Positions 1 through 64,000 of a stretch of DNA of 64,000 nt are shown piece by piece; within the stretch, counting starts at the first letter, position 1, and the number at the start of each line of letters is the position of its first letter. The position numbers and the translations under genes are program-made. The notes under the pieces are model-generated. The model ran no database searches, was not told the DNA's origin, and saw only the letters and a list, made by a program, of their open reading frames with translations. Source of the stretch: a virus (Duplodnaviria; Caudoviricetes); IMG/VR virus record IMGVR_UViG_3300033069_002007, positions 20,908 through 84,907 of that record; one strand, written 5' to 3'.

Positions 1-100
1 CTCGATGTACTACCCCGGGAACAAAATCCTCTATACTAAACAAACTAGGATTAGTTTTAAAAGAAAGTTTAAAGGGATACGATTTGGTAACATCACCCAT
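1..100 (-). CDS. 5' part of a gene running off the window start (MGDVTKSYPFKLSF...), probably late/structural
   Basis: ATG at 100, frame open to position 1, preceded by ATACTAAT motif on minus strand (108-115). Confidence 0.5.
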   Translation of the reverse strand, partial: MGDVTKSYPFKLSFKTNPSLFSIEDFVPGVVHR

Positions 101-106
101 ACCCTC

Positions 107-122
107 AATTAGTATACTAATT
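107..122. promoter_or_regulatory. Perfect 16-bp palindrome AATTAGTATACTAATT carrying the ATACTAAT putative late-promoter motif on both strands
   Basis: Directly seen; lies between divergent ATGs at 100 (-) and 127 (+). Confidence 0.65.
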
Positions 123-126
123 TCCT

Positions 127-750
127 ATGAGTAGGTTTAACGATAAAATATCTATAGCTCAGGTTTTCTATACATCCCTGAAACTATATAAAACACAAGT
201 TGACAATAAAGCAAGAAGAGCTCAAAAAGATATACGATCAGCTAAAATAATCAACAAAAACAATTTTGAATATAATCGATCAACTAAAACTTGGGAACAA
301 ACTGGTAGATCAAGTAAATTGGTTATAGAAGTCAGGTCTGATCCTAGATCATATCCAGCAATAGATACGATAAGAATACATAAGTATCCTATAGTGTTTG
401 AGTTTCAGGATATATTTAAAGGTGCAGAAACTCCTTTTAAATGGAGAGAAGGATCTCAGAAAAAACCAGTATTTAAAGTTCCAGGTAAAGATTCCCAAGA
501 TATAGCTGACATAAATATTAGAGCACAGATACAGATGCAATTCTTCTTTGATATGGTTTGGGTTGCAAAACAAAACAATTTACTTTGGGGGATTTGTCAT
601 GCTAATAGACCACCATCAATTAGGAACCCTAAAAAATTGATATACTTTGGTAAGCATGCTTATTGGGCGGTTAAAAATATAGTCATTCCGCTTTTGAGTA
701 GTGATAAGTTAAAACAAGGTGTTGTGAAGAATAAATACAGACAGGATTAA
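127..750 (+). CDS. Hypothetical protein, 207 aa (C-terminal RPPxIRNP...KH motif reminiscent of large-phage proteins)
   Basis: Clean ORF behind ATACTAAT motif; no confident family. Confidence 0.6.
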   Translation: MSRFNDKISIAQVFYTSLKLYKTQVDNKARRAQKDIRSAKIINKNNFEYNRSTKTWEQTGRSSKLVIEVRSDPRSYPAIDTIRIHKYPIVFEFQDIFKGAETPFKWREGSQKKPVFKVPGKDSQDIADINIRAQIQMQFFFDMVWVAKQNNLLWGICHANRPPSIRNPKKLIYFGKHAYWAVKNIVIPLLSSDKLKQGVVKNKYRQD

Positions 751-1370
751 AATCTCAATGCTCTAATTGCTTTCTTTTCAGCATTTAATTTTTGTATGAA
801 TTCATTAACTATAGGTTCCATATCTTTAGGAGTTGGCCCTCGATACAAAGCCAGTTGAACTCTTTTTGATACTATATTTTTCCCAAAAAAGGAACCCAGA
901 AACTTAGTTATTTCTAATATCATGGGAATAGCATTTTGTCTCTCATCATAGAATACGTCAACTATTTTGTCATGTTGATTCAGGAAAACAGGATCTTTAT
1001 CGTATTCACCTTCAAATACTAGTTCTCCTTCAATTGGAAGTATATCCATAATATCTATACCTGTTACCGGAGAGTCAGTAGTAGGCATATCTCTTTTTTG
1101 GAATATCTCGATGCGATTAAAAGGATAATTAATTCTAACATTGGTTAATTCGTGACTATCTAGTCGTTCCTTAAAGTCTCCAAGTACTGATTTCTGTTGA
1201 AGCGTTCCTCTTTGTTTATAATAAGGTTTAACTACTTTATATACTCTTAGTAACTTAACATTAGTACCGGTTACATTTGCTTGAACATCTGACAATCTTC
1301 GTATAACCGGAGATACTGAATCAGATACTCTGTCTAATATAGAATAGTCACGAATTGTTTGCTCAGACAT
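747..1370 (-). CDS. Hypothetical protein, probably virion/head associated
   Basis: 207 aa ORF translationally coupled to 1370..1870, downstream of late motif. Confidence 0.55.
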   Translation of the reverse strand: MSEQTIRDYSILDRVSDSVSPVIRRLSDVQANVTGTNVKLLRVYKVVKPYYKQRGTLQQKSVLGDFKERLDSHELTNVRINYPFNRIEIFQKRDMPTTDSPVTGIDIMDILPIEGELVFEGEYDKDPVFLNQHDKIVDVFYDERQNAIPMILEITKFLGSFFGKNIVSKRVQLALYRGPTPKDMEPIVNEFIQKLNAEKKAIRALRF

Positions 1371-1870
1371 TATTTTGCTACTAAATCGTCTTCCTCTTCT
1401 TCGTCTTCCTCGTCTGAATCCTTATCGTTCATGTTGAGTTCTCTGTCTTCACCGTCTTCCTCATCTTGTAGGTCATCAGTAGCAAACTCATCGTCGTTTT
1501 CCATATCTGAGTCGTCTTCGGAATCATCTTGTGAGTCATCATCTAGTGTTGTTTCCATACTTTCAACTTCAGAATCATCTAGATTAAAATCTTGTCCTTC
1601 TTCTGGAACTACATCAGCATATTCCTTCGCTAATGCTTTCATCTTGATAATGACTTTGTCAAGCATGTTTAGACCACTAGTTGAGGAATCACCATCTTCA
1701 GCAAACGCCTCAGACATTCCTAAAAACATACCAATAGCTAAACTGTTAATTGAGATTGATGGATTTTCTTTGTACTTTAAAATGAATTTTTTTATTTGAT
1801 CGGCTAACTGCATTATTGATTGCGAATTGGAAGCCGTTCCTTCTGTAATAGAAGTAAGAGTTTTTTTCAT
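1370..1870 (-). CDS. Highly acidic protein (D/E-rich C-terminal half), candidate prohead core/scaffold-type protein
   Basis: Low-complexity acidic tail, GAGGA SD, ATACTAAT motif upstream. Confidence 0.55.
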   Translation of the reverse strand: MKKTLTSITEGTASNSQSIMQLADQIKKFILKYKENPSISINSLAIGMFLGMSEAFAEDGDSSTSGLNMLDKVIIKMKALAKEYADVVPEEGQDFNLDDSEVESMETTLDDDSQDDSEDDSDMENDDEFATDDLQDEEDGEDRELNMNDKDSDEEDEEEEDDLVAK

Positions 1871-1898
1871 ACTAATTTCCTCACAAGTAATTAGTATG
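1868..1898 (-). promoter_or_regulatory. Late-motif promoter plus 10-bp stem-loop that sequesters the start codon (SD in the loop)
   Basis: Minus strand reads CATACTAATT-ACTTGTGAGGA-AATTAGTATG. Confidence 0.65.
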
Positions 1899-1911
1899 AA
1901 AAAATAATTAG

Positions 1912-2172
1912 TTAAGTTAAAAAGATTTGAACTCGATCACCTTTAGTGAGTTGAATTTGTTGATTCTTCCATTCAAGACCATTGTTGATAACTTCATAAA
2001 GTCTTACTTTAGAATCACCAAAGTTTTTCTTGATTCGTTTCAACCAATGATTATGTCTAAGGTCTAACTCTTTGTCTGAATTAAAGATTTCATTCTGGGA
2101 AATTTGTAAGATTCCACCACTCTTTTTCAACTCTTGAAATGATTGTTTGTCTTTAGGTTCTTGTTTAGCCAT
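1912..2172 (-). CDS. Hypothetical protein, 86 aa
   Basis: ORF with AGGAG SD. Confidence 0.6.
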   Translation of the reverse strand: MAKQEPKDKQSFQELKKSGGILQISQNEIFNSDKELDLRHNHWLKRIKKNFGDSKVRLYEVINNGLEWKNQQIQLTKGDRVQIFLT

Positions 2173-2238
2173 TGTTATCTCCTAGTAAAAAATAAGTCTC
2201 AATTCGTATCCTCTAGAGACCAACGAGGAAAGTAGGAG

Positions 2239-3093
2239 TTATTTACTTCGTTTCACTTTCTTTTTAGCAGCTGCTTTTTTCTTTGCAACTGGTTTAGCCT
2301 TTTTCTTTTGAATAGGTAAAGACTTCTTAACTGCTGCTTTTGAAGGAATAGTTACAACTTGTTCAGTTCGACTAGATTTCACAATTTTGAAAACTTCATA
2401 TTCACATACTCTCATTTTTGAATTGTTATAGTCGTTAGGAACAGCAACTACATCTTTTGGATTCACTAGGACTTCAACGATCGTATCTCCACTAAAGCTA
2501 GAAACATAACCCCATGCACCAACATGTAGACCATAGGAACAAGTTTGGTTTGCATCAGGATTAACTCTTGATCGTTCCATCTTAACTACAGAACCAACAT
2601 TATTCACAATGGTTTGAGAGTAAGAATCTAATAATTTTTTCTTCTTACCTTCTCCACTAGAAGTAACTTTCTTATATCCAATGAATCGACCATCTTGAGT
2701 GAAAGCAAAATGGTTTGCTTCAAGGAAGCCAAACAATTGTTTTTTACTGTCTTCGGATGGATTCTTTTTAAGATTTGCCCAGAAATTTAAAAGATATCTG
2801 TGACTGATTCTTTTCTTCTTCATTTCAATGAGGCGTCTTACTAAGACTTCTGGCATTACATCGCCTTCATACTTAACAAATCCATCAGCTACTTTGATTT
2901 CTCCTTTTGTATAAGCTTCAACACCAGCTGCTTGATTAAGTAAGGCTTCTAAGGCTTTCCAATTAGATTCCTTAATAAGTTTTCTAACTTTTAGGATTTT
3001 AGATTTCTGAGACTCTTTAGAAAGAATGTATGGTGTCTTTCCGAAGATGATTGAAATCTGTGATTTTGTTTCAACGATATTTGGTTTTTTCAT
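2239..3093 (-). CDS. rIIB: rIIB-like protein with Lys/Ala-rich C-terminal tail
   Basis: CSYGLHV...VNPKDVVAVPNDYNNSKMRVCEYEV signature; adjacent to rIIA. Confidence 0.9.
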   Translation of the reverse strand: MKKPNIVETKSQISIIFGKTPYILSKESQKSKILKVRKLIKESNWKALEALLNQAAGVEAYTKGEIKVADGFVKYEGDVMPEVLVRRLIEMKKKRISHRYLLNFWANLKKNPSEDSKKQLFGFLEANHFAFTQDGRFIGYKKVTSSGEGKKKKLLDSYSQTIVNNVGSVVKMERSRVNPDANQTCSYGLHVGAWGYVSSFSGDTIVEVLVNPKDVVAVPNDYNNSKMRVCEYEVFKIVKSSRTEQVVTIPSKAAVKKSLPIQKKKAKPVAKKKAAAKKKVKRSK

Positions 3094-3115
3094 AGTTTTT
3101 TATTTACTCCTACTT

Positions 3116-5419
3116 TTAAATAATAAATAACTTTTTACAAATTTCTAATATTTTTTCCTTATATTGGTTAGATGAGAATAATCCTTGTCCCCCTCGATCA
3201 TAACAATACATTAGAGACGACAGTATCATATTAGTTTTGATACCAAGATTCAAATCGAGTATACCATCATATATGGTTTTACTCCTGGTTTTAATAACTG
3301 TCGGTTTATCTAGTTGTTTTAACTCAAAATTACAATTTTGTTGAGTTGAAAATATATTTTTATCTCTATTCCGCTTATTGAATATTCTGGCTAAAACTAT
3401 AGGTTTGTAATCACTAAATACCTTTCTTAACTCATCATGTGAATAAGAACTATTCCAGGATTTAAGCATGGTATTGTTTAAAAAAGTAGAATAAGTTTTT
3501 ATAAACTCTTTGGATTTCCAAATTTGTTTCAACTCAACCATTCCAACTTGATTTTCAAAGATATCTTTACTAGATTGTTTGACAATATATATTGGAATAT
3601 TTATTTTCAAATGTCTTAAAACTTCTAAACTTCTACCTACTAATAATTCAAAATCACTGGAACAATTTCTAATCAACCAATTAGGTGAATATTCTCGAAA
3701 ATTTGACAAAACATTATCATTAAGTAATATGTAAATTCCTTCAGTTACTTCTTGAGTTAGCATCTCATCGCTAAACAATTTTTTAGTTCGTCTCTGAAAA
3801 TAAAGTGTATTATCTTTTATTCTATCATTATTGCTAAAAAATACATACTGAAGTAAATTAATATGTACAGATTTTGGAATTTCTACTGGGACAGCAGCTG
3901 CAACTCCATTATGTATCACTTGAACTTCAGCTTTCTTTTTTGGTAAAGGCGTTGGGGCAATAGAGGAATAATTCACCACATCTATCCCATACTCCCTCAG
4001 TAATTGAGTTGCAGCTTTTAAGTTTTTAAGATATTCCTTTTTTATTGCATCATCTTTAAGTTTAGTTAGATCAAATGGTTCAATAAATATATCACTCTTC
4101 TTTTCATTATATATCGTATAGTTTATAGTCGCTTTACTTCTTATATCTTTGACGATCAATCTAATATTATCCATTCCTTCTGTTAGAATTCTGTCAACAA
4201 TATCAATAGTTTGCTTATTTCCCCATCTATGAGGTGCAACTCTAACAGAAAATCCCCCAACTTCAGAACTGTAATCTCTATCTACTATCATGGTTCTATT
4301 CTGAAAAACATTATTGATAATGTCTAAACTTTTAAATTTGTTTCCCTTCCAAGCTATCGACTCAATCTGAGATGTTTGTATTCCAAACAAACAATACAAA
4401 TTATTGTTTTTGATGGTTTTAAAAATAAATCTATGAGCCTGAATCAAAGAGGGTTGTGCATCTAGCTCCTTCTCTAAATCCAGTAGTAGTTTTTCACTAA
4501 CTTTTGAGATTTTAGTTTTTAGTTTTGTTATCGTGACCTCATAAAAGAATAATGTTTCTCTATTTGCTGATATACTTAACTCTCCATTTGAAAAGGGGAA
4601 ACATATAACCGTGTTATTCATACCAATATTTGCATTTAATCCTATAGTTCCGAATTGATTCAATGGAATAGGGTATTGAATGTCGTCAATAAGAATTATC
4701 AAACTGTTTAGAGTAGATTGATAATTATTGTTTCTGTATATTCTATACGCTGAGTTTATTTCTACTTCATCTAATTTAAGTTTGGATCTAGTAAAACCAA
4801 TTAGAGTTGGTTGAATCTTCCAAAAAAGAGTTGAATGTAAAACTCGATCCTGAAAAGTTGATTTGTCTTGACTCTTAATTGGGATGATAATGCTGGTTCC
4901 ATTTGGATCCTCAGTTTCAATTTCAGACAACAGAATCATTTCTCCTGTTCCTGCTGAATTCAGAGCTGCTGAATAGATGTACTTTATTTTGTCAACATTT
5001 GTTTCAACGAAGAAAGTATCAGTATAACTAAAAGGAGTCTTAGCCCCTAATCCAAAACCACCAGTTTGTTTGTTAGAATTTGTTTTTGTAGATGATCCAT
5101 AATTACAGAACACATCTTCCATTCTCGAAGGAGAAATTCCTGGTCCTTCATCTGTAAACATAATGACTGTTTCACTATCTGCGAATATCCAAGAATCCCT
5201 GATCGCAATAGTGATGGGCTTATTTGGTTTTCCAGCTTCTCTATTTGCATCACGAGCATTACAAGCAACTTCTCTACAAATTGCTCCAATTGGATCCTCA
5301 TACATTTTAGCTCTAAGGAACTCAAGAATTTTCCCAGTATCCTCTTTTCTGATACCAAATTCTATGGATTTAACATGACCATTTGTTTGAACTATTTCTT
5401 TGGATTCAGCTAACTTCAT
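3116..5419 (-). CDS. rIIA: rIIA-like protein (N-terminal GHKL/HSP90-type ATPase)
   Basis: REVACNARDA, DEGPGIS, YGSSTK...GGFGLGAKTPFSYTD motifs; paired with rIIB. Confidence 0.9.
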   Translation of the reverse strand: MKLAESKEIVQTNGHVKSIEFGIRKEDTGKILEFLRAKMYEDPIGAICREVACNARDANREAGKPNKPITIAIRDSWIFADSETVIMFTDEGPGISPSRMEDVFCNYGSSTKTNSNKQTGGFGLGAKTPFSYTDTFFVETNVDKIKYIYSAALNSAGTGEMILLSEIETEDPNGTSIIIPIKSQDKSTFQDRVLHSTLFWKIQPTLIGFTRSKLKLDEVEINSAYRIYRNNNYQSTLNSLIILIDDIQYPIPLNQFGTIGLNANIGMNNTVICFPFSNGELSISANRETLFFYEVTITKLKTKISKVSEKLLLDLEKELDAQPSLIQAHRFIFKTIKNNNLYCLFGIQTSQIESIAWKGNKFKSLDIINNVFQNRTMIVDRDYSSEVGGFSVRVAPHRWGNKQTIDIVDRILTEGMDNIRLIVKDIRSKATINYTIYNEKKSDIFIEPFDLTKLKDDAIKKEYLKNLKAATQLLREYGIDVVNYSSIAPTPLPKKKAEVQVIHNGVAAAVPVEIPKSVHINLLQYVFFSNNDRIKDNTLYFQRRTKKLFSDEMLTQEVTEGIYILLNDNVLSNFREYSPNWLIRNCSSDFELLVGRSLEVLRHLKINIPIYIVKQSSKDIFENQVGMVELKQIWKSKEFIKTYSTFLNNTMLKSWNSSYSHDELRKVFSDYKPIVLARIFNKRNRDKNIFSTQQNCNFELKQLDKPTVIKTRSKTIYDGILDLNLGIKTNMILSSLMYCYDRGGQGLFSSNQYKEKILEICKKLFII

Positions 5420-5542
5420 ATTTTAACTCCTACTTTACTTAAATAATAAATAGAAAATTTAACTTTTAATTAACAATATTGTTACTTTTTGTAAAAATAA
5501 AATAAAAATCAACAAAATACTAAATAGAGTCGAGGAATATTA

Positions 5543-7264
5543 ATGTCGAATAAAGAAAAAAATCCTAATTCTTTTCAACTTCCTAAACAATTACAAACCA
5601 AATTCGATGAATTTTCTACTAAAAAACATTTAACACAAACAGATAAACAGAGAAGATTAAAAGTTGTAGAAGAATGTATTGATGAGGCCATTAAGTATTT
5701 TATAAAAAATAAAATATATCCTTCTAGGGCCTTGTTAAGAAATGTTCTAGGTAAAGGTAGTATAACTTATCTAGAAGGAGCAGGGATAAAATACTCACAG
5801 TATGTAAGTAACAATTTTTCAAAAGAAATAGAAAGTTTAGTTGAGAAAGGCCATATATCAAAATTAGGTGGAAACTCAGCGGCAGGGAACTTAGCTCTGG
5901 GAATGAAGAGGAGGGATGACATTGAAAAATCATCTCATAATACCCAAGAAGAAAAAACATTCTTTGTTTCAGCTATTGTTCCTGGTTTCACTATAGATGC
6001 TAACTTCTTTAAATCGGTTGAGAATTTCTGTAAGATAAAAAATGCAACCCTCATTCTTCTACCTATGAAAGGTTTAGGTCCAGATGCAGTTTGGTTTAAA
6101 GGCGATTGGGAAAAAATTCAAGAATATGTTTACACCACTTATCAATTCAACTCTTCACTAAAGGCATTTGATATTCTTCTAAATGCAAACCAAATCAATC
6201 CTTTAACTGGTCTAGATAGATTTGGTCAAAAAGATTTCTCATTGATAGTTGCTAGTCCTAAACAACAGATGAAGTCAGTTGCTGTTTCAGTTAATAAACC
6301 ACCTCACATATTATTGACAACTGGGACGATTTGTAAAAATGAAGATTATACAAACAATCGAATTGGAATGTTAGCTCTTCAGGATCATATCCTTGGAGGA
6401 TTAATTGTTGAAGTTAAAGGTAAAACCTTTCATGTTAGACAAGTTCAAGCTGATCAAGATGGTTCTTTCGTTGATATAGGAACAGTTTATAGTTCAAATA
6501 AAACTAAAAAAGTTATCCCTAAGTTGTATCTAGGTGATAGCCATGCTGGTTGGCAAGATGAAAAGGCATTGGAGTCAACATTTGAACAGATTGAACATCA
6601 TGGTTGTGAAGAAATATTTATTGGAGACTTATTTGATGGAACAAGTATATCTCATCATCACATAAAAAACATAAAAGCTCAATTAGATAGACCTCATCAT
6701 CTTAACACTTTAGAAAAAGAACTCAATACTGTAGCAAGCTATCTGAAACGATTTAGAGACAAATTTCCGGATTTAAAAATAAATATCGTTCGTTCAAATC
6801 ATGATGAGCACTTAGACAAATACCTGAACGATGGTCGATATGTAGATGATAGATGGAATCACAGATTGGCTCTAGACCTCGCTATTGATCTCCTAGAAGG
6901 TAGAAACCCTATTGAATGTTGGGTCGTAAAAAATTATCCTGAATTGAAACATAATATAACTTGGTTAAAACGAACTGACTCATACAAAGTTAAACATATT
7001 GAATTAGCAGCACATGGTGATAAAGGTTCAAATGGATCCTTTGGAACCGCTTTAAATCTAGAGAATTCCTATGGTGCCTGTGTAGTCGGACATCAACATA
7101 CTCCTCAAATTCTCAGAGGTGTTTATGTAGTAGGAACATTGACTAAGTTACAACTTCCTTACACTGAAGGTAGCCCGTCTAGTTGGCTTCATGCAAATTG
7201 TAGTATCTATGATTCTGGTCAGAGACAAATGTTAATAATAGTAAACGGTGAATGGAAAATATGA
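5543..7264 (+). CDS. Calcineurin-like metallophosphoesterase, T5 A1-like putative nuclease
   Basis: GDSH, GDLFD, SNHD, HGD, GHQH metal-binding motifs; QINPLTGL/ASPKQ/TTG segments resemble A1-type phage proteins as recalled. Confidence 0.75.
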   Translation: MSNKEKNPNSFQLPKQLQTKFDEFSTKKHLTQTDKQRRLKVVEECIDEAIKYFIKNKIYPSRALLRNVLGKGSITYLEGAGIKYSQYVSNNFSKEIESLVEKGHISKLGGNSAAGNLALGMKRRDDIEKSSHNTQEEKTFFVSAIVPGFTIDANFFKSVENFCKIKNATLILLPMKGLGPDAVWFKGDWEKIQEYVYTTYQFNSSLKAFDILLNANQINPLTGLDRFGQKDFSLIVASPKQQMKSVAVSVNKPPHILLTTGTICKNEDYTNNRIGMLALQDHILGGLIVEVKGKTFHVRQVQADQDGSFVDIGTVYSSNKTKKVIPKLYLGDSHAGWQDEKALESTFEQIEHHGCEEIFIGDLFDGTSISHHHIKNIKAQLDRPHHLNTLEKELNTVASYLKRFRDKFPDLKINIVRSNHDEHLDKYLNDGRYVDDRWNHRLALDLAIDLLEGRNPIECWVVKNYPELKHNITWLKRTDSYKVKHIELAAHGDKGSNGSFGTALNLENSYGACVVGHQHTPQILRGVYVVGTLTKLQLPYTEGSPSSWLHANCSIYDSGQRQMLIIVNGEWKI

Positions 7265-7782
7265 AAGAGAAAGATAAATTCAACGAAATTAGGGAAGTGT
7301 TTCTTATTGGAGACATAGAACAAAAAACCTATGAGATAATGGAAGACCTCATTAAGGATAGAAAGAACTATAGCACTATTAAATTGTACATAAATAGTTT
7401 TGGTGGTGACACATGGATCGGATATTCAATTATCAACACTCTAAGGATGTTGAAAAAGAAAATCATAACTGTTAATTGTGGAAACTGCTATTCAATGGCT
7501 TACAATATTTACATACTTGGAGACGAGAGATTAGCGTTTAAAGACTCAATGTTTATGATTCATGATGGGTCACAACAATTAAATGGCAGCACTCAAACAG
7601 TAAGACGAGTCATGGAGTTAGATAATTGGATATGCCAGAAGTTGAATAAAGACATTATCAATTTAACTAAGTTCAATGAGAAGAAGTTAAAAATAATTCT
7701 AGACAAGAATGAGGACTACTACTTCTTTGCAAAAGAAGGTATCCTCAATGGAACTTGTCATAAGATTATATCTAGTATTTAG
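7261..7782 (+). CDS. clpP: ClpP-like serine protease
   Basis: LYINSFGG, CYSMA (catalytic Ser), MFMIHD (His); ATGA overlap with upstream stop suggests start at 7261. Confidence 0.85.
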   Translation: MKEKDKFNEIREVFLIGDIEQKTYEIMEDLIKDRKNYSTIKLYINSFGGDTWIGYSIINTLRMLKKKIITVNCGNCYSMAYNIYILGDERLAFKDSMFMIHDGSQQLNGSTQTVRRVMELDNWICQKLNKDIINLTKFNEKKLKIILDKNEDYYFFAKEGILNGTCHKIISSI

Positions 7783-7787
7783 AAAGT

Positions 7788-8090
7788 TTAGTATGATATT
7801 TTAAATTGGTTTCCTGGTAAAATATCTATTGTTTGAAAATGTTCATTATATGAGGTATTGAATCTTTCTAAGTTATCTTTCAACTCATCAATAGTGATCC
7901 CACTAACAATAAATAACTGTTTATTCATAACTTTAACTTTCTTAAAAAATTTATTCAAAGCTCGTTTCAAAGCATCTGAATTTTTCCATTTATAGTTTTT
8001 AGGATCAGATAACCCAGCTCGTTTTTCTGTTTCCCTATCAACTGAATAATATTCAGACTCTGAATAAATTGATTTGTATCTTTCCATCAT
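7788..8090 (-). CDS. Hypothetical protein
   Basis: ORF in minus-strand run. Confidence 0.55.
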   Translation of the reverse strand: MMERYKSIYSESEYYSVDRETEKRAGLSDPKNYKWKNSDALKRALNKFFKKVKVMNKQLFIVSGITIDELKDNLERFNTSYNEHFQTIDILPGNQFKISY

Positions 8091-8104
8091 AATCTAATTA
8101 GTAT

Positions 8105-8359
8105 TTATCCATTTAAACGTTGATATCTTTTTCTATATTCCTCCCAAATAAGAATTGGATTATGTTTAATACTAGTTTTAATTCTACCCAATTTATCCTT
8201 TTCTGAGAAGTCTCTGTACTGTAAGTATAGTTTGAAGGAAATAGTTTTCAACTTAAGTTTTTTCCTTTCTCCATTATGGCATGCCCAAGCATTTCTTAAC
8301 GGATTCTCTTTAAAATACTTTTTAAGTTTCTCTCGTCTTTCTTCAAGTGTAGCTGCCAT
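8105..8359 (-). CDS. Hypothetical basic protein
   Basis: ORF with GAGAG/SD-like leader, tight packing. Confidence 0.55.
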   Translation of the reverse strand: MAATLEERREKLKKYFKENPLRNAWACHNGERKKLKLKTISFKLYLQYRDFSEKDKLGRIKTSIKHNPILIWEEYRKRYQRLNG

Positions 8360-8360
8360 A

Positions 8361-8696
8361 TCACTCTCCTCTTAAAATGTCTAATGCTAGATTTACTCGT
8401 TTCAACTGATTCTTGTGTTGTTCAACTCTCTTGGACTTCAGTGGATCGATAATACTTGACATCAATTCCTTCTGTCTTTCTTCTAATTTTTCAATCGTTC
8501 CGTACTTATGCAACCACATAAGAGGAAATCTTTTATCAGGTTTGTTCCAATCTGGTTTGAAGCTACCATCTTTTTTCTTCTCTCCATCTTTTCTTGATTT
8601 CCAAAACTCATCGACTGTCATAAAAGGTTTACCTGCTTTTTGACATCTCCAACGATAGGAGAAATACGCGTCGTTTTTTGATCTTAATTTAACCAT
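8361..8696 (-). CDS. Hypothetical protein
   Basis: ORF overlapping denV-like gene end. Confidence 0.55.
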   Translation of the reverse strand: MVKLRSKNDAYFSYRWRCQKAGKPFMTVDEFWKSRKDGEKKKDGSFKPDWNKPDKRFPLMWLHKYGTIEKLEERQKELMSSIIDPLKSKRVEQHKNQLKRVNLALDILRGE

Positions 8697-9148
8697 TGTG
8701 GAACCTCTCTAAACTTCCAACTATGAAGATGTGACTTACCTAACTTATAATAATTTCTGTAACTCTGAAGTGAATCACCAGGAATCTTATATTCGTCAGG
8801 CATAGCTGGTGTTGGTTGAGTCCAACCTAAACTTGGTAGATCAGGCACATTATCTTTAGCCCACTCGATAACATAACTAGACTTATGCTTCCTACCATAT
8901 CTATACTCATATTCTTTAGCAACTTCTAAACCTAAACAACATAACCATAAATAATTTTCTCTCGACTGTCTTACCCAAACAGCTGAAGGATGATTTACGT
9001 GAGTTTTCTTATACCATCCTTCTGATCCTGTCACCCAATGAGTTGTAGAAAGTAATTGTGCGTATTCTAAAAGCATTTTTACAACATGACGATCTACATG
9101 ATATCTTGCTGACTTTTGTAAATCATTGTCCAAATAAAATATGTTCAT
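8684..9148 (-). CDS. denV: Pyrimidine-dimer DNA glycosylase family (endonuclease V/DenV-like)
   Basis: MNIFYLD...DRHVVKMLLEYAQLLST...THVNHPSAVWVR signature. Confidence 0.8.
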   Translation of the reverse strand: MNIFYLDNDLQKSARYHVDRHVVKMLLEYAQLLSTTHWVTGSEGWYKKTHVNHPSAVWVRQSRENYLWLCCLGLEVAKEYEYRYGRKHKSSYVIEWAKDNVPDLPSLGWTQPTPAMPDEYKIPGDSLQSYRNYYKLGKSHLHSWKFREVPQWLN

Positions 9149-9177
9149 TGTAACTCCTACTTAAATAATAAATGAGT

Positions 9178-9729
9178 TTAACCCATTCGTTTAAACAATT
9201 CTCTGGTCATACGAACATCATTCATTGCTTCATGAATGTCTCCAGTTTGTTTTATACCCAAATATTTACAAACTGTTGCTTGTTTGAAGTTTTCCATATT
9301 TGGTCTATCCATCATGAGTTTAAAAGCTGACAAATCCATAACATCAATAGCCGGGCTCCAGAACCAGGAACCAAAATATTTGTCGTCGTTTAGGAGAAAC
9401 CATTCTCTCAGGAATTTTTCATCGAATCCAATATTGTAACCTATTAGGAAAGCTTTATCTCTCGGATTATATGGATCAATTACTGACCCTAGAAATTCTT
9501 TGAAAATTTTAAATTGATCAGTGTGATGAGGTAAACTCATCAAGTCATCTATTTTTAGACCAACTAAATCAAGTGATTCCTGATTGAATTCCCTATTATC
9601 CCAAGGTCTAAGTTTAATTTCAAACTCAAGAGTTTTGTTAAAGTCTTCATATATCAATCCTAGTTGATATAATGAGTTTTTCTTCTCATCGAATCCTGTT
9701 GTTTCTGTATCCAGAAATATCAATTTCAT
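9178..9729 (-). CDS. DEDDh 3'-5' exonuclease (DnaQ-like)
   Basis: FLDTETTG, GYNIGFD, HEAMND motifs; ATG start at 9729. Confidence 0.9.
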   Translation of the reverse strand: MKLIFLDTETTGFDEKKNSLYQLGLIYEDFNKTLEFEIKLRPWDNREFNQESLDLVGLKIDDLMSLPHHTDQFKIFKEFLGSVIDPYNPRDKAFLIGYNIGFDEKFLREWFLLNDDKYFGSWFWSPAIDVMDLSAFKLMMDRPNMENFKQATVCKYLGIKQTGDIHEAMNDVRMTRELFKRMG

Positions 9730-9789
9730 TTTTTGTTTTTCTCCATCCAAGAATTAGACATATACATTTCAGATGTATTGTCTTTTGAT

Positions 9790-10005
9790 TTATGCCATAA
9801 TTTTATGGCTATGAAAGTTACCGTCAGTAATCCCAGTGCTAACATTTTGTGTCTCTCCTTTTTTAACCTGATGCCCTATTATTGCTTTTCTCTCAACGTC
9901 AGTGAGTTTTTTATTCCAACATTCGTATATCCAATGACCAATCATTATATCAGGCCTTGCTTTGTAACACTTACTAAGGATAAAATATTCTCTTACTGCG
10001 TTCAT
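9790..10005 (-). CDS. Hypothetical protein
   Basis: 71 aa ORF downstream of TATTTATTAT motif. Confidence 0.5.
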   Translation of the reverse strand: MNAVREYFILSKCYKARPDIMIGHWIYECWNKKLTDVERKAIIGHQVKKGETQNVSTGITDGNFHSHKIMA

Positions 10006-10011
10006 TTCGGT

Positions 10012-10134
10012 TCACCTTCCAAATAATAAATACAAGTCACGAATAAACGAGTCGGGTAGGATAGTTGGTTCGATATATATACCGTAAAGAACTCCCAAAC
10101 CAAACATCGTCATTAAAAATAAAAACGATTTCAT
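10012..10134 (-). CDS. Small membrane peptide, 40 aa (MKSFLFLMTMFGLGVLYGIYIEP...)
   Basis: Manually translated; hydrophobic N-terminus; fills gap between ORFs. Confidence 0.45.
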   Translation of the reverse strand: MKSFLFLMTMFGLGVLYGIYIEPTILPDSFIRDLYLLFGR

Positions 10135-10140
10135 AAAATT

Positions 10141-10464
10141 TTACGCCTCCATTATAGTAATATTTTGTCTCTTATCTGAACCTGGACTATCATATGTGAA
10201 CTGAAAAGCTTCAACTGAATCCATTATATCCTCTTGTAGGTTGTAAAGATTTGAAATTTTCAAATCTGCAACTAGAGTAAAATCATCTGGACTCAAATTA
10301 ATTGATTTCCCACTGACAGTTTTTTTCTTCCAGAGTTTAAGTCGTCCTTCAGAGTCAGTAAAGTAGTCAAAAACTTTATTTGTTCCATCTTCAAAACAGA
10401 TGGTCCACATGTAATGTTTTCTCAACAACTGTTTGATTCTAGTTTTTGTCGATACTTCTTTCAT
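10141..10464 (-). CDS. Hypothetical protein
   Basis: ORF with AGGAG SD. Confidence 0.55.
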   Translation of the reverse strand: MKEVSTKTRIKQLLRKHYMWTICFEDGTNKVFDYFTDSEGRLKLWKKKTVSGKSINLSPDDFTLVADLKISNLYNLQEDIMDSVEAFQFTYDSPGSDKRQNITIMEA

Positions 10465-10624
10465 ATACTCTCCTAGTTGTTTCTGTAATTTTTTGCCAAA
10501 CCAACAATTAGTTCGGTTTCTCTACGGGAAGCATCTCTACCAATCAAGTAAGATACAATCTCCCATTGAATTATTTGTAACATTTGTTTGTCAGAATTTC
10601 TTTCTCTCATTTCTAACTCCTATT

Positions 10625-10914
10625 TTAATTTGCGAATCTTGGTAAAAAACGATCATTCAGTGTTCCCGTTGAATCTCTGTTAATATTATCACGGATTCCA
10701 AAAATATCATGACAGAAATCAAAATCTGAAGAATTTAATAATTCTTCTAGTTTTAAACCAGAATTATAGTAAACGCTAGAAATATCCATTACTAAAATTC
10801 GTCTAGGGTAAACTGTTTCAGGGTCTTTGTCCAAGTTGCAAATAATTCGTTCTACCCTATCTGCTATTTTTTAATCAAGTTGTCTATATCTTTTTCCACA
10901 AATGTAGTATTCAT
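10625..10914 (-). pseudogene. DUF6874-like gene with a 1-nt frameshift in an A6 tract (real lesion, programmed shift or sequencing error)
   Basis: SD+ATG at 10914 stops after 16 codons; -1 frame continues IADRVERII...DFCHDIFGIRDNINR...FLPRF, typical of this family. Confidence 0.6.
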
Positions 10915-10945
10915 ATTTTTAACTCCTACTGATTCAAAGAATCAT

Positions 10946-10973
10946 TCCAACTAGCTATCTCTAACTAGTTGAA
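10946..10973 (-). terminator. 12-bp stem with GAGA (GNRA) tetraloop; terminator or processing hairpin
   Basis: Minus strand TTCAACTAGTTA-GAGA-TAGCTAGTTGGA with two G:U pairs. Confidence 0.55.
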
Positions 10974-10986
10974 GGATTTCTTGAGT

Positions 10987-11436
10987 CTAACCTTTGACTT
11001 TAGCTTCTACGAGTTCAGCCTTCGTCATCTTGCTAACTGAAACAATCATTTTATCAGAAGGAGTAACAGTTTTGCTAGCCTCTACAATCTTGTATTCCTC
11101 GTCAGTCAAGACCTTTTTAGCTTTACCATCAACTACAGTTACAATCTCAACAAACTTGTAAAGTGGTAAAGACATTCCGATTTTAACTGCATCATATTCA
11201 GTCTTAGCATTTCCAGGAATGATTTCGAATTTCATTTCCTTTTCAACTAACCATTTAGATGCAATATTTCTTACAAGAGCTTCTGCTTCAAAAAGGTCAT
11301 AAGCTTCTTTTAATTCAGCTTGGAGTTTCTTGATAGAAACTAGACCATCTCTGATCTCATCAGCTTTTACATTTTTGATATCTTGAGCCAATGCTACTAG
11401 ACTCATTGTTTCTTTTACTTGTGTTTGATTTAACAT
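10987..11436 (-). CDS. Hypothetical protein
   Basis: 149 aa ORF with GAGGA SD and TATTTATTAT motif. Confidence 0.65.
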   Translation of the reverse strand: MLNQTQVKETMSLVALAQDIKNVKADEIRDGLVSIKKLQAELKEAYDLFEAEALVRNIASKWLVEKEMKFEIIPGNAKTEYDAVKIGMSLPLYKFVEIVTVVDGKAKKVLTDEEYKIVEASKTVTPSDKMIVSVSKMTKAELVEAKVKG

Positions 11437-11478
11437 TTGTTATCCTCTACTTTAATAATAAATAAATTTTTCAAAAGT

Positions 11479-12423
11479 TTAACTTCTAGGTAAATATTTT
11501 GAATCGTAACTGATTTTATTTTGTCCTAGAATTGTTGAACACATAATCAGATCCTGAGTATGAGCATCCAAAACTGAGTCAAAATGCTTCTCTCTATATC
11601 CTCCAAAAAGAGTCAAGATTAGAGGAAAAGGTTTACCTAACTTGTCAGTTACTGATTGTATCATAGAATAAACCATTCGTTTAGCTTCTAACCACTCTTC
11701 TAGACTTAACTGACTTCCCATATCATCATCCTTCAGAGAATCTGCTCCCGAACAGACAACAACATAATCGATCTTTTTATCGAGAATTGCAACCCTTAAC
11801 TTATACAATTCATTGAATAGATTTGCTAAATATCTTTTTCCAGTATGTTTAGGATTGATATTGAATCCTATTGGTACTGCTCGATTTAAATCCTTACAGA
11901 AATCTCTAGAATCTTCTATTGAATTTCCAAAATGACCATCAAGATCAACATATGACCCTGATAAACCAAACTTCTTGAGTATTTTCAGAGAAGAAATAAC
12001 TTGACCTGAAAATGTACAATAACCACTCCCCTCATTTGGTTGAGCATGGTGAAAACCAGATGTTGGACTAAAGGTTATTACTTCAGGTCTCAGAATAGCT
12101 TGTCTAATCGCATTATACAGAGAAGCATTTGTATACTTAACTGTTTCTGCAAATTCAGGACTCCAATCTAAACCATTAGTAGAACATTCTGGTTCTATAC
12201 CTCGAAAGAAATTCGTGACATATTCTTGAGTATGAGCGATTAAAAAATCACTTTCCTCAAACGGCCCCCAATCTCGATCGAATGTAAAATATTGTAACAA
12301 ATCATTCTGTTGTAACCAATCGAGTAATAACTTCGGTTTAAGCGGTGATTTTGAGTAACCATTATCACTACTTAAACTCTGTTCATCTCGGTAAACAATA
12401 CTTATCTTGTTGTCGTACATCAA
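11479..12423 (-). CDS. Zn-dependent histone-deacetylase-family (HDAC/AcuC-like) amidohydrolase
   Basis: GFHHA, GYCTF, DLDGHFGN, GADS, LFGGY catalytic motifs. Confidence 0.9.
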   Translation of the reverse strand: MMYDNKISIVYRDEQSLSSDNGYSKSPLKPKLLLDWLQQNDLLQYFTFDRDWGPFEESDFLIAHTQEYVTNFFRGIEPECSTNGLDWSPEFAETVKYTNASLYNAIRQAILRPEVITFSPTSGFHHAQPNEGSGYCTFSGQVISSLKILKKFGLSGSYVDLDGHFGNSIEDSRDFCKDLNRAVPIGFNINPKHTGKRYLANLFNELYKLRVAILDKKIDYVVVCSGADSLKDDDMGSQLSLEEWLEAKRMVYSMIQSVTDKLGKPFPLILTLFGGYREKHFDSVLDAHTQDLIMCSTILGQNKISYDSKYLPRS

Positions 12424-12683
12424 GCCTTAACTAGTTCAACATGAGTTCTGTCGTAACAACTTGCTTCTTTTTCTTCATAGGATTTTTGAAGATTAGAGAC
12501 GAAAGACCTGATCGTCTTAGGTTGTCTGTTAATTTTCCTGTTCCAAGAGTTTCCGACTTCAAGAGTATAACCGAAGTAGTCAATTAATTCAGAAAGGGTT
12601 TTGTTTTCAACTAGTGACTCTCTATTGCCACCGCTCATTCTGTGTTTCACCGTTTTGATAGAGTATCTTTTTTCTGTCTTCAT
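12420..12683 (-). CDS. Hypothetical early protein
   Basis: ORF coupled to HDAC gene. Confidence 0.6.
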   Translation of the reverse strand: MKTEKRYSIKTVKHRMSGGNRESLVENKTLSELIDYFGYTLEVGNSWNRKINRQPKTIRSFVSNLQKSYEEKEASCYDRTHVELVKA

Positions 12684-12693
12684 TTTTTATCTC

Positions 12694-12918
12694 CTAAATT
12701 AAATTGTATTCTTTGATTGCTAAGTCAATATTGGTAAACTTTTCTTCTACGAGTTTTGTTTTCACGATGAAATAGTTGTTTAAGAAATCATACTGTAACT
12801 CTTTCCAAGCTTGACTACCATCATTTCTTTTACCATATTCACCACAGATAACTACTGGTTTTGGTGCGAGTTCCATTTGAGCCTTTATGACTCGTTCTTT
12901 TGAAATCGTATGCTTCAT
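12694..12918 (-). CDS. Hypothetical early protein
   Basis: First ORF after sigma70 promoter, AGGAG SD. Confidence 0.6.
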   Translation of the reverse strand: MKHTISKERVIKAQMELAPKPVVICGEYGKRNDGSQAWKELQYDFLNNYFIVKTKLVEEKFTNIDLAIKEYNLI

Positions 12919-12938
12919 TTCTAACTCCTACTCTGATC

Positions 12939-12961
12939 TCTGAGAGATTCAATCTCTCAGA
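12939..12961. repeat. Perfect inverted repeat TCTGAGAGATT-C-AATCTCTCAGA just downstream of a promoter
   Basis: Directly seen. Confidence 0.8.
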
Positions 12962-12974
12962 ATCTTATATACTT

Positions 12975-13003
12975 ATTATAGAGCAAGTTTGGATTAAAAT
13001 CAA
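12975..13003 (-). promoter_or_regulatory. sigma70-type early promoter
   Basis: TTGATT-17 bp-TATAAT on minus strand. Confidence 0.75.
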
Positions 13004-13031
13004 GCACTTTTTATTTAGAATTCCCGATTTT

Positions 13032-13955
13032 TTACGAAACTAGCGAAAAAAGTTCGGAAATTTTGGATTTTACTGGAGTCCTGATCTCTAAATCTTTCTG
13101 AAAATCATCAAAATTTGATTCCAGAGAGAAGTTCATAAACTCTTTTTGTTCATTGTAAGTTACAACAGCAGTCTCACCTTTCAGTTTAACTCCTTGTAAT
13201 CTTATATGAAGTCCTTTATACTTTTTTAGAACTGCTGAAACTGATGGAGCATCAATGATGTTTAGAATTGAATCCTTAGAAGTTGGGTTGTCACCAAAAG
13301 TTACTGTTTCAAATGTTACAAAATCAGAAGTATTAACAAATGAATGTTTTCCATTTTCTATCAGTACCAATCTTTTTTGCCAATCTTGTTCTCCATGTCT
13401 AGTTGTATTAGGAACTCCGACTAAATGATGTTGACCAAAATCTTGAGGATCATGTATATGACCATAGAACCAATTCTTAGCTCTTATATTACTCAAGTTG
13501 ACTTCATCTATTGAACCTCTATTTGTTCCAGGATAGGCGACATGAGATACTACATAATCAACTTCATTTGTAAGTGTTTCATATTCTTCTTTCATCTTTT
13601 TAACATTGTACAAATAAGGAAGTAGTAAAAATTTAACTCCTTCGAGTTCTACTTCGGTAGGTTTTCTATAAATAGATAAGTTAGGAATTCTATTCAGAGG
13701 AGCAAGAGGATTACCAGTTCTAGACGATAACTCATGATTACCTGTTACGATATGAACATCTGGAAATCGTAGAATATAATCTAATGCTTCATCTATTTCG
13801 TCTTCACTATGAGGATTTGACTTATCAAAAAAGTCTCCAGTAAATATTACAGTAGCAGTAGGATAGGTCAGATACAACCAATCGAAGTATTCACTAATCT
13901 TTTTACGATATGGTTGTTTAGATTTCCAATGAACATCCCCTATAATTAAAATCAT
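13032..13955 (-). CDS. sbcD: SbcD/Mre11/gp47-like nuclease subunit
   Basis: GDVH, GDFFD, GNHE, SH, GHIH phosphoesterase motifs. Confidence 0.85.
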   Translation of the reverse strand: MILIIGDVHWKSKQPYRKKISEYFDWLYLTYPTATVIFTGDFFDKSNPHSEDEIDEALDYILRFPDVHIVTGNHELSSRTGNPLAPLNRIPNLSIYRKPTEVELEGVKFLLLPYLYNVKKMKEEYETLTNEVDYVVSHVAYPGTNRGSIDEVNLSNIRAKNWFYGHIHDPQDFGQHHLVGVPNTTRHGEQDWQKRLVLIENGKHSFVNTSDFVTFETVTFGDNPTSKDSILNIIDAPSVSAVLKKYKGLHIRLQGVKLKGETAVVTYNEQKEFMNFSLESNFDDFQKDLEIRTPVKSKISELFSLVS

Positions 13956-14140
13956 GTTTCTACCTCAACATAGTAATTTTTATCTTCGTCAAAAATAAGA
14001 ACTTTAACCGTAGTGCATGAAAAACCTACTTCCTTATCTACTTCCTCTTGTTCCTCTTTAGTAGGGACATGATCAAACAACTTAACTATTGTTCCACTAG
14101 TACAATTTGAACATTTATCAACTATAACCATATACTTCAT
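13952..14140 (-). CDS. Hypothetical protein
   Basis: Coupled small ORF. Confidence 0.5.
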   Translation of the reverse strand: MKYMVIVDKCSNCTSGTIVKLFDHVPTKEEQEEVDKEVGFSCTTVKVLIFDEDKNYYVEVET

Positions 14141-14331
14141 TTTACTTTCTCCGTAGTTAAGCGAAGGTCTCTTTGAACCTTATTATATATTTCTCCTTTT
14201 AGTTTGGTAATATCATCGGCATCTAAATCAGATACATCTAACTTACCACCAGTTTTAACACTGAGATAAACTAAATCTTCAAACCTACCAATATAATTTT
14301 TATATTTTAGTTGTAATTCTATAGACCCCAC
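14137..14331 (-). CDS. Hypothetical protein
   Basis: Coupled small ORF. Confidence 0.5.
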   Translation of the reverse strand: MGSIELQLKYKNYIGRFEDLVYLSVKTGGKLDVSDLDADDITKLKGEIYNKVQRDLRLTTEKVK

Positions 14332-14561
14332 TCATCGGTAAACTGCTCTGAATTGTAAGCGGGTGAAAACTTAGATTTACTAGTCTTTACGTAAATAAAA
14401 GATATTTCAAAAGAATCATCATCTTTAAGTTTAGTAACTTTTGGTAACTTACTTTCCTTATCTTTAGGATTATACTGATACATAAAGTATTTTTGCAATT
14501 GTTTCTGAAAATAATCTCTATTAAAAATAGGATTCACTGCTTCTTTTATTTCATTCTTCAT
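14319..14561 (-). CDS. Hypothetical protein
   Basis: Coupled small ORF. Confidence 0.5.
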   Translation of the reverse strand: MKNEIKEAVNPIFNRDYFQKQLQKYFMYQYNPKDKESKLPKVTKLKDDDSFEISFIYVKTSKSKFSPAYNSEQFTDEWGL

Positions 14562-15924
14562 AATCTCTGACGAAAGGTCTTACTCTCATCTTTTCTCCTT
14601 CAAAAATAAATTCATTTAAAAATAAACCACCATCATTTTGTTTGACACAATGAAACCCTAAAATATCTGGTTCTGCTTCAAATATATGTAACATATGGGG
14701 AAAGATTCTTTCTTTCAGAAACTTAGGACGATGTAGAATAGATACCATCCTAGCCCTCTGTGCATAAGCGGACCCACCATAGATATCTTCTAGATTTGGT
14801 CTATAATGATCAAGCTCATCTGGATCTCTCCAGATTTTACCACCTCTTAGTTTAGACTCATTTATTTGACCAATACCTAAACAATGAACTCGATGCTTCT
14901 TCACTAGTTTATGAAGTCTATCCATTGCTTTTAATATTGTTCTTGGTTCTTGATCACCGAAGTCTGAGACCATATTTAAAACATCTATAGTGATATACAT
15001 ATATTCTTCACTATCTTTAAATATTCCTCTCTTCCTAAATATCTCTCTGGCCTTATATAGACCCAAATCGATAGAATCAAATGACAAATCTGGTTCATCG
15101 GTAAACAAGTAATTTTGAACTAAACTATATTCATCACGAATTCTTTTGTAACGAGGATCATTGTAGACATCCATTGGTTTCTTGTTTAGATCCATCATAG
15201 ATATACCAGTTTTCATGGCCATCTGTCTATCACTAGTTGATAGTTCAGACATTTCAATACTAAAGGATACTACAGGGATACCTCGAACAACCAAATTGTT
15301 TTCTAAAGTTTGCTTAACCGCACTTTTACCAGTTCCTCTGAGTGAAACCATCATATGTATTTCACCAGCTGCACCTGGTCTAGTTACATTATCATCGATA
15401 CATTTAAATCCTACTGACTTTTGTTTATCTGGATTTGCTCTATCTAATAGAGTCTTATCCATATTCTCCATCAATTCTTTAGGAGAAAGAAATTGTATAC
15501 CATCGTTCTTTTTTAAAGTAGTTATAATCTGTTCTAGATCAGCAACTATTTCTTCACTGGATACTTCACCTGCTGAGTTTACTTTAGTTGAAAAAGTTTT
15601 AAGTAGACCGACTGACGCTACATTCTTATTATAATCGGTTTTTAAATCACCTAAGTGAACTTCTATATTTGTGAAATCAGAATAACTCTCTTTTAAATTC
15701 TTGATGTCTTTTATAGGAATCGACATCTTTTCTTTTGCTAAAATTATATCCAATGATTCAAGATTGAACCCTAGACCCTCAACTTTCATTATCTCCAATC
15801 CATGAACTATTTTAGAGAGAGTTTCATCTTGAAACAACTCTTTTTGAAAATAATCAACTGAAGAAAAGTTATTTAAATAGTAGGATACTATAAACGATTC
15901 ATTTTTTATATTGTAGTTTTTCAT
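14551..15924 (-). CDS. dnaB: DnaB-like replicative helicase
   Basis: Walker A-like SLRGTGKS, FSIEMS, GIGQINE, YGGSAYAQRA, VKQNDG (SF4 motifs). Confidence 0.85.
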   Translation of the reverse strand: MKNYNIKNESFIVSYYLNNFSSVDYFQKELFQDETLSKIVHGLEIMKVEGLGFNLESLDIILAKEKMSIPIKDIKNLKESYSDFTNIEVHLGDLKTDYNKNVASVGLLKTFSTKVNSAGEVSSEEIVADLEQIITTLKKNDGIQFLSPKELMENMDKTLLDRANPDKQKSVGFKCIDDNVTRPGAAGEIHMMVSLRGTGKSAVKQTLENNLVVRGIPVVSFSIEMSELSTSDRQMAMKTGISMMDLNKKPMDVYNDPRYKRIRDEYSLVQNYLFTDEPDLSFDSIDLGLYKAREIFRKRGIFKDSEEYMYITIDVLNMVSDFGDQEPRTILKAMDRLHKLVKKHRVHCLGIGQINESKLRGGKIWRDPDELDHYRPNLEDIYGGSAYAQRARMVSILHRPKFLKERIFPHMLHIFEAEPDILGFHCVKQNDGGLFLNEFIFEGEKMRVRPFVRDYEE

Positions 15925-15948
15925 TTTACCAATGAATAATAAATAAGA

Positions 15949-16878
15949 TTAGTCAAAAAAGTCGTCGGTTAATTCTTGTTTACTTTTTAAAAAGTCAGGT
16001 ATTGGTAGACCAACACTTTCAAAAAACATTCTGTATTGTATAGGTTGTAAAGAACAATTTTTTATATATGTTTGTATACTTATATCAATAGGTACGAAAT
16101 CAATAAGACTATAATTTCTTCTAACTGTTTTTAGATTTTGTTTTAAACTATTTACTGTTTTAACTTCTAATTTGTTAGGTTGTTGTAAATATGAAACGAA
16201 GTCATCCCATGATTTAAAATTATATGCATCATTACAAATGAGTTCAACATCAGACTTAGGTACATGTGAACAACCAACTGGTATGTGATCTGAAGGATCA
16301 CCCTTAATTGCTTTATATATTTTTATTCCTTCTTCACTAGGAAAGAAATTAAACTTAGAGAAAAACTCATCTACAGTATAAAGTATATCCCAGTTAAACC
16401 AATGTATATTGGTACTCAACATTCTAGACCAATCTAAGTCATTGGATACCAATAAAACTTGATTGTTTAGATCAATACTAAGACTTTCAATCAATGGTTT
16501 TACAAGATCGTCTGCTTCTAATGACCCTGCCATCAATATTTTATACTTATCTGAGGATACTTTAAGCATCTCAATAAAGAAGTTGTGATATTTGTATAAG
16601 TCTTTATCTGCTAATATTTTATCACGATTAGACTTATAATTAGGATCGATCTCTTTTCGTAAGTTTATCTGAGATTGTGAATTATCAAAAAGGAAATATA
16701 TTAGTGTATCGTCTGTTGACCATTTACTAGTTAAATCTTTAACTAACTGCGAACAACACTTTATGACATAATAACCTAAACTATGTTTTTGTATCGCAGA
16801 ATATTCTAATCCACCTAAGTAAAAACATCTATGAAAAAGATTTGATCCATCAACGATTAAATATTTATACTTATTCAC
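15949..16878 (-). CDS. 5'-3' exonuclease / flap endonuclease (T4 RNase H-like)
   Basis: IVDGSN, YKSNR, LEADD, SNDLD, GDPSDHI motifs. Confidence 0.9.
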   Translation of the reverse strand: MNKYKYLIVDGSNLFHRCFYLGGLEYSAIQKHSLGYYVIKCCSQLVKDLTSKWSTDDTLIYFLFDNSQSQINLRKEIDPNYKSNRDKILADKDLYKYHNFFIEMLKVSSDKYKILMAGSLEADDLVKPLIESLSIDLNNQVLLVSNDLDWSRMLSTNIHWFNWDILYTVDEFFSKFNFFPSEEGIKIYKAIKGDPSDHIPVGCSHVPKSDVELICNDAYNFKSWDDFVSYLQQPNKLEVKTVNSLKQNLKTVRRNYSLIDFVPIDISIQTYIKNCSLQPIQYRMFFESVGLPIPDFLKSKQELTDDFFD

Positions 16879-17374
16879 TATCAGTTTCTACTTCAGGAAA
16901 TTCGCCAGAGCTTTCAATTTTGTTTATAAAACTGATAACATTCTTAGCTTTATTAAATTGTTCAGAACTTATATTTTTAATTTCCTTTTCTTTTGGTTTT
17001 GGTTCTACTTCACCTCTTTCGCCTATCGGAGCAGAAGGGGTTCCTTTACTAGCTTGAAGTATAGATCCTAGTAAATCAGAATCTACTTTAGATAACTCCT
17101 TTATAAGTAATATAAGAGTTCCTGTTGAAATATCATTTAAGTTCTGTTCATTTTCAGGATCAGGATTCAGTCGAGAACTTAAAATCTCACTAGCTCTTGT
17201 TATCAAACTCTGAGTAGTTTCAGCTTTTCTCATTTTAGCTCTAGTTAATCTAATGAGTTCTAAGTTAGCTAGTTGCTTTTCTTTAACTATCTGATCCATT
17301 AAGTTGACTTCTCGTTTAGTCACTTCTTCAAAAAAATCATCACCTGACAAAATTTCTTTTTTATTCTCGTCCAT
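16871..17374 (-). CDS. Hypothetical helical protein
   Basis: 167 aa ORF, coupled. Confidence 0.55.
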   Translation of the reverse strand: MDENKKEILSGDDFFEEVTKREVNLMDQIVKEKQLANLELIRLTRAKMRKAETTQSLITRASEILSSRLNPDPENEQNLNDISTGTLILLIKELSKVDSDLLGSILQASKGTPSAPIGERGEVEPKPKEKEIKNISSEQFNKAKNVISFINKIESSGEFPEVETDSE

Positions 17375-17768
17375 TTTGTATGTCCTCTATAACATTTAGT
17401 ATCCTATTTGCTAACTGTTTCCTTAAACTGGATACTCTTTTACCTAAACTAATTGAATCGTCTTCAATTTTGTAACCATAGGATTCTATTATTGTCTTGG
17501 ATTCAGAAAAGGATAAGTTTTTAACATCCATCAGATAATAAAATAGACCTAATATGGTTGATCGTTTAAAATCTTCAACTGTAGGTATTCTTATGTTTGC
17601 ACCGTTGTAATAGTTTATAAGATTGTTTAAACTTTCTTCATCTAATAATTTAGATAACATAAACAAGTCATTCTTATTACCGCTTTCCAGTTCATATACT
17701 AAAAAGGTTATGGAGTTCAACATTTGTAAATTTAGTTCTGATACTAAATCTTTTACTTGTTCTGTCAT
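17361..17768 (-). CDS. Hypothetical protein, possible Mor-like/HTH regulator
   Basis: YYNGANIRIPT segment resembles Mor-like proteins; weak. Confidence 0.4.
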   Translation of the reverse strand: MTEQVKDLVSELNLQMLNSITFLVYELESGNKNDLFMLSKLLDEESLNNLINYYNGANIRIPTVEDFKRSTILGLFYYLMDVKNLSFSESKTIIESYGYKIEDDSISLGKRVSSLRKQLANRILNVIEDIQNGRE

Positions 17769-18556
17769 GATTTTGCTGATGCTATAATCTTATTTTTTAA
17801 TCTATTCAGTAGTCGTAAGAATCTACTCTTACCTTCTATACCTGAGGATTGAAAAAACTTATTATATCCTTTCTCTCCATTCTTTAAAAAATTATTTAGA
17901 GCTAACAATAGTTTGAATTGTATTTCTTTGTGAGAATAAATATCCTTAACTAATGTCTCATATAAGTCACGTATGAAATCACTTGATTCAGTATTTCTAA
18001 CCGTTTCTAAATTGATTTTACAATAGTGTCCGACAACGAATTTATCCTTACCGTCATCATCAGTTTCATGTATTGAATGACTTCCAGTATCATGTTCTGA
18101 TTTATGGAAGATACTTTCTTTCAGTTTATACATTGCGTATTCAGCAAAACTTGAATTTATTTTGAATTCTGGTTTTTCGTAATAGTTAAAAAATATTTTA
18201 CAAGTAGCAGCATGCGAATGATATTCGATGTCGTCAGGATCATTGACTATATTTGTGAAGTGTTTTAAAAGAAGGGATCGATTATATGTTTTGTAAAGAA
18301 TATATAGGTTAGTTGATGCTTCTTCTGTTCGATTTTCTAAGAAGATATCTTGTAATACTTTTAATTTTATTTCTGTTTCAGGTAATACACAATAGATTTG
18401 TCTACAAGAAGGACAAGCTAATTGTTCTTGTTTCCAAGCTAACTTTTCTTCTTTGGGGACTCTAAATTGAAATGAGCAATACCTACAAGTTATAGGTTTA
18501 CCTTTTACTGGGGAAACTGATTTGTCATCTGCGGGATAAAATTTGAATTTTACCAT
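17765..18556 (-). CDS. Zn-ribbon protein with possible sigma-factor region-2-like domain
   Basis: CRYC...CPSC; DDIE...KPEFKINSSFAEYAMYKLK resembles sigma region 2; inference. Confidence 0.4.
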   Translation of the reverse strand: MVKFKFYPADDKSVSPVKGKPITCRYCSFQFRVPKEEKLAWKQEQLACPSCRQIYCVLPETEIKLKVLQDIFLENRTEEASTNLYILYKTYNRSLLLKHFTNIVNDPDDIEYHSHAATCKIFFNYYEKPEFKINSSFAEYAMYKLKESIFHKSEHDTGSHSIHETDDDGKDKFVVGHYCKINLETVRNTESSDFIRDLYETLVKDIYSHKEIQFKLLLALNNFLKNGEKGYNKFFQSSGIEGKSRFLRLLNRLKNKIIASAKS

Positions 18557-18561
18557 TATGT

Positions 18562-18587
18562 AAGACTTGGGAATTACCCCAAGTCTT
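18562..18587 (-). promoter_or_regulatory. 10-bp hairpin lying between SD (GAGG) and ATG of 17765..18556
   Basis: AAGACTTGGG-GTAATT-CCCAAGTCTT on minus strand. Confidence 0.6.
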
Positions 18588-18598
18588 GTACCTCACTT

Positions 18599-19429
18599 TT
18601 AATTTAACACGAATTCACCAACCGTAAGCTTCGTATTTATTAGATCCCAAAATCTTGTGTTAAAATTGATTTCTACATCAATATTTCTCAATTGTTTTGT
18701 TTTGATGATTCTAATACTACCATCTTTAGTTGTTTTAAAACCTTCACCTTCAAGTCCACCTTTAACTAAATTCTCTTGAATTCGATTGTAGACTTTCCAG
18801 AGGTCATTTCCAACATCCTCTTTTCTTCTAGGAGCTAGAATCTTTTCAACTAGAATTTTAGGAATATAATTACTCCATCTGATTTGACTAGCTAATTCAG
18901 CAAGATAAACTTGCTCATCTTGGGAAAGATTGACTGCTTTCAAAGCATCTACTCTATTTGCAACATTTGAAAAATTATCAACGAATTGATTTAACATCGG
19001 TTTGATATCTTTAATGTTTTTTATAGAGTGTTTGATATCGATTCTACCAAAGGATGAATCTCTAACAATTAATCCATTTAAACAAGCTAATCTCATAAAT
19101 CCGGTTTCAATCTGAAGTTTAGATGATCCATCATGTGAATTGACTAGATACAATTCAGGAACTAACTCACCAACAATAGCTGGTTTAGTCTGGTCTTTAA
19201 GTCTAAACTTTGCATAATGCTTTGAAAACGAATTTACTTTGGAAACATCTAATGTCCTCTTGTTATGACCTTTCTGACCATAAGAATATGGATCCCAACC
19301 TTCAGTATCTAGGAAATCCAGAATTTCTTTCGTGTTGAAATGACCATATTTCTTAGTGACTTTAGGTGATGGAACATTAGAAAAGAATGCAGGGGTGGTA
19401 GTAATATCTAGGGTTTCAAAATTTTTCAT
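18599..19429 (-). CDS. DUF932 family protein
   Basis: PELYLVNSHDGSS...RLACLNGLI, DLWKVYNRIQE signatures. Confidence 0.85.
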   Translation of the reverse strand: MKNFETLDITTTPAFFSNVPSPKVTKKYGHFNTKEILDFLDTEGWDPYSYGQKGHNKRTLDVSKVNSFSKHYAKFRLKDQTKPAIVGELVPELYLVNSHDGSSKLQIETGFMRLACLNGLIVRDSSFGRIDIKHSIKNIKDIKPMLNQFVDNFSNVANRVDALKAVNLSQDEQVYLAELASQIRWSNYIPKILVEKILAPRRKEDVGNDLWKVYNRIQENLVKGGLEGEGFKTTKDGSIRIIKTKQLRNIDVEINFNTRFWDLINTKLTVGEFVLN

Positions 19430-19491
19430 ACTTGTACCTCAAAACTATTTAATCTCATATTTAAATCATAAATAAGTTTTTTCAGTTTTAA

Positions 19492-20130
19492 TTAAAAAAG
19501 TGAATTTTCCTCGGAATTTGAATAAAATTTCCACTTAAATCCATAAGCGGTCTCTCTTTCTCCCTGACAACATTCGGAAATATCTGCTTTATGGCCTAGA
19601 ATCCCTAAATACTTCTTAGCTTCAGCAATACTGGAATAACTCTTGATTTCCTCATTTGTAATCGGATCAATCTGAATAACTCCTTTTTTTGAAAAATCAA
19701 ATGAGTCCTTCGATCTATTTGCTGCAATATATTGATTCCATTTATCTTTACTATCCTTCATTTTTAAAATGATTAAGTTGCCAAGTTTAAAAAACTCATC
19801 TAGATCAACTCTAGTTATAGTAGGATAATTATCAGCATGAAAATTTGATTCCATGAATTCATCCAATACTAGTTTCAGGGATTCTAGTAAATTTGTTTCA
19901 ATATATTCTTTTAATTCTTTTTTAGTAAAGTATAGTTTACTTTTTTTACTAATACATAATTCTTGAATATTAGAATACTGATCATGTATCCAAAAATCAA
20001 AGGATAATTTATCCAAATCATTTACAGTATTAGTTTTTTGTTTTCCTCTGAGTTGATTATTGGAAACTTGACTTGCTAAATACTTATTTGTTGAATGTTG
20101 AAATAGCGTCTCAATACTGTCTGTTACCAT
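19492..20130 (-). CDS. Protein with C-terminal NUMOD1 DNA-binding domain
   Basis: VIQID...YSSIAEAKKYLG...ISECCQG...TAYGFKWKF. Confidence 0.7.
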   Translation of the reverse strand: MVTDSIETLFQHSTNKYLASQVSNNQLRGKQKTNTVNDLDKLSFDFWIHDQYSNIQELCISKKSKLYFTKKELKEYIETNLLESLKLVLDEFMESNFHADNYPTITRVDLDEFFKLGNLIILKMKDSKDKWNQYIAANRSKDSFDFSKKGVIQIDPITNEEIKSYSSIAEAKKYLGILGHKADISECCQGERETAYGFKWKFYSNSEENSLF

Positions 20131-20570
20131 AAAACTGATCCTTCCATTTCTTTATTTTTATAAATTGTCCAATCCCAGGTTAACATCTTGATCCAACCGA
20201 TCATGTCCTGTCTAGGAAAAGGTGAATTCATTTTTAGTAATTCAGCTTCTCCTAGTTTTTCAAACTGTTGAATGATAGGAATCGGATCTAACTTCTTATC
20301 AAATAGGTTTAGTTCTAATCTGGTTCTAATATAATTGTCAGTTGTTATTTGTTTAACTAAACCTTGAGTCATTCCCAAGTCAGTTAAGATTTGATACATT
20401 TTAAAACCATCAACAATATTATTATTCTGATCTATGATTATTGGTCTCAACTGACCAAATTCAGTAATTGATCGTCTCAGACAAAAATCATCGCTTTGAC
20501 AATTATATCTTAGTTCAAAAACTAAGTCAGTCTTTAAAGTATTTAAGTCTTGTTTAATCATTCCATTCAA
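20124..20570 (-). CDS. ParB/Srx-like domain protein in DNA-modification cluster
   Basis: LRRSITEFGQLRPIIID...IVDG. Confidence 0.7.
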   Translation of the reverse strand: MNGMIKQDLNTLKTDLVFELRYNCQSDDFCLRRSITEFGQLRPIIIDQNNNIVDGFKMYQILTDLGMTQGLVKQITTDNYIRTRLELNLFDKKLDPIPIIQQFEKLGEAELLKMNSPFPRQDMIGWIKMLTWDWTIYKNKEMEGSVLW

Positions 20571-21426
20571 CCCCTCTGATCTTCCAAAGATCAGTTAATA
20601 TCTGTTCGTATTTCGTATAGAAGTCTATACTGTATATCAATCTATTATTGTAATTTAACTTTCCCTTTTCAGGGAAGTGATCATAGAAATCAGGAGGAAA
20701 TAGTTTAGTCTTGAATGAACTAAAGTCAATATCATATCCTTTATATTTCATCATGTCTTGAGCATATACCGAACCAGTCTTAGTTCCATTTAACCAAGAA
20801 GTTGAATCAACACTATACCAAGGATAAGTTTTCAAGACTTCATCTGCTGTTTGACCGAGACCATGAAACTTTCTTTTATATTTAGAATTGATTTTAAATA
20901 CGATATCTAGATACTCAAACATTTGTTTTCTAGAGATAGCATTTCCTGATGATGAACCACCTAGAAAAACATACTCATATTTTTCCAAATAGTCTTCCAA
21001 TATATCTAATCGATTCCATCTTCTTTGATATACAGGAACAGGAGTCAGACCTGCTTCCTCAAGAGCTTTTGTATTCTCATCAGTAACTCTAATTGAATAG
21101 TCAATGTATTCTTGTGATACTATTCCTTGCATCGGAATATCTAGAGTTACATATGCACAGAATTTACTACCATGCTTATGAAGGAAGTCAATATAATCTT
21201 GTAGCGAGAAATCAATTACCCCAGTACTTCTAGAGAAGGCTCCTGAATCTAACATGATTCTCTTTCCACCACAGTAGGTAAAAAGATCATCAACCATTTT
21301 ATCTACTCTATCTGGATTGGATTTACTTCTAACAAAGAAAGCAAACGTAACTAAATAGTTATTATGTTCTCTATTTGTAAAGTCAAGTATACCTTTACCT
21401 TCTATACCTGCTAAGTGTATATTCAT
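20554..21426 (-). CDS. dpdA: DpdA-type DNA guanine transglycosylase (TGT fold)
   Basis: LDSGAF, TLDIP, LGG, FHGLG, SVDSTSW map onto TGT catalytic motifs; linked to folE/queD/queE. Confidence 0.85.
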   Translation of the reverse strand: MNIHLAGIEGKGILDFTNREHNNYLVTFAFFVRSKSNPDRVDKMVDDLFTYCGGKRIMLDSGAFSRSTGVIDFSLQDYIDFLHKHGSKFCAYVTLDIPMQGIVSQEYIDYSIRVTDENTKALEEAGLTPVPVYQRRWNRLDILEDYLEKYEYVFLGGSSSGNAISRKQMFEYLDIVFKINSKYKRKFHGLGQTADEVLKTYPWYSVDSTSWLNGTKTGSVYAQDMMKYKGYDIDFSSFKTKLFPPDFYDHFPEKGKLNYNNRLIYSIDFYTKYEQILTDLWKIRGVEWND

Positions 21427-22604
21427 GTTCTTTCCATTATAGTTCGTATATAATCATAATCTGTCCAGATATTGAATTCTTTTTCTATATCATTATACAT
21501 AATATAACTTTCAAATTTTCTTCCCATATCTGAGACTTCTAAAATATTGTGATTATAGGCTGAACCTTGGTCATAACTAGTCATTTGATCTAACGCTTTA
21601 ACTGCAGTTTTCAATACAAATGGAACATACAACTCATGACTACCAACTCTAGACATACATTCAGGGAAACTTCTAAAGTTAGGGTATACTAAATTGCAAT
21701 TAAAATTTGCTGCTTCTAGAAGAGTCCAAGATACATAATCTTGAAGAGAACAATTAAATTGTATATTTGACTCACGTAAGATGCTGTAATATTCTTCTTT
21801 GGATAAATCATTAGCTAAAATAAATCTTGGTTGTCTCTTAGCTAAGGCATATAACTCATAAATAATTCTAAGATCATCTGACCTAAACTTAGAACTTGAA
21901 GTAGTACAAATCCAAGTATAACTTGGTTGCCATTTTAAAAATTCTTCTGCAACTTTAATCATAAATGACGGATTCTTTTCAGTATTCATTCTTGATGAAA
22001 ATACTACTTGTTTTTTCTTTACTATTTTACCCTCAGGTTTTACATCCTCTTTATCTATCGGTAAAGACATAACATGAATAGGAGCTTTGAATCCTGCTGC
22101 TCGTAGTTGATCTCTATGAATAGTTGAACCAACAAATATACCAGAATGAACTTTATCTATTCCTAATTCAAAGTCTCGCATCCATGATTTCATAGAGTAA
22201 GTGAAATCATACTCATCTACTGATTGTGCATGAAGCATACTATAAGTCTTTACTTTGATACCATAGAGATTCAAAGCATAATAGATAGCTTCTATACCAG
22301 GAGTCCAGAAGTCCTGAAAAAAGAGGATATCATTCTCTCGAACTAATCCTTTCTCCAAGAAATTCTCCAAGAAGTTTTGTATCTGAGAGAATGAATATAC
22401 TGAACGACCAACTGAATCTAAAACGTGACCTACGTTGATATCCTTCTCTTGAAGTTCTTTTCCCTTAATAGTTTCAACTTTCCAAGGGAATTGTTTGAAT
22501 GAGTTAGGCATCCAGATTTCACAAAGTTGTTGGGTATATCTTGATTTAACTGATTCTAAAGGAAAGTAAAATAATGTTCTACTCATCTTGATACTCCACC
22601 ACAA
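21423..22604 (-). CDS. GT-B (GT4-like) glycosyltransferase in 7-deazaguanine cluster
   Basis: FSSRMNTEKNP, SLQDYVSWTLLEAA, LVYPNFRSFPE donor-binding motifs. Confidence 0.75.
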   Translation of the reverse strand: MWWSIKMSRTLFYFPLESVKSRYTQQLCEIWMPNSFKQFPWKVETIKGKELQEKDINVGHVLDSVGRSVYSFSQIQNFLENFLEKGLVRENDILFFQDFWTPGIEAIYYALNLYGIKVKTYSMLHAQSVDEYDFTYSMKSWMRDFELGIDKVHSGIFVGSTIHRDQLRAAGFKAPIHVMSLPIDKEDVKPEGKIVKKKQVVFSSRMNTEKNPSFMIKVAEEFLKWQPSYTWICTTSSSKFRSDDLRIIYELYALAKRQPRFILANDLSKEEYYSILRESNIQFNCSLQDYVSWTLLEAANFNCNLVYPNFRSFPECMSRVGSHELYVPFVLKTAVKALDQMTSYDQGSAYNHNILEVSDMGRKFESYIMYNDIEKEFNIWTDYDYIRTIMERT

Positions 22605-22921
22605 TTTTCCATATCTTCCCAGACTTCACATTCGAGTAGATCAAACTTATTCAAAAGAGTTTCTGCTAACATTTCACAAGAAGTTGATCCTAGTTGTAAA
22701 GCATGATTACTCATTGTATAAGTATAATTTATAAAGTGTTTAATATCATGACCTAACTTTATGAACTCAACATCTCGATCTAGATGTTTGACTTCTTTCT
22801 TTGCTATGATTGTAAATATATGACGATGTGGATATTTTAAATAAGCTACTTCTTCTAAATGACAACTTGCCCAATTATGAATACCTTCAAATGAAACTTT
22901 TGCTTTTATGAACTTTTGCAT
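22583..22921 (-). CDS. dpdL: QueD-paralog T-fold protein, DpdL-like (putative CDG decarboxylase)
   Basis: LKYPHRHIF fits the LxxxHRHxF signature as recalled; SCEMLA and EVWEDMEN T-fold motifs; a canonical QueD is encoded separately. Confidence 0.65.
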   Translation of the reverse strand: MQKFIKAKVSFEGIHNWASCHLEEVAYLKYPHRHIFTIIAKKEVKHLDRDVEFIKLGHDIKHFINYTYTMSNHALQLGSTSCEMLAETLLNKFDLLECEVWEDMENCGGVSR

Positions 22922-22941
22922 CTTATAACTCCTAGTTAAAA

Positions 22942-22965
22942 ACCAGGGTTACGGATAACCCTGGT
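22942..22965 (-). terminator. Intrinsic terminator
   Basis: ACCAGGGTTA-TCCG-TAACCCTGGT followed by T run on minus strand. Confidence 0.75.
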
Positions 22966-22976
22966 AAAATTAAATT

Positions 22977-23195
22977 CTAAACTGAATAGAAAACCATTTT
23001 TCCTTTAGTCGATTTGTCTCGACGACAAAGACCTTTCTTTTCAAGGTTTCTAAGATTTGTTTTTGCCTTAGAAATTTCAACGCCTGACTCTTGAACTAGA
23101 ACGTCAATAGTCTTTCCTTCAGATGATAGAAGACCTTTAAGCTTTTCAGCAGTCTCACTCAATTTTTTTTCTTTTGCTTTAGTTTCTGTTTCCAT
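22977..23195 (-). CDS. Small winged-helix DNA-binding protein
   Basis: TIDVLVQESGVEISKAKTNLRNLEKKGLCRR pattern; own promoter motif and terminator. Confidence 0.6.
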   Translation of the reverse strand: METETKAKEKKLSETAEKLKGLLSSEGKTIDVLVQESGVEISKAKTNLRNLEKKGLCRRDKSTKGKMVFYSV

Positions 23196-23266
23196 CAGAA
23201 CACTCCTTTAAGACTTTATTACGTATATCATAAATAGGAAAAGTTAAAAGTTTATAGTTTAAGTAA

Positions 23267-23848
23267 CTATTTTAATTTTTCAACAAAAAAGTAAAATTCT
23301 TCACGAGCCTCAGGACGATCTTTAAATGCTCCTGATAGTTTTGAAGTCTTCATAGTTGAATCATGTTTGACTCCTCGAACACATGCACACATATGATTTG
23401 CTTCCAGAAGTACTGCTACTCCTAAATTCTCTTCACAGATTCTATTTATGTAATCATGTATCTGCATAGTAAGATTTTCTTGTACCTGAGGTCTACGAGC
23501 AAACCATTCAACGATACGATTCAGTTTTGATAACCCTATGACTTTTCCTTCAGGACTAGGAATATATGCTACATGTGCTTTACCAATGAATGGAAGAACA
23601 TGATGACTACACATACTATTGAGTACAATATTACCTTGAAATACAATACCATCATATTTGTCTATGTTTGGAAATGCTTGAGCATTTGGTTCTTTCTCAT
23701 AACAACCTTGAAATAAATCCTCTACAAATGCTTTTGATACTCTCTTAGGAGTATCTTTCATGTGAGGATTTGTTTTCCAATCATCGAACCCTAGTGCTTC
23801 TAGGAACTGACCGTAGGCTTCTTGTGCTTTTTCTAAATTGTAATTCAT
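23267..23848 (-). CDS. folE: GTP cyclohydrolase I
   Basis: [37 protein letters not shown]. Confidence 0.97.
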
Positions 23849-23881
23849 TTAAGTTATATTACCCTTATTGTATATGTATTA

Positions 23882-24598
23882 TTATACTAATCGTTTTGAG
23901 TCATAAATAAAAATATGAAGTCTAGGACTAAATTGCCAACTCATTTCAAATGCTTTGTCCACTACAAAGGCTGACTCCTTAATCATTTCCTCTCTAGTTG
24001 TCCCAAGAGGCATTAGATATATTTTGTGATCAGGAATATCATAATTCTCTACGAATTGTAAAATGGATTCTTTATCCTTTTCCCAAGTAGCTTCTGAAGT
24101 TACGACTTTAAGATTATACCAAGCTGGTAATTTTTCAAAAAGTTTCCAATCTTTAACCCTTGCTCCTGATTCAAGTGATCCAATTTTTGGACTCAAATCG
24201 AAGTGAACATTTTCATTACTTATTACTTCTTCAGGCCAAGATACTGATCCTGTTGTTTCAATATCAAAATAAATTTGTTCCGGAGAGTTTGTTTGTAAAG
24301 ATTTTATGAGTTGAGAAATCTGTTCCCGATAAATTTGTGGTTCGCCACCAGTAATCAAAACAGTATCTATATCATTTGCTAATAAATTAAGATACAAATC
24401 ATTATGTAAATCTATTATCGATACTTCTTGTCTATAGGATGAAAGTCTTGTTTTATCCCAAGTATGATAACTATCACATTGAGGGCATTGAATAGGACAA
24501 CCGTGAACTCTAAGGAGAACCATTTTTCTCCCTATGAGTTCACCTTCACCTTGTACAACTAGATGTAACGGTTCGGACAATATAATTTTTTTATTCAC
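23882..24598 (-). CDS. queE: 7-carboxy-7-deazaguanine synthase (radical SAM)
   Basis: VQGEG, GCPIQCPQCDS (CxxxCxxC), ITGGEP, ETTG, LSPK, SPRLH. Confidence 0.92.
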   Translation of the reverse strand: MNKKIILSEPLHLVVQGEGELIGRKMVLLRVHGCPIQCPQCDSYHTWDKTRLSSYRQEVSIIDLHNDLYLNLLANDIDTVLITGGEPQIYREQISQLIKSLQTNSPEQIYFDIETTGSVSWPEEVISNENVHFDLSPKIGSLESGARVKDWKLFEKLPAWYNLKVVTSEATWEKDKESILQFVENYDIPDHKIYLMPLGTTREEMIKESAFVVDKAFEMSWQFSPRLHIFIYDSKRLV

Positions 24599-25026
24599 TA
24601 GTATTTCTCCCAGAAAAAGTCAATCCAAGTGTTGTGAGGTAGTTCTTTGTATGATATTATTTTTTTCTCAGAAGTTATATTAGGATTATTGAATAACATA
24701 CAGTAGTCAATATTCTTTTTACCTTCAAAGTATGAAATAGTCTTACCGGAATCAATCAAATCGTCAACTAGTAAGTAATTCTTGTAACCTTCAAATCTAG
24801 GTATTATTATGTTTCCGCCTTGTAAGTTTGAAGTATCTCTAAATGATACATGACATACCATATAAGGAATATTTAAATCCCTAGAAAGGGCATCAGTGAG
24901 ATAAAATCCGCCTCTGAGATTACCAACTAAATAATCATACTTTGTTTTCGACTCATAAATTTTCTTTTTTAAAATATTTTTAGCTTCTACAAATTCATCC
25001 GAAGTGAACAGGTATCTTTCTTTCAT
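24598..25026 (-). CDS. Type I phosphoribosyltransferase (purine PRT-like)
   Basis: LRGG, LLVDDLIDSGKT PRPP-binding loop, WIDFFWE. Confidence 0.85.
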   Translation of the reverse strand: MKERYLFTSDEFVEAKNILKKKIYESKTKYDYLVGNLRGGFYLTDALSRDLNIPYMVCHVSFRDTSNLQGGNIIIPRFEGYKNYLLVDDLIDSGKTISYFEGKKNIDYCMLFNNPNITSEKKIISYKELPHNTWIDFFWEKY

Positions 25027-25502
25027 TTAAATAAATCCTCATTATCCTCTCTATGCCCAGTTCTACCAGCCATATTGTTATCAGTTTCTCTGACTTCGAC
25101 TTTACAACACCAAACTCTTTCTGCTTCCTGTTGACCGTATTCAGGAAGTAAAATACCATTGATGTATTTATATAGAAAATCAGCTATACCTTCACAACCA
25201 GTTTTAGGAACTCTGGTTATATTAGCAAGACCTAACGATTCTAATTTATACAATTCTTCTCTCTGAGGATCATCATCAGCTACCAAGAGTTTATGGTCAA
25301 ACCATTCTTCAAGTTTAGCTTTTAAAGGACGTAGACCACCAAAATCCTGACACCAGTTACGAGCATCTAAGGTGTCACATTCAAATTCTAGATGAAAAGT
25401 TAGAGCATAACCATGAATTTTATTACAATGAGAATCAGCCTTCCATTGCCGATATGCTACAGGAGCTATTTGTTTATACGTTTTTGTTGAAAAATATTTC
25501 AT
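25023..25502 (-). CDS. queD: 6-carboxy-5,6,7,8-tetrahydropterin synthase
   Basis: CNKIHGY, DFGGL, FDHK, GCE, VEVRET. Confidence 0.92.
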   Translation of the reverse strand: MKYFSTKTYKQIAPVAYRQWKADSHCNKIHGYALTFHLEFECDTLDARNWCQDFGGLRPLKAKLEEWFDHKLLVADDDPQREELYKLESLGLANITRVPKTGCEGIADFLYKYINGILLPEYGQQEAERVWCCKVEVRETDNNMAGRTGHREDNEDLFK

Positions 25503-25522
25503 TTAACCTTTCCCATAAATTT

Positions 25523-25960
25523 TTAAATTGGTTCTAAAACATCAATTCCAGGAGTTATCCAATACTTTTTAGAGTGAGTGTATTGATCTCTTATTTGTAC
25601 TTCATTCTTTTTAACAGCAATGACTTCAATTAGAGCTCCTTTCTTTAAATCCTGAACCTCATTAACTAGATAGAATCGATCATGGACTTCAAATACTTCA
25701 TCACCTAGAGTAAAAGTAGAGGAATCTTTTACTTTCTCTACTCCATCCTCATCCTTAAATGTAGTAGACTCGACTTTTCTTCTTCCTTTTTGTTTTCTAG
25801 GAATTTCGAACTTATCAAGTTTAGCTGAAATGAGATTAGATTGACACTTAAAAATCAAAGCAATAGGAACAACTCCTAAATCTTCAGTATGATATTTTTG
25901 TATCAACCAATCTTTAGTTATTTCATCTACTGTTTTAGGTTCTATTATTTCAGTTTCCAT
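25523..25960 (-). CDS. Hypothetical protein
   Basis: 145 aa ORF with SD and TATTTATTAT motif. Confidence 0.6.
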   Translation of the reverse strand: METEIIEPKTVDEITKDWLIQKYHTEDLGVVPIALIFKCQSNLISAKLDKFEIPRKQKGRRKVESTTFKDEDGVEKVKDSSTFTLGDEVFEVHDRFYLVNEVQDLKKGALIEVIAVKKNEVQIRDQYTHSKKYWITPGIDVLEPI

Positions 25961-26005
25961 ATTTGTATCTCCTATCTATTATGAATAATAAATAGGAAAT
26001 CCTTG

Positions 26006-26206
26006 TTATTTTAAGAAAATGTAACTTAAATTAGCTAGACCGAAACCAATTAAAACCGAAATCCTAGTAATTGTTGCATCTGACTTTTCATCAAAAGTCA
26101 TAAATACTTTATATTCAATCCCTCCTTGCACTACAAGTGCAAGGGAAATTAGAGTCATTACATAACTTAAAATTGGTTTTAAATACTGTACGATTACATC
26201 AATCAT
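26006..26206 (-). CDS. Small two-TM membrane protein
   Basis: Two hydrophobic segments; coupled to recA. Confidence 0.55.
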   Translation of the reverse strand: MIDVIVQYLKPILSYVMTLISLALVVQGGIEYKVFMTFDEKSDATITRISVLIGFGLANLSYIFLK

Positions 26207-27381
26207 TCTGCTGCCTCTTGTAGTATTGGTTCAGAAGGAAGTTCTTTTTGTTCCTTAGCTGATTCAACTGCAGTTGCTGATGCACTATCAGTTATATCTT
26301 TAGGGGTTCTTTTTTTCGGTTCCTCATCAGTTAAATTAACTTCAACATCAGATAATCCTTCAGAACTAACTTTCTCCAATACTTGTTGTCTTAATACTGT
26401 TATTAGTTCGGGATTAGATTTCAGATATGCTTTTATACCAAGTAAACCTTGGAACTTTTCTTCTTTATAAGTATACCATGCTCCACCTTTTTTAATGAAA
26501 CCATACTTAACTGCCTCCTCAATAACTGATCCTTCATAATCATATCCTTCTTTGAAGATAAGATCGAAGTAACATTCAGTAAATGGGGATGCTACTTTAT
26601 TTTTAACAATTTTAACTCTTGTTTTAACTCCATAAGCTTCTTCACCTTTTTTCAGAGTTTCTTTTCTTGCGATATCAAATCGAACTGAAGCATAGAACTT
26701 CAAAGCATTACCACCAGTAGTGGTTGTAGGAGAACCATATCCTCCGATTTTATCTCTGGTTTGGTTTAAGAAGATAACTATAGCTCCTGATTTAGAAATA
26801 GAACCAGTTAACTTCCTCATTGCTTGAGACATCAATCTGGCTTGTAATCCCATTGAAGATTCACCCATATCTTTTTCTAGTTCAGCTTTAGGAACTAGAG
26901 CAGCTACTGAGTCAACTACAATAATACCGACTTGATTTGTAACAACTAAATCGTCAACGATTTCAAGTGCTTCTTCACCAGAAGAGGGTTGAGCAAATAA
27001 TAATTCATCAATATTAACTCCATTGAATTTAGCCCACTTCCTATCGAAAGCATGCTCAACATCAATGAATGCTGCTAGACCACCTCTTCTCTGGGTTTGC
27101 TTAATGAAGTTAAGGGATAATGTTGTTTTACCTGCTGAATTGTCTCCGTAGAACTCAATGATTCTTCCTTTAGGAAGACCACCAATTCCAAGAGCTAAAT
27201 CAAGTGATAGAATCTCTGAAGGAATATTAGGTATATTTAAGTTAACCTTACTATCCAAGATAGTCATTGATTCCTTACCATGATTCTTTTGAATCAAAGA
27301 AGAAATTGATTGTAGAGCGTTCTTTCTTTCTTGCTCGTTTTTAAACTGATATTCGTTTGCTAATTGGGTTAGAGTTGTCAT
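26203..27381 (-). CDS. recA: RecA recombinase with acidic C-terminal extension
   Basis: GGLPKGRIIEFYG, SAGKTT, VDSVAALVP, GGNALKFYASVR, KNKVASPF. Confidence 0.97.
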   Translation of the reverse strand: MTTLTQLANEYQFKNEQERKNALQSISSLIQKNHGKESMTILDSKVNLNIPNIPSEILSLDLALGIGGLPKGRIIEFYGDNSAGKTTLSLNFIKQTQRRGGLAAFIDVEHAFDRKWAKFNGVNIDELLFAQPSSGEEALEIVDDLVVTNQVGIIVVDSVAALVPKAELEKDMGESSMGLQARLMSQAMRKLTGSISKSGAIVIFLNQTRDKIGGYGSPTTTTGGNALKFYASVRFDIARKETLKKGEEAYGVKTRVKIVKNKVASPFTECYFDLIFKEGYDYEGSVIEEAVKYGFIKKGGAWYTYKEEKFQGLLGIKAYLKSNPELITVLRQQVLEKVSSEGLSDVEVNLTDEEPKKRTPKDITDSASATAVESAKEQKELPSEPILQEAAE

Positions 27382-27557
27382 ATTTTATTTTCCTGTCTTT
27401 TTATTAATTCTTTTATAATTTCGTAGGAACAATCATTTAAAGTATTTGCATTTTTTAAACTAAATGATGATAGGTTCACCAATTCAAAATTATCTTTTAG
27501 TTGTAAAAGTAATTCGTGAGTTGATAAGTATGGAACTTGAAGTTGATTATTTAACAT
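27378..27557 (-). CDS. Small hypothetical protein (~59 aa, MLNNQLQVPY...)
   Basis: Manually translated; follows TATTTATTAT motif; ATGA overlap with recA. Confidence 0.55.
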   Translation of the reverse strand: MLNNQLQVPYLSTHELLLQLKDNFELVNLSSFSLKNANTLNDCSYEIIKELIKRQENKI

Positions 27558-27593
27558 ATTGACTCACTGTAGAGATTATATAATAAATAGTTT

Positions 27594-28136
27594 TTATTGA
27601 ACATATCTTATTTTATCACGAGCTGACTCCAACCATTGTTGTACTTCACTAGATGATATATGTTTTTTAGTTACGGGATGTAACATATCAGTCAATCTAC
27701 GGTGAAAACTATGAGCAATCAAAACAACATTCTCTAATACCTTTCGTTCACTACCATGAGTTGATTTAGGTTTTATATGAGCTATTTCTAATTTACTGTT
27801 TAGAAATAATTCATCATCGTAATTTTCCAAATATATTTTCTCATCGGGGGTTAATACTTGCCATAGTCTACAATATCGTTGCCAGTTTTCTCTAGTAGAT
27901 GAGTTACCTTTTACCTCACCGGTATCTCTCAACCAGACTTCATTATCGAAATCTGCTTGTTCATTCCAATCTTGTTTGTTCTGTTGTCTCTTTTCAACTT
28001 TCTTTGATTCTAATCTAGTGTATGATTTAAAGCAGTTAGTTTGTTTTGATGTTTTCCAACAAGTCTTAGCATCATATCTAACTCGTTTCAAACATTTTTT
28101 ATTGTTACAACTTTCTTGAAATTCTTCTAGTTCCAA
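27594..28136 (-). CDS. Protein with HNH-like nuclease motif and Cys-rich N-terminus
   Basis: LEIAHIKPKS...NVVLIAHSFH. Confidence 0.5.
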   Translation of the reverse strand: MELEEFQESCNNKKCLKRVRYDAKTCWKTSKQTNCFKSYTRLESKKVEKRQQNKQDWNEQADFDNEVWLRDTGEVKGNSSTRENWQRYCRLWQVLTPDEKIYLENYDDELFLNSKLEIAHIKPKSTHGSERKVLENVVLIAHSFHRRLTDMLHPVTKKHISSSEVQQWLESARDKIRYVQ

Positions 28137-28138
28137 AA

Positions 28139-28390
28139 TTAATCCTCAATACTTTTAGGTAAAATATTTATTGAATAAGTTCTTGATTCGTAATTAGGAA
28201 CGACTTCAAATTTTACCAATTCTTGTAAATAATAATATATAGATTCTCTTATTTTGGTATCAATATAATGTATTATTTTGCCTGTAGTTTCTTTAGACAT
28301 TATTGAGAATTGAAAATAATTGTGAACTTCTTTTATAAGAAGTAAGAAGAAGGAAATCTCTTGACTGTTTAAATCTAACTCTTTATACAT
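28139..28390 (-). CDS. Hypothetical protein
   Basis: Packed ORF. Confidence 0.5.
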   Translation of the reverse strand: MYKELDLNSQEISFFLLLIKEVHNYFQFSIMSKETTGKIIHYIDTKIRESIYYYLQELVKFEVVPNYESRTYSINILPKSIED

Positions 28391-28434
28391 TGTTTTTAAA
28401 AACCAAGCTATATTTCAAGCCTGGTTTAATCCTT

Positions 28435-29778
28435 CTATTTAAAAATCTGCCCATCAATCGGGCAACAGAATACATCATCAGGAAAACCAATTTTCTTACC
28501 ACAATCACATGCGATAAGATTTGTTCCATCTTTGAATTTAAATACTTCACCTTCAACGCTGATACAATTTGCAATCATTGATGCTTGATCTTGATCACTT
28601 AAACTATTCCAAGCAGGTAATGCTTTCAACTGCTCTACTACACTTACTGAAGTAGGAGCTTCGTCTGGCTTTCTACGAGAAGGCTTATCTTCTGTTTTTT
28701 CAGAAGGTTTAGCTTCAGCTTCAGGTGAATCTGTTTCAACATCATCATTAGGAGAACCAGTAGAATGTTGAGTTGTATTGTTTTCAGCATTTTCTTTTTC
28801 TCGTGCAGCTTTTTCAGTTTCATATAAGTCTTTTAGTTCAGGATAAAATTGAGTATTCAAATCTAAGTCAGCTTGTTTGAATAATTTTTCCAAACCATTA
28901 TATAGTTTATAATAACCACTAGGTTTGAATAGTTTTTCAAAATCATATAATTGATAAGTTTTCTCTAATTTAGACAACGGTTGAACATTAACTAACTTCT
29001 TAATATCTTCCTTAATTTTATCTTCCATACCATCACGAAGAATATATTTTTTGTCTTCTTTATGAGTGATAAGGTCTAAATCCCAATGACCTCGATACTC
29101 AATAACTTGTGACCATAACATCTTATAAAACTGTTCAGGAATACCAATATCAGTAAAATAAATAGTTTTTGGTCCTTGTTCAGTCGGAAACTCAAAAGGA
29201 GAATGACTCGAAGTCAAAATCTTACTATGTTTATTCTCGACACACCAGTCATCCATTCTATCAATAACATTGAATAGAACTCTTTTCTTAGGATAGAAGT
29301 GACCAAATTGTTTTGATCCTTCTTTTTGATTTTTATCGATACGATTATGACTTAATTTTCCTACATGAAGATCAACGAAATAACCTTTATCATTTGATTT
29401 TGGTCTGAGTGGATCTCGGACTTCATCTGGTTTGTAATCATACCATTGTGATTCCATTACTTTTTTATGAAGTCTGTAAAGGATCCAATCTTTATCTAGT
29501 TCACCATCAGGAGTAGTTGGCCAGTAAATATTCATCCAATTCTTACCAGCATCATTGATGATTTTTGACCAATATACTAGCATAGCATCTGTAGGTAATT
29601 CTCTTGCTTCTACTGGATTACCAACGATTCTAAAAACTTTAGGTTTATCAGTTACTCCTGCCCAATGAAGTTCCTCATAGTCTTTAGAGTAGTTTCTATT
29701 TTTCTTTTCTTCTTCTTTTTTCTTGTTCTCATCTTCTTGTTGAAGTCTTAATTGTTTTGCTTTTTCAAACGGGTTCAT
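28435..29778 (-). CDS. Putative single-stranded DNA-binding protein (gp32-like) with C-terminal Cys cluster
   Basis: KVFRIVG/RVLFNVIDR OB-like strands, acidic linker, position among recA/uvrD; inference. Confidence 0.5.
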   Translation of the reverse strand: MNPFEKAKQLRLQQEDENKKKEEEKKNRNYSKDYEELHWAGVTDKPKVFRIVGNPVEARELPTDAMLVYWSKIINDAGKNWMNIYWPTTPDGELDKDWILYRLHKKVMESQWYDYKPDEVRDPLRPKSNDKGYFVDLHVGKLSHNRIDKNQKEGSKQFGHFYPKKRVLFNVIDRMDDWCVENKHSKILTSSHSPFEFPTEQGPKTIYFTDIGIPEQFYKMLWSQVIEYRGHWDLDLITHKEDKKYILRDGMEDKIKEDIKKLVNVQPLSKLEKTYQLYDFEKLFKPSGYYKLYNGLEKLFKQADLDLNTQFYPELKDLYETEKAAREKENAENNTTQHSTGSPNDDVETDSPEAEAKPSEKTEDKPSRRKPDEAPTSVSVVEQLKALPAWNSLSDQDQASMIANCISVEGEVFKFKDGTNLIACDCGKKIGFPDDVFCCPIDGQIFK

Positions 29779-29834
29779 ATTAACCTTTTTCCTTATGTGT
29801 TAAAATCATTTAACTTGTTTATAATAAATAAAAC

Positions 29835-31598
29835 CTATTGGATTTTATCAGGGAACAATTCTTTAAGTAGGGAAAATAAATCTTCCTGTTCTAAACGAGG
29901 AAGAGTTTTTCTTCTACCATTTTCATCCGTGATTTCAAACCAAACAGTATTATTTTCTTTTGAAACTGTAATTATATTATTGTCAACTTTAATTTGTCTA
30001 GATATAGTTGTGTCAACATCATCATTAAAAAAGTCATCGTTGTTTTTATTAATTTCAGATTCATTATTGTTATTAGTATTGAGTTCAAATTCTGACAACC
30101 AAGGAATATTATGTATTAAGTTAACTTTAGCTCTAGTGACTGCAACATAATAAATATTTAGTTCCTCAACCCATTGTTTTCTTTTATAATCTCGTTCCTC
30201 ATCAGTTAATTCGATACTAATAACTTTACCATCTTTACCTTTCTTGGAAATACTTTCAGGAACTTTATTAGGAAAACCCTCTTCAAACATATCAGGAGAT
30301 AATATTTGAACTTGATCCCATTCATTACCCTTTGCTTTATGTATAGTTGAGAAAGTATAGTCACAATATTCTTTACTATCTGAAATTCTTTTCTTTAACT
30401 GATCCAACTCAATAAGTAAAGTATTCTCAAACTTAGTTAAAAAGTTAACGAAAGAATTTATCGATTGATCATCTATATCCTCATAGTATTCTTGTAACTC
30501 ACCTAAACTTCTAAAAGTTTTAATAAAGAAATTTTGAATTTTATCTTTTTCACCTTTTTTGAGATAGTAGATATCTAGTAAACTAACTCCTGAATTAGTT
30601 TGAAGTAAACCATCTAACCCACCTTCAATATAAGGTTTTTTATAAACCATTTTTTGAGTAAAGAGTTTTTCCAATAGAGCTATATTACTTCTAGAAATTA
30701 TAGCTTTAGTTTCAATTTTAGAATGTTGACCTTTACCTAAAAGTCTCAGTTTTGAAAAATCGAAACCATCCTCTTTACCTTCTTTGAAAGAAAGAACTTC
30801 TAAACCTAAGTTTGCAACTGATTGAGGAAATCTAAAAGATTCAGTTAAAGTAAACCTTTCGTATGATTCAGGAGCAAGCTTTAAAGCATTGATAGCTCCT
30901 CTCCATGAATAAATAGCTTGGTGATTATCTCCTACCATAATTTTTCTACCTTTTTGGTTAAAAAAGATATCCAATATAACTGGGTTTAAATCTTGAGCTT
31001 CATCACAAAGTATAATATCATAGTTTAAAACTGGTTTGGTTAACTGATACATCTTTAAATAGGAACTATGAGTTGAGTCAATTTTCTTCGCTACTATATC
31101 TTTCCATATAGTGTTAGAATACTCATCAATTTTAGCTTTATGTTCTCTGTAAAAAGAAATAGCTCTCTCTGAAGACAAACAATCTTCGTAGTTTAAAGTA
31201 TTAATATCCATATCAGCTGAGTTACAAAATAACTCAACCTTTTTAATACTATGAGCTACCAACTTATTAGCTACTCCTGTACCAGTAGTTTTTAAGTATT
31301 TTGATAAATGATAAGTTGAAAGATTATAACCTAACTTATATTGTTTACCTATAATGATTGACTTATAAGCTAAACCATGAGCAGTAGATATGGTTATATT
31401 TTTAACTCCTTTAGCATTAAATTTAGATTTAGCTTCCTCAGATATACCTTTGTTAAAAGCTAAGTAAATCTTTTTAGCTTTTTCATTTCGTAAGGAGTAT
31501 TCTATAAGAGTTGTTGTTTTACCAGTTCCAGCTCTAGCTTCTATACAAGCATCATTGTTACAATCTAGTATTTTCTTTTGTTCTTCCGTTAAATTCAT
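29835..31598 (-). CDS. uvrD: UvrD/Rep-like SF1 helicase
   Basis: ARAGTGKTT, DEAQD, VGDNHQAIY, LTESFR, TIHKAKGNEW, YVAVTRA. Confidence 0.92.
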   Translation of the reverse strand: MNLTEEQKKILDCNNDACIEARAGTGKTTTLIEYSLRNEKAKKIYLAFNKGISEEAKSKFNAKGVKNITISTAHGLAYKSIIIGKQYKLGYNLSTYHLSKYLKTTGTGVANKLVAHSIKKVELFCNSADMDINTLNYEDCLSSERAISFYREHKAKIDEYSNTIWKDIVAKKIDSTHSSYLKMYQLTKPVLNYDIILCDEAQDLNPVILDIFFNQKGRKIMVGDNHQAIYSWRGAINALKLAPESYERFTLTESFRFPQSVANLGLEVLSFKEGKEDGFDFSKLRLLGKGQHSKIETKAIISRSNIALLEKLFTQKMVYKKPYIEGGLDGLLQTNSGVSLLDIYYLKKGEKDKIQNFFIKTFRSLGELQEYYEDIDDQSINSFVNFLTKFENTLLIELDQLKKRISDSKEYCDYTFSTIHKAKGNEWDQVQILSPDMFEEGFPNKVPESISKKGKDGKVISIELTDEERDYKRKQWVEELNIYYVAVTRAKVNLIHNIPWLSEFELNTNNNNESEINKNNDDFFNDDVDTTISRQIKVDNNIITVSKENNTVWFEITDENGRRKTLPRLEQEDLFSLLKELFPDKIQ

Positions 31599-31617
31599 AA
31601 TACGTATATAATAAATA

Positions 31618-31848
31618 AAATTTTTTTGTACTTTTTTTAAAAAAAGTGTCTAAACTCTATAAAAATGAAAAATTCTTATTTATTACTATATATTATAGTG
31701 AGCGGAAGATAGTTAAGGTAGAAAGCAATAATATAATAATAAATATAATATTAAGAAAATAAAATATTATAATATATATTATTAGCGTCTAACTCAACCC
31801 ATGAAACTTTAATATTATGTCTACTGGTAAGTTGGTTTAGGAGAGTTT
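31618..31848. other. Very AT-rich divergent intergenic region at the strand switch; candidate origin/divergent promoters
   Basis: Longest non-coding stretch, A/T runs, flanked by helicase and helicase loader. Confidence 0.45.
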
Positions 31849-32094
31849 ATGTGGAGATTGTTTAGATGGAACCTGTTAAAAAAGTTTCCTGATTTAAAAT
31901 TTGAATTCAAAAAGATAAACACAACAACTTTTCAAGTTGAAGTACCTACAAAAAATATTTCAATACAACTTCACTATGATAAAAACTTAACTAAAGATTC
32001 CGATATGTATAATCTTTTATTGAACTCATTAATCTCAGACATAAAAAATCAAGTTTTTGAAGTAAAAAGAAAAAAGAAATTTTTAAGACGATAA
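31849..32094 (+). CDS. Hypothetical protein
   Basis: AGGAG SD, first gene after strand switch. Confidence 0.55.
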   Translation: MWRLFRWNLLKKFPDLKFEFKKINTTTFQVEVPTKNISIQLHYDKNLTKDSDMYNLLLNSLISDIKNQVFEVKRKKKFLRR

Positions 32095-32114
32095 GTTTTA
32101 TTTATTATAGTCGT

Positions 32115-32807
32115 ATGGAAAAATATTTATACGACATGAAAGATGGAGAAGAAGTTGCTCGTCTCAATCCTGAATGGTTAAAACATATACAGAATTTAAA
32201 ATACGAGTTCTATCTTAAGGAGTCAGGGATACCTATTGATTATTGGAACCTGACTTATGATGATTGTGGTATAGGTTCTAATGAACGAGTAGTTACTGTA
32301 TGTAGAAACTATATAAATCGAATCAAAACCGGAACTATAAAAAATCTTTATCTATATGGTTTAAATTCTACTGGTAAAACAACAGCTATGAATTGTATTG
32401 GTAAAGATGCAATAAAAGAAGGACTTAAAGTTAAATTTATACTATCCAATGATTTAATAAATATCTTACAAAAGACTTCTGGTTATGGTATCAATGATGA
32501 GTTCGAGAGAAAGAAGAATGCTTTATTCAATGCTGACTTAGTTTTGGTCGATGAAGTATTTGATGCTTCTAAATCTACTCTTTGGAAAGGTGAATCCAGA
32601 AATCTTATAGTTTCAGATTTGGATGGTTTTTTCAGACATGTAATTTCAAATAATAGAAGAATAGTTACGACTTCAAATATCTTAAAGGAAAGAATTGCTT
32701 CAGATTATTCTCCTAGCTTGTTTGAGTTGATAGATAGAAATTTTCAGGAACTAAAGTTTACAGAATCGGTAAAAGAAAATCGTAAACGAAAGTTGATGGA
32801 AAATTAA
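32115..32807 (+). CDS. dnaC: DnaC/IstB-like AAA+ helicase loader
   Basis: YGLNSTGKT, LVLVDE, IVTTSN, IDRNF. Confidence 0.8.
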   Translation: MEKYLYDMKDGEEVARLNPEWLKHIQNLKYEFYLKESGIPIDYWNLTYDDCGIGSNERVVTVCRNYINRIKTGTIKNLYLYGLNSTGKTTAMNCIGKDAIKEGLKVKFILSNDLINILQKTSGYGINDEFERKKNALFNADLVLVDEVFDASKSTLWKGESRNLIVSDLDGFFRHVISNNRRIVTTSNILKERIASDYSPSLFELIDRNFQELKFTESVKENRKRKLMEN

Positions 32808-32808
32808 A

Positions 32809-33573
32809 ATGGATTTATCTATTTTTGAAAATCAATTTGAAGACATTGAGTTTGATGATGAAACTCATTCCTATAAAGTAAAAAATGCGACTGATACTTT
32901 AATATCCGTTACAACTCTTATTCATAAATATTCACAACCTTTTGACTCAGATAAAATAGCTAGTCGAGTAGCTAAAGATAGAAAAGTAGATAAGGATGAA
33001 TTATTAAAATCTTGGCTGGATAAAGGTGAAAGCTCAGCTAATAAGGGTAAACATTTACACAAATTTATTGAAGAGTATTGTAAACATCAACAAGAATTTA
33101 AAATGGATTTGTACTCTGAGGAGAAAGCTCAGTTTATAAAATTCTATAACGATTTCCTGAATGATAAAGTAATAATTTATTTAGAAAAAATATTATACCT
33201 AAGGTCAGCTAATCTAGCCGGAACTATTGATTGTCTTATCTATAGTCCTATAAATGATATACTTTACTTTATTGATTGGAAGTCAAATGAGAAGATTTCA
33301 ACATTCAATAAGTTTCAAAAACTTAAACCTCCCTTGTCAAGATATGATCAATGTAGTAAAGAAATATATACTATACAACTTTCATTATACAGATATATAA
33401 TTGAAGAAGTCATACTAAATAAGTCCCAGGGGTTTTCATCGAAAACTCAGGTGAAAAATTTACTCATACACTTTTCAAAACTCAACGAATCGTACGTAAT
33501 TATGGAATTACCATATTATAAGTATTCGACAATTGAGTTATTGAAACATTATAACAACTTAAAAGGAAATTAA
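32809..33573 (+). CDS. PD-(D/E)XK exonuclease
   Basis: FDDETHSY, SVTTLI, GKHLH, AGTIDC, IDWKSN, QLSLY. Confidence 0.8.
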   Translation: MDLSIFENQFEDIEFDDETHSYKVKNATDTLISVTTLIHKYSQPFDSDKIASRVAKDRKVDKDELLKSWLDKGESSANKGKHLHKFIEEYCKHQQEFKMDLYSEEKAQFIKFYNDFLNDKVIIYLEKILYLRSANLAGTIDCLIYSPINDILYFIDWKSNEKISTFNKFQKLKPPLSRYDQCSKEIYTIQLSLYRYIIEEVILNKSQGFSSKTQVKNLLIHFSKLNESYVIMELPYYKYSTIELLKHYNNLKGN

Positions 33574-33576
33574 AGA

Positions 33577-35034
33577 ATGGCCCAAACTTCTACGATCGAC
33601 GATATTGACTCTAAACCTGAAATAGATTTCTTAGAAGAAATTAGTAACTTAATTTTTACCGCTAAATATGCTAGATGGAACGAAAAGAAAAAAAGACGAG
33701 AGACTTTAAATGAAGCAGTAGATAGAGTCTGTAAGATGCACCTTGAAAAATATTCATTCCTACCTGAGGAAGACAAAGAGAGGATTAGATGGGCATTTGA
33801 AATGGTAAAGAAGAAACGAGTAGTTCCTTCAATGCGATCTATGCAATTTGGTGGTAAAGCAGTGTTCGCTCACAATGCTAGAATGTATAATTGTGGAGTA
33901 AGACACATTGATTCACTTCGAGCATTTGCTGAAGTATTTTATTGTCTACTATGTGGAACCGGAATGACTTTAGGTCTATCTGAAAAAGTTATTTCTTTAC
34001 TTCCTAACTTAGTAAATAAAAAAGATAAAACTGGTTCTGTTGTAGCTTACGTTATTGAAGACACTATTGAAGGTTGGGCGGATGCAGTAGAAGCTCTCCT
34101 AATGTGTTACCATAAAAATACACCATTCACTGGTAGAAAGATAGTATTTGATTATTCCAAAATAAGAACTAAAGGAACACCTTTAAAAACTGGTGGTGGT
34201 AAAGCCCCTGGTCACGAAGGTCTAAAACAAACTCTTGAAAAGATTAAACAACTTCTCGATTATGCGATTGAAGAATTACATCTACAACGTCTTCGTAGTA
34301 TTGATATCTACGATATTCTTATGCATTGCGCTGACGCTGTGCTTAGCGGGGGTATTCGTCGGGCTGCAACTGCTGTTATATTCGATCCTACAGATGATCT
34401 AATGATGAACTCAAAAGTTAATTTTTCAATATCTTCCTACAAAAGATTTGAACAATTACCTTCTGGATTCTGGGAAGGAACAGTAGTAGTTAATAAGAAA
34501 AAATATGAAGTCGTTATTTCTGACTGGGAATTTGAAAACGACGTAAAAGGAAAATCTGAAATTAGTTGGAGACATATTGAACCACAGAGAGCTAGATCAA
34601 ACAACTCAGTTTTATTACTTAGAAGGGAGACAAATATTGATCAGTTAAAATATATAATCAGTAAGACGAGACAATGGGGAGAACCAGGATTTGTTTTTGC
34701 TGATCACCCTTTAACTCTTTTTAATCCTTGTATTACTGAAGACACTATACTAGAAACAGATAAAGGTAAATTGTCAGTTAAAGAAGTTATGACTAAGTTG
34801 AATAACAATGAACTAGTCTTAGTTAAGTCATTTAATCATTCCAATTCTAAATTAGAATTTCAGCAAATATTACATGGAGAGCTAACTAACTCAGATGCTG
34901 AAATATACGAAATTGAATTAGATAATGGGGAGAAAAAGAAATTTTCAAAAGGTCATAAAATATTTACTCAAAATAGAGGTTATGTTGAAATTGAAAAGTT
35001 AACTACAGAAGATGAGGTTATATTATCATGTTAA
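33577..35034 (+). CDS. nrdJ: Class II (AdoCbl) ribonucleotide reductase N-terminal fragment fused to split-intein N-half
   Basis: PSMRSMQFGG, YNCG, GTG, SGGIRRAA, RARSNNS, GEPG, ...FNP then CITEDT intein start. Confidence 0.92.
   Translation: MAQTSTIDDIDSKPEIDFLEEISNLIFTAKYARWNEKKKRRETLNEAVDRVCKMHLEKYSFLPEEDKERIRWAFEMVKKKRVVPSMRSMQFGGKAVFAHNARMYNCGVRHIDSLRAFAEVFYCLLCGTGMTLGLSEKVISLLPNLVNKKDKTGSVVAYVIEDTIEGWADAVEALLMCYHKNTPFTGRKIVFDYSKIRTKGTPLKTGGGKAPGHEGLKQTLEKIKQLLDYAIEELHLQRLRSIDIYDILMHCADAVLSGGIRRAATAVIFDPTDDLMMNSKVNFSISSYKRFEQLPSGFWEGTVVVNKKKYEVVISDWEFENDVKGKSEISWRHIEPQRARSNNSVLLLRRETNIDQLKYIISKTRQWGEPGFVFADHPLTLFNPCITEDTILETDKGKLSVKEVMTKLNNNELVLVKSFNHSNSKLEFQQILHGELTNSDAEIYEIELDNGEKKKFSKGHKIFTQNRGYVEIEKLTTEDEVILSC
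34729..35034 (+). mobile_element. Split intein N-half (IntN, 101 aa)
   Basis: C1-ITEDTILETDKG (block A), SKGHKIFT (block B variant), GYVEIEKL; then stop. Confidence 0.9.
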
Positions 35035-35705
35035 TCTATTGTGTAAACAATAATATAACCGGTCAAAATTATATAGGTCAAACTACTAAAACTTTAACTG
35101 AACGATTTGAGGAACATTGTTTAAATGGTTTTAAGTTATATAAGTCTATATTACAATATGGACGGGATAATTTTTCAATATTTCAGATTGATTCAGCTTC
35201 ATCTAAACAAGAGTTAAATATTAAAGAAAAATACTGGATTAAAAAGTATGAATCTACTGATGACACTATGGGTTTAAATATTCAAAAAGGTTCATCTAGA
35301 CTTTATTCTACTCACTCAGATAAAGTTAAACAAACGATAAAAGAGAAAACTAAACAAGGTATGTTTAACCTCTCTGACGAACGAAAAGAAACTAGAAAAA
35401 ATAAATCAAGACAAACACAAATAGATAATAATATCTATGTTAAACAAGCTGAAGTCAGAAAGGTTAAGTATCTAAACTCTGGTAATCCTAGAGCTACTCA
35501 ATTATTAATAGTTGACAAAGATGGGGTAGAGTTGGAACGGTTTGAAACAATTAAAAGTTTTATTGAGAAGTATCACTTGAATATGTCGGTTGTGATTAGT
35601 AAAATCAAAACAGGAACTAGTATCAGTAAAGGTCAATTAAAAGGTTTATTTTTAAAGACTTTGAAACCTTTAAGAACTATGAACCGTAAAACTAAAGGAG
35701 TTTAA
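35028..35705 (+). mobile_element. Free-standing GIY-YIG homing endonuclease inserted between the intein halves
   Basis: LIY...NYIGQT...RFEEH...ELNIKEKYWI...GLN. Confidence 0.88.
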
Positions 35706-35706
35706 T

Positions 35707-35922
35707 ATGGAAATAAAAAAAGTAGTATTAGCAAATGACTTAGATGGTAACGTTTTAGTTAAAAAAATTATTAATTCTGAAGTTGAGGGATATGAAGCAG
35801 TTAACCAAACTTATAAGACTGTTAAAGTTAAGTCAGTTACGAAAATAAAAAATGAAGCGGTATACGATATTGCAGTAAATAATAATCAAAATTTCTTTGC
35901 TGATGATTTGTTAGTTCATAAT
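35707..35922 (+). mobile_element. Split intein C-half (IntC, 72 aa)
   Basis: Blocks F/G ending His-Asn, followed by +1 Cys at 35923. Confidence 0.9.
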
Positions 35923-36927
35923 TGTTTCGAGATTGGATTCATACCAGTAACTAAAGATGGTAGATTTGGAGTTCAGTTCTGTAACCTTTCTGAAGAAAAT
36001 GGAGCAAAGATTACTTCATTACTTGAATGGGAAGAGTCAACTGAAGCAGCGACTATTATTGGAACCCTTCAAGCAGGATATACTGAATTTCCTTACTTGA
36101 ACAAAGCTTCACAAGAATTAACTGAAGAGGAAGCACTTCTTGGTGTCTCTGTAACTGGTTGGTTTGATAATCCTGAAGTTTTATTTGACGCTAAGAATGA
36201 ATTCTTTATGGCTAAGTTGTCAACAAAGATTAACAAAGAATGGGCTGCTAAAATTAATATTAACACTGCTGCTAGAATAACATGCACTAAACCTAGTGGA
36301 ACAGCTAGTATCTTTCTTGGTTCATCTTCCGGTATTCATCCTCATCATGATCACAGATATTTCCGTAGAGTTCAAATGAATAAGTTAGATAATATTCATC
36401 AATACTTTAAAATGTTTAACCCTCATGCTGTAGAAGAATCTGTTTGGTCAGCAACTAAAACAGATGATGTTATTACTTTCCCTCTAACTGTTCCCAAAAC
36501 AGCTAAGGTTAAAAATGACATCACTGCTATTCAACACCTTAATCTAATCAGACAAGTTCAAGAGAATTGGGTAACACCTGGAACAACAGAAAATAATAAA
36601 AAACCAGTTTCTCATAATGTGAGTTGTACCGTTGAAGTAGATGAAGGAGAATGGGATGATGTAATTGATTACTTATTTTTAAATAAGAACTCATTTGCAG
36701 CAGTAGCTCTACTTGGTAAAACAGGAGATAAGGATTATCCTCAACCTCCTTTGAGTCGAGTCTATCCTGAATTAGAAGAAGCTTGGTTAAATCTAAAATC
36801 TAATTGGTCTAAAATGGATTACACCAAATTTGAAGAAACAGAAGATATGACATCACTTATTGAGAACCTAGCTTGTGCTGGTGGAGCTTGTGATGTAACA
36901 AATTTACCAGTAGATAAAAAGGAATAA
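35707..36927 (+). CDS. nrdJ: Split-intein C-half fused to NrdJ C-terminal fragment
   Basis: VYDIAV...NFFADDLLVHN|CFEIG; TCTKPSGT, HNVSCT, C-terminal CAGGAC; own AGGAG SD. Confidence 0.92.
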   Translation: MEIKKVVLANDLDGNVLVKKIINSEVEGYEAVNQTYKTVKVKSVTKIKNEAVYDIAVNNNQNFFADDLLVHNCFEIGFIPVTKDGRFGVQFCNLSEENGAKITSLLEWEESTEAATIIGTLQAGYTEFPYLNKASQELTEEEALLGVSVTGWFDNPEVLFDAKNEFFMAKLSTKINKEWAAKININTAARITCTKPSGTASIFLGSSSGIHPHHDHRYFRRVQMNKLDNIHQYFKMFNPHAVEESVWSATKTDDVITFPLTVPKTAKVKNDITAIQHLNLIRQVQENWVTPGTTENNKKPVSHNVSCTVEVDEGEWDDVIDYLFLNKNSFAAVALLGKTGDKDYPQPPLSRVYPELEEAWLNLKSNWSKMDYTKFEETEDMTSLIENLACAGGACDVTNLPVDKKE

Positions 36928-36944
36928 TTTTTAAGGAAAATTAT

Positions 36945-37232
36945 ATGGAAGAAAAAATAATACAGGATTTTAGTTGGGCACTTAAATGTCTCAAAAGAGG
37001 TGAAAAACTTCAGAGACAAGGTTGGAACGGTAAAGGATTATGGATTGTATTACAAGAAGGTTATCCTGATGGTGTTGCAGCAAATAAAAATTCACAAAAA
37101 GCATATGGAGTTCCAGAAGGAACTATAATTAAAGTAAGACCATATTTAGTTATACGTTCTATTGATGGATCATTTGTTCCTTGGCTCCCTTCTCAAACAG
37201 ATATCTTAGCAGAAGATTGGGAGACAGTATAA
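36945..37232 (+). CDS. tad2: DUF2829 / Tad2-like protein (candidate cyclic-nucleotide sponge)
   Basis: FSWAL...G...RQGWNGKG, WLPSQTDILAEDW. Confidence 0.75.
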   Translation: MEEKIIQDFSWALKCLKRGEKLQRQGWNGKGLWIVLQEGYPDGVAANKNSQKAYGVPEGTIIKVRPYLVIRSIDGSFVPWLPSQTDILAEDWETV

Positions 37233-37720
37233 TGACAGAACAACAAGAATTTGAAAAAAGAATGGCTGAGTATATAGATCGACAAAACAGACCGACCGTG
37301 AAGTTTAAAAAACTTCACGACGATGCTAAAATACCTGAATATCAAACTGAAGGATCAGTAGGTTTTGATTTCTATTGTATAGAAGATTTTGAAATTCATC
37401 CAACAGAAACTGTGATTATCAGAACAGGATTGAGTTGTGAAATTCCTAAAGGTTATTTTCTAGCTATAGTTCCTAGATCATCAACTGGAGTTAAAACTCC
37501 ACTCAGGTTGTCAAACAGTTTAGGAGTAATAGATCAGGACTACCGGGGGGAAATAGGACTAATATTCACTCACTATGGTATTAGTGGACTGAAAGTTAAA
37601 GTGGGTGATAGATTAGCTCAAGGTTTAATTTTACCTGTTAAGCAAGCTAGAATTGAACAGATTGAGGAACTCTCAGTGACAGAAAGAGGTGAAGGTGGAT
37701 TCGGGAGTACTGGGAAATGA
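37232..37720 (+). CDS. dut: Trimeric dUTPase
   Basis: GSVGFD, PRSS, GVIDQDYRGE, RLAQ, RGEGGFGSTG; start at 37232 overlapping upstream stop. Confidence 0.95.
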   Translation: MTEQQEFEKRMAEYIDRQNRPTVKFKKLHDDAKIPEYQTEGSVGFDFYCIEDFEIHPTETVIIRTGLSCEIPKGYFLAIVPRSSTGVKTPLRLSNSLGVIDQDYRGEIGLIFTHYGISGLKVKVGDRLAQGLILPVKQARIEQIEELSVTERGEGGFGSTGK

Positions 37721-38190
37721 TTGAAATCCAAGCTCCTAACGAATTACCTTTATCCACCAATTTATATAAAGTTTTTCTAGCTGGTTCCATTGAAATGGGA
37801 GCAGCAGAAAAGTGGCAAAGTAAGTGTGTAGATGAACTTAGAGAATACACTGGTTTTATTTTCAACCCTAGACGTGACGACTGGGATTCTTCTTGGAAAC
37901 AAACTATTGACGATCCTAAATTTAATGAACAAGTAACTTGGGAATTAAATGCTTTAGATTTAGCTGACAATATAATTTTATACTTTGATCCAAATACTAA
38001 ATCTCCTATTTCACTTCTAGAATTAGGACTTCATGCTAGTTCAGATAAATTAATAGTTTGTTGTCCTGAAGGATTTTGGAGGAAAGGTAATGTTGATATT
38101 GTTTGTAAAAGATATAATATTCCTTGTTTTGATAGTTTAGATCAAAGTTTAGATTATTTAAAATATCAGTTAAGCGGAGAATTATTCTAA
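37717..38190 (+). CDS. Nucleoside 2-deoxyribosyltransferase-like protein
   Basis: VFLAGSI, FNPRRDDW, EQVTWE, SPISLLELG. Confidence 0.85.
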   Translation: MIEIQAPNELPLSTNLYKVFLAGSIEMGAAEKWQSKCVDELREYTGFIFNPRRDDWDSSWKQTIDDPKFNEQVTWELNALDLADNIILYFDPNTKSPISLLELGLHASSDKLIVCCPEGFWRKGNVDIVCKRYNIPCFDSLDQSLDYLKYQLSGELF

Positions 38191-38385
38191 ATGGACGAGT
38201 TAAAAAATGATATGGATAATTGTCATTCTTGGGTTCTACCTAAAGGAACAGTTATTCAATATTACGGAATACCTTATTACTTAGCTGAAGATACTGAAGT
38301 TCTTGGTAACACTGATCCAACTAAAGTTGTATTTGTACCTCCTAGTGATGACGATATTCGGAAATTTTTTGATGATGTCGACTGA
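38191..38385 (+). CDS. Hypothetical protein
   Basis: Small packed ORF. Confidence 0.5.
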   Translation: MDELKNDMDNCHSWVLPKGTVIQYYGIPYYLAEDTEVLGNTDPTKVVFVPPSDDDIRKFFDDVD

Positions 38386-38878
38386 TACCAGTAAGATAAC
38401 AACTAAAGATATAGAAGGTAGATTGTTTGAATTTGCACTTCGGGATCTCAAACAAAATCTAGCAGTTCTTAGATGCACTGCTATGGGTCCCGAAGCCGAT
38501 CTTCTAACTCTCAGTTCGACAGCCTATTTAACAGAATATGAAATTAAAACATCATATTCTGATTTCCGAGCTGACTTTAAAAAGAGTAAGTGGTTGACAT
38601 ATTTGGATGAAAAATTACAAGTTAAAAAGACTTATCATGGTAATCCACATATGCCAAACTACTTCTATTATTGTTACCCTAAAGGATTGATTAAATTAGA
38701 TGAAATTCCTAACTATGCAGGAGCAATTGAAGTATCTAAAACCAAATATGGTTTCCGATTTGATATTTTAAAACGTGCTCCTAGATTATCTAAAGTAAAA
38801 TGCAACCCTAAACTTATGCGAACGATGATACGGTCACTTAGTTTTAAAACTATGAATTTGCTAAGAAAGGAATCATGA
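38372..38878 (+). CDS. MmcB-like PD-(D/E)XK nuclease
   Basis: EADLL...EYEIKTSYSDFRADFKK; likely start 38372/38375. Confidence 0.7.
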   Translation: MMSTDTSKITTKDIEGRLFEFALRDLKQNLAVLRCTAMGPEADLLTLSSTAYLTEYEIKTSYSDFRADFKKSKWLTYLDEKLQVKKTYHGNPHMPNYFYYCYPKGLIKLDEIPNYAGAIEVSKTKYGFRFDILKRAPRLSKVKCNPKLMRTMIRSLSFKTMNLLRKES

Positions 38879-38900
38879 TTTTTTATTTATTATTCAATGA

Positions 38901-40781
38901 ATGAAAATTCCTAAAATAGATGACTGTATAATATCTCCAAAAAGTAAATTAGGATATGTTTATGACGTAGAGACTTATCCTAACTTTTTTTGTGTATCTT
39001 TTTATAACGGTCGTGATCATATTCAATTTGAAATCAGTAGTAGAAAAAATGAATTACCAGAAATTCTAGAATTTATTAAAAACAAAGTTCTAATCGGTTA
39101 CAACAATTCTAAGTTTGACGATTTAATTATAAACTACCTATTACAGGAAGAAGTTTATCTGAAAAGATTTAAAGGTGAGGAAATAGCTAAAGGTTTATTT
39201 TCTATCGCAGGTATGGTAATTAATTATTACCAGTCAGGATCTAAAGATGAAACTATCAAGAAGTTAAAATATTTAGATAAACCATATACCTCACTTGATT
39301 TGATGAAAATAGGAAATATTCAGAAGGGTTTAAAATTAGTAGGAGTATCCCTCAAGTGGTATAATATTCAAGACCTTCCTTTTAAATGGGATATTCCTTT
39401 AGAGACAGAAGAGCAAATGGATTTCGTAATGTCATACAATAGAAATGATACTGAAATGACTTTACTTCTAACTCATAAATTAGAAAAAGAAATTGAGTTG
39501 AGAGTTAACTTATCCAAGCTATATGCTGTGGATGTTATTTCAGAATCAGATTCAGGTATCGGTAACATTCTCTTCGAGAAGATGTATAAAGAGAAAGCAG
39601 TTCAGAAAAACTTCTCTGACCTAAGAACTCATAGATCAGTTGTTCATTTAAGCGATTGTATATTTGATGACATCAAATTTGAAACCAGACAGCTTACTAA
39701 AGTCTTAAATGATTTAAAAGCAATCAGTATTCCTAAAGGAGAAAAAGGTTTTAAAATTAGCGTTCCAGCTATTGAGTTTAATAATGCTCGATATCAATTA
39801 GGAGTAGGTGGTATTCATAGTGAAGATGAGGCAGGTATATTTGAATCAACTGACGACTTATTCATTATTGACTCAGATGTTACGTCATACTATCCTTCGA
39901 TGATCATAAATAAAAAAGTAAAACCTGCACATCTAGAAGATTGTTTTGTTCAAGTTATGTATGATATTACTCAAGAAAGAGTTGCTGGTAAGAAAGCAGG
40001 GGATACAGTTAAAGCTGATGGATTAAAAATCGTTATCAATTCAGCTTTTGGTAAATTAGGATTTGAAGGATCATATTTGTATGATGAGCAGGCCTTATTA
40101 ACAGTAACTCTAAATGGTCAACTCTATTTACTTATGCTTATAGAAATGTTAACCGGTAAGAATTTTCAAGTCATATCAGCTAATACTGATGGTATCATAA
40201 CTTTGGTTCCAAAGGATCGTAAAGAGGAATATGATTCTATTTGTACTGACTGGCAGAATAAAACTAAACTTAATTTAGAGTATACTTTTTATCGAAAGTA
40301 TGTCAGAAAAGATGTTAATAACTATATCGCAAAAACTATAAATGATAAGATTAAATCCAAAGGTTGTTTCCTACAAGACATAGATATTAAAAAAGGTTTT
40401 GATGCTCCTGTTGTAAACTTCGTATTGAAAAAATATTACATGGATGGGTTACCTCTGGAAAAATCATTGATGGAACATAAAGATATTTATGATTTCTGTA
40501 TTGCTCAAAAGATGGGTGGTCAGTTTGAAGCTGAATATGGTGGTCAGTCGGTTCAAAAAAGTGTTAGATTTTATGTCTGTAAATCAGGTAAGAAATTACT
40601 TAAGTGGAAAACAAATGAAGATGGTAGTAAGAGTTCTACTGACTTATGTGTAGGTAAATCAGTTCAACTATTCAATCAATTTGAACAAAGAGACGATTAT
40701 AATATAGATTATGATTATTATCTCAGAGAGTTAAGAAAGATAACAGGAGAACTTAATAAAGCAGAGGAAACATTATGGTAG
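38901..40781 (+). CDS. polB: Compact family-B DNA polymerase with proofreading exonuclease
   Basis: YDVETY, GYNNSKFD, YNRND; DVTSYYPS, KIVINSAFG, SANTDG. Confidence 0.9.
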   Translation: MKIPKIDDCIISPKSKLGYVYDVETYPNFFCVSFYNGRDHIQFEISSRKNELPEILEFIKNKVLIGYNNSKFDDLIINYLLQEEVYLKRFKGEEIAKGLFSIAGMVINYYQSGSKDETIKKLKYLDKPYTSLDLMKIGNIQKGLKLVGVSLKWYNIQDLPFKWDIPLETEEQMDFVMSYNRNDTEMTLLLTHKLEKEIELRVNLSKLYAVDVISESDSGIGNILFEKMYKEKAVQKNFSDLRTHRSVVHLSDCIFDDIKFETRQLTKVLNDLKAISIPKGEKGFKISVPAIEFNNARYQLGVGGIHSEDEAGIFESTDDLFIIDSDVTSYYPSMIINKKVKPAHLEDCFVQVMYDITQERVAGKKAGDTVKADGLKIVINSAFGKLGFEGSYLYDEQALLTVTLNGQLYLLMLIEMLTGKNFQVISANTDGIITLVPKDRKEEYDSICTDWQNKTKLNLEYTFYRKYVRKDVNNYIAKTINDKIKSKGCFLQDIDIKKGFDAPVVNFVLKKYYMDGLPLEKSLMEHKDIYDFCIAQKMGGQFEAEYGGQSVQKSVRFYVCKSGKKLLKWKTNEDGSKSSTDLCVGKSVQLFNQFEQRDDYNIDYDYYLRELRKITGELNKAEETLW

Positions 40782-41047
40782 AAGATACTAAGAAAAAACA
40801 AAAAGCTAGAATTTATATAGCTAAACGTCGATTAGAAGATCCTATTCAAAATAGTTTATACTCAGTTAATTCCCAGAGACGAGTTAAAGGTAAGAAACCA
40901 ATCACTCGTTCTCAATTACAAGAGTATTTAAACTTTTGCTTTAAAGCTAAGTTGTTTAAAGATTTTAAAAATAGACGAAGTAATAATGGAAAGTTTTCAA
41001 TCGATACTTTTCTACTCTTGAAAAAACAAAACTTACTAGTATTATAA
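40775..41047 (+). CDS. Hypothetical basic protein
   Basis: Coupled ORF. Confidence 0.5.
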   Translation: MVEDTKKKQKARIYIAKRRLEDPIQNSLYSVNSQRRVKGKKPITRSQLQEYLNFCFKAKLFKDFKNRRSNNGKFSIDTFLLLKKQNLLVL

Positions 41048-41073
41048 TAAAAGTCAGGTAATATACTAATCTT

Positions 41074-42858
41074 ATGAAACTAGTGTTTTACCTGGAAGAA
41101 TATTCAAGAAGTTACTCATTACGAGTAGATAGATTTTTAGACGCTGAAGATTTTAAACTAATCAACGACGATCTTAAGTCCATATATATATTTTATGACA
41201 AAGAGTTGAAAGGTTGGAAGATACCTAAAAAGAATGCTCTTGAGTCTGTATTATTTATAACTAGAAAATTTGGTTGGGATGTTGATCTTGGATCAATAGT
41301 GGTTCAAGAACCAACTATTGAACTTGAAACTAAATTTTTAAGACGAGGTAAATCACCAGTATTTGAACCTGATGTCCTAAGAGTAAATCTATTTAAGTAT
41401 CAATTAGAGGATGTAAATTGGGGGCTTCAAAGAAATAGATTTTTTATAGCCTCTGATCCTGGGGTTGGTAAAACAATAGAGTCTATAGCTATATTCTCTC
41501 AATTAGCTAAACAAAACTTAATTGATTCGTTATTTATTTTAGTAAAAAATAATCTTCCTTTTCACTGGGAAAGGGAGATAGTAGAGTATTCAAATGTTTT
41601 TAGTGAGGAAGATATTTGCATATTAACGAATAAAAACAAAAAATATTTCTTTGAAGAAAAAAGACCGAGAATAGTTATTTGTCCCAATCACCTATTGACT
41701 GATGTACTTGATAGTTACTCTAATTTTAATTTGAAAAAATTATGGAAAAAAGAAAGTATAGGACTTATAGTAGATGAAAGTCATGAGTTTAAAAATCCTA
41801 AAGCTCAAAGAACGAAAGCTCTTTTTAAAATAATCGATTCATTTAGTTATAGAGGTCTCTTAACTGCTACTCCTGCAATTAATGGTTTTGAAGATTGGTA
41901 TCACCAAATGAAACTATTAGACAATGGTAGTATTTCTTATTCGGAAAAACTATTTAAACTAGATATTGCAAAGAAAATAGGAACTAAATATGACCAGTGG
42001 GGTATAAGAGAATATAATACTGATAGAGTTGAATTTTATCTAAATTCTTTTAAACCTTGGGTTGTCAAAAGACTGAAAGTTGATCTTCCAGAAATGAAAA
42101 CTAAACAATTTGTAAAACCTGTTTGGTTGGAGATGAGTCAAAAACATATTAATTTATACAACATGATTAAAAAGTTGTATCTAGAAAAGTATAAGGAAGT
42201 TGATGGAAAACAAACTCTCCATGAAATAGAAAACAAATACCCTTATTTAATTATGTGCTTAGAGAATCCTCTAATGTTATTAGATAAAATTTTAGACGAT
42301 GATAAAGCATTGTTTAAACCAGTAGAAACTGCACTGAAGAATTGGAAACTAGATGATCACAATAAAGTAAGTTATCTAGATGAGTTTTTACTTGAGAAAG
42401 TAAAACATCAAAAGGAAAAGGTTATAGTTTTTGATAACCATCCTAAAACTTTAGACTTACTACATGCTAGATATCCTGAATATCGTCCTTCCCTTATACA
42501 TGGTGCAGTAAAACTCTCTCAACTAGAGAGACAAAAAATAGTAGATCGATTCAATGATAAGTATGATGAAACTAAAGTTATATTTTTAAATCCTCAAACC
42601 GGTGGAACAGGTATAAATTTAAATAAAGCATGTAAGTATACCGTATTTTATTCTACTCCAAATGATGGTACCCTCTACCGGCAAGCGTTAGATAGAACTC
42701 ATAGGATATCATCTATTTGGGATTCTTTTGTTTACATTTTGACTTTTGGTAAAACATTAGATGAAAAAATAATGAAAAGAAATCTAGCTAAAGCTGACCT
42801 AAATGATTTTAGTTTTAAAAATGATATTAACAAAGAATACCTTTTGAGTCAAATATAA
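41074..42858 (+). CDS. SNF2-like SF2 helicase
   Basis: DPGVGKT, DESH, LTATP, GGTGINL, QALDRTHR. Confidence 0.9.
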   Translation: MKLVFYLEEYSRSYSLRVDRFLDAEDFKLINDDLKSIYIFYDKELKGWKIPKKNALESVLFITRKFGWDVDLGSIVVQEPTIELETKFLRRGKSPVFEPDVLRVNLFKYQLEDVNWGLQRNRFFIASDPGVGKTIESIAIFSQLAKQNLIDSLFILVKNNLPFHWEREIVEYSNVFSEEDICILTNKNKKYFFEEKRPRIVICPNHLLTDVLDSYSNFNLKKLWKKESIGLIVDESHEFKNPKAQRTKALFKIIDSFSYRGLLTATPAINGFEDWYHQMKLLDNGSISYSEKLFKLDIAKKIGTKYDQWGIREYNTDRVEFYLNSFKPWVVKRLKVDLPEMKTKQFVKPVWLEMSQKHINLYNMIKKLYLEKYKEVDGKQTLHEIENKYPYLIMCLENPLMLLDKILDDDKALFKPVETALKNWKLDDHNKVSYLDEFLLEKVKHQKEKVIVFDNHPKTLDLLHARYPEYRPSLIHGAVKLSQLERQKIVDRFNDKYDETKVIFLNPQTGGTGINLNKACKYTVFYSTPNDGTLYRQALDRTHRISSIWDSFVYILTFGKTLDEKIMKRNLAKADLNDFSFKNDINKEYLLSQI

Positions 42859-42896
42859 TACTAATTATAAAAGATTACCGATAAGGTCACCAAATT

Positions 42897-44474
42897 ATGT
42901 CAACACATATTTATAAGTCATTAAAACCATATAAATCAATTTATAAATTCTCTGAGAATTCATTCTCTAATACTGTAGTATCTAGAATATTAGTTTTATT
43001 TAATCGAGTTTTACAAAAAAGAATTCATAAACCTTTATTTGGTTCACCTGAACTATATGACTTAATTAAGACTCCTGAAGGTAAATTTTATACTTTCGAC
43101 TATGAATTTGGAAAAGGTTTGAAGTTAAGATATCGAGTTCTTGTTGGTAAAAGTGCAAGTATTCATTCCGTAGATTTTTATTTTAAACCATACTTTGATA
43201 AATTTCCTAGTTATACTTTAAATACTCAAGGAGTAAATTTAAATCAACTTCTTGACCTAATTGCATCAACTATTATTAACCGAGAACCAGCAGTTGAAAC
43301 AATTCTGTTTGAAGGAGTCACTCCTTTAAAAGAAGATAAATCGTTTATATCTACTCTTGCTAATAATCTCCCTATTAAAGCTTCTGGACTAAAAGATTAT
43401 CTCTTGTCTGGAATTGACTCTCCTAAGATCGATACTTTTTTACCAAAAGCTAAAGGTAAAGACTATGATCAAGTAGCAACGATGTATAATCGTTGGGCAA
43501 GTAAGAATAAGCAAAAAACATTTTCTAGTGGAGCAGCGATTCGATCAGTTATTTTTCAAGGTATGATCGCTGGTGGTCTAAAAGATGGGGTTACAGTTGA
43601 AGTTAAACCGGGAAAAAGAATACCTGAGAAACAATTACCAACTCAATTAGACATTGATATTGAAAAAGAAATGGCTAAATTCAAAGGTACAACTGATGAA
43701 AGATTTCAGGAAATGTATGATTATGTTGAGGATGTGGCTACAGGTAAATCCTACTCAACTATTATCATCGGTGATCCTGGTATCGGTAAAACTTATGGAG
43801 TCGAAGAAGTACTTAAACAAAATGGTTTCTCCGTAGAAGAAGTAGACCCTCAGATTGAATACTTAACTGATGATGAAGGTAATGAAACTCCAGTTCGTCC
43901 CACAATTGAATCAAACAAATATATTTTGGTAAAAGGTAAAGTTACTCCTACTGCTCTATACAACATGTTGTATCTATATAATAATGCTATTATTGTATTT
44001 GATGATAGTGATGATGTACTTAAGAAAGATCCAAATTTAGTGAAAGCAGCAACAGATGATAAGCCTAGAAGAAAGATTACGAATTCTAGTGCTAAAACAA
44101 TGAAGTTAGATTCTTTCTTCCCTCCATCATTCTTATATACAGGTAGATGTATTTTTGTATCTAACTTATATGCTGAAGATATTGATTCAGCTATTATTTC
44201 AAGAGGGAATATTATTGAACTAGTATTGACTTCAGATGAAATGATTGAACGAGCTAAAACTTTAACTCCTAAAATTGTTCAAGAAATTCCTGGTGCAACT
44301 AGTAAAATGGCAACAGAAGTACTTGACTTCTTATTAAGTATATCACATCTATTTGGTAAACTTGACTTGAGAACTTACGGTTCAGCTATTAAAGCTCGAG
44401 TTCGTAACTCTCCTGACTGGCAAAATCGAGTAGCTAGAAGTATCATAACTAAAGCTAAATCATTAGGTGCATAA
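42897..44474 (+). CDS. AAA+ ATPase with large N-terminal domain
   Basis: GDPGIGKT, IVFDDSD, FVSN, ISRG. Confidence 0.8.
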   Translation: MSTHIYKSLKPYKSIYKFSENSFSNTVVSRILVLFNRVLQKRIHKPLFGSPELYDLIKTPEGKFYTFDYEFGKGLKLRYRVLVGKSASIHSVDFYFKPYFDKFPSYTLNTQGVNLNQLLDLIASTIINREPAVETILFEGVTPLKEDKSFISTLANNLPIKASGLKDYLLSGIDSPKIDTFLPKAKGKDYDQVATMYNRWASKNKQKTFSSGAAIRSVIFQGMIAGGLKDGVTVEVKPGKRIPEKQLPTQLDIDIEKEMAKFKGTTDERFQEMYDYVEDVATGKSYSTIIIGDPGIGKTYGVEEVLKQNGFSVEEVDPQIEYLTDDEGNETPVRPTIESNKYILVKGKVTPTALYNMLYLYNNAIIVFDDSDDVLKKDPNLVKAATDDKPRRKITNSSAKTMKLDSFFPPSFLYTGRCIFVSNLYAEDIDSAIISRGNIIELVLTSDEMIERAKTLTPKIVQEIPGATSKMATEVLDFLLSISHLFGKLDLRTYGSAIKARVRNSPDWQNRVARSIITKAKSLGA

Positions 44475-44693
44475 TTGAAAGAAGAATTAATTGAATTAAG
44501 TGGTGTCATCCTTGAGATATTAAAGGGTGACAACTTTAAAGTTAGAACTGAAAACAATCATATTGCAGTTTGTAAACCTTCCGGTAGAATCAGGCTCCAT
44601 AAAATATATATGGTTCCTGGTGACAAAGTAAAAGTTGAAGTAAGTCCTTACGATTTAAGTAAGGGTAGAATAGTATTTAGAGAAAAGAGTTAA
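44475..44693 (+). CDS. infA: Translation initiation factor IF-1
   Basis: GVILEIL...FKVRTEN...SGRIR...PGDKVKVEVSPYDLSKGRIVFR. Confidence 0.93.
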   Translation: MKEELIELSGVILEILKGDNFKVRTENNHIAVCKPSGRIRLHKIYMVPGDKVKVEVSPYDLSKGRIVFREKS

Positions 44694-44704
44694 AAGGAAA
44701 ATTA

Positions 44705-44968
44705 ATGTACGCAGATTACGATTGCCCAAAATGTAAACACAATGAGTTCATACAAAAACCATACGGTAAAGAACATGAATGGCCTGAGGATATTAAGTGT
44801 CCTACTTGTAATGATGGAACCCTTTTGGAGAGACAAAAAGGTCAAGTCGGGGATATATCTATTGGTTACCATGATGGTATAATGTATAATCCTTCTAAAT
44901 ACGTACCCATGAATAGTTTATATGGAGCAGCTGGGAGAACACTAGGCGTTGAAGGTGATTCCGAGTAA
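44705..44968 (+). CDS. FmdB-like zinc-ribbon protein
   Basis: YDCPKC...CPTC. Confidence 0.6.
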   Translation: MYADYDCPKCKHNEFIQKPYGKEHEWPEDIKCPTCNDGTLLERQKGQVGDISIGYHDGIMYNPSKYVPMNSLYGAAGRTLGVEGDSE

Positions 44969-44983
44969 TTACTAATTTAGATC

Positions 44984-45697
44984 ATGATAAGTTTAAAACC
45001 ATATACTTCAATTTATCAAGAACGAGCAATGAGTCTATCTGAAGCTAAAAGTTTAGCTCTTGCTCAATATAAAGATACTGACGGTATAACTGTAGTTATT
45101 TATGACCCAAGATTATTTTATTCAGCTACTGATTTAGATGACACTAGTTTTAGTAGTGATTATATTTGGAACGATGCTATTTATGCAACATCTACTTTTG
45201 GTTCAGATGATGATGTTCCCAAAGGAGCTTGGGTAATAAGACGAACTGCGTCTAAACCAGGAACAAAGATCGGTCCTCTTTTATATGATATCATCTTATC
45301 AATAGCTGCTGAACATAATAAATTTATAGTTCCAGATAGATATTCAGTTTCAGATTTAGCACAATCTGTTTGGAGATATTATCATGACTTAAGACCTGAT
45401 GTTCTAAAAGTTAAATTAGATGATGATATGAATCCTATAACTAAACCTAAGTCAGATGATGGTAAGTTGTATCCTAAAACAGATGACAGTTATGATAATA
45501 GACACTTTCTAAATTTTATGTATAAGATTAAACATCCTTTAGATACGACTAGAATGATACAAAATCATATTAAGTTACTAGATATAGCAAACGACTTAAA
45601 AGTAAGTAAATCCAAATTCTTTAAAACCTTAGAAACTGTAACTCATCAGTTTTTTGTATATCTGTTTAATAATAAAAAAGCTAGAGCTGGTAAGTAG
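44984..45697 (+). CDS. Putative GNAT-fold protein
   Basis: KPGTKIGPLLYD...PDRYSVSDLAQSVW resembles acetyl-CoA-binding motif A region; inference. Confidence 0.45.
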   Translation: MISLKPYTSIYQERAMSLSEAKSLALAQYKDTDGITVVIYDPRLFYSATDLDDTSFSSDYIWNDAIYATSTFGSDDDVPKGAWVIRRTASKPGTKIGPLLYDIILSIAAEHNKFIVPDRYSVSDLAQSVWRYYHDLRPDVLKVKLDDDMNPITKPKSDDGKLYPKTDDSYDNRHFLNFMYKIKHPLDTTRMIQNHIKLLDIANDLKVSKSKFFKTLETVTHQFFVYLFNNKKARAGK

Positions 45698-46194
45698 TGA
45701 ATAAAATATTTGTAGGTATTGATAATGGAACCACTGGAGCAATTGGAATTTTATCCAATAATTCAAGTATTGTAAAATGGTTTCCGACTCCAATTAAAAC
45801 TGAACTTTCTTATACTAAAGAAAAACAAAACATATCTAGAATAGATTTTCCTAACTTGATTAAACTTTTAAATGAAGAAGTACTGAGTTATGGAGTTCCA
45901 GTTAGAGTTGTTATGGAAAGACCTCGTGTAAATCCTGGTCAATTCCGTACAACAATGTCAGCTATGAGATCATTAGAAGCGACTCTAATAGCACTAGAAG
46001 AGCTTCAAATACCTTTCTCATATATTGATTCAAAACAATGGCAGAAAGAATTACTCCCATCTGGTCTAAAAGGACCGGAATTGAAATCTGCTAGTAAGGA
46101 TATTGGTAAGAGATTATTCCCACAAGTAGATTTTGGAAAATCAGATTGTGATGGAATTCTAATCGCTGAGTTTGCCAGAAGACATCAGTTGTAG
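45697..46194 (+). CDS. ruvC: RuvC-like Holliday junction resolvase
   Basis: GIDNG, VVMERP, QWQK, DCDGILIA. Confidence 0.8.
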   Translation: MNKIFVGIDNGTTGAIGILSNNSSIVKWFPTPIKTELSYTKEKQNISRIDFPNLIKLLNEEVLSYGVPVRVVMERPRVNPGQFRTTMSAMRSLEATLIALEELQIPFSYIDSKQWQKELLPSGLKGPELKSASKDIGKRLFPQVDFGKSDCDGILIAEFARRHQL

Positions 46195-46200
46195 TATTTT

Positions 46201-46210
46201 TATTTATTAT
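46201..46210 (+). promoter_or_regulatory. Representative of recurrent TATTTAT(T/G)AT motif (putative middle promoter)
   Basis: Copies oriented with the downstream gene at 3120,5443,10023,11455,15936,19465,23227,25985,27580,29821,31608,61011 (-) and 32099,38884,46201 (+). Confidence 0.75.
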
Positions 46211-46233
46211 ATCAGTAGGAGAAATAAAAATAC

Positions 46234-47352
46234 ATGATATCACAAGAATACAGACCATTAACTTTAGACAAAATCGTAGGGCATGACAAAGTAGTACAAG
46301 AAGTCCGAAATAGGTTTCTAACTAAGACTTGGCCTCAGGTTTCATACTTCAGTGGATTATCAGGTGGTGGTAAAACTACTTTTGCTCTAAATATCGCAAA
46401 GATTATTCAATGTGAATCTCCAATCAATGAGTATACTCCTTGTAATGAATGTTCATATTGTATGGATATTAATAAAGAGAGTTTTAAATTAGGAACTCAT
46501 ATGTTCAATGGTTCCAACTTAGATACTGAAACTATGAGGGATATTGAGGAGATAACTGAAACTACTTCAGCTTGGTCAAATAAAATAGTTATTATCTTGG
46601 ATGAGTTACAAGAACTACATTCAAATAAAAAAGCTCAGAAAAATTTACTCAAAGCATTGGAGAAAGAAAATACTGAAGTATACTTTATTCTCCTATCTAT
46701 GGATGACTCAAAAGTAGATAAAGCTATTCGTGGTAGATCAGTTCACTACAAATTGTTTCCAGTTGATTATATGATCATCGGAGAATATCTATATAATATT
46801 TGTACCTCAAAAGGATTAGAATTAGATGAAGTAAAAAGTAATATTCTAATTACAATAGCTGAGAATTCAGGTGGTTCAGTTCGTCAAGGTTGTGCATATC
46901 TTGAACGAGTTATTTCTGGTAATCTTTGGACCGAAGAGGATGTAAATAAAACTCTTAATTTTGTAAATTCACAGACAATAAATAATTTATGTCTACAATT
47001 GATTGATCAAGATCCTAATATTTTTTCAACAGAATTAAATGAAGATGTGATTGAAAAGATTAAATCCAATCTAATTAAGTTGAGTAAAAATTTAGTCGGA
47101 GCGACTCTATCTCCTTATGAAAAAACTCAAATAGATAAACTTATAGGATATAAAAATGCTACGATTCAAAAAGTTTTATTTATTATAGATACGTTAAATG
47201 AACTATTTAGATTCCCTTACATTAATAAGGAATTGATAGATTCTATTTTACTTAAAATATTTGTGACTAAAACTATTGAACAACAAATAACTAAATCTTC
47301 TGTTGAAGATAAACCAGTAGAAGAAGTTAAAAGACGGAGAACATCAAATTGA
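46234..47352 (+). CDS. dnaX: DnaX-like clamp loader (gamma/tau)
   Basis: YRPLTLDKIVGH, SGGGKTT, PCNECSYC, ILDE, LLKALE, GGSVR. Confidence 0.9.
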   Translation: MISQEYRPLTLDKIVGHDKVVQEVRNRFLTKTWPQVSYFSGLSGGGKTTFALNIAKIIQCESPINEYTPCNECSYCMDINKESFKLGTHMFNGSNLDTETMRDIEEITETTSAWSNKIVIILDELQELHSNKKAQKNLLKALEKENTEVYFILLSMDDSKVDKAIRGRSVHYKLFPVDYMIIGEYLYNICTSKGLELDEVKSNILITIAENSGGSVRQGCAYLERVISGNLWTEEDVNKTLNFVNSQTINNLCLQLIDQDPNIFSTELNEDVIEKIKSNLIKLSKNLVGATLSPYEKTQIDKLIGYKNATIQKVLFIIDTLNELFRFPYINKELIDSILLKIFVTKTIEQQITKSSVEDKPVEEVKRRRTSN

Positions 47353-47657
47353 CAACAGCAGAAATACCTCCTGAAGATGGTAATTTTGAAGAAATAGATA
47401 GATCAACTGTAGAACGATTACAACACCATTGTGATCTTATGCAAGAGGATTTAGATGATGTTATAGTTATAACAAGACGTAAATTCAAATACCCTGATGG
47501 ATCAAATGGGTATCAAATTTACTACGCAATGGTTGGGGATCTATTTATAAATGCACAAGCATTAAATAGTGTCAATAAATATTTTCAGGAAAATATGGAA
47601 GAATTAGTTCATGAACAAATAATACCTTTGGATAATTTTGATGACCCACGCTCCTAG
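47349..47657 (+). CDS. Hypothetical acidic protein
   Basis: Coupled ORF. Confidence 0.5.
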   Translation: MTTAEIPPEDGNFEEIDRSTVERLQHHCDLMQEDLDDVIVITRRKFKYPDGSNGYQIYYAMVGDLFINAQALNSVNKYFQENMEELVHEQIIPLDNFDDPRS

Positions 47658-48651
47658 AATACATTGTCTTTTTCCTAATATGGTTGACTCAACTTCCTTT
47701 TATCGAGGGGTTGGACCAATGTCTAAACTTAGACACCTTATGGATGTTAGATTATCTACTGATACAAATATTTCTTGGGCATCATTAGCTTGGAACGATA
47801 TTCTTTTTGTACAGAGACCATGGGGTAAAGCATTTCATAAAGCATGTGTTATAGCGATGAATAATCGAATTCCTATTTGGATTGATTATGATGACTATTT
47901 ACTAGATATTCCTGATTGGAATCCTAGTAAAAGATATTTTAGCAATACTCATGATCAAAAAGAAATGATTGAAATGATTCAAATGGCTTCAGTCGTTACA
48001 GTTACAACTGAAGCGTTGAAGAAAAAATTTCTAAAACATAACCCTAATGTTTTCATCGTCCCTAATGCGTTTGATGATTATATGTTCAAGTTTGAAAAAT
48101 GTTTTTCTAAAAACAGTATCATTAACTGGAGAGGCTCAACAACTCACAGTGAAGACCTTAAAACTATAATTCCATCATTAAGAAATGTTCAAAGAGAATT
48201 AGATAAAAATGAAGATGCAGATTGGATGTTTCATTTCATCGGAGAGGATTGTAGTCTACTAAAAGGTTTAGTTAGATACAAAGAAGCAAAACCTTTGGAT
48301 CCTATAGAATACTTTCACTTCATAAAAAATGAATTGAATCCTTTGATCCAGTTGGTTCCATTAGTTGACTGTGAGTTCAATCATTCTAAATCCAATATTG
48401 CTTGGATAGAAGGAATATATTCAGGTGCAGTATCGATAGCTCCTTCAGTGTTTGAAGAATTTAGACGTCCTGGTTGTTTTAACTATGATTCCTATGAAGA
48501 TTTTGAAAATGTTTTAATTGCTTGTACTAGTGAAGACTTAGAGGATTTTTATAACCAAGGTTATGATTTTATTGATAACAATTTGAGACTTTCAACAGTA
48601 AATAAATTACGAGTTGATATTATTAATGCTCTTATGGATAAAAGTAAGTGA
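47638..48651 (+). CDS. Second GT-B glycosyltransferase-like protein
   Basis: FYRG, IDYDDYL, VTVTTEAL, VPNAFD, WRGSTTH, FNHSKSNIAWIE. Confidence 0.7.
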   Translation: MMTHAPRIHCLFPNMVDSTSFYRGVGPMSKLRHLMDVRLSTDTNISWASLAWNDILFVQRPWGKAFHKACVIAMNNRIPIWIDYDDYLLDIPDWNPSKRYFSNTHDQKEMIEMIQMASVVTVTTEALKKKFLKHNPNVFIVPNAFDDYMFKFEKCFSKNSIINWRGSTTHSEDLKTIIPSLRNVQRELDKNEDADWMFHFIGEDCSLLKGLVRYKEAKPLDPIEYFHFIKNELNPLIQLVPLVDCEFNHSKSNIAWIEGIYSGAVSIAPSVFEEFRRPGCFNYDSYEDFENVLIACTSEDLEDFYNQGYDFIDNNLRLSTVNKLRVDIINALMDKSK

Positions 48652-48690
48652 TTTTTATTTATTAATTATAGGATCAAATCAGGAGTATGT

Positions 48691-48861
48691 ATGGAAGAAA
48701 AAGTTAAGAAACCTAGAAAACCTAGACAAACAAAAGCTATTCAACAAGGCGAACAGTCAGTTGATAAACATCAATCGTTTCAAGCTGAAACTCAAGTTTC
48801 AGTTGTAGTGGAAGAAAAATCTTTGTTTGATATCATTAAAGGTTGGTTTGGTTTAAAATAA
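48691..48861 (+). CDS. Small hypothetical protein, 56 aa (MEEKVKKPRK...KGWFGLK)
   Basis: Manually translated; AGGAG SD at 48681. Confidence 0.6.
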   Translation: MEEKVKKPRKPRQTKAIQQGEQSVDKHQSFQAETQVSVVVEEKSLFDIIKGWFGLK

Positions 48862-48885
48862 CCAAACCAAATCAGTAGGAGAAAA

Positions 48886-51045
48886 ATGTTAGTTCTTAGA
48901 CGATTAAAAATAAAAGATTTTAAAAACATTCCTTATTTGGAAATTGACTTTGAAAATTATAACCTTATTTCTGGTAATAATGGATCAGGTAAAAGTTCCA
49001 TACTTCAAGCAATAAGATTATTACTAACTAATACCCTACCAGAAAAACTAGCTGAATATATTAGATGGGGACAAGAAGGATTTGAACTTCAGTTAATATT
49101 TGAATTTCAAGGAATTGAATACTCCTATAAATATGAGTATGACACTTCATCTAAGAAAGAGTTAAAATTCAATGATGTCGTTTTAAAAGGAACTGATGCT
49201 AGTTCTAAACTAGAAGAATTCGTAAATGCTGAATTACTTCTTTACAGTTCTATCTCTGAACAAGGACAAAGTTATTCTATATTAAATGAAAGTCCTGCTA
49301 AGAGATTAGAACGATTTAAAACAATTCTAGGAGTTGAAAGACTTTCCAGAATAATTGAAGTCGCAAAAGAAAAAGTAAAGCTAAAAAAATCTGAAGCTGA
49401 TCTATTGGATAAGGAAGTAAAAACTCTTCAAGGAGTTAAATATTCTTATTTTGAACAAATAACTCTACCAGATATTCAGGCAATACAAGCGGAACTTGAA
49501 AAACAAGAAAAAGAGAAAGCGGAAAAAGAAGAATTTGATAAGATTAAACAAGAATGGTCTATAAGGAAATCAGAATACGACAAAACCATAACTAGACAAG
49601 AAGAGTTAAACTCCTTGATTCAATTTAAGAAGTCTGAAGTATTTGGTCTTCAGAAAGTTGATTTCAATATTGAAACATATAATAATTTATTGACTCAGAA
49701 ACAAACGGAAGAGCTAGAGGAACAAAAGTATAAGACTGAACGATTACAATACTCTAACTATAAGAAGTCTCTATCTGAACTACAGTCCGAACTAGATAGA
49801 TTAAATGACAATAAACTCAAACATAGATTATTTAGACTATCTCCTCTATCATTCTCCAAAGAGGATTTAATTAAGTTAAACGAACTTATTAACAATTTAA
49901 AAGTTGATCTTAAACAAATTGATAATCACATCCTCTTAGCTAAAGAAGGTAAATGTTCAACATGTGGTCAAGATTTTAAACACTCTCCTGATGAACTCGA
50001 AGCAAAGAGTTTTACTATACAGGAACAAATAAAAAATTTAGAGTCAGAGAGTCAAGATAAAAGACAACAACTAATTGATTACGATAAAAAGGTTGAATCT
50101 AATAAACAAACAACTGAAAAAGTAAAAGAAATTGATTCGGATATAGAACGAATAATTTTAAAGTTAAAACAACTTACTATAGTAAATGAACCGGTTGAAA
50201 AGACATTTAATGTTTCACATATAGATGAACAAATTAAAAGTTTGAAGGAAGTTAAAAACTTATTTGATTCTTGTCAGACTAAAGAAAAAGAATTATTAGA
50301 TGCAATAACTAAGTATGAAATTGAGTTAAAAACTCTATCTACCACTGATCCAGGAGAATCACCGGTTCAACCGAGACGATTTGGGTTCGATAGCATTAAA
50401 TATGAAGAGTTAAAAAAAGAAATAAATATATACGATCAAAAAGTAGCTGAGAAAAAACGTATAGAGGAACATAACGATAAGATTGAGAAAGAAGAAAAAG
50501 AAAATAAACTTAAGATCAAGGATATAGAAACTCAGTATTATGCTTGTCTAGGTGAATCCAAAGAATATGAGGAAGCTCGTAATATCCTAGAGAAAAACTT
50601 TTCATCCTTCTTGATTGAAAAAGGGACTCAATATGTTGAGTCTAAAATGAATTCATTCTTTCAAAAATGTTATCCTAAATACTCAGTTCTATTTAAACAA
50701 ACAGAAAATAAAAAGAGTATCGATTTCTATTATACCGACAATGAAACCGAAACTATAGCATCAGCATCACTTTGTAGTGGATTTGAAAAACAATTGTTGT
50801 CGATAGCATTTAGAGTAGCTCTTGCTTCAATTACTTCAATGGGATTCTTGATCCTAGATGAGGTTGACTCAGATGCTAGTTCTGAGAATTCTATCTCCTT
50901 ATATAGTAATTTGATTGATTCGGATATATTTTCACAACTATTGGTTGTGTCTCATAAAGCAGAGACTAAGGAAATGCTTGTAAATGAATATTATGCTAAA
51001 GAAATAAATCTTATGAATGGGGAAATGACGGAACATACTAATTAA
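48886..51045 (+). CDS. sbcC: SbcC/Rad50/gp46-like SMC ATPase
   Basis: GNNGSGKSS, coiled coils, CSTC zinc hook, CSGFE signature, ILDE, VVSH. Confidence 0.92.
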   Translation: MLVLRRLKIKDFKNIPYLEIDFENYNLISGNNGSGKSSILQAIRLLLTNTLPEKLAEYIRWGQEGFELQLIFEFQGIEYSYKYEYDTSSKKELKFNDVVLKGTDASSKLEEFVNAELLLYSSISEQGQSYSILNESPAKRLERFKTILGVERLSRIIEVAKEKVKLKKSEADLLDKEVKTLQGVKYSYFEQITLPDIQAIQAELEKQEKEKAEKEEFDKIKQEWSIRKSEYDKTITRQEELNSLIQFKKSEVFGLQKVDFNIETYNNLLTQKQTEELEEQKYKTERLQYSNYKKSLSELQSELDRLNDNKLKHRLFRLSPLSFSKEDLIKLNELINNLKVDLKQIDNHILLAKEGKCSTCGQDFKHSPDELEAKSFTIQEQIKNLESESQDKRQQLIDYDKKVESNKQTTEKVKEIDSDIERIILKLKQLTIVNEPVEKTFNVSHIDEQIKSLKEVKNLFDSCQTKEKELLDAITKYEIELKTLSTTDPGESPVQPRRFGFDSIKYEELKKEINIYDQKVAEKKRIEEHNDKIEKEEKENKLKIKDIETQYYACLGESKEYEEARNILEKNFSSFLIEKGTQYVESKMNSFFQKCYPKYSVLFKQTENKKSIDFYYTDNETETIASASLCSGFEKQLLSIAFRVALASITSMGFLILDEVDSDASSENSISLYSNLIDSDIFSQLLVVSHKAETKEMLVNEYYAKEINLMNGEMTEHTN

Positions 51046-51109
51046 GTATCGGTTTCTAGAAAGTTGCAAGCGATCTAGAAACCTAAAATACAGAACTGAG
51101 GTAACAGTT

Positions 51110-52132
51110 ATGAATCCTACTCAATTAGTATCCAATCCCAAAAAATATTATTATTTGGTTTATCAAACTACGAACTTAGTTAACGGTATGATTTATGTTG
51201 GAGTTCATGCAACAAAAAATATAAATGATAACTATTTAGGAAGTGGTAAATACCTTTGTGATGCAATAAAACAATTTGGAGTAGATAATTTTAAGCGAGA
51301 TATTCTCTTTCTATGTTCCTCAAAAGAAGAAATGTTAGAAAAAGAAAAACAAATAGTATCTAATGAATTTAGAAACAGACAAGACACTTATAATAAAAAT
51401 ATAGGAGGAGGTGGAAGATTTAATGCTTTAGGATTAGAGGTTCCATTGGAAACTAGGAAAAAATTAAGTGAATTTCAAAAAGGGAAACCTAAACCTCGTT
51501 GGAAATTAGAAAGAAGAGAAAAAATGAAGGAATCTATGAAAGACAAAATATGGATTCATAAAAGAGAAGGGGAACTTTTGACTTCTACGATGATTAAGAA
51601 ACATTTGATTCAGACATATATAGTAGATATGGGATGGTTAATTGGAAGAGGTAGACTTCAATCAAATGAGGAAAAATTAAAACGAGCTAATTCTAATCGA
51701 GGTAAAAAAAGAAGTAAAGAATATTGTGTCTATAGGCGAGAAAAGATGACTGGAAATAATAATATTGCTCGTACTCACCCTAAGTCTAAAGAATCTTATC
51801 GAAAAATAGTTAAAACAAGAAGGAATAACAGTTCAAATTGGCATTCAGAAGAAACTAAGAAAAAAATAGTTGAAACTAGACGAAGGAACGGATCGTATAT
51901 TGTTACTCAAGAATCAAAGGATAAAATGAGTAAAGCACATAAAGGAAAACCAGGACATCCTCATACACAAGAAAGTAAAAAGAAGATTGGTGAAGCAAAT
52001 AAAAAACATAAGGGTAAATTTCAATGGTTAACTTTTGATAATAAAAATTATCAAATAAAAACAGAATTAGTACAAAAGTATTTATTATTAGGTTATGTTA
52101 AAGGTAGATTAAATTTTAATCCTCATAAATAG
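51110..52132 (+). mobile_element. Free-standing GIY-YIG homing endonuclease with NUMOD3 repeats
   Basis: LVY...IYVGVH...YLGSG; HSEETKKKI / HTQESKKKIGEA repeats. Confidence 0.88.
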
Positions 52133-52196
52133 TATACAAAAAAATATTTATTAGATAACTATCAAGCAAAGTTTATTGAATTAGGAGAAAATAACG

Positions 52197-53273
52197 ATGA
52201 GAGTAACTAAAGAAGGTCTGAAATTCCTGAAGGAATATATTGGAGTAATTGAAACATCAACTACTCTAGGTGACAAATTAAAGATTGAAGTTCAAAAAGG
52301 AAAAGTAACATATAGTCAGAAAAGTAAAGATGTTACTCTGATTACAACTGTAAGTTCAGATACAGCAGAAGAATTTAGTTTATTAGTTCAGACTAAAATG
52401 TTTTGGGATTTCCTAAATACGATTAGTGATAAGGATGAATTAATCATTACTGAAAAAGGAATCTCTTTAGGAGAAGATAAGAACTATACTTTCGAGTCAT
52501 ATACTTTAGAGTTTCCAAATGTTCAAAAATTATTAACTGAAGTTGAATCAGTTAAAACTGATGGATCAACTATTACTTTTGATTTCAAAGACTTTGACAA
52601 ACTAGCTAAGATTAGCAAATATATCGGTAAAGATTCATTAGAAACTGTTGGTCTAATGAAAGATAAAATTTTAGGGACCGACAAGATTCAAATCGCATAT
52701 TGTGATTCTTCGGTTACACTAGTGAAGAATTATTTTATTTCTAGGTCAGCTATAAACTTAATTCTGTCTCAAAAAGGTAAAGATTCTGTTCGTATTTTCT
52801 TCTCCGATAAATTCTATACCATTACTGTAGATCAAACTATCTGTGTATTTGAATGGAAAACCTATAGTGTTCCTGATCTATTTGATACTAAACCATACTC
52901 TAATTTTAATCAAACTGATTTTATTCGAGTCAATCGAGCTGAATTAATGACTGCGTTAACTCGTATGAGTTTTTTCGTATCTAGTAATCCTTCAAATAGA
53001 GTATTTGTAACAGTTAATGAAGATAATCTACTAATTGAAAATAGAGACTTTAACAAATCGTATGAAAAAATAACTTTACTAGATAAGAATAAGAGTTTAG
53101 AAGGATCATTGGTTGTTCTAAATTGTAAAAACTTAATTGGGTTTATTTCAACTCTAGAAGAGTCTGAAATTTCTATTTTTATTAACTCAGATGCAACTGC
53201 TAGAAAAACAGTTAGATTTGAAGACTCAAGTAAAACATATAAATTTGTTCACGTTAAATTAAAAGAAGATTAA
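52197..53273 (+). CDS. dnaN: DnaN-like beta sliding clamp
   Basis: ~360 aa three-domain size, GTDKIQIA, VNRAELMTALTRM, LNCKNL; linked to dnaX and polymerase. Confidence 0.7.
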   Translation: MRVTKEGLKFLKEYIGVIETSTTLGDKLKIEVQKGKVTYSQKSKDVTLITTVSSDTAEEFSLLVQTKMFWDFLNTISDKDELIITEKGISLGEDKNYTFESYTLEFPNVQKLLTEVESVKTDGSTITFDFKDFDKLAKISKYIGKDSLETVGLMKDKILGTDKIQIAYCDSSVTLVKNYFISRSAINLILSQKGKDSVRIFFSDKFYTITVDQTICVFEWKTYSVPDLFDTKPYSNFNQTDFIRVNRAELMTALTRMSFFVSSNPSNRVFVTVNEDNLLIENRDFNKSYEKITLLDKNKSLEGSLVVLNCKNLIGFISTLEESEISIFINSDATARKTVRFEDSSKTYKFVHVKLKED

Positions 53274-53274
53274 G

Positions 53275-54135
53275 ATGCAAAAACCAAAAGGGAGAATAAA
53301 TGACTGGTTGATCAATGACGAATATTTGAGTCAACTGTCAATTAATTCTGAACATTTTAAAACAACTTGTAAAAAACTATATACTGCTTTGTTAGGTCTT
53401 CCTTCTCCTATATATAGTGACTGGATAGATAAGTCAAAACAATTTTACTTTTCTATCGGAAACAAATATTGTTATGTTCCTTATAATCCTGATATTAGTG
53501 AGTTTGATTTTCCAGAAATAGTTAATCGATGGGCTTATAAATTCTATCCTGGTTATGAAGTGGATATACAATTTGATAGACCTATGACTTCAGATGAAAT
53601 AACTCAAAAGATATCTGAAGGAGCAGATCCTGATACAGTATTTAATCTTAAATTTTCAGATAAGAAAAAAGAAAGATTCAAAATTGAAAAATTAGTTATT
53701 AGAGACGACCAAATAAATGTTAAGATAAATAAGCAAAGATTCATCTTAATATCTAGACCGGATATGCCTTTGAGTCGATTTATTTCTAACTTTAGAAAGA
53801 TTACTGATGATTGGGAAAGAAAGGCATTTGTAACTAGATATACAAAAAATATTCTCGAAGTAACTCACTATAAGAGTATAGAGATTAAGTATACTGGTAA
53901 AGTGTTGGAAAACTTTTTTAAGATACGATTAGGGTTCCTACTAAATATTCCTTTTCAAGAGTCGAATCAAGAAATGGTTTATAAATGGGGTCGTTTCATT
54001 ATTTATTTCTCATCCCCGGAACAATTAGATAGATGCAAAAATATAATTAAGTTTTACAAACTTGAATATAAGAATAAGTTTAATTATGAGAATTATTTAC
54101 GAAAAGAGTTTGGGGTAGTAATAGGTATAAAATGA
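53275..54135 (+). CDS. Hypothetical protein
   Basis: 286 aa ORF. Confidence 0.6.
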   Translation: MQKPKGRINDWLINDEYLSQLSINSEHFKTTCKKLYTALLGLPSPIYSDWIDKSKQFYFSIGNKYCYVPYNPDISEFDFPEIVNRWAYKFYPGYEVDIQFDRPMTSDEITQKISEGADPDTVFNLKFSDKKKERFKIEKLVIRDDQINVKINKQRFILISRPDMPLSRFISNFRKITDDWERKAFVTRYTKNILEVTHYKSIEIKYTGKVLENFFKIRLGFLLNIPFQESNQEMVYKWGRFIIYFSSPEQLDRCKNIIKFYKLEYKNKFNYENYLRKEFGVVIGIK

Positions 54136-54407
54136 GTAAATGGGAAAAATCTATACAGTTCAAAAATATTCCTGATTGGCAGTACAAATTGAGTACTGCT
54201 GCTCTTGAACAATTTGGCGAAGAGGAATGTAATAAAGGTGTTAGTATATCAGGAGTTACCTTAAATCTTAATTGGAAAAATTTTAATTTTAATCAAGAAA
54301 GACTTAAGGACTCTCTTTACTCTGAGTCTAAACCTAATGGATTGGTTGATAGTAGACGAGTTAACCGGGATAAAAATATAGTCACTGAGGAATTAGTCAG
54401 ACCTTAA
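54132..54407 (+). CDS. Hypothetical protein
   Basis: Coupled ORF. Confidence 0.5.
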   Translation: MSKWEKSIQFKNIPDWQYKLSTAALEQFGEEECNKGVSISGVTLNLNWKNFNFNQERLKDSLYSESKPNGLVDSRRVNRDKNIVTEELVRP

Positions 54408-54412
54408 TTTTA

Positions 54413-54420
54413 ATACTAAT
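54413..54420 (+). promoter_or_regulatory. Representative of recurrent ATACTAAT motif (putative late promoter)
   Basis: Copies at 114,41063,42858,51035,54413,55733,57572,61065,63602 (+) and 108,1890,60926 (-); variants at 5517 and 44970. Confidence 0.75.
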
Positions 54421-54424
54421 AAGT

Positions 54425-55732
54425 ATGGTTAATGTTGAAACTACATTTAGAGAAGCGGTTAAGATTTCTCACGAATTAGGAAAGAAAGGTAGTTATAGTT
54501 TTGTTGTTGAAACTTTTTCCTTGCTATCTGGTCTTCAAGAAGCAGATGCAAGGAATAGTCTTTATGATTATTTATTTCAAAGATTTAGTTCAAGTAAAGA
54601 ATTAACCATAGAATCATTCATCGATAGTATGTTATTACTTGATGATACTCCTCAAATAAAATCAAGTCTAACCGTTGTCCCTGAAAAACCAGTCGATGAG
54701 GAGCTAAGAGAAGAAGTTGAACAAGAAGAAACAACAGAATCAATATTACCCACTGAGGTGACGGACTTCTTTAAACAAATAGGTCTTCAGGGTCTAGATG
54801 AGGAACAAGCTGAATTATTTTTATACAGATTTCAAGATGTAGTAGCTTCGTATATTGATGATGAAGATTTACTAAAAATAATGGTATACTTATTCTATAC
54901 CGGTAACTTTGAACCAGAAAAACTATCTGAGGGTGAAGTAGAAGAGTTGAGACAAATAGTCTCAGCTTTTACTAGTGAACCAAAAGATTTGAAAGAAGCT
55001 AAAGAGGAAAAATCGAATGTTAAAATAGGAGCAGTTACAACTTTAGTTGCTGCTACTTTATTATTTGGAATCGGTGGTCTCTTAGTAGCTGGTTTATTCC
55101 TAGCATTGTCAGGACAATCAGATAAAGACTATGCTAGTAGTAAAGAAGATTTAACCAATGATGATGCTGTTGAAAAAGTAAAATCCGGTCAATCACCAGT
55201 AGATGATTCAAAGAAAGAAGAGATACAAGATAAACCTCAAGTTCCTGCTAGTGAAATAAAAGATAAACCTAAAAATTTAATACAAGCGATATCAAATGAT
55301 TTAAGTTCTCTTAAGGATAATATAAAATCTAAAGTTACTAGTGCTGTAGAGAAAGGTAATCAAGCTATAGTTTCAGGATATGAGAAAACAAAAGATGTTA
55401 TATCTCATCCAGTTGAAACTGCTAAAAAAGTTGGTACAGCAGTTAAAGATACTGTCACTTCAGCAACTGATTTCTCCGATACTACTGGTGGAGCAGTTGA
55501 TGATGTAGCAAAAGATGAAAAATCGGTTACCCCTGATGAACAACCAGTTCAACCTAAATCCAAAAAGAAATCATCAAAGAAAGATAAAGATTTAGATCCT
55601 GATGCTTATCATAAAAAATATGGTGAATGTCCTGATGGATGGGTTTGGGATAGTGATAAGAACGCTTGTGTTAAGAATTCTAAAAAACCTAAAAAAGAAT
55701 CTAACGAATTGTTAAGCATTTTAATACTATAA
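54425..55732 (+). CDS. Late membrane-anchored protein with low-complexity linker and C-terminal CP-G-W-C motif
   Basis: TM segment IGAVTTLVAATLLFGIGGLLVAGLFLAL; CPDGWVWD...CV; ATACTAAT upstream. Confidence 0.6.
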   Translation: MVNVETTFREAVKISHELGKKGSYSFVVETFSLLSGLQEADARNSLYDYLFQRFSSSKELTIESFIDSMLLLDDTPQIKSSLTVVPEKPVDEELREEVEQEETTESILPTEVTDFFKQIGLQGLDEEQAELFLYRFQDVVASYIDDEDLLKIMVYLFYTGNFEPEKLSEGEVEELRQIVSAFTSEPKDLKEAKEEKSNVKIGAVTTLVAATLLFGIGGLLVAGLFLALSGQSDKDYASSKEDLTNDDAVEKVKSGQSPVDDSKKEEIQDKPQVPASEIKDKPKNLIQAISNDLSSLKDNIKSKVTSAVEKGNQAIVSGYEKTKDVISHPVETAKKVGTAVKDTVTSATDFSDTTGGAVDDVAKDEKSVTPDEQPVQPKSKKKSSKKDKDLDPDAYHKKYGECPDGWVWDSDKNACVKNSKKPKKESNELLSILIL

Positions 55733-55786
55733 ATACTAATTAGAGAGGAATTGCGAATCCTCAATAATTAATAGGAGTTGTATTAT

Positions 55787-56425
55787 ATGGCAACATCAAT
55801 CGCTCGTGGTGGAAAATCTTTTCTACAAACAAGAACTTTAACATCTCAGGATGTTAACTCATTTATTGATTTGGTTTTTAAAACCGATTCAATCGTTAAG
55901 CTAACACAAGATTCACTAGTTGGTCTAGGTTCTGGAGTATATACTTCAGATATTTCCATTGGTGGAAACTCGATTAGTTTAGCAGCAACTGGTTCACAAG
56001 TAACAACAATTGCTGAATTAACTGCTAAAATAAATTCACAAGTATCATCTTATGCTACTGCAGTGTTTATTGAAGCAGAACAAAGAATCAGAATTATTGC
56101 TAATGCTTCTGGAAACGTAGCAGTTGCAGTATCTTCCGTTGGGACTCTTCCTGGAGCAATCGTAGGATCAAGTCAAGTAGGTATTAGAGCTTCTTGGGGA
56201 ACACCTCTAGCAGGTGGTGGGGTAAACTTTGAACTTTCAAATGTTGCTTCTTCAACAAATCTAATCACTGCAGGATATTTAGTTCAGGCAACTTCATCTG
56301 CTGGAGCAGATATAGCTGTCACAAGAACTTATGACTCCTCAACAGGAATTCTGCAAGTTAAAAAATTTAGTGGTTCATTCGTAGCAACAGATATTGTTAC
56401 TGTGGTTGGAAATATTCTAGGTTAA
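55787..56425 (+). CDS. Virion structural protein (G/S/A/T-rich beta protein)
   Basis: Composition, late motif, AGGAG SD 9 nt before ATG 55787. Confidence 0.6.
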   Translation: MATSIARGGKSFLQTRTLTSQDVNSFIDLVFKTDSIVKLTQDSLVGLGSGVYTSDISIGGNSISLAATGSQVTTIAELTAKINSQVSSYATAVFIEAEQRIRIIANASGNVAVAVSSVGTLPGAIVGSSQVGIRASWGTPLAGGGVNFELSNVASSTNLITAGYLVQATSSAGADIAVTRTYDSSTGILQVKKFSGSFVATDIVTVVGNILG

Positions 56426-56433
56426 ACTTAATT

Positions 56434-56475
56434 GCTCCTTATCATAGAATGGATGTTATGATAAGGAGCTTTTTT
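56434..56475 (+). terminator. Intrinsic terminator whose 3' arm contains the SD of the next gene
   Basis: GCTCCTTATCATA-10 nt-TATGATAAGGAGC-TTTTTT. Confidence 0.85.
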
Positions 56476-56479
56476 AATT

Positions 56480-57565
56480 ATGTCAGAGAATTATTACCCT
56501 AGTCCAAATCGCAATTATCCTGATTTAGTTCAAAGTCATGTAGACACAATAATAGTCTATGTAGCATCAATTTTATTTCCCAATGAATTTATAACTGATC
56601 CTAAAAAAGCATATAACAGAATACTCATAAGTGATGTAAATGCCGGAACAAACATATCACTAGGAGATGCGGTACAATACTTTAAAACCATGAATGATCA
56701 CTTTCCATTTGTGGCTTATAATGTTGGAGATCCCGCTCCAGCAGATGATTATGGTTTTCCTTCAGCACATACAGTTAATGGTATACTATATAGTCCTGAA
56801 TTAGATGCATATGTTAGAACTTTTCCTATGAAGTTAGAACTACAATTTATAGCATTCTATGCTGACTCTTTAGATGCCAATAAAGCAATGACTATATTAG
56901 CAGCTGATTCAGTTGCATTATCTAGACTTTATACTCCTGCTTTACTAGATGATATCGAAGTAACATTACCGATTGACTTAACTTATTTGTTTTCTAAAGC
57001 ATCTTTGAATAAAGAGTTTGAACAACATGTAGGTTTCGGTAGAATTTGGGATGTTATCTTTAGTATAGAAATTAGATATATGGATTTTATTATAGATGAG
57101 TTACCTCTAGTTGGTACAAATATAGTAAAAGATTTAGCTGGAGTTTATCCTACACAAATAAAAGTTGGTAAAGTAGATGATCTAGTCTTTAGATTATTTA
57201 AACAGTATGGAGCAAGAATTGGAGATTCTATATTGGATTCTGAAACTTCTGTTCCTGATGATTTACGAGTAGTCTCTACTTCTCCTATAAATAATAAAAC
57301 TGGAGTATCTTTGACTTCAGAAATAGCAGTAACGGTAAATAATAAAGTTAAGCCTGAAACTGTAGTATCATCAATCAAGATTGAACCATATGTAGATTTT
57401 AAAGTATACTATAATATCAATTATACTATTATCAATATTAAAAATAATGCAGTATCAGGATTCTCTTCTAAAACAACATATACTGTAACAATAGATGAGT
57501 CCTTATTAGATGAGAATTCTAAACATCTAGAAGAGCCTTATGTGTTTAGTTTTACAACTATTTAA
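56480..57565 (+). CDS. Tail terminator/completion-like protein with C-terminal Ig-like (Big_5-type) domain
   Basis: Immediately before sheath; VVSTSPINNKTGVS...YTVTID...FSFTT Ig-like pattern. Confidence 0.55.
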   Translation: MSENYYPSPNRNYPDLVQSHVDTIIVYVASILFPNEFITDPKKAYNRILISDVNAGTNISLGDAVQYFKTMNDHFPFVAYNVGDPAPADDYGFPSAHTVNGILYSPELDAYVRTFPMKLELQFIAFYADSLDANKAMTILAADSVALSRLYTPALLDDIEVTLPIDLTYLFSKASLNKEFEQHVGFGRIWDVIFSIEIRYMDFIIDELPLVGTNIVKDLAGVYPTQIKVGKVDDLVFRLFKQYGARIGDSILDSETSVPDDLRVVSTSPINNKTGVSLTSEIAVTVNNKVKPETVVSSIKIEPYVDFKVYYNINYTIINIKNNAVSGFSSKTTYTVTIDESLLDENSKHLEEPYVFSFTTI

Positions 57566-57620
57566 AAATACATACTAATATTATTATAAGTTATTATAAT
57601 TACATATTAGAGGTTTCAAC

Positions 57621-59822
57621 ATGAGTTATCGTTTAAAAACAGAACAACCTGATTTTTCAGCATTTGTTACTCAATCAAATCCACAAGTAGGTGGTATGGT
57701 TATCAAATCTAGGAAGGGTACAAAAGTACCAAAACTTACTCAGGGTGAAAAGCAAGTTACTCTAAGATATGGTAAACCAAATCCTAATTATCATGGCGTA
57801 TTCGAAGCAATAGAATATGGTCGAGTTGCTCCAATTATTATCTCGTCAGCTTTAGGATCTAATTATAGATATGCTGGGGTTGATGTTAAGACAACTGAAG
57901 TTGTACCATTTGGTTCTCGTGCAGGTAGGATCTTTGAAACTTTTAGTTCTAGTTCTTATTCTTCAGTCGAATCCAATGCTTCTTATCTTGCAGCAACTGG
58001 AGCTGATGGAAAAACAGTTTCTTTCTCAGGAACTATTACCCCTTCTACAGTTTTACCAGCAATCGTAAGTTCAGTTCAATTATCTGTAGGTGGTAATGTT
58101 TTAGAAACTACAGTTGATGGAACCCTAAATACGATTTCTGGAGATGCTTTAGCATCAGGATCATTTAATGAAACTTCTGGCGCTTACAATATAACTTTTA
58201 ATGGTGAAGCAGGAACTGTTGCAACTTATACTTCAACCGTTGAAATTGCTACTACAGTTGATTTATCAGCTGGTGCAGTTGATAAACTAGTTAACTTAGA
58301 AATTGATGGTGCTCTTTATCAAAATATTAATTTTGGACAAGCTACCGGAACTTCAAAAGTATCTATTGTTAATGTTATCAATGCTGCAGTAGGTAGAACA
58401 GTTGCTTCAGTCACTGGAAGTAATATTAAAATTGATGGTTTAGTAGCTTCAGCTAATGTTGGTTCAGTTAAAATTACTGCTCCTTCTAGTGGAACATCAG
58501 GATTGAATTTAATCTTTGATGCTCTTGCTACATCAATAACTGGTACATCAGCTACTTCACCAACAGGATTCGTTCCTAAAGCAGGCGAAGAAGTTGAATT
58601 TAATTTTAACTATCTAGTAGATATTAAATCAGATACTTCTTTCTCTTTATTTACTGCATCACCTTTTGATGATGATTTAGAAGTTTATGATATTAAAGTA
58701 TCTAGAATTAGTGGAAAACAATATCGAGCAATCTTGTATCTAGTTGATACATTTGGTCCATCTGAAGTCGATACTTTTGAATTCTCTTTGATTAGGGAGA
58801 AAAATGCTTTTGGTAAATCATTGTATTATGAGGATGTATTCCTTGATAGTGACTACTTAAAGATTTTTGTTAACTCAGAGTATTCTGGTGTAGCTGATCC
58901 TCTGGTCGAAACAGTAAGATTAAGTGGTGGAGATAGAGGAGATGAACCAACAAGTTCAGACTTCTTAGAATGTTATAATTATTTCCAACAAGCAAATGTT
59001 TATAAAGTTAAAACATTCATGGATCCTTATGGTACAAACCTTAATAATCTCATAAATGTTATCACTAACTATCAACCTTATGCTACTGGAATCACTGTTG
59101 TTCCTCAAGGTAATAATGCTTTAGCTGCTAAAACTTATAGAGTTAATTCAGGAGTTGATTTTGATGGAGTTGCTCTTTATACTAACTGGTTGAAGATCAA
59201 TGATACTTATAATAACTCTTTTGCTTGGACTTCAGGGGTAGGAAAAATCGGAGTTAAATATTCACAAATGAGTGATGTTTATGATGGTCTCGCTCCTGCA
59301 GGAACTGATGAACAAGGAAGAGGTGGTCAGCTAAGAGGTGGATTTGAAATCAAAGAAGTTGAGTATGATTACACTGATGCTGATTTAGAACTTCTAAATG
59401 ATGCGAATATAAACCCAATCATTAAAAAACCTTCTTATGGTGTCATGATTTATGGAGATAGAACTCTTCAAGTTTTAAACTCTGATACTTCATTTATACC
59501 ACATAGAAGATTATTTAACAAAATGATTGAGGATATAACAACTCAGATTTTAGAGAAACAAATCTTCAAGCTAAATGATCCTATTCATAGATTGTTAGCT
59601 AAGACTCAAGCAGAAACCTATATTGCTCCAATATTAGCTCTTAGTTTATTGAGAGAAGTATATGTTCAATGTGATGAGAATAATAACAATGATGCAGTAC
59701 TTCAGGTAAGGAAATTTATCTTGGATGTGTTTGTGAAAGTTTCCCCGTTCAGTGAGTTTGTCACTTTAAGACTTACAAGGCTACCGCAAGGGGGTGTCCT
59801 GGCTAGTTTTATTCAACAATAA
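57621..59822 (+). CDS. Contractile tail sheath protein (gp18-like)
   Basis: LSGGDRGD, WT, APAG...RG, LNDANINPI, IYGDRTL, RRLF, CDENNN. Confidence 0.92.
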   Translation: MSYRLKTEQPDFSAFVTQSNPQVGGMVIKSRKGTKVPKLTQGEKQVTLRYGKPNPNYHGVFEAIEYGRVAPIIISSALGSNYRYAGVDVKTTEVVPFGSRAGRIFETFSSSSYSSVESNASYLAATGADGKTVSFSGTITPSTVLPAIVSSVQLSVGGNVLETTVDGTLNTISGDALASGSFNETSGAYNITFNGEAGTVATYTSTVEIATTVDLSAGAVDKLVNLEIDGALYQNINFGQATGTSKVSIVNVINAAVGRTVASVTGSNIKIDGLVASANVGSVKITAPSSGTSGLNLIFDALATSITGTSATSPTGFVPKAGEEVEFNFNYLVDIKSDTSFSLFTASPFDDDLEVYDIKVSRISGKQYRAILYLVDTFGPSEVDTFEFSLIREKNAFGKSLYYEDVFLDSDYLKIFVNSEYSGVADPLVETVRLSGGDRGDEPTSSDFLECYNYFQQANVYKVKTFMDPYGTNLNNLINVITNYQPYATGITVVPQGNNALAAKTYRVNSGVDFDGVALYTNWLKINDTYNNSFAWTSGVGKIGVKYSQMSDVYDGLAPAGTDEQGRGGQLRGGFEIKEVEYDYTDADLELLNDANINPIIKKPSYGVMIYGDRTLQVLNSDTSFIPHRRLFNKMIEDITTQILEKQIFKLNDPIHRLLAKTQAETYIAPILALSLLREVYVQCDENNNNDAVLQVRKFILDVFVKVSPFSEFVTLRLTRLPQGGVLASFIQQ

Positions 59823-59832
59823 TTAAATTTAT

Positions 59833-59871
59833 AAAACTATTCCTTCTTACCTATCAGGAAGGAATGGTTTT
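59833..59871 (+). terminator. Hairpin terminator after sheath gene (also at 3' end of convergent HNH gene)
   Basis: AAAACTATTCCTTC...GAAGGAATGGTTTT inverted repeat. Confidence 0.6.
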
Positions 59872-60875
59872 ACTTTTTTATTGTTCCTACCTCGCTTATG
59901 AGATTTACTAATATTATCCTTATGGTTTTGAGTGAATGGTAACTTACCTCTACTATATCCTAAAATCACATAACTATCTAATTCAGAAGGCCAAATCATT
60001 TTCATAATATTAAGTTCTAGATTCTTAATCCAAATCCTATTCTTTTTAAGTGTACCCATTTTCAATCTAGTATTAACGGTATGATTCTTTTCATACATAC
60101 CATTTAGTTCACCTCGTCTAATACATTTAGCTATATGTTCAGGAGAATGTTTTTTGTTTTTCGATTTTTTAGATAAGCTGATTCTTTGTTTATGTTCTAC
60201 TGATCTAACCTTATTCCATCCTCGTTTATACCCTAAGCTTATATAAGTTTGTAAATCTTTTTCATTTATAAATTCAACTAGGTCTAATTCAGAATTATAA
60301 ACCCATATCTTACCTCTATTTTTAATAGCTGGATTGTTCTCCCCTCGTCTTCTTTGTTTTTGCTCTTCTGTCCATTTGTTAGTACCTCTCAATCTCATAG
60401 TAGCTATTCGTTTTAGTATCTCTTCTTTTGTCTTCACTCTACCAGTTGAGGATATACTGTTTTTACGTTTTTGAGCTGCTGTTTTAGGAACTCCAAGCAT
60501 TCTTTTTCGACTTTCTTCAACATTATACATTTTAGCTAAAGCTATATCGAGGTCGGTTATTTTTACATCTAACTTATATTTAATATAATTACTTTTAGTC
60601 ATTCGTATGAATGCATATTTCATTTTAACTTTTGCTTGACCTTCACACATTTTTACTAAGAGCTTATGAGCTATTTTATGTTCTCTCCATTTGAATAAGA
60701 CCTTATTGTTAAAGTGATTATCTCCTCCTAAACTTTTAGGTATTATGTGATGACCTTCACAGTAATTATCAGGAGTAAATAATTTAGATGACTCTACTTT
60801 TTGTAATACGTCAGTGATTTTTCGTTTGTAAACGAGTTGAAAGTAAATCCGAGTGTATTTGTTAGGAATAAACAT
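59847..60875 (-). mobile_element. Free-standing HNH homing endonuclease with NUMOD3-like repeats, antisense in tail operon
   Basis: EGHHIIPKSLGG...N...REHKIAH; HSPEHIAK, HTVNTRLKM repeats. Confidence 0.85.
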
Positions 60876-61101
60876 TTTCGTATCCTTGAGAATCGAAACT
60901 CTACCAAAGTTTTCGACTTCATTTAATTAGTATGAGGAAGTAAAAAAGGCGGACAACGAAGTTCCTCTTTTACTTGTCAGATTGGTAGTCCTATCCTCGA
61001 TATTTAGTATATAATAAATAAGAAACGGTTAGACTTATCTGTTACACAATACTTTTAGTCAGTCATACTAATTATGAGATAAGTGAGGATGAAATAATAA
61101 T

Positions 61102-61611
61102 ATGATTGAATATGTAACTGGCCTCCAGGATGACACGATGTCGAATATGTTTGGTATACTTTTCCCGGAAGGAATTCCGGGAGGTGGTAATGCTGAACTT
61201 CTAAGACTTAGAATGGATCAAGCGTTTGATGAACCAGAAAGAATCGTAGGTCAATATGAAGTTAACTGGGAAGGTATTAAATTACCTAAAACTGGTTCAG
61301 AGGAAACTACAAAAGAATTTACTCTAGCATTTAGAGTAGATATTAACCATGAAGTATATCGTGCAATTAAAAATTGGTGGAATCTAGTTCTTAATCCTGA
61401 TACTGGAGCTATGGGATTAGAATCTGAAACTCGAGTATCAATGATTCATAATGCTTATGGACCTCCTAATAAAACGATCAAATATTCTAAGAGATATAAT
61501 GGAGTTAAGATCAAAAGTTATAAACCAACTACTTGGGATCCTAATGCAACTGCTGAACCGTCTAGGGTTGAATGTGGTTTCATTTATGCTTCGATAGATG
61601 ATCTAACATAA
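61102..61611 (+). CDS. Tail tube protein (gp19-like)
   Basis: Follows sheath; 169 aa; EFTLAFRVD...AIKNWWNLV pattern. Confidence 0.8.
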   Translation: MIEYVTGLQDDTMSNMFGILFPEGIPGGGNAELLRLRMDQAFDEPERIVGQYEVNWEGIKLPKTGSEETTKEFTLAFRVDINHEVYRAIKNWWNLVLNPDTGAMGLESETRVSMIHNAYGPPNKTIKYSKRYNGVKIKSYKPTTWDPNATAEPSRVECGFIYASIDDLT

Positions 61612-61614
61612 TGA

Positions 61615-62238
61615 ATGTTTGCTGATCTAGACCGACAAACAATTAAGAAGTTAGTTATGATGGAACTTCAGCAAAAAAATAAGCTGAAGTTTTTCATAAC
61701 ACCCACTAAAGAAGGTTTAACCAGTGGTAGTCTAGGAGCTGGTCTAGCCGGTGGGGCATTAGCATTAGCTGGTAATTTAATTACCACAACTTATATTATA
61801 GATATTACTTTTCCCGCTTCATTATCCATTGAATATGATGACAATACTTTAAGACCTAAATCCTTAGTTAAAGGTGGAGAAGTAGTAATAACTTTCTTAG
61901 AAGATGAGAAAGGAACAGTTTGGAGATATCTTCAAACCTGGAGAAAGACAATAGCTTATGTTTCTCCTCCTAAAGGCGGAATAGTTTCAGGACCAACCAG
62001 TGTTTTATTTTCATCAAATGTTGAATATGTATTTGCTGATAATCAAGAAGCTTCCGAAAGAATAGGAATACTAATATTATCAACGGCTAAAAAAACAGGA
62101 TATAAATTTCCTAGAATTATGTTTTACGGTTTAAAATTTAAAGGGATTGAAGATATAACTTTAGGTTATACTCAATCTGGTAACTTGACTTATAGTTTAA
62201 AATGTTCAGTTAGAGAAGTAGCGGCACCATTAGTTTAA
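61615..62238 (+). CDS. Tube-fold baseplate/tail initiator protein (gp48/gp54-like)
   Basis: Position; VITFLEDEKGTVWRYLQTW tube-like motif. Confidence 0.6.
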   Translation: MFADLDRQTIKKLVMMELQQKNKLKFFITPTKEGLTSGSLGAGLAGGALALAGNLITTTYIIDITFPASLSIEYDDNTLRPKSLVKGGEVVITFLEDEKGTVWRYLQTWRKTIAYVSPPKGGIVSGPTSVLFSSNVEYVFADNQEASERIGILILSTAKKTGYKFPRIMFYGLKFKGIEDITLGYTQSGNLTYSLKCSVREVAAPLV

Positions 62239-62247
62239 GGAGAATAA

Positions 62248-63435
62248 ATGAACGAAGGCGAAAAAAAATTAATCCATCCAGAAGAGTTATTAAAGAAAGG
62301 TAAAATAACAAGAACTTCAACTAGTATTCCTTCAGTTGAAAATACTGAAGATAAAGAGGAACAAAAGTATTCATTTGATCCTGCAATAAATTCAGGTAGT
62401 ACAGTTAAAGTAACTTTTGAATCTGGTGGAAGATTTGGAAATCCTAAGTATCTTTTAATCAAAGATATGCACGGATTACATTTAGAAAATATTATCACTG
62501 CTAAAGAGGATAGACTCTTAGAAACATTAGTTGCTTGTTTGAACGAATGTGTAATCGAACCTAAAGGGTTTGATGTCGGTGATCTAACTAATGATGAGTT
62601 TTTTGAACTTATGTTAGGTATGAAATTAGCATTCGACTCAGTTGAATTGAAACATAAATGGCAACATAAATGTCAAGAAAATGTTCCAGAGAAGGATAGA
62701 AAACTTTCTGAGTCTTCTATTGACTTAAGAAATGTAACTACTATGAGTATCGAACAGACTGATGAGGAACTCAGATCATTTGCAAAAGCAAGATTCGATG
62801 AGTATTCTGAGGATCAATTTAAATCATATCTTATTTCCAAATATGGAAAATTAGTAGAGTCTACTCCTGAAGAGGAAGTAAAAAATATACAAGTAAGAGA
62901 ACCTATTAAGATTCCTAGTCATGAAGGAACATACGAGTACAATTTCATGAGGATTAAATACCTTATTGAAGCTCATAGGTTAGCAGGAAAAGAATTTGAT
63001 CACAAAATTAGAATAGAGACAAACAAATCCTATACTGGTATGTCTCCTGAACAAATGCAAGCTGTTCGTGAGGAAAAGATTGAAGAAATAAACAGAGAGA
63101 AGGCTCGTAAGTTTCTTTCTTATTCTCAAGCATTCTGTTTAGTCGCTAAAGATACTCCTGATGGAAAGATAACATTTAATACTATAGAAGAAAAAGTAAC
63201 TGCTAGAAATACTATTCCTAGAAGTGTATCATTAAACTATATGAAAGCTGTTCAAACAATTAAATACGGTATACAGCATGAATGTGACTTATTCTGCGAC
63301 CTCTGTGAAGAGTCAGAAAGGAGGGAACTTCAACGGATCATCACTCCTTTCGAGCTCATACCAGTTTCTGATTCTCCGAGAGATTTTACCAAACGAGGAT
63401 TACAACAGCCTACAGGATTTGATTTTCATTTTTAA
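62248..63435 (+). CDS. Tail assembly chaperone / gp26-like protein
   Basis: Between tube and tape measure; DLTNDEFFELMLGMK gp26-like helix; Cys/His clusters. Confidence 0.6.
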   Translation: MNEGEKKLIHPEELLKKGKITRTSTSIPSVENTEDKEEQKYSFDPAINSGSTVKVTFESGGRFGNPKYLLIKDMHGLHLENIITAKEDRLLETLVACLNECVIEPKGFDVGDLTNDEFFELMLGMKLAFDSVELKHKWQHKCQENVPEKDRKLSESSIDLRNVTTMSIEQTDEELRSFAKARFDEYSEDQFKSYLISKYGKLVESTPEEEVKNIQVREPIKIPSHEGTYEYNFMRIKYLIEAHRLAGKEFDHKIRIETNKSYTGMSPEQMQAVREEKIEEINREKARKFLSYSQAFCLVAKDTPDGKITFNTIEEKVTARNTIPRSVSLNYMKAVQTIKYGIQHECDLFCDLCEESERRELQRIITPFELIPVSDSPRDFTKRGLQQPTGFDFHF

Positions 63436-63601
63436 TGATGAATTTCATCTTCCCGATACAGTCTTTTATACTTTACCTTGGCATTCAATTAAAGCAAAGT
63501 ATAAGAGATTAAAAAGAAAGTGGAAAGAACAGAAACAACAGAGAGACAAGGCAGAACAAGAAATGAAGGCTGCTAGGTCAAGATCAAAAAGTAGGAGATA
63601 G
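63431..63601 (+). CDS. +1-frame extension of chaperone (GT-like product), likely reached by ribosomal frameshift at TTT-TAA
   Basis: Open +1 frame overlapping the stop, no plausible own SD/start, ends just before next late promoter. Confidence 0.55.
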   Translation, partial: FNDEFHLPDTVFYTLPWHSIKAKYKRLKRKWKEQKQQRDKAEQEMKAARSRSKSRR

Positions 63602-63613
63602 ATACTAATAGGT

Positions 63614-64000
63614 ATGGCTCTTGACGGAATGACTTTTCCTATACCTCTTCCCGTTATCCTTAGTCAAGGGGAAGAGGAACCTGCCTCTTTAGATGAACAA
63701 AAAGAACAAACTGATATTCTAGATGAGCAAAATAAACGTGACCAAGAATATATGCGTTTGTTTGGAATGGATTCTAAGAAAGAAGATAAACAGAGAAAAG
63801 AAGAATCCAAACTAAATAAACTAAGAGATAAACTTCAGAAGCAATGGGATAAGTTAGGTATAGCTAGATTCTTCAAAACATTACTTGGTAAGATAGGACT
63901 TATGGCTGTAGGTCTAGCAGCGATGGGTGGAGGATTATTATCTGGTCTATTCAGTGATCTAATGGAATTGATGCTGTTTGCTGCAGTAGACCCTAATGGG
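63614..64000 (+). CDS. Tape measure protein, 5' part (runs off window)
   Basis: MALDGMTFP... open to end; charged coiled region then G/A/L-rich hydrophobic segment; position after chaperone. Confidence 0.65.
   Translation, partial: MALDGMTFPIPLPVILSQGEEEPASLDEQKEQTDILDEQNKRDQEYMRLFGMDSKKEDKQRKEESKLNKLRDKLQKQWDKLGIARFFKTLLGKIGLMAVGLAAMGGGLLSGLFSDLMELMLFAAVDPNG

Follow-up and report, generated by a model that had tools for sequence, protein, structure and literature searches.

Background

The NrdJ-1 intein carries a Ser at its +1 position, and its C-terminal half (IntC) is 41 aa long. Relatives of NrdJ-1 rank with the fastest split inteins, and protein ligation makes wide use of them.

Fractured phage genes with split inteins were described in 2009 (Dassa 2009, PMC2677866). 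The set, drawn from GOS loci, comprises gp41-1 to gp41-8, IMPDH-1 to IMPDH-3, NrdA-1 to NrdA-7, and NrdJ-1 and NrdJ-2. In these the N-extein and the N-terminal intein half (IntN) come first, followed by an endonuclease, and then IntC with the C-extein.

The window, the stretch of DNA analysed here, consists of 64,000 nucleotides from a Caudoviricetes virus. Judging from its sequence, it very probably contains a fractured phage nrdJ: a GIY-YIG gene lies inside the coding region of a mini-intein at the NP/C site (the slash marks the insertion point), and the two halves are predicted to trans-splice. The arrangement itself has been known since 2009 (PMC2677866), and the present locus is a new example of it. 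In common with the 2009 genes are not only the layout, but also the GIY-YIG type of endonuclease, overlapping or abutting frames, a hairpin at the start, an acidic IntN, phage origin and an RNR host.

There are also differences. The window IntC has 72 aa, against 33-54 aa for the canonical split points (PMC2677866). Block B has a Ser in place of the Thr. In addition, the window lineage has contiguous relatives at the same site, while the split inteins of 2009 were said to lack a close relationship to known regular inteins (PMC2677866).

NrdJ-1 (PDB 8UBS, 9OMB) is the nearest solved relative, both by sequence and by fold. Its IntN ends at the same split position, and its host enzyme is likewise an NrdJ. 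The insertion point differs. NrdJ-1 and NrdJ-2 sit one residue C-terminal of the thiyl Cys (Dassa 2009, PMC2677866), whereas the window intein sits directly N-terminal of it (NP/C ... HN/CFE), one residue upstream of the NrdJ-1 point, and is thus not at the insertion point of the NrdJ-1 allele. In the window, this Cys takes the role of +1 nucleophile, while NrdJ-1 is inserted after it. Unlike NrdJ-1, the window lineage also has an insertion of ~30-50 residues (a hairpin plus loop) before block F.

The site directly N-terminal of the thiyl Cys is the most frequent RNR intein site, and fractured NrdA uses it as well (Dassa 2009, PMC2677866). NrdA-1 to NrdA-7 and the contiguous RIR1 inteins share the window's insertion point, the NrdA enzymes being class I.

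Locus layout

Three tightly packed ORFs on the + strand make up the locus: 33577-35034 (485 aa), 35028-35705 (225 aa) and 35707-36927 (406 aa). The first begins with the nrdJ N-extein (33577-34728, 384 aa, ending ...PLTLFNP), which was delimited from the ORF and its intein boundary, Pfam PF21995, PHROG 367 and PDB 1L1L. It continues with IntN (34729-35031, 101 aa), which runs from Cys1 through SKGH to EVILSC and was recognised by PDB 8UBS, the Pfam Intein_splicing family and the related N-half P0014. The stop codon of this N gene, read from the sequence, is at 35032-35034.

The second ORF is the free-standing GIY-YIG homing endonuclease gene (35028-35705, 225 aa), identified through Pfam PF01541 and PHROGs. 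Its ATG at 35028 overlaps the TAA of the N gene within TCATGTTAA. One base past the endonuclease stop follows the ATG of the C gene. An AGGAG Shine-Dalgarno (35696-35700, likewise read directly) lies 6 nt ahead of this ATG, which supports 35707 as the true start, and with it the 72-aa IntC.

IntC consists of an N-terminal segment (35707-35808, 34 aa, MEIKKVVLANDLDGNVLVKKIINSEVEGYEAVNQ), placed by IntC relatives, contiguous mini-inteins and an AF2 model, and a canonical part (35809-35922, 38 aa) with blocks F and G (VYDIAV ... NFFADDLLVHN), placed by Pfam and the 8UBS alignment. The C-extein occupies 35923-36927 (334 aa plus stop), starts with CFEIGF and ends with ACAGGAC, and was assigned through PHROG 367 and 1L1L.

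These boundaries agree with the initial annotation, which had the N gene end in ...TLFNP followed by a 101-aa IntN, the GIY-YIG ORF overlap its stop, and the C gene open with a 72-aa IntC ending in VHN before CFEIG. That annotation also assigned the locus to the known type of fractured gene with a split intein and a free-standing endonuclease, and the three-gene layout indeed matches Dassa 2009 (PMC2677866).

A scan of the locus for sigma-70 promoters and terminators did no better than on shuffled sequence. No second locus with the three-gene arrangement turned up in scans of IMG/VR, JGI metagenomes and GTDB genomes, which gave only uninterrupted nrdJ, contiguous inteins and distant relatives of the endonuclease.

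Intein halves

IntN matches the NrdJ-1 intein structure 8UBS with an E-value of 1.6e-11 and ~40% identity, ORF residues 389-483 aligning to 9-106. From IntC, residues 39-72 alone align to 8UBS (residues 116-148, E 0.12), and the canonical part also aligns to the Spl DnaX mini-intein. The window intein and NrdJ-1 thus look related without being alleles. The Pfam Intein_splicing family is matched over its positions 2-93 at the end of ORF1 (21.0 bits) and positions 118-155 at the start of ORF3 (25.7 bits). Both scores fall below the curated cut-off of 35.8 bits, as expected for half domains.

All class 1 intein residues are present: Cys1, the block B His, the penultimate His, the terminal Asn and the +1 Cys. 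Eight C-halves from other samples (395-414 aa) have the long IntC, and in these eight relatives D54, H71, N72 and C73 are invariant. IntN is acidic, with a net charge of -6.

Block B of IntN reads SKGH, an SxxH motif. The initial annotation had called this Ser in place of Thr unusual for the locus. The motif is there, although it is not peculiar to the window: the IntN of P0014, 59% identical to that of the window, has SKGH too. SxxH is common to both split N-halves found, while the contiguous relatives have TPxH. As P0014 has it as well, SxxH is a trait of the lineage, and does not point to decay.

P0014 also has the identical VILSC terminus. In the window, the Ser-Cys codons of this terminus contain the ATG of the endonuclease. 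An endonuclease may be located between the halves in relatives as well, to which this shared VILSC end is the one pointer.

It is conceivable that the intein halves are splice-dead. They would then act purely as interaction domains, keeping the two NrdJ fragments in contact without a covalent bond, as is the case for the fragmented NrdA of Aeromonas phage Aeh1. Functional RNR from fragments after endonuclease invasion has precedent (PMC3045599; Dassa 2009 discussion, PMC2677866), and the Thr of block B is indeed replaced. The replacing Ser however retains the Thr hydroxyl, and the splicing residues are all intact and do not vary among the eight IntC relatives. Moreover, the break coincides with the thiyl Cys of the finger loop, in the middle of the barrel, where ~170 unspliced intein residues would occupy the active site. 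This makes splice-dead halves quite improbable.

The long IntC

The first 31-34 or so residues of IntC come in addition to the canonical part. The initial annotation had counted about 33 of these and described them as extra on IntC. They are present, but they are no add-on. The 34-aa segment has a conserved position and pattern in all 8 IntC relatives, and it aligns to an internal segment of two contiguous mini-inteins of 188-201 aa, P0016 and L082. This occurrence inside contiguous mini-inteins and in all eight relatives rules out a new N-terminal appendage. On these alignments, the extra residues are an ancestral internal segment of the intein lineage. Mean pairwise identity is 36% in the segment, versus 62% in the rest of IntC.

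An AF2 model was made of L082, the sole member folded, using a 43-row alignment. An earlier run with 12 rows had reached a pLDDT of only 60.6, with an unusable C-terminal half. The final model has a pLDDT of 84.5, its top PDB matches are all inteins, and its best structural match is 8UBS, with a TM-score of 0.85 normalised to the target. The residues that correspond to the segment (132-149) are modelled as a beta-hairpin with a pLDDT of about 70-76. Including its loop, this hairpin is at the point where endonucleases are usually inserted.

The lineage with long IntC and SxxH might form a functionally distinct subfamily of split inteins, in which the hairpin pre-organises IntC or clamps IntN, so that splicing would be fast, and orthogonal to that of NrdJ-1, gp41-1 and Npu. 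This is speculative, and on balance unlikely.

NrdJ exteins

Within PHROG 367 (ribonucleotide reductase, 701 positions), ORF1 covers positions 33-388, and ORF3 covers 397-698. ORF1 contains the B12-RNR insertion domain PF21995 (32.4 bits, above the Pfam cut-off of 27). It also matches PDB 1L1L, the L. leichmannii RTPR, at an E-value of 7.5e-7; this is the only RNR structure matched. The C-extein matches 1L1L residues 523-738, including the terminal C-GGAC. With the insertion domain, an N-x-C-x-E finger loop and the C-terminal Cys pair, the exteins have the features of a class II, B12-dependent, monomeric RTPR-like RNR.

The HMMER alignment to 1L1L does not cover the thiyl-Cys stretch. The thiyl Cys was identified instead from the N-x-C-x-E motif and Dassa 2009 (PMC2677866).

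Splicing was originally expected to rebuild NPCFEI, and that product agrees with homologues without an intein. P0009-P0012 read ...TLFNPCFEIGFIPVTKDG, which is letter for letter the predicted spliced junction; at the junction these uninterrupted proteins have NPCFEIGFIPVTKDG. Together with the 8UBS match of IntN, this agreement goes well beyond chance. Among 78 related loci that include both extein parts, the site is free of any insertion in 68, and the other 10 have an in-frame intein exactly there.

An nrdJ that was disrupted by a selfish endonuclease could also be a decaying pseudogene without active reductase, and a number of phage RNR genes into which mobile elements have inserted have been proposed to be degenerating (Dwivedi et al. 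2013, PMC3653736). Here, both halves are full-length open frames with no internal stops that together span positions 33-698 of PHROG 367, and the N-x-C-x-E motif and the C-terminal Cys pair are retained. Furthermore, purifying selection is indicated by the C-exteins of the eight split-bearing relatives, which are 59-75% identical and contain long invariant stretches. A pseudogene is accordingly very improbable. In an arbitrarily rooted tree, the C-exteins of split-bearing NrdJ group in a single clade, with a moderate SH-like support of 0.78.

Endonuclease gene and hairpin

The GIY-YIG domain PF01541 is found at residues 3-76 of the endonuclease (E 5.7e-9, 36.6 bits, above the cut-off of 22.6). 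PHROGs 314, 7168 and 5123, all 'homing endonuclease', match with E-values from 3e-17 to 2e-12, and annotated Seg-like phage endonucleases are 25-31% identical. A search for Pfam families in residues 100-225 found none, and a phmmer search of the PDB with the protein gave only chance-level matches. The architecture of a GIY-YIG homing endonuclease, with an N-terminal catalytic domain and a putative DNA-binding region at the C-terminus, is judged to be present, and cleavage is predicted.

A repeat search found two perfectly paired 11-nt arms (100% complementary) at 35016-35026 and 35050-35060. The resulting RNA hairpin (35016-35060) encloses the endonuclease ATG, and also pairs half of its GAGG Shine-Dalgarno (35014-35017). 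A 61-nt fold of the hairpin has -13.0 kcal/mol and a z-score of -2.63, with 2 of 200 shuffles doing as well. Folds of 111 nt around both gene junctions were not significant. Hairpins have been reported in 15 of 16 endonuclease leaders of fractured genes (Dassa 2009, PMC2677866).

The nrdJ halves are in one common frame, and the endonuclease ORF is in a different one. It is hardly credible that the locus is in truth a contiguous intein, with an endonuclease domain nested inside it, that was broken up by an assembly error or a frameshift, even for a metagenomic record in which both halves share a frame. The extein frame has 26 stops across the endonuclease region, which rejects a frameshift. The endonuclease starts at an ATG of its own, and a strong Shine-Dalgarno precedes the IntC gene. 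The window proteins are present in identical form on two contigs each, and independent relatives from other samples begin and end at the same residues.

Proposed mechanism

For a fractured nrdJ that is rebuilt by trans-splicing, the following steps are proposed. The free-standing GIY-YIG gene inside the mini-intein coding region would result in two genes, each with one intein half. After translation, IntN and IntC would come together as a Hint fold like that of NrdJ-1. Class 1 splicing could then proceed via Cys1, the block B Ser and His, the block F Asp, the terminal His-Asn and the +1 Cys. This would join ...LFNP to CFEIG... and restore the N-x-C-x-E finger-loop motif, for a predicted ligated NrdJ of ~718 aa. 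Because one and the same junction Cys would act as +1 nucleophile in splicing and as thiyl-radical residue in the enzyme, activity of the latter is proposed to require splicing.

The endonuclease presumably cuts endonuclease-free nrdJ alleles of co-infecting relatives, which would spread the endonuclease plus both intein halves. Its translation is presumably low or regulated, since the upstream stop overlaps its start, which also lies within an 11-bp hairpin. The sequences themselves show the anatomy and homology of the locus, its intact catalytic residues, the exact junction match to uninterrupted homologues and the contiguous relatives at the site; from these we infer the trans-splicing activity, the activity and target of the endonuclease, and the regulatory role of the hairpin.

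Possible use and related inteins

Given the speed and wide use of NrdJ-1 relatives, a natural relative with ~40% identity and a Cys at the +1 junction is a candidate for an orthogonal tool. A value for biotechnology is plausible, if incremental.

One lineage shows several states of the site: uninterrupted nrdJ, contiguous mini-inteins and the fractured form. This makes the gene-fracture model of 2009 concretely comparable within a lineage. Should the subfamily reading be true, then the natural pair of a contiguous intein (L082 or P0016) and the split one from the window would provide a test of how a mini-intein adapts after fracture. The locus is a well-documented new example, and neither the tool nor the evolutionary point alters current understanding.

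The contiguous NrdJ mini-inteins P0016 (188 aa) and L082:5626-6228 (201 aa) are at the same site and of the same lineage, with the hairpin segment present. They are 38-46% identical to the IntN and IntC slices of the window over aligned columns. Both are uninterrupted and have TPxH, with a linker of 20-25 residues where the split form has a stop, the endonuclease gene and a start. The P0016 extein falls outside the split-bearing NrdJ clade.

Further contiguous inteins at exactly NP/C in NrdJ were found in IMG/VR, JGI-metagenome and WGS contigs (L003, L004, L005, L006, L025, L069, L073 and L083). The full-length inteins of L003, L004, L005 and L025, which belong to other intein lineages, by eye look like they have a nested endonuclease of the LAGLIDADG type.

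Layout of the nrdJ locus

The locus consists of three closely spaced genes, all on the + strand. ORF1 (33577-35034, 485 aa) carries the N-part of nrdJ followed by IntN. ORF2 (35028-35705, 225 aa) is the GIY-YIG endonuclease, and ORF3 (35707-36927, 406 aa) carries IntC and the C-part of nrdJ. The reductase part of ORF1 is the N-part of a class II ribonucleotide reductase (Pfam PF21995 above cut-off, with a match to PDB 1L1L), and ORF1 matches positions 33-388 of PHROG 367. This N-extein ends in ...PLTLFNP, directly before IntN. After IntC, ORF3 reads CFEIGFIPVTKDG... through to the end of the reductase, spanning PHROG 367 positions 397-698 and 1L1L residues 523-738, terminal Cys pair included.

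The start ATG of ORF2 lies within the final two sense codons of ORF1 (TCATGTTAA). The ATG of the IntC gene is found 1 base past the endonuclease stop, with AGGAG 6 bases upstream of it. ORF, domain and junction checks showed the coordinates, lengths and motifs in the initial annotation to be correct throughout.

Intein halves and predicted splicing

IntN (CITEDT...SKGH...EVILSC, 101 aa, net charge -6) aligns with the N-terminal part of the Pfam intein splicing domain; its match to the NrdJ-1 intein (8UBS) has an E of 1.6e-11. IntC is the first 72 residues of ORF3, ending ...VYDIAVNNNQNFFADDLLVHN, and matches the C-part of the domain.

Trans-splicing had been proposed to rebuild NPCFE. The uninterrupted NrdJ proteins P0009-P0012 (704-711 aa) read ...TLFNPCFEIGFIPVTKDG..., which is the window's N-extein end joined to its C-extein start, letter for letter. 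The putative thiyl Cys, assigned from the N-x-C-x-E motif and PMC2677866, would act as the nucleophile at +1 in splicing; this stretch lies outside the HMMER alignment to 1L1L.

A further 78 related loci with both extein parts, taken from IMG/VR, a metagenome scan and a genome scan, were classified. Nothing is inserted at the NP/C point in 68, an in-frame intein sits exactly there in 10, and the split arrangement occurs in none of these 78.

Among RNR intein sites, the thiyl-Cys site is described as the most frequent; the fractured NrdA genes use it, and NrdJ-1 and NrdJ-2 are inserted one residue further C-terminal (PMC2677866). The window intein is therefore a split intein whose host is NrdJ and whose position is the classical thiyl-Cys site, not that of NrdJ-1. 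It is no allele of NrdJ-1, because the insertion points differ by one residue, although NrdJ-1 is its closest solved relative.

IntC length and block B

IntC is 72 aa long, whereas the canonical split inteins of Dassa et al. (2009, PMC2677866) have 33-54 aa. The initial annotation had called its extra N-terminal residues unusual. They are real: 34 such residues occur in 8/8 relatives, with the conserved pattern VV-x-x-T-x-x-G-x-x-I-x-KKI...GY. As an extension they do not hold up, aligning to an internal segment of two contiguous inteins of the same lineage. One is the 188-aa mini-intein at the same site in P0016, a 923-aa NrdJ from a search for longer proteins; the other is the 201-aa mini-intein of L082, from the metagenome scan. 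A linker of 20-25 residues immediately upstream of that segment has given way, in the split form, to the stop, the endonuclease gene and the start.

An AlphaFold model of the L082 intein (43-row alignment, pLDDT 84.5, pTM 0.80) has a Hint fold as its core, with the NrdJ-1 fusion 8UBS as best PDB match (TM 0.85 on target). The segment is modelled as a beta-hairpin (model residues 132-149, pLDDT about 70-76) and then a poorly defined loop (150-167), in the usual place of nested endonuclease domains. Among the 150 best library matches, most related mini-inteins (132-160 aa) lack it, while insertions at that point occur in a minority. The segment diverges more quickly than the remainder: its mean pairwise identity of 36% compares with 62% in the canonical IntC part and 65.5% in the C-extein.

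The other feature held to be unusual, SxxH instead of TxxH in block B, is present but not unique. Both split N-halves, that of the window and its relative P0014, have SKGH, while contiguous relatives have TPEH or TPNH. Ser retains the hydroxyl, and we take its presence for a trait of the lineage rather than a sign of decay.

Descent of the split form

Other samples contain eight C-halves (395-414 aa), all with an identical start point and the long IntC. The N-half P0014 is 72% identical to the window overall and 59% in IntN, and its terminus ...VILSC is identical. Since the window's endonuclease ATG lies within the Ser-Cys codons of VILSC, this is indirect evidence that the P0014 locus has the same overlap.

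The eight split-bearing NrdJ form one group in a maximum-likelihood C-extein tree that has no true outgroup, with moderate SH-like support (0.78). P0016 falls outside this group. The simplest reading would be one fracture event whose products were then inherited vertically, down to an extein identity of about 60-75%, while the intein lineage itself moved between NrdJ clades. Such a history agrees with the gene-fracture model of Dassa 2009.

One C-half with the same long IntC, P0015 (736 aa), also has a second full-length in-frame intein downstream, at HNVSC/...THN/CTVEV, which makes this nrdJ fractured and intein-interrupted at once.

Endonuclease and leader hairpin

ORF2 scores 36.6 bits as a GIY-YIG nuclease, against a Pfam cut-off of 22.6. 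Homing-endonuclease PHROGs are matched too, and its identity to annotated Seg-like phage endonucleases is 25-31%.

The endonuclease ATG sits between the arms of a perfect 11-bp inverted repeat (35016-35026 and 35050-35060), and half of the GAGG that serves this ATG is paired in the stem; the 61-nt fold there has a z of -2.63. Of 16 such leaders in fractured genes, 15 were found to have a hairpin of this kind (Dassa 2009, PMC2677866), and the one here may have a regulatory role. Wider RNA folds around the junctions, and a promoter/terminator scan, did no better than shuffles.

The window has a second free-standing GIY-YIG gene (51110-52132, +, 340 aa), whose C-terminal half contains repeated motifs that resemble NUMOD3 on visual inspection. 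This gene follows an SbcC-like ATPase gene (48886-51045), precedes the next gene, and splits neither these nor any other gene. A third GIY-YIG match, G000:C1:6239-6460 (-), is outside and upstream of the window.

Proposed mechanism and alternatives

Very probably, both nrdJ halves would be expressed from one operon, and IntN and IntC would associate and then undergo class 1 splicing, which would restore NPCFE and with it the active site. Sparingly made, the GIY-YIG enzyme would cut endonuclease-free alleles in co-infecting relatives and so spread the cassette.

The NrdJ halves might instead assemble non-covalently, without splicing. This is unlikely, given that every splicing residue is retained and the break falls within the active-site finger loop. 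That nrdJ is a decaying pseudogene is very unlikely, both halves being intact and conserved. An assembly or frameshift artefact is scarcely credible: the halves are in one reading frame, but 26 stops occur in it across the endonuclease gene, identical proteins are on record from two contigs each, and independent samples share the start of the C-half, the long IntC and the end of the N-half.

Going by sequence, the locus belongs to the fractured-gene class, having every sequence-level defining feature. The three-gene arrangement is already known, and this is a new example. The window intein is a candidate orthogonal split intein, and its lineage offers uninterrupted, contiguous and fractured states for comparison.

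Other inteins and related genomes

In related phage NrdJ genes (L007:2416-5496, also L008 and L015), a second site, ...ARIFN/C...TGN/CATRHIDS, is occupied by an in-frame intein of ~307 aa. The site corresponds to NCGVRHIDS of the window N-extein, another Cys-preceding site. In L006:3043-5583 and L025:2515-5586, the NP/C site is taken by an intein of another lineage (CQPAW...VSN); one phage has it as a 139-aa mini-intein, while in another it is 316 aa long and includes a nested endonuclease-like domain.

Two terminase large-subunit genes (L079:4047-4676, L080:282-1004) have inteins ending LVHN/CFEG. Within the intein-coding region, an HNH-like ORF of about 210-240 aa with HH...N...H motifs is open in another frame; read in frame, the middle of the intein seems low in complexity. 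The proteins P0076 (745 aa) and P0115 (386 aa) have an IntC-like piece N-terminally and an IntN-like piece at the extreme C-terminus, and look like middle fragments of twice-fractured genes.

The only GTDB-genome matches to the window NrdJ clade are uninterrupted copies, in a Candidatus Dependentiae MAG (L084, 226-kb contig) and a Sediminibacterium MAG (L085, 211-kb contig). These very long contigs may come from large phages and have been binned with bacteria.
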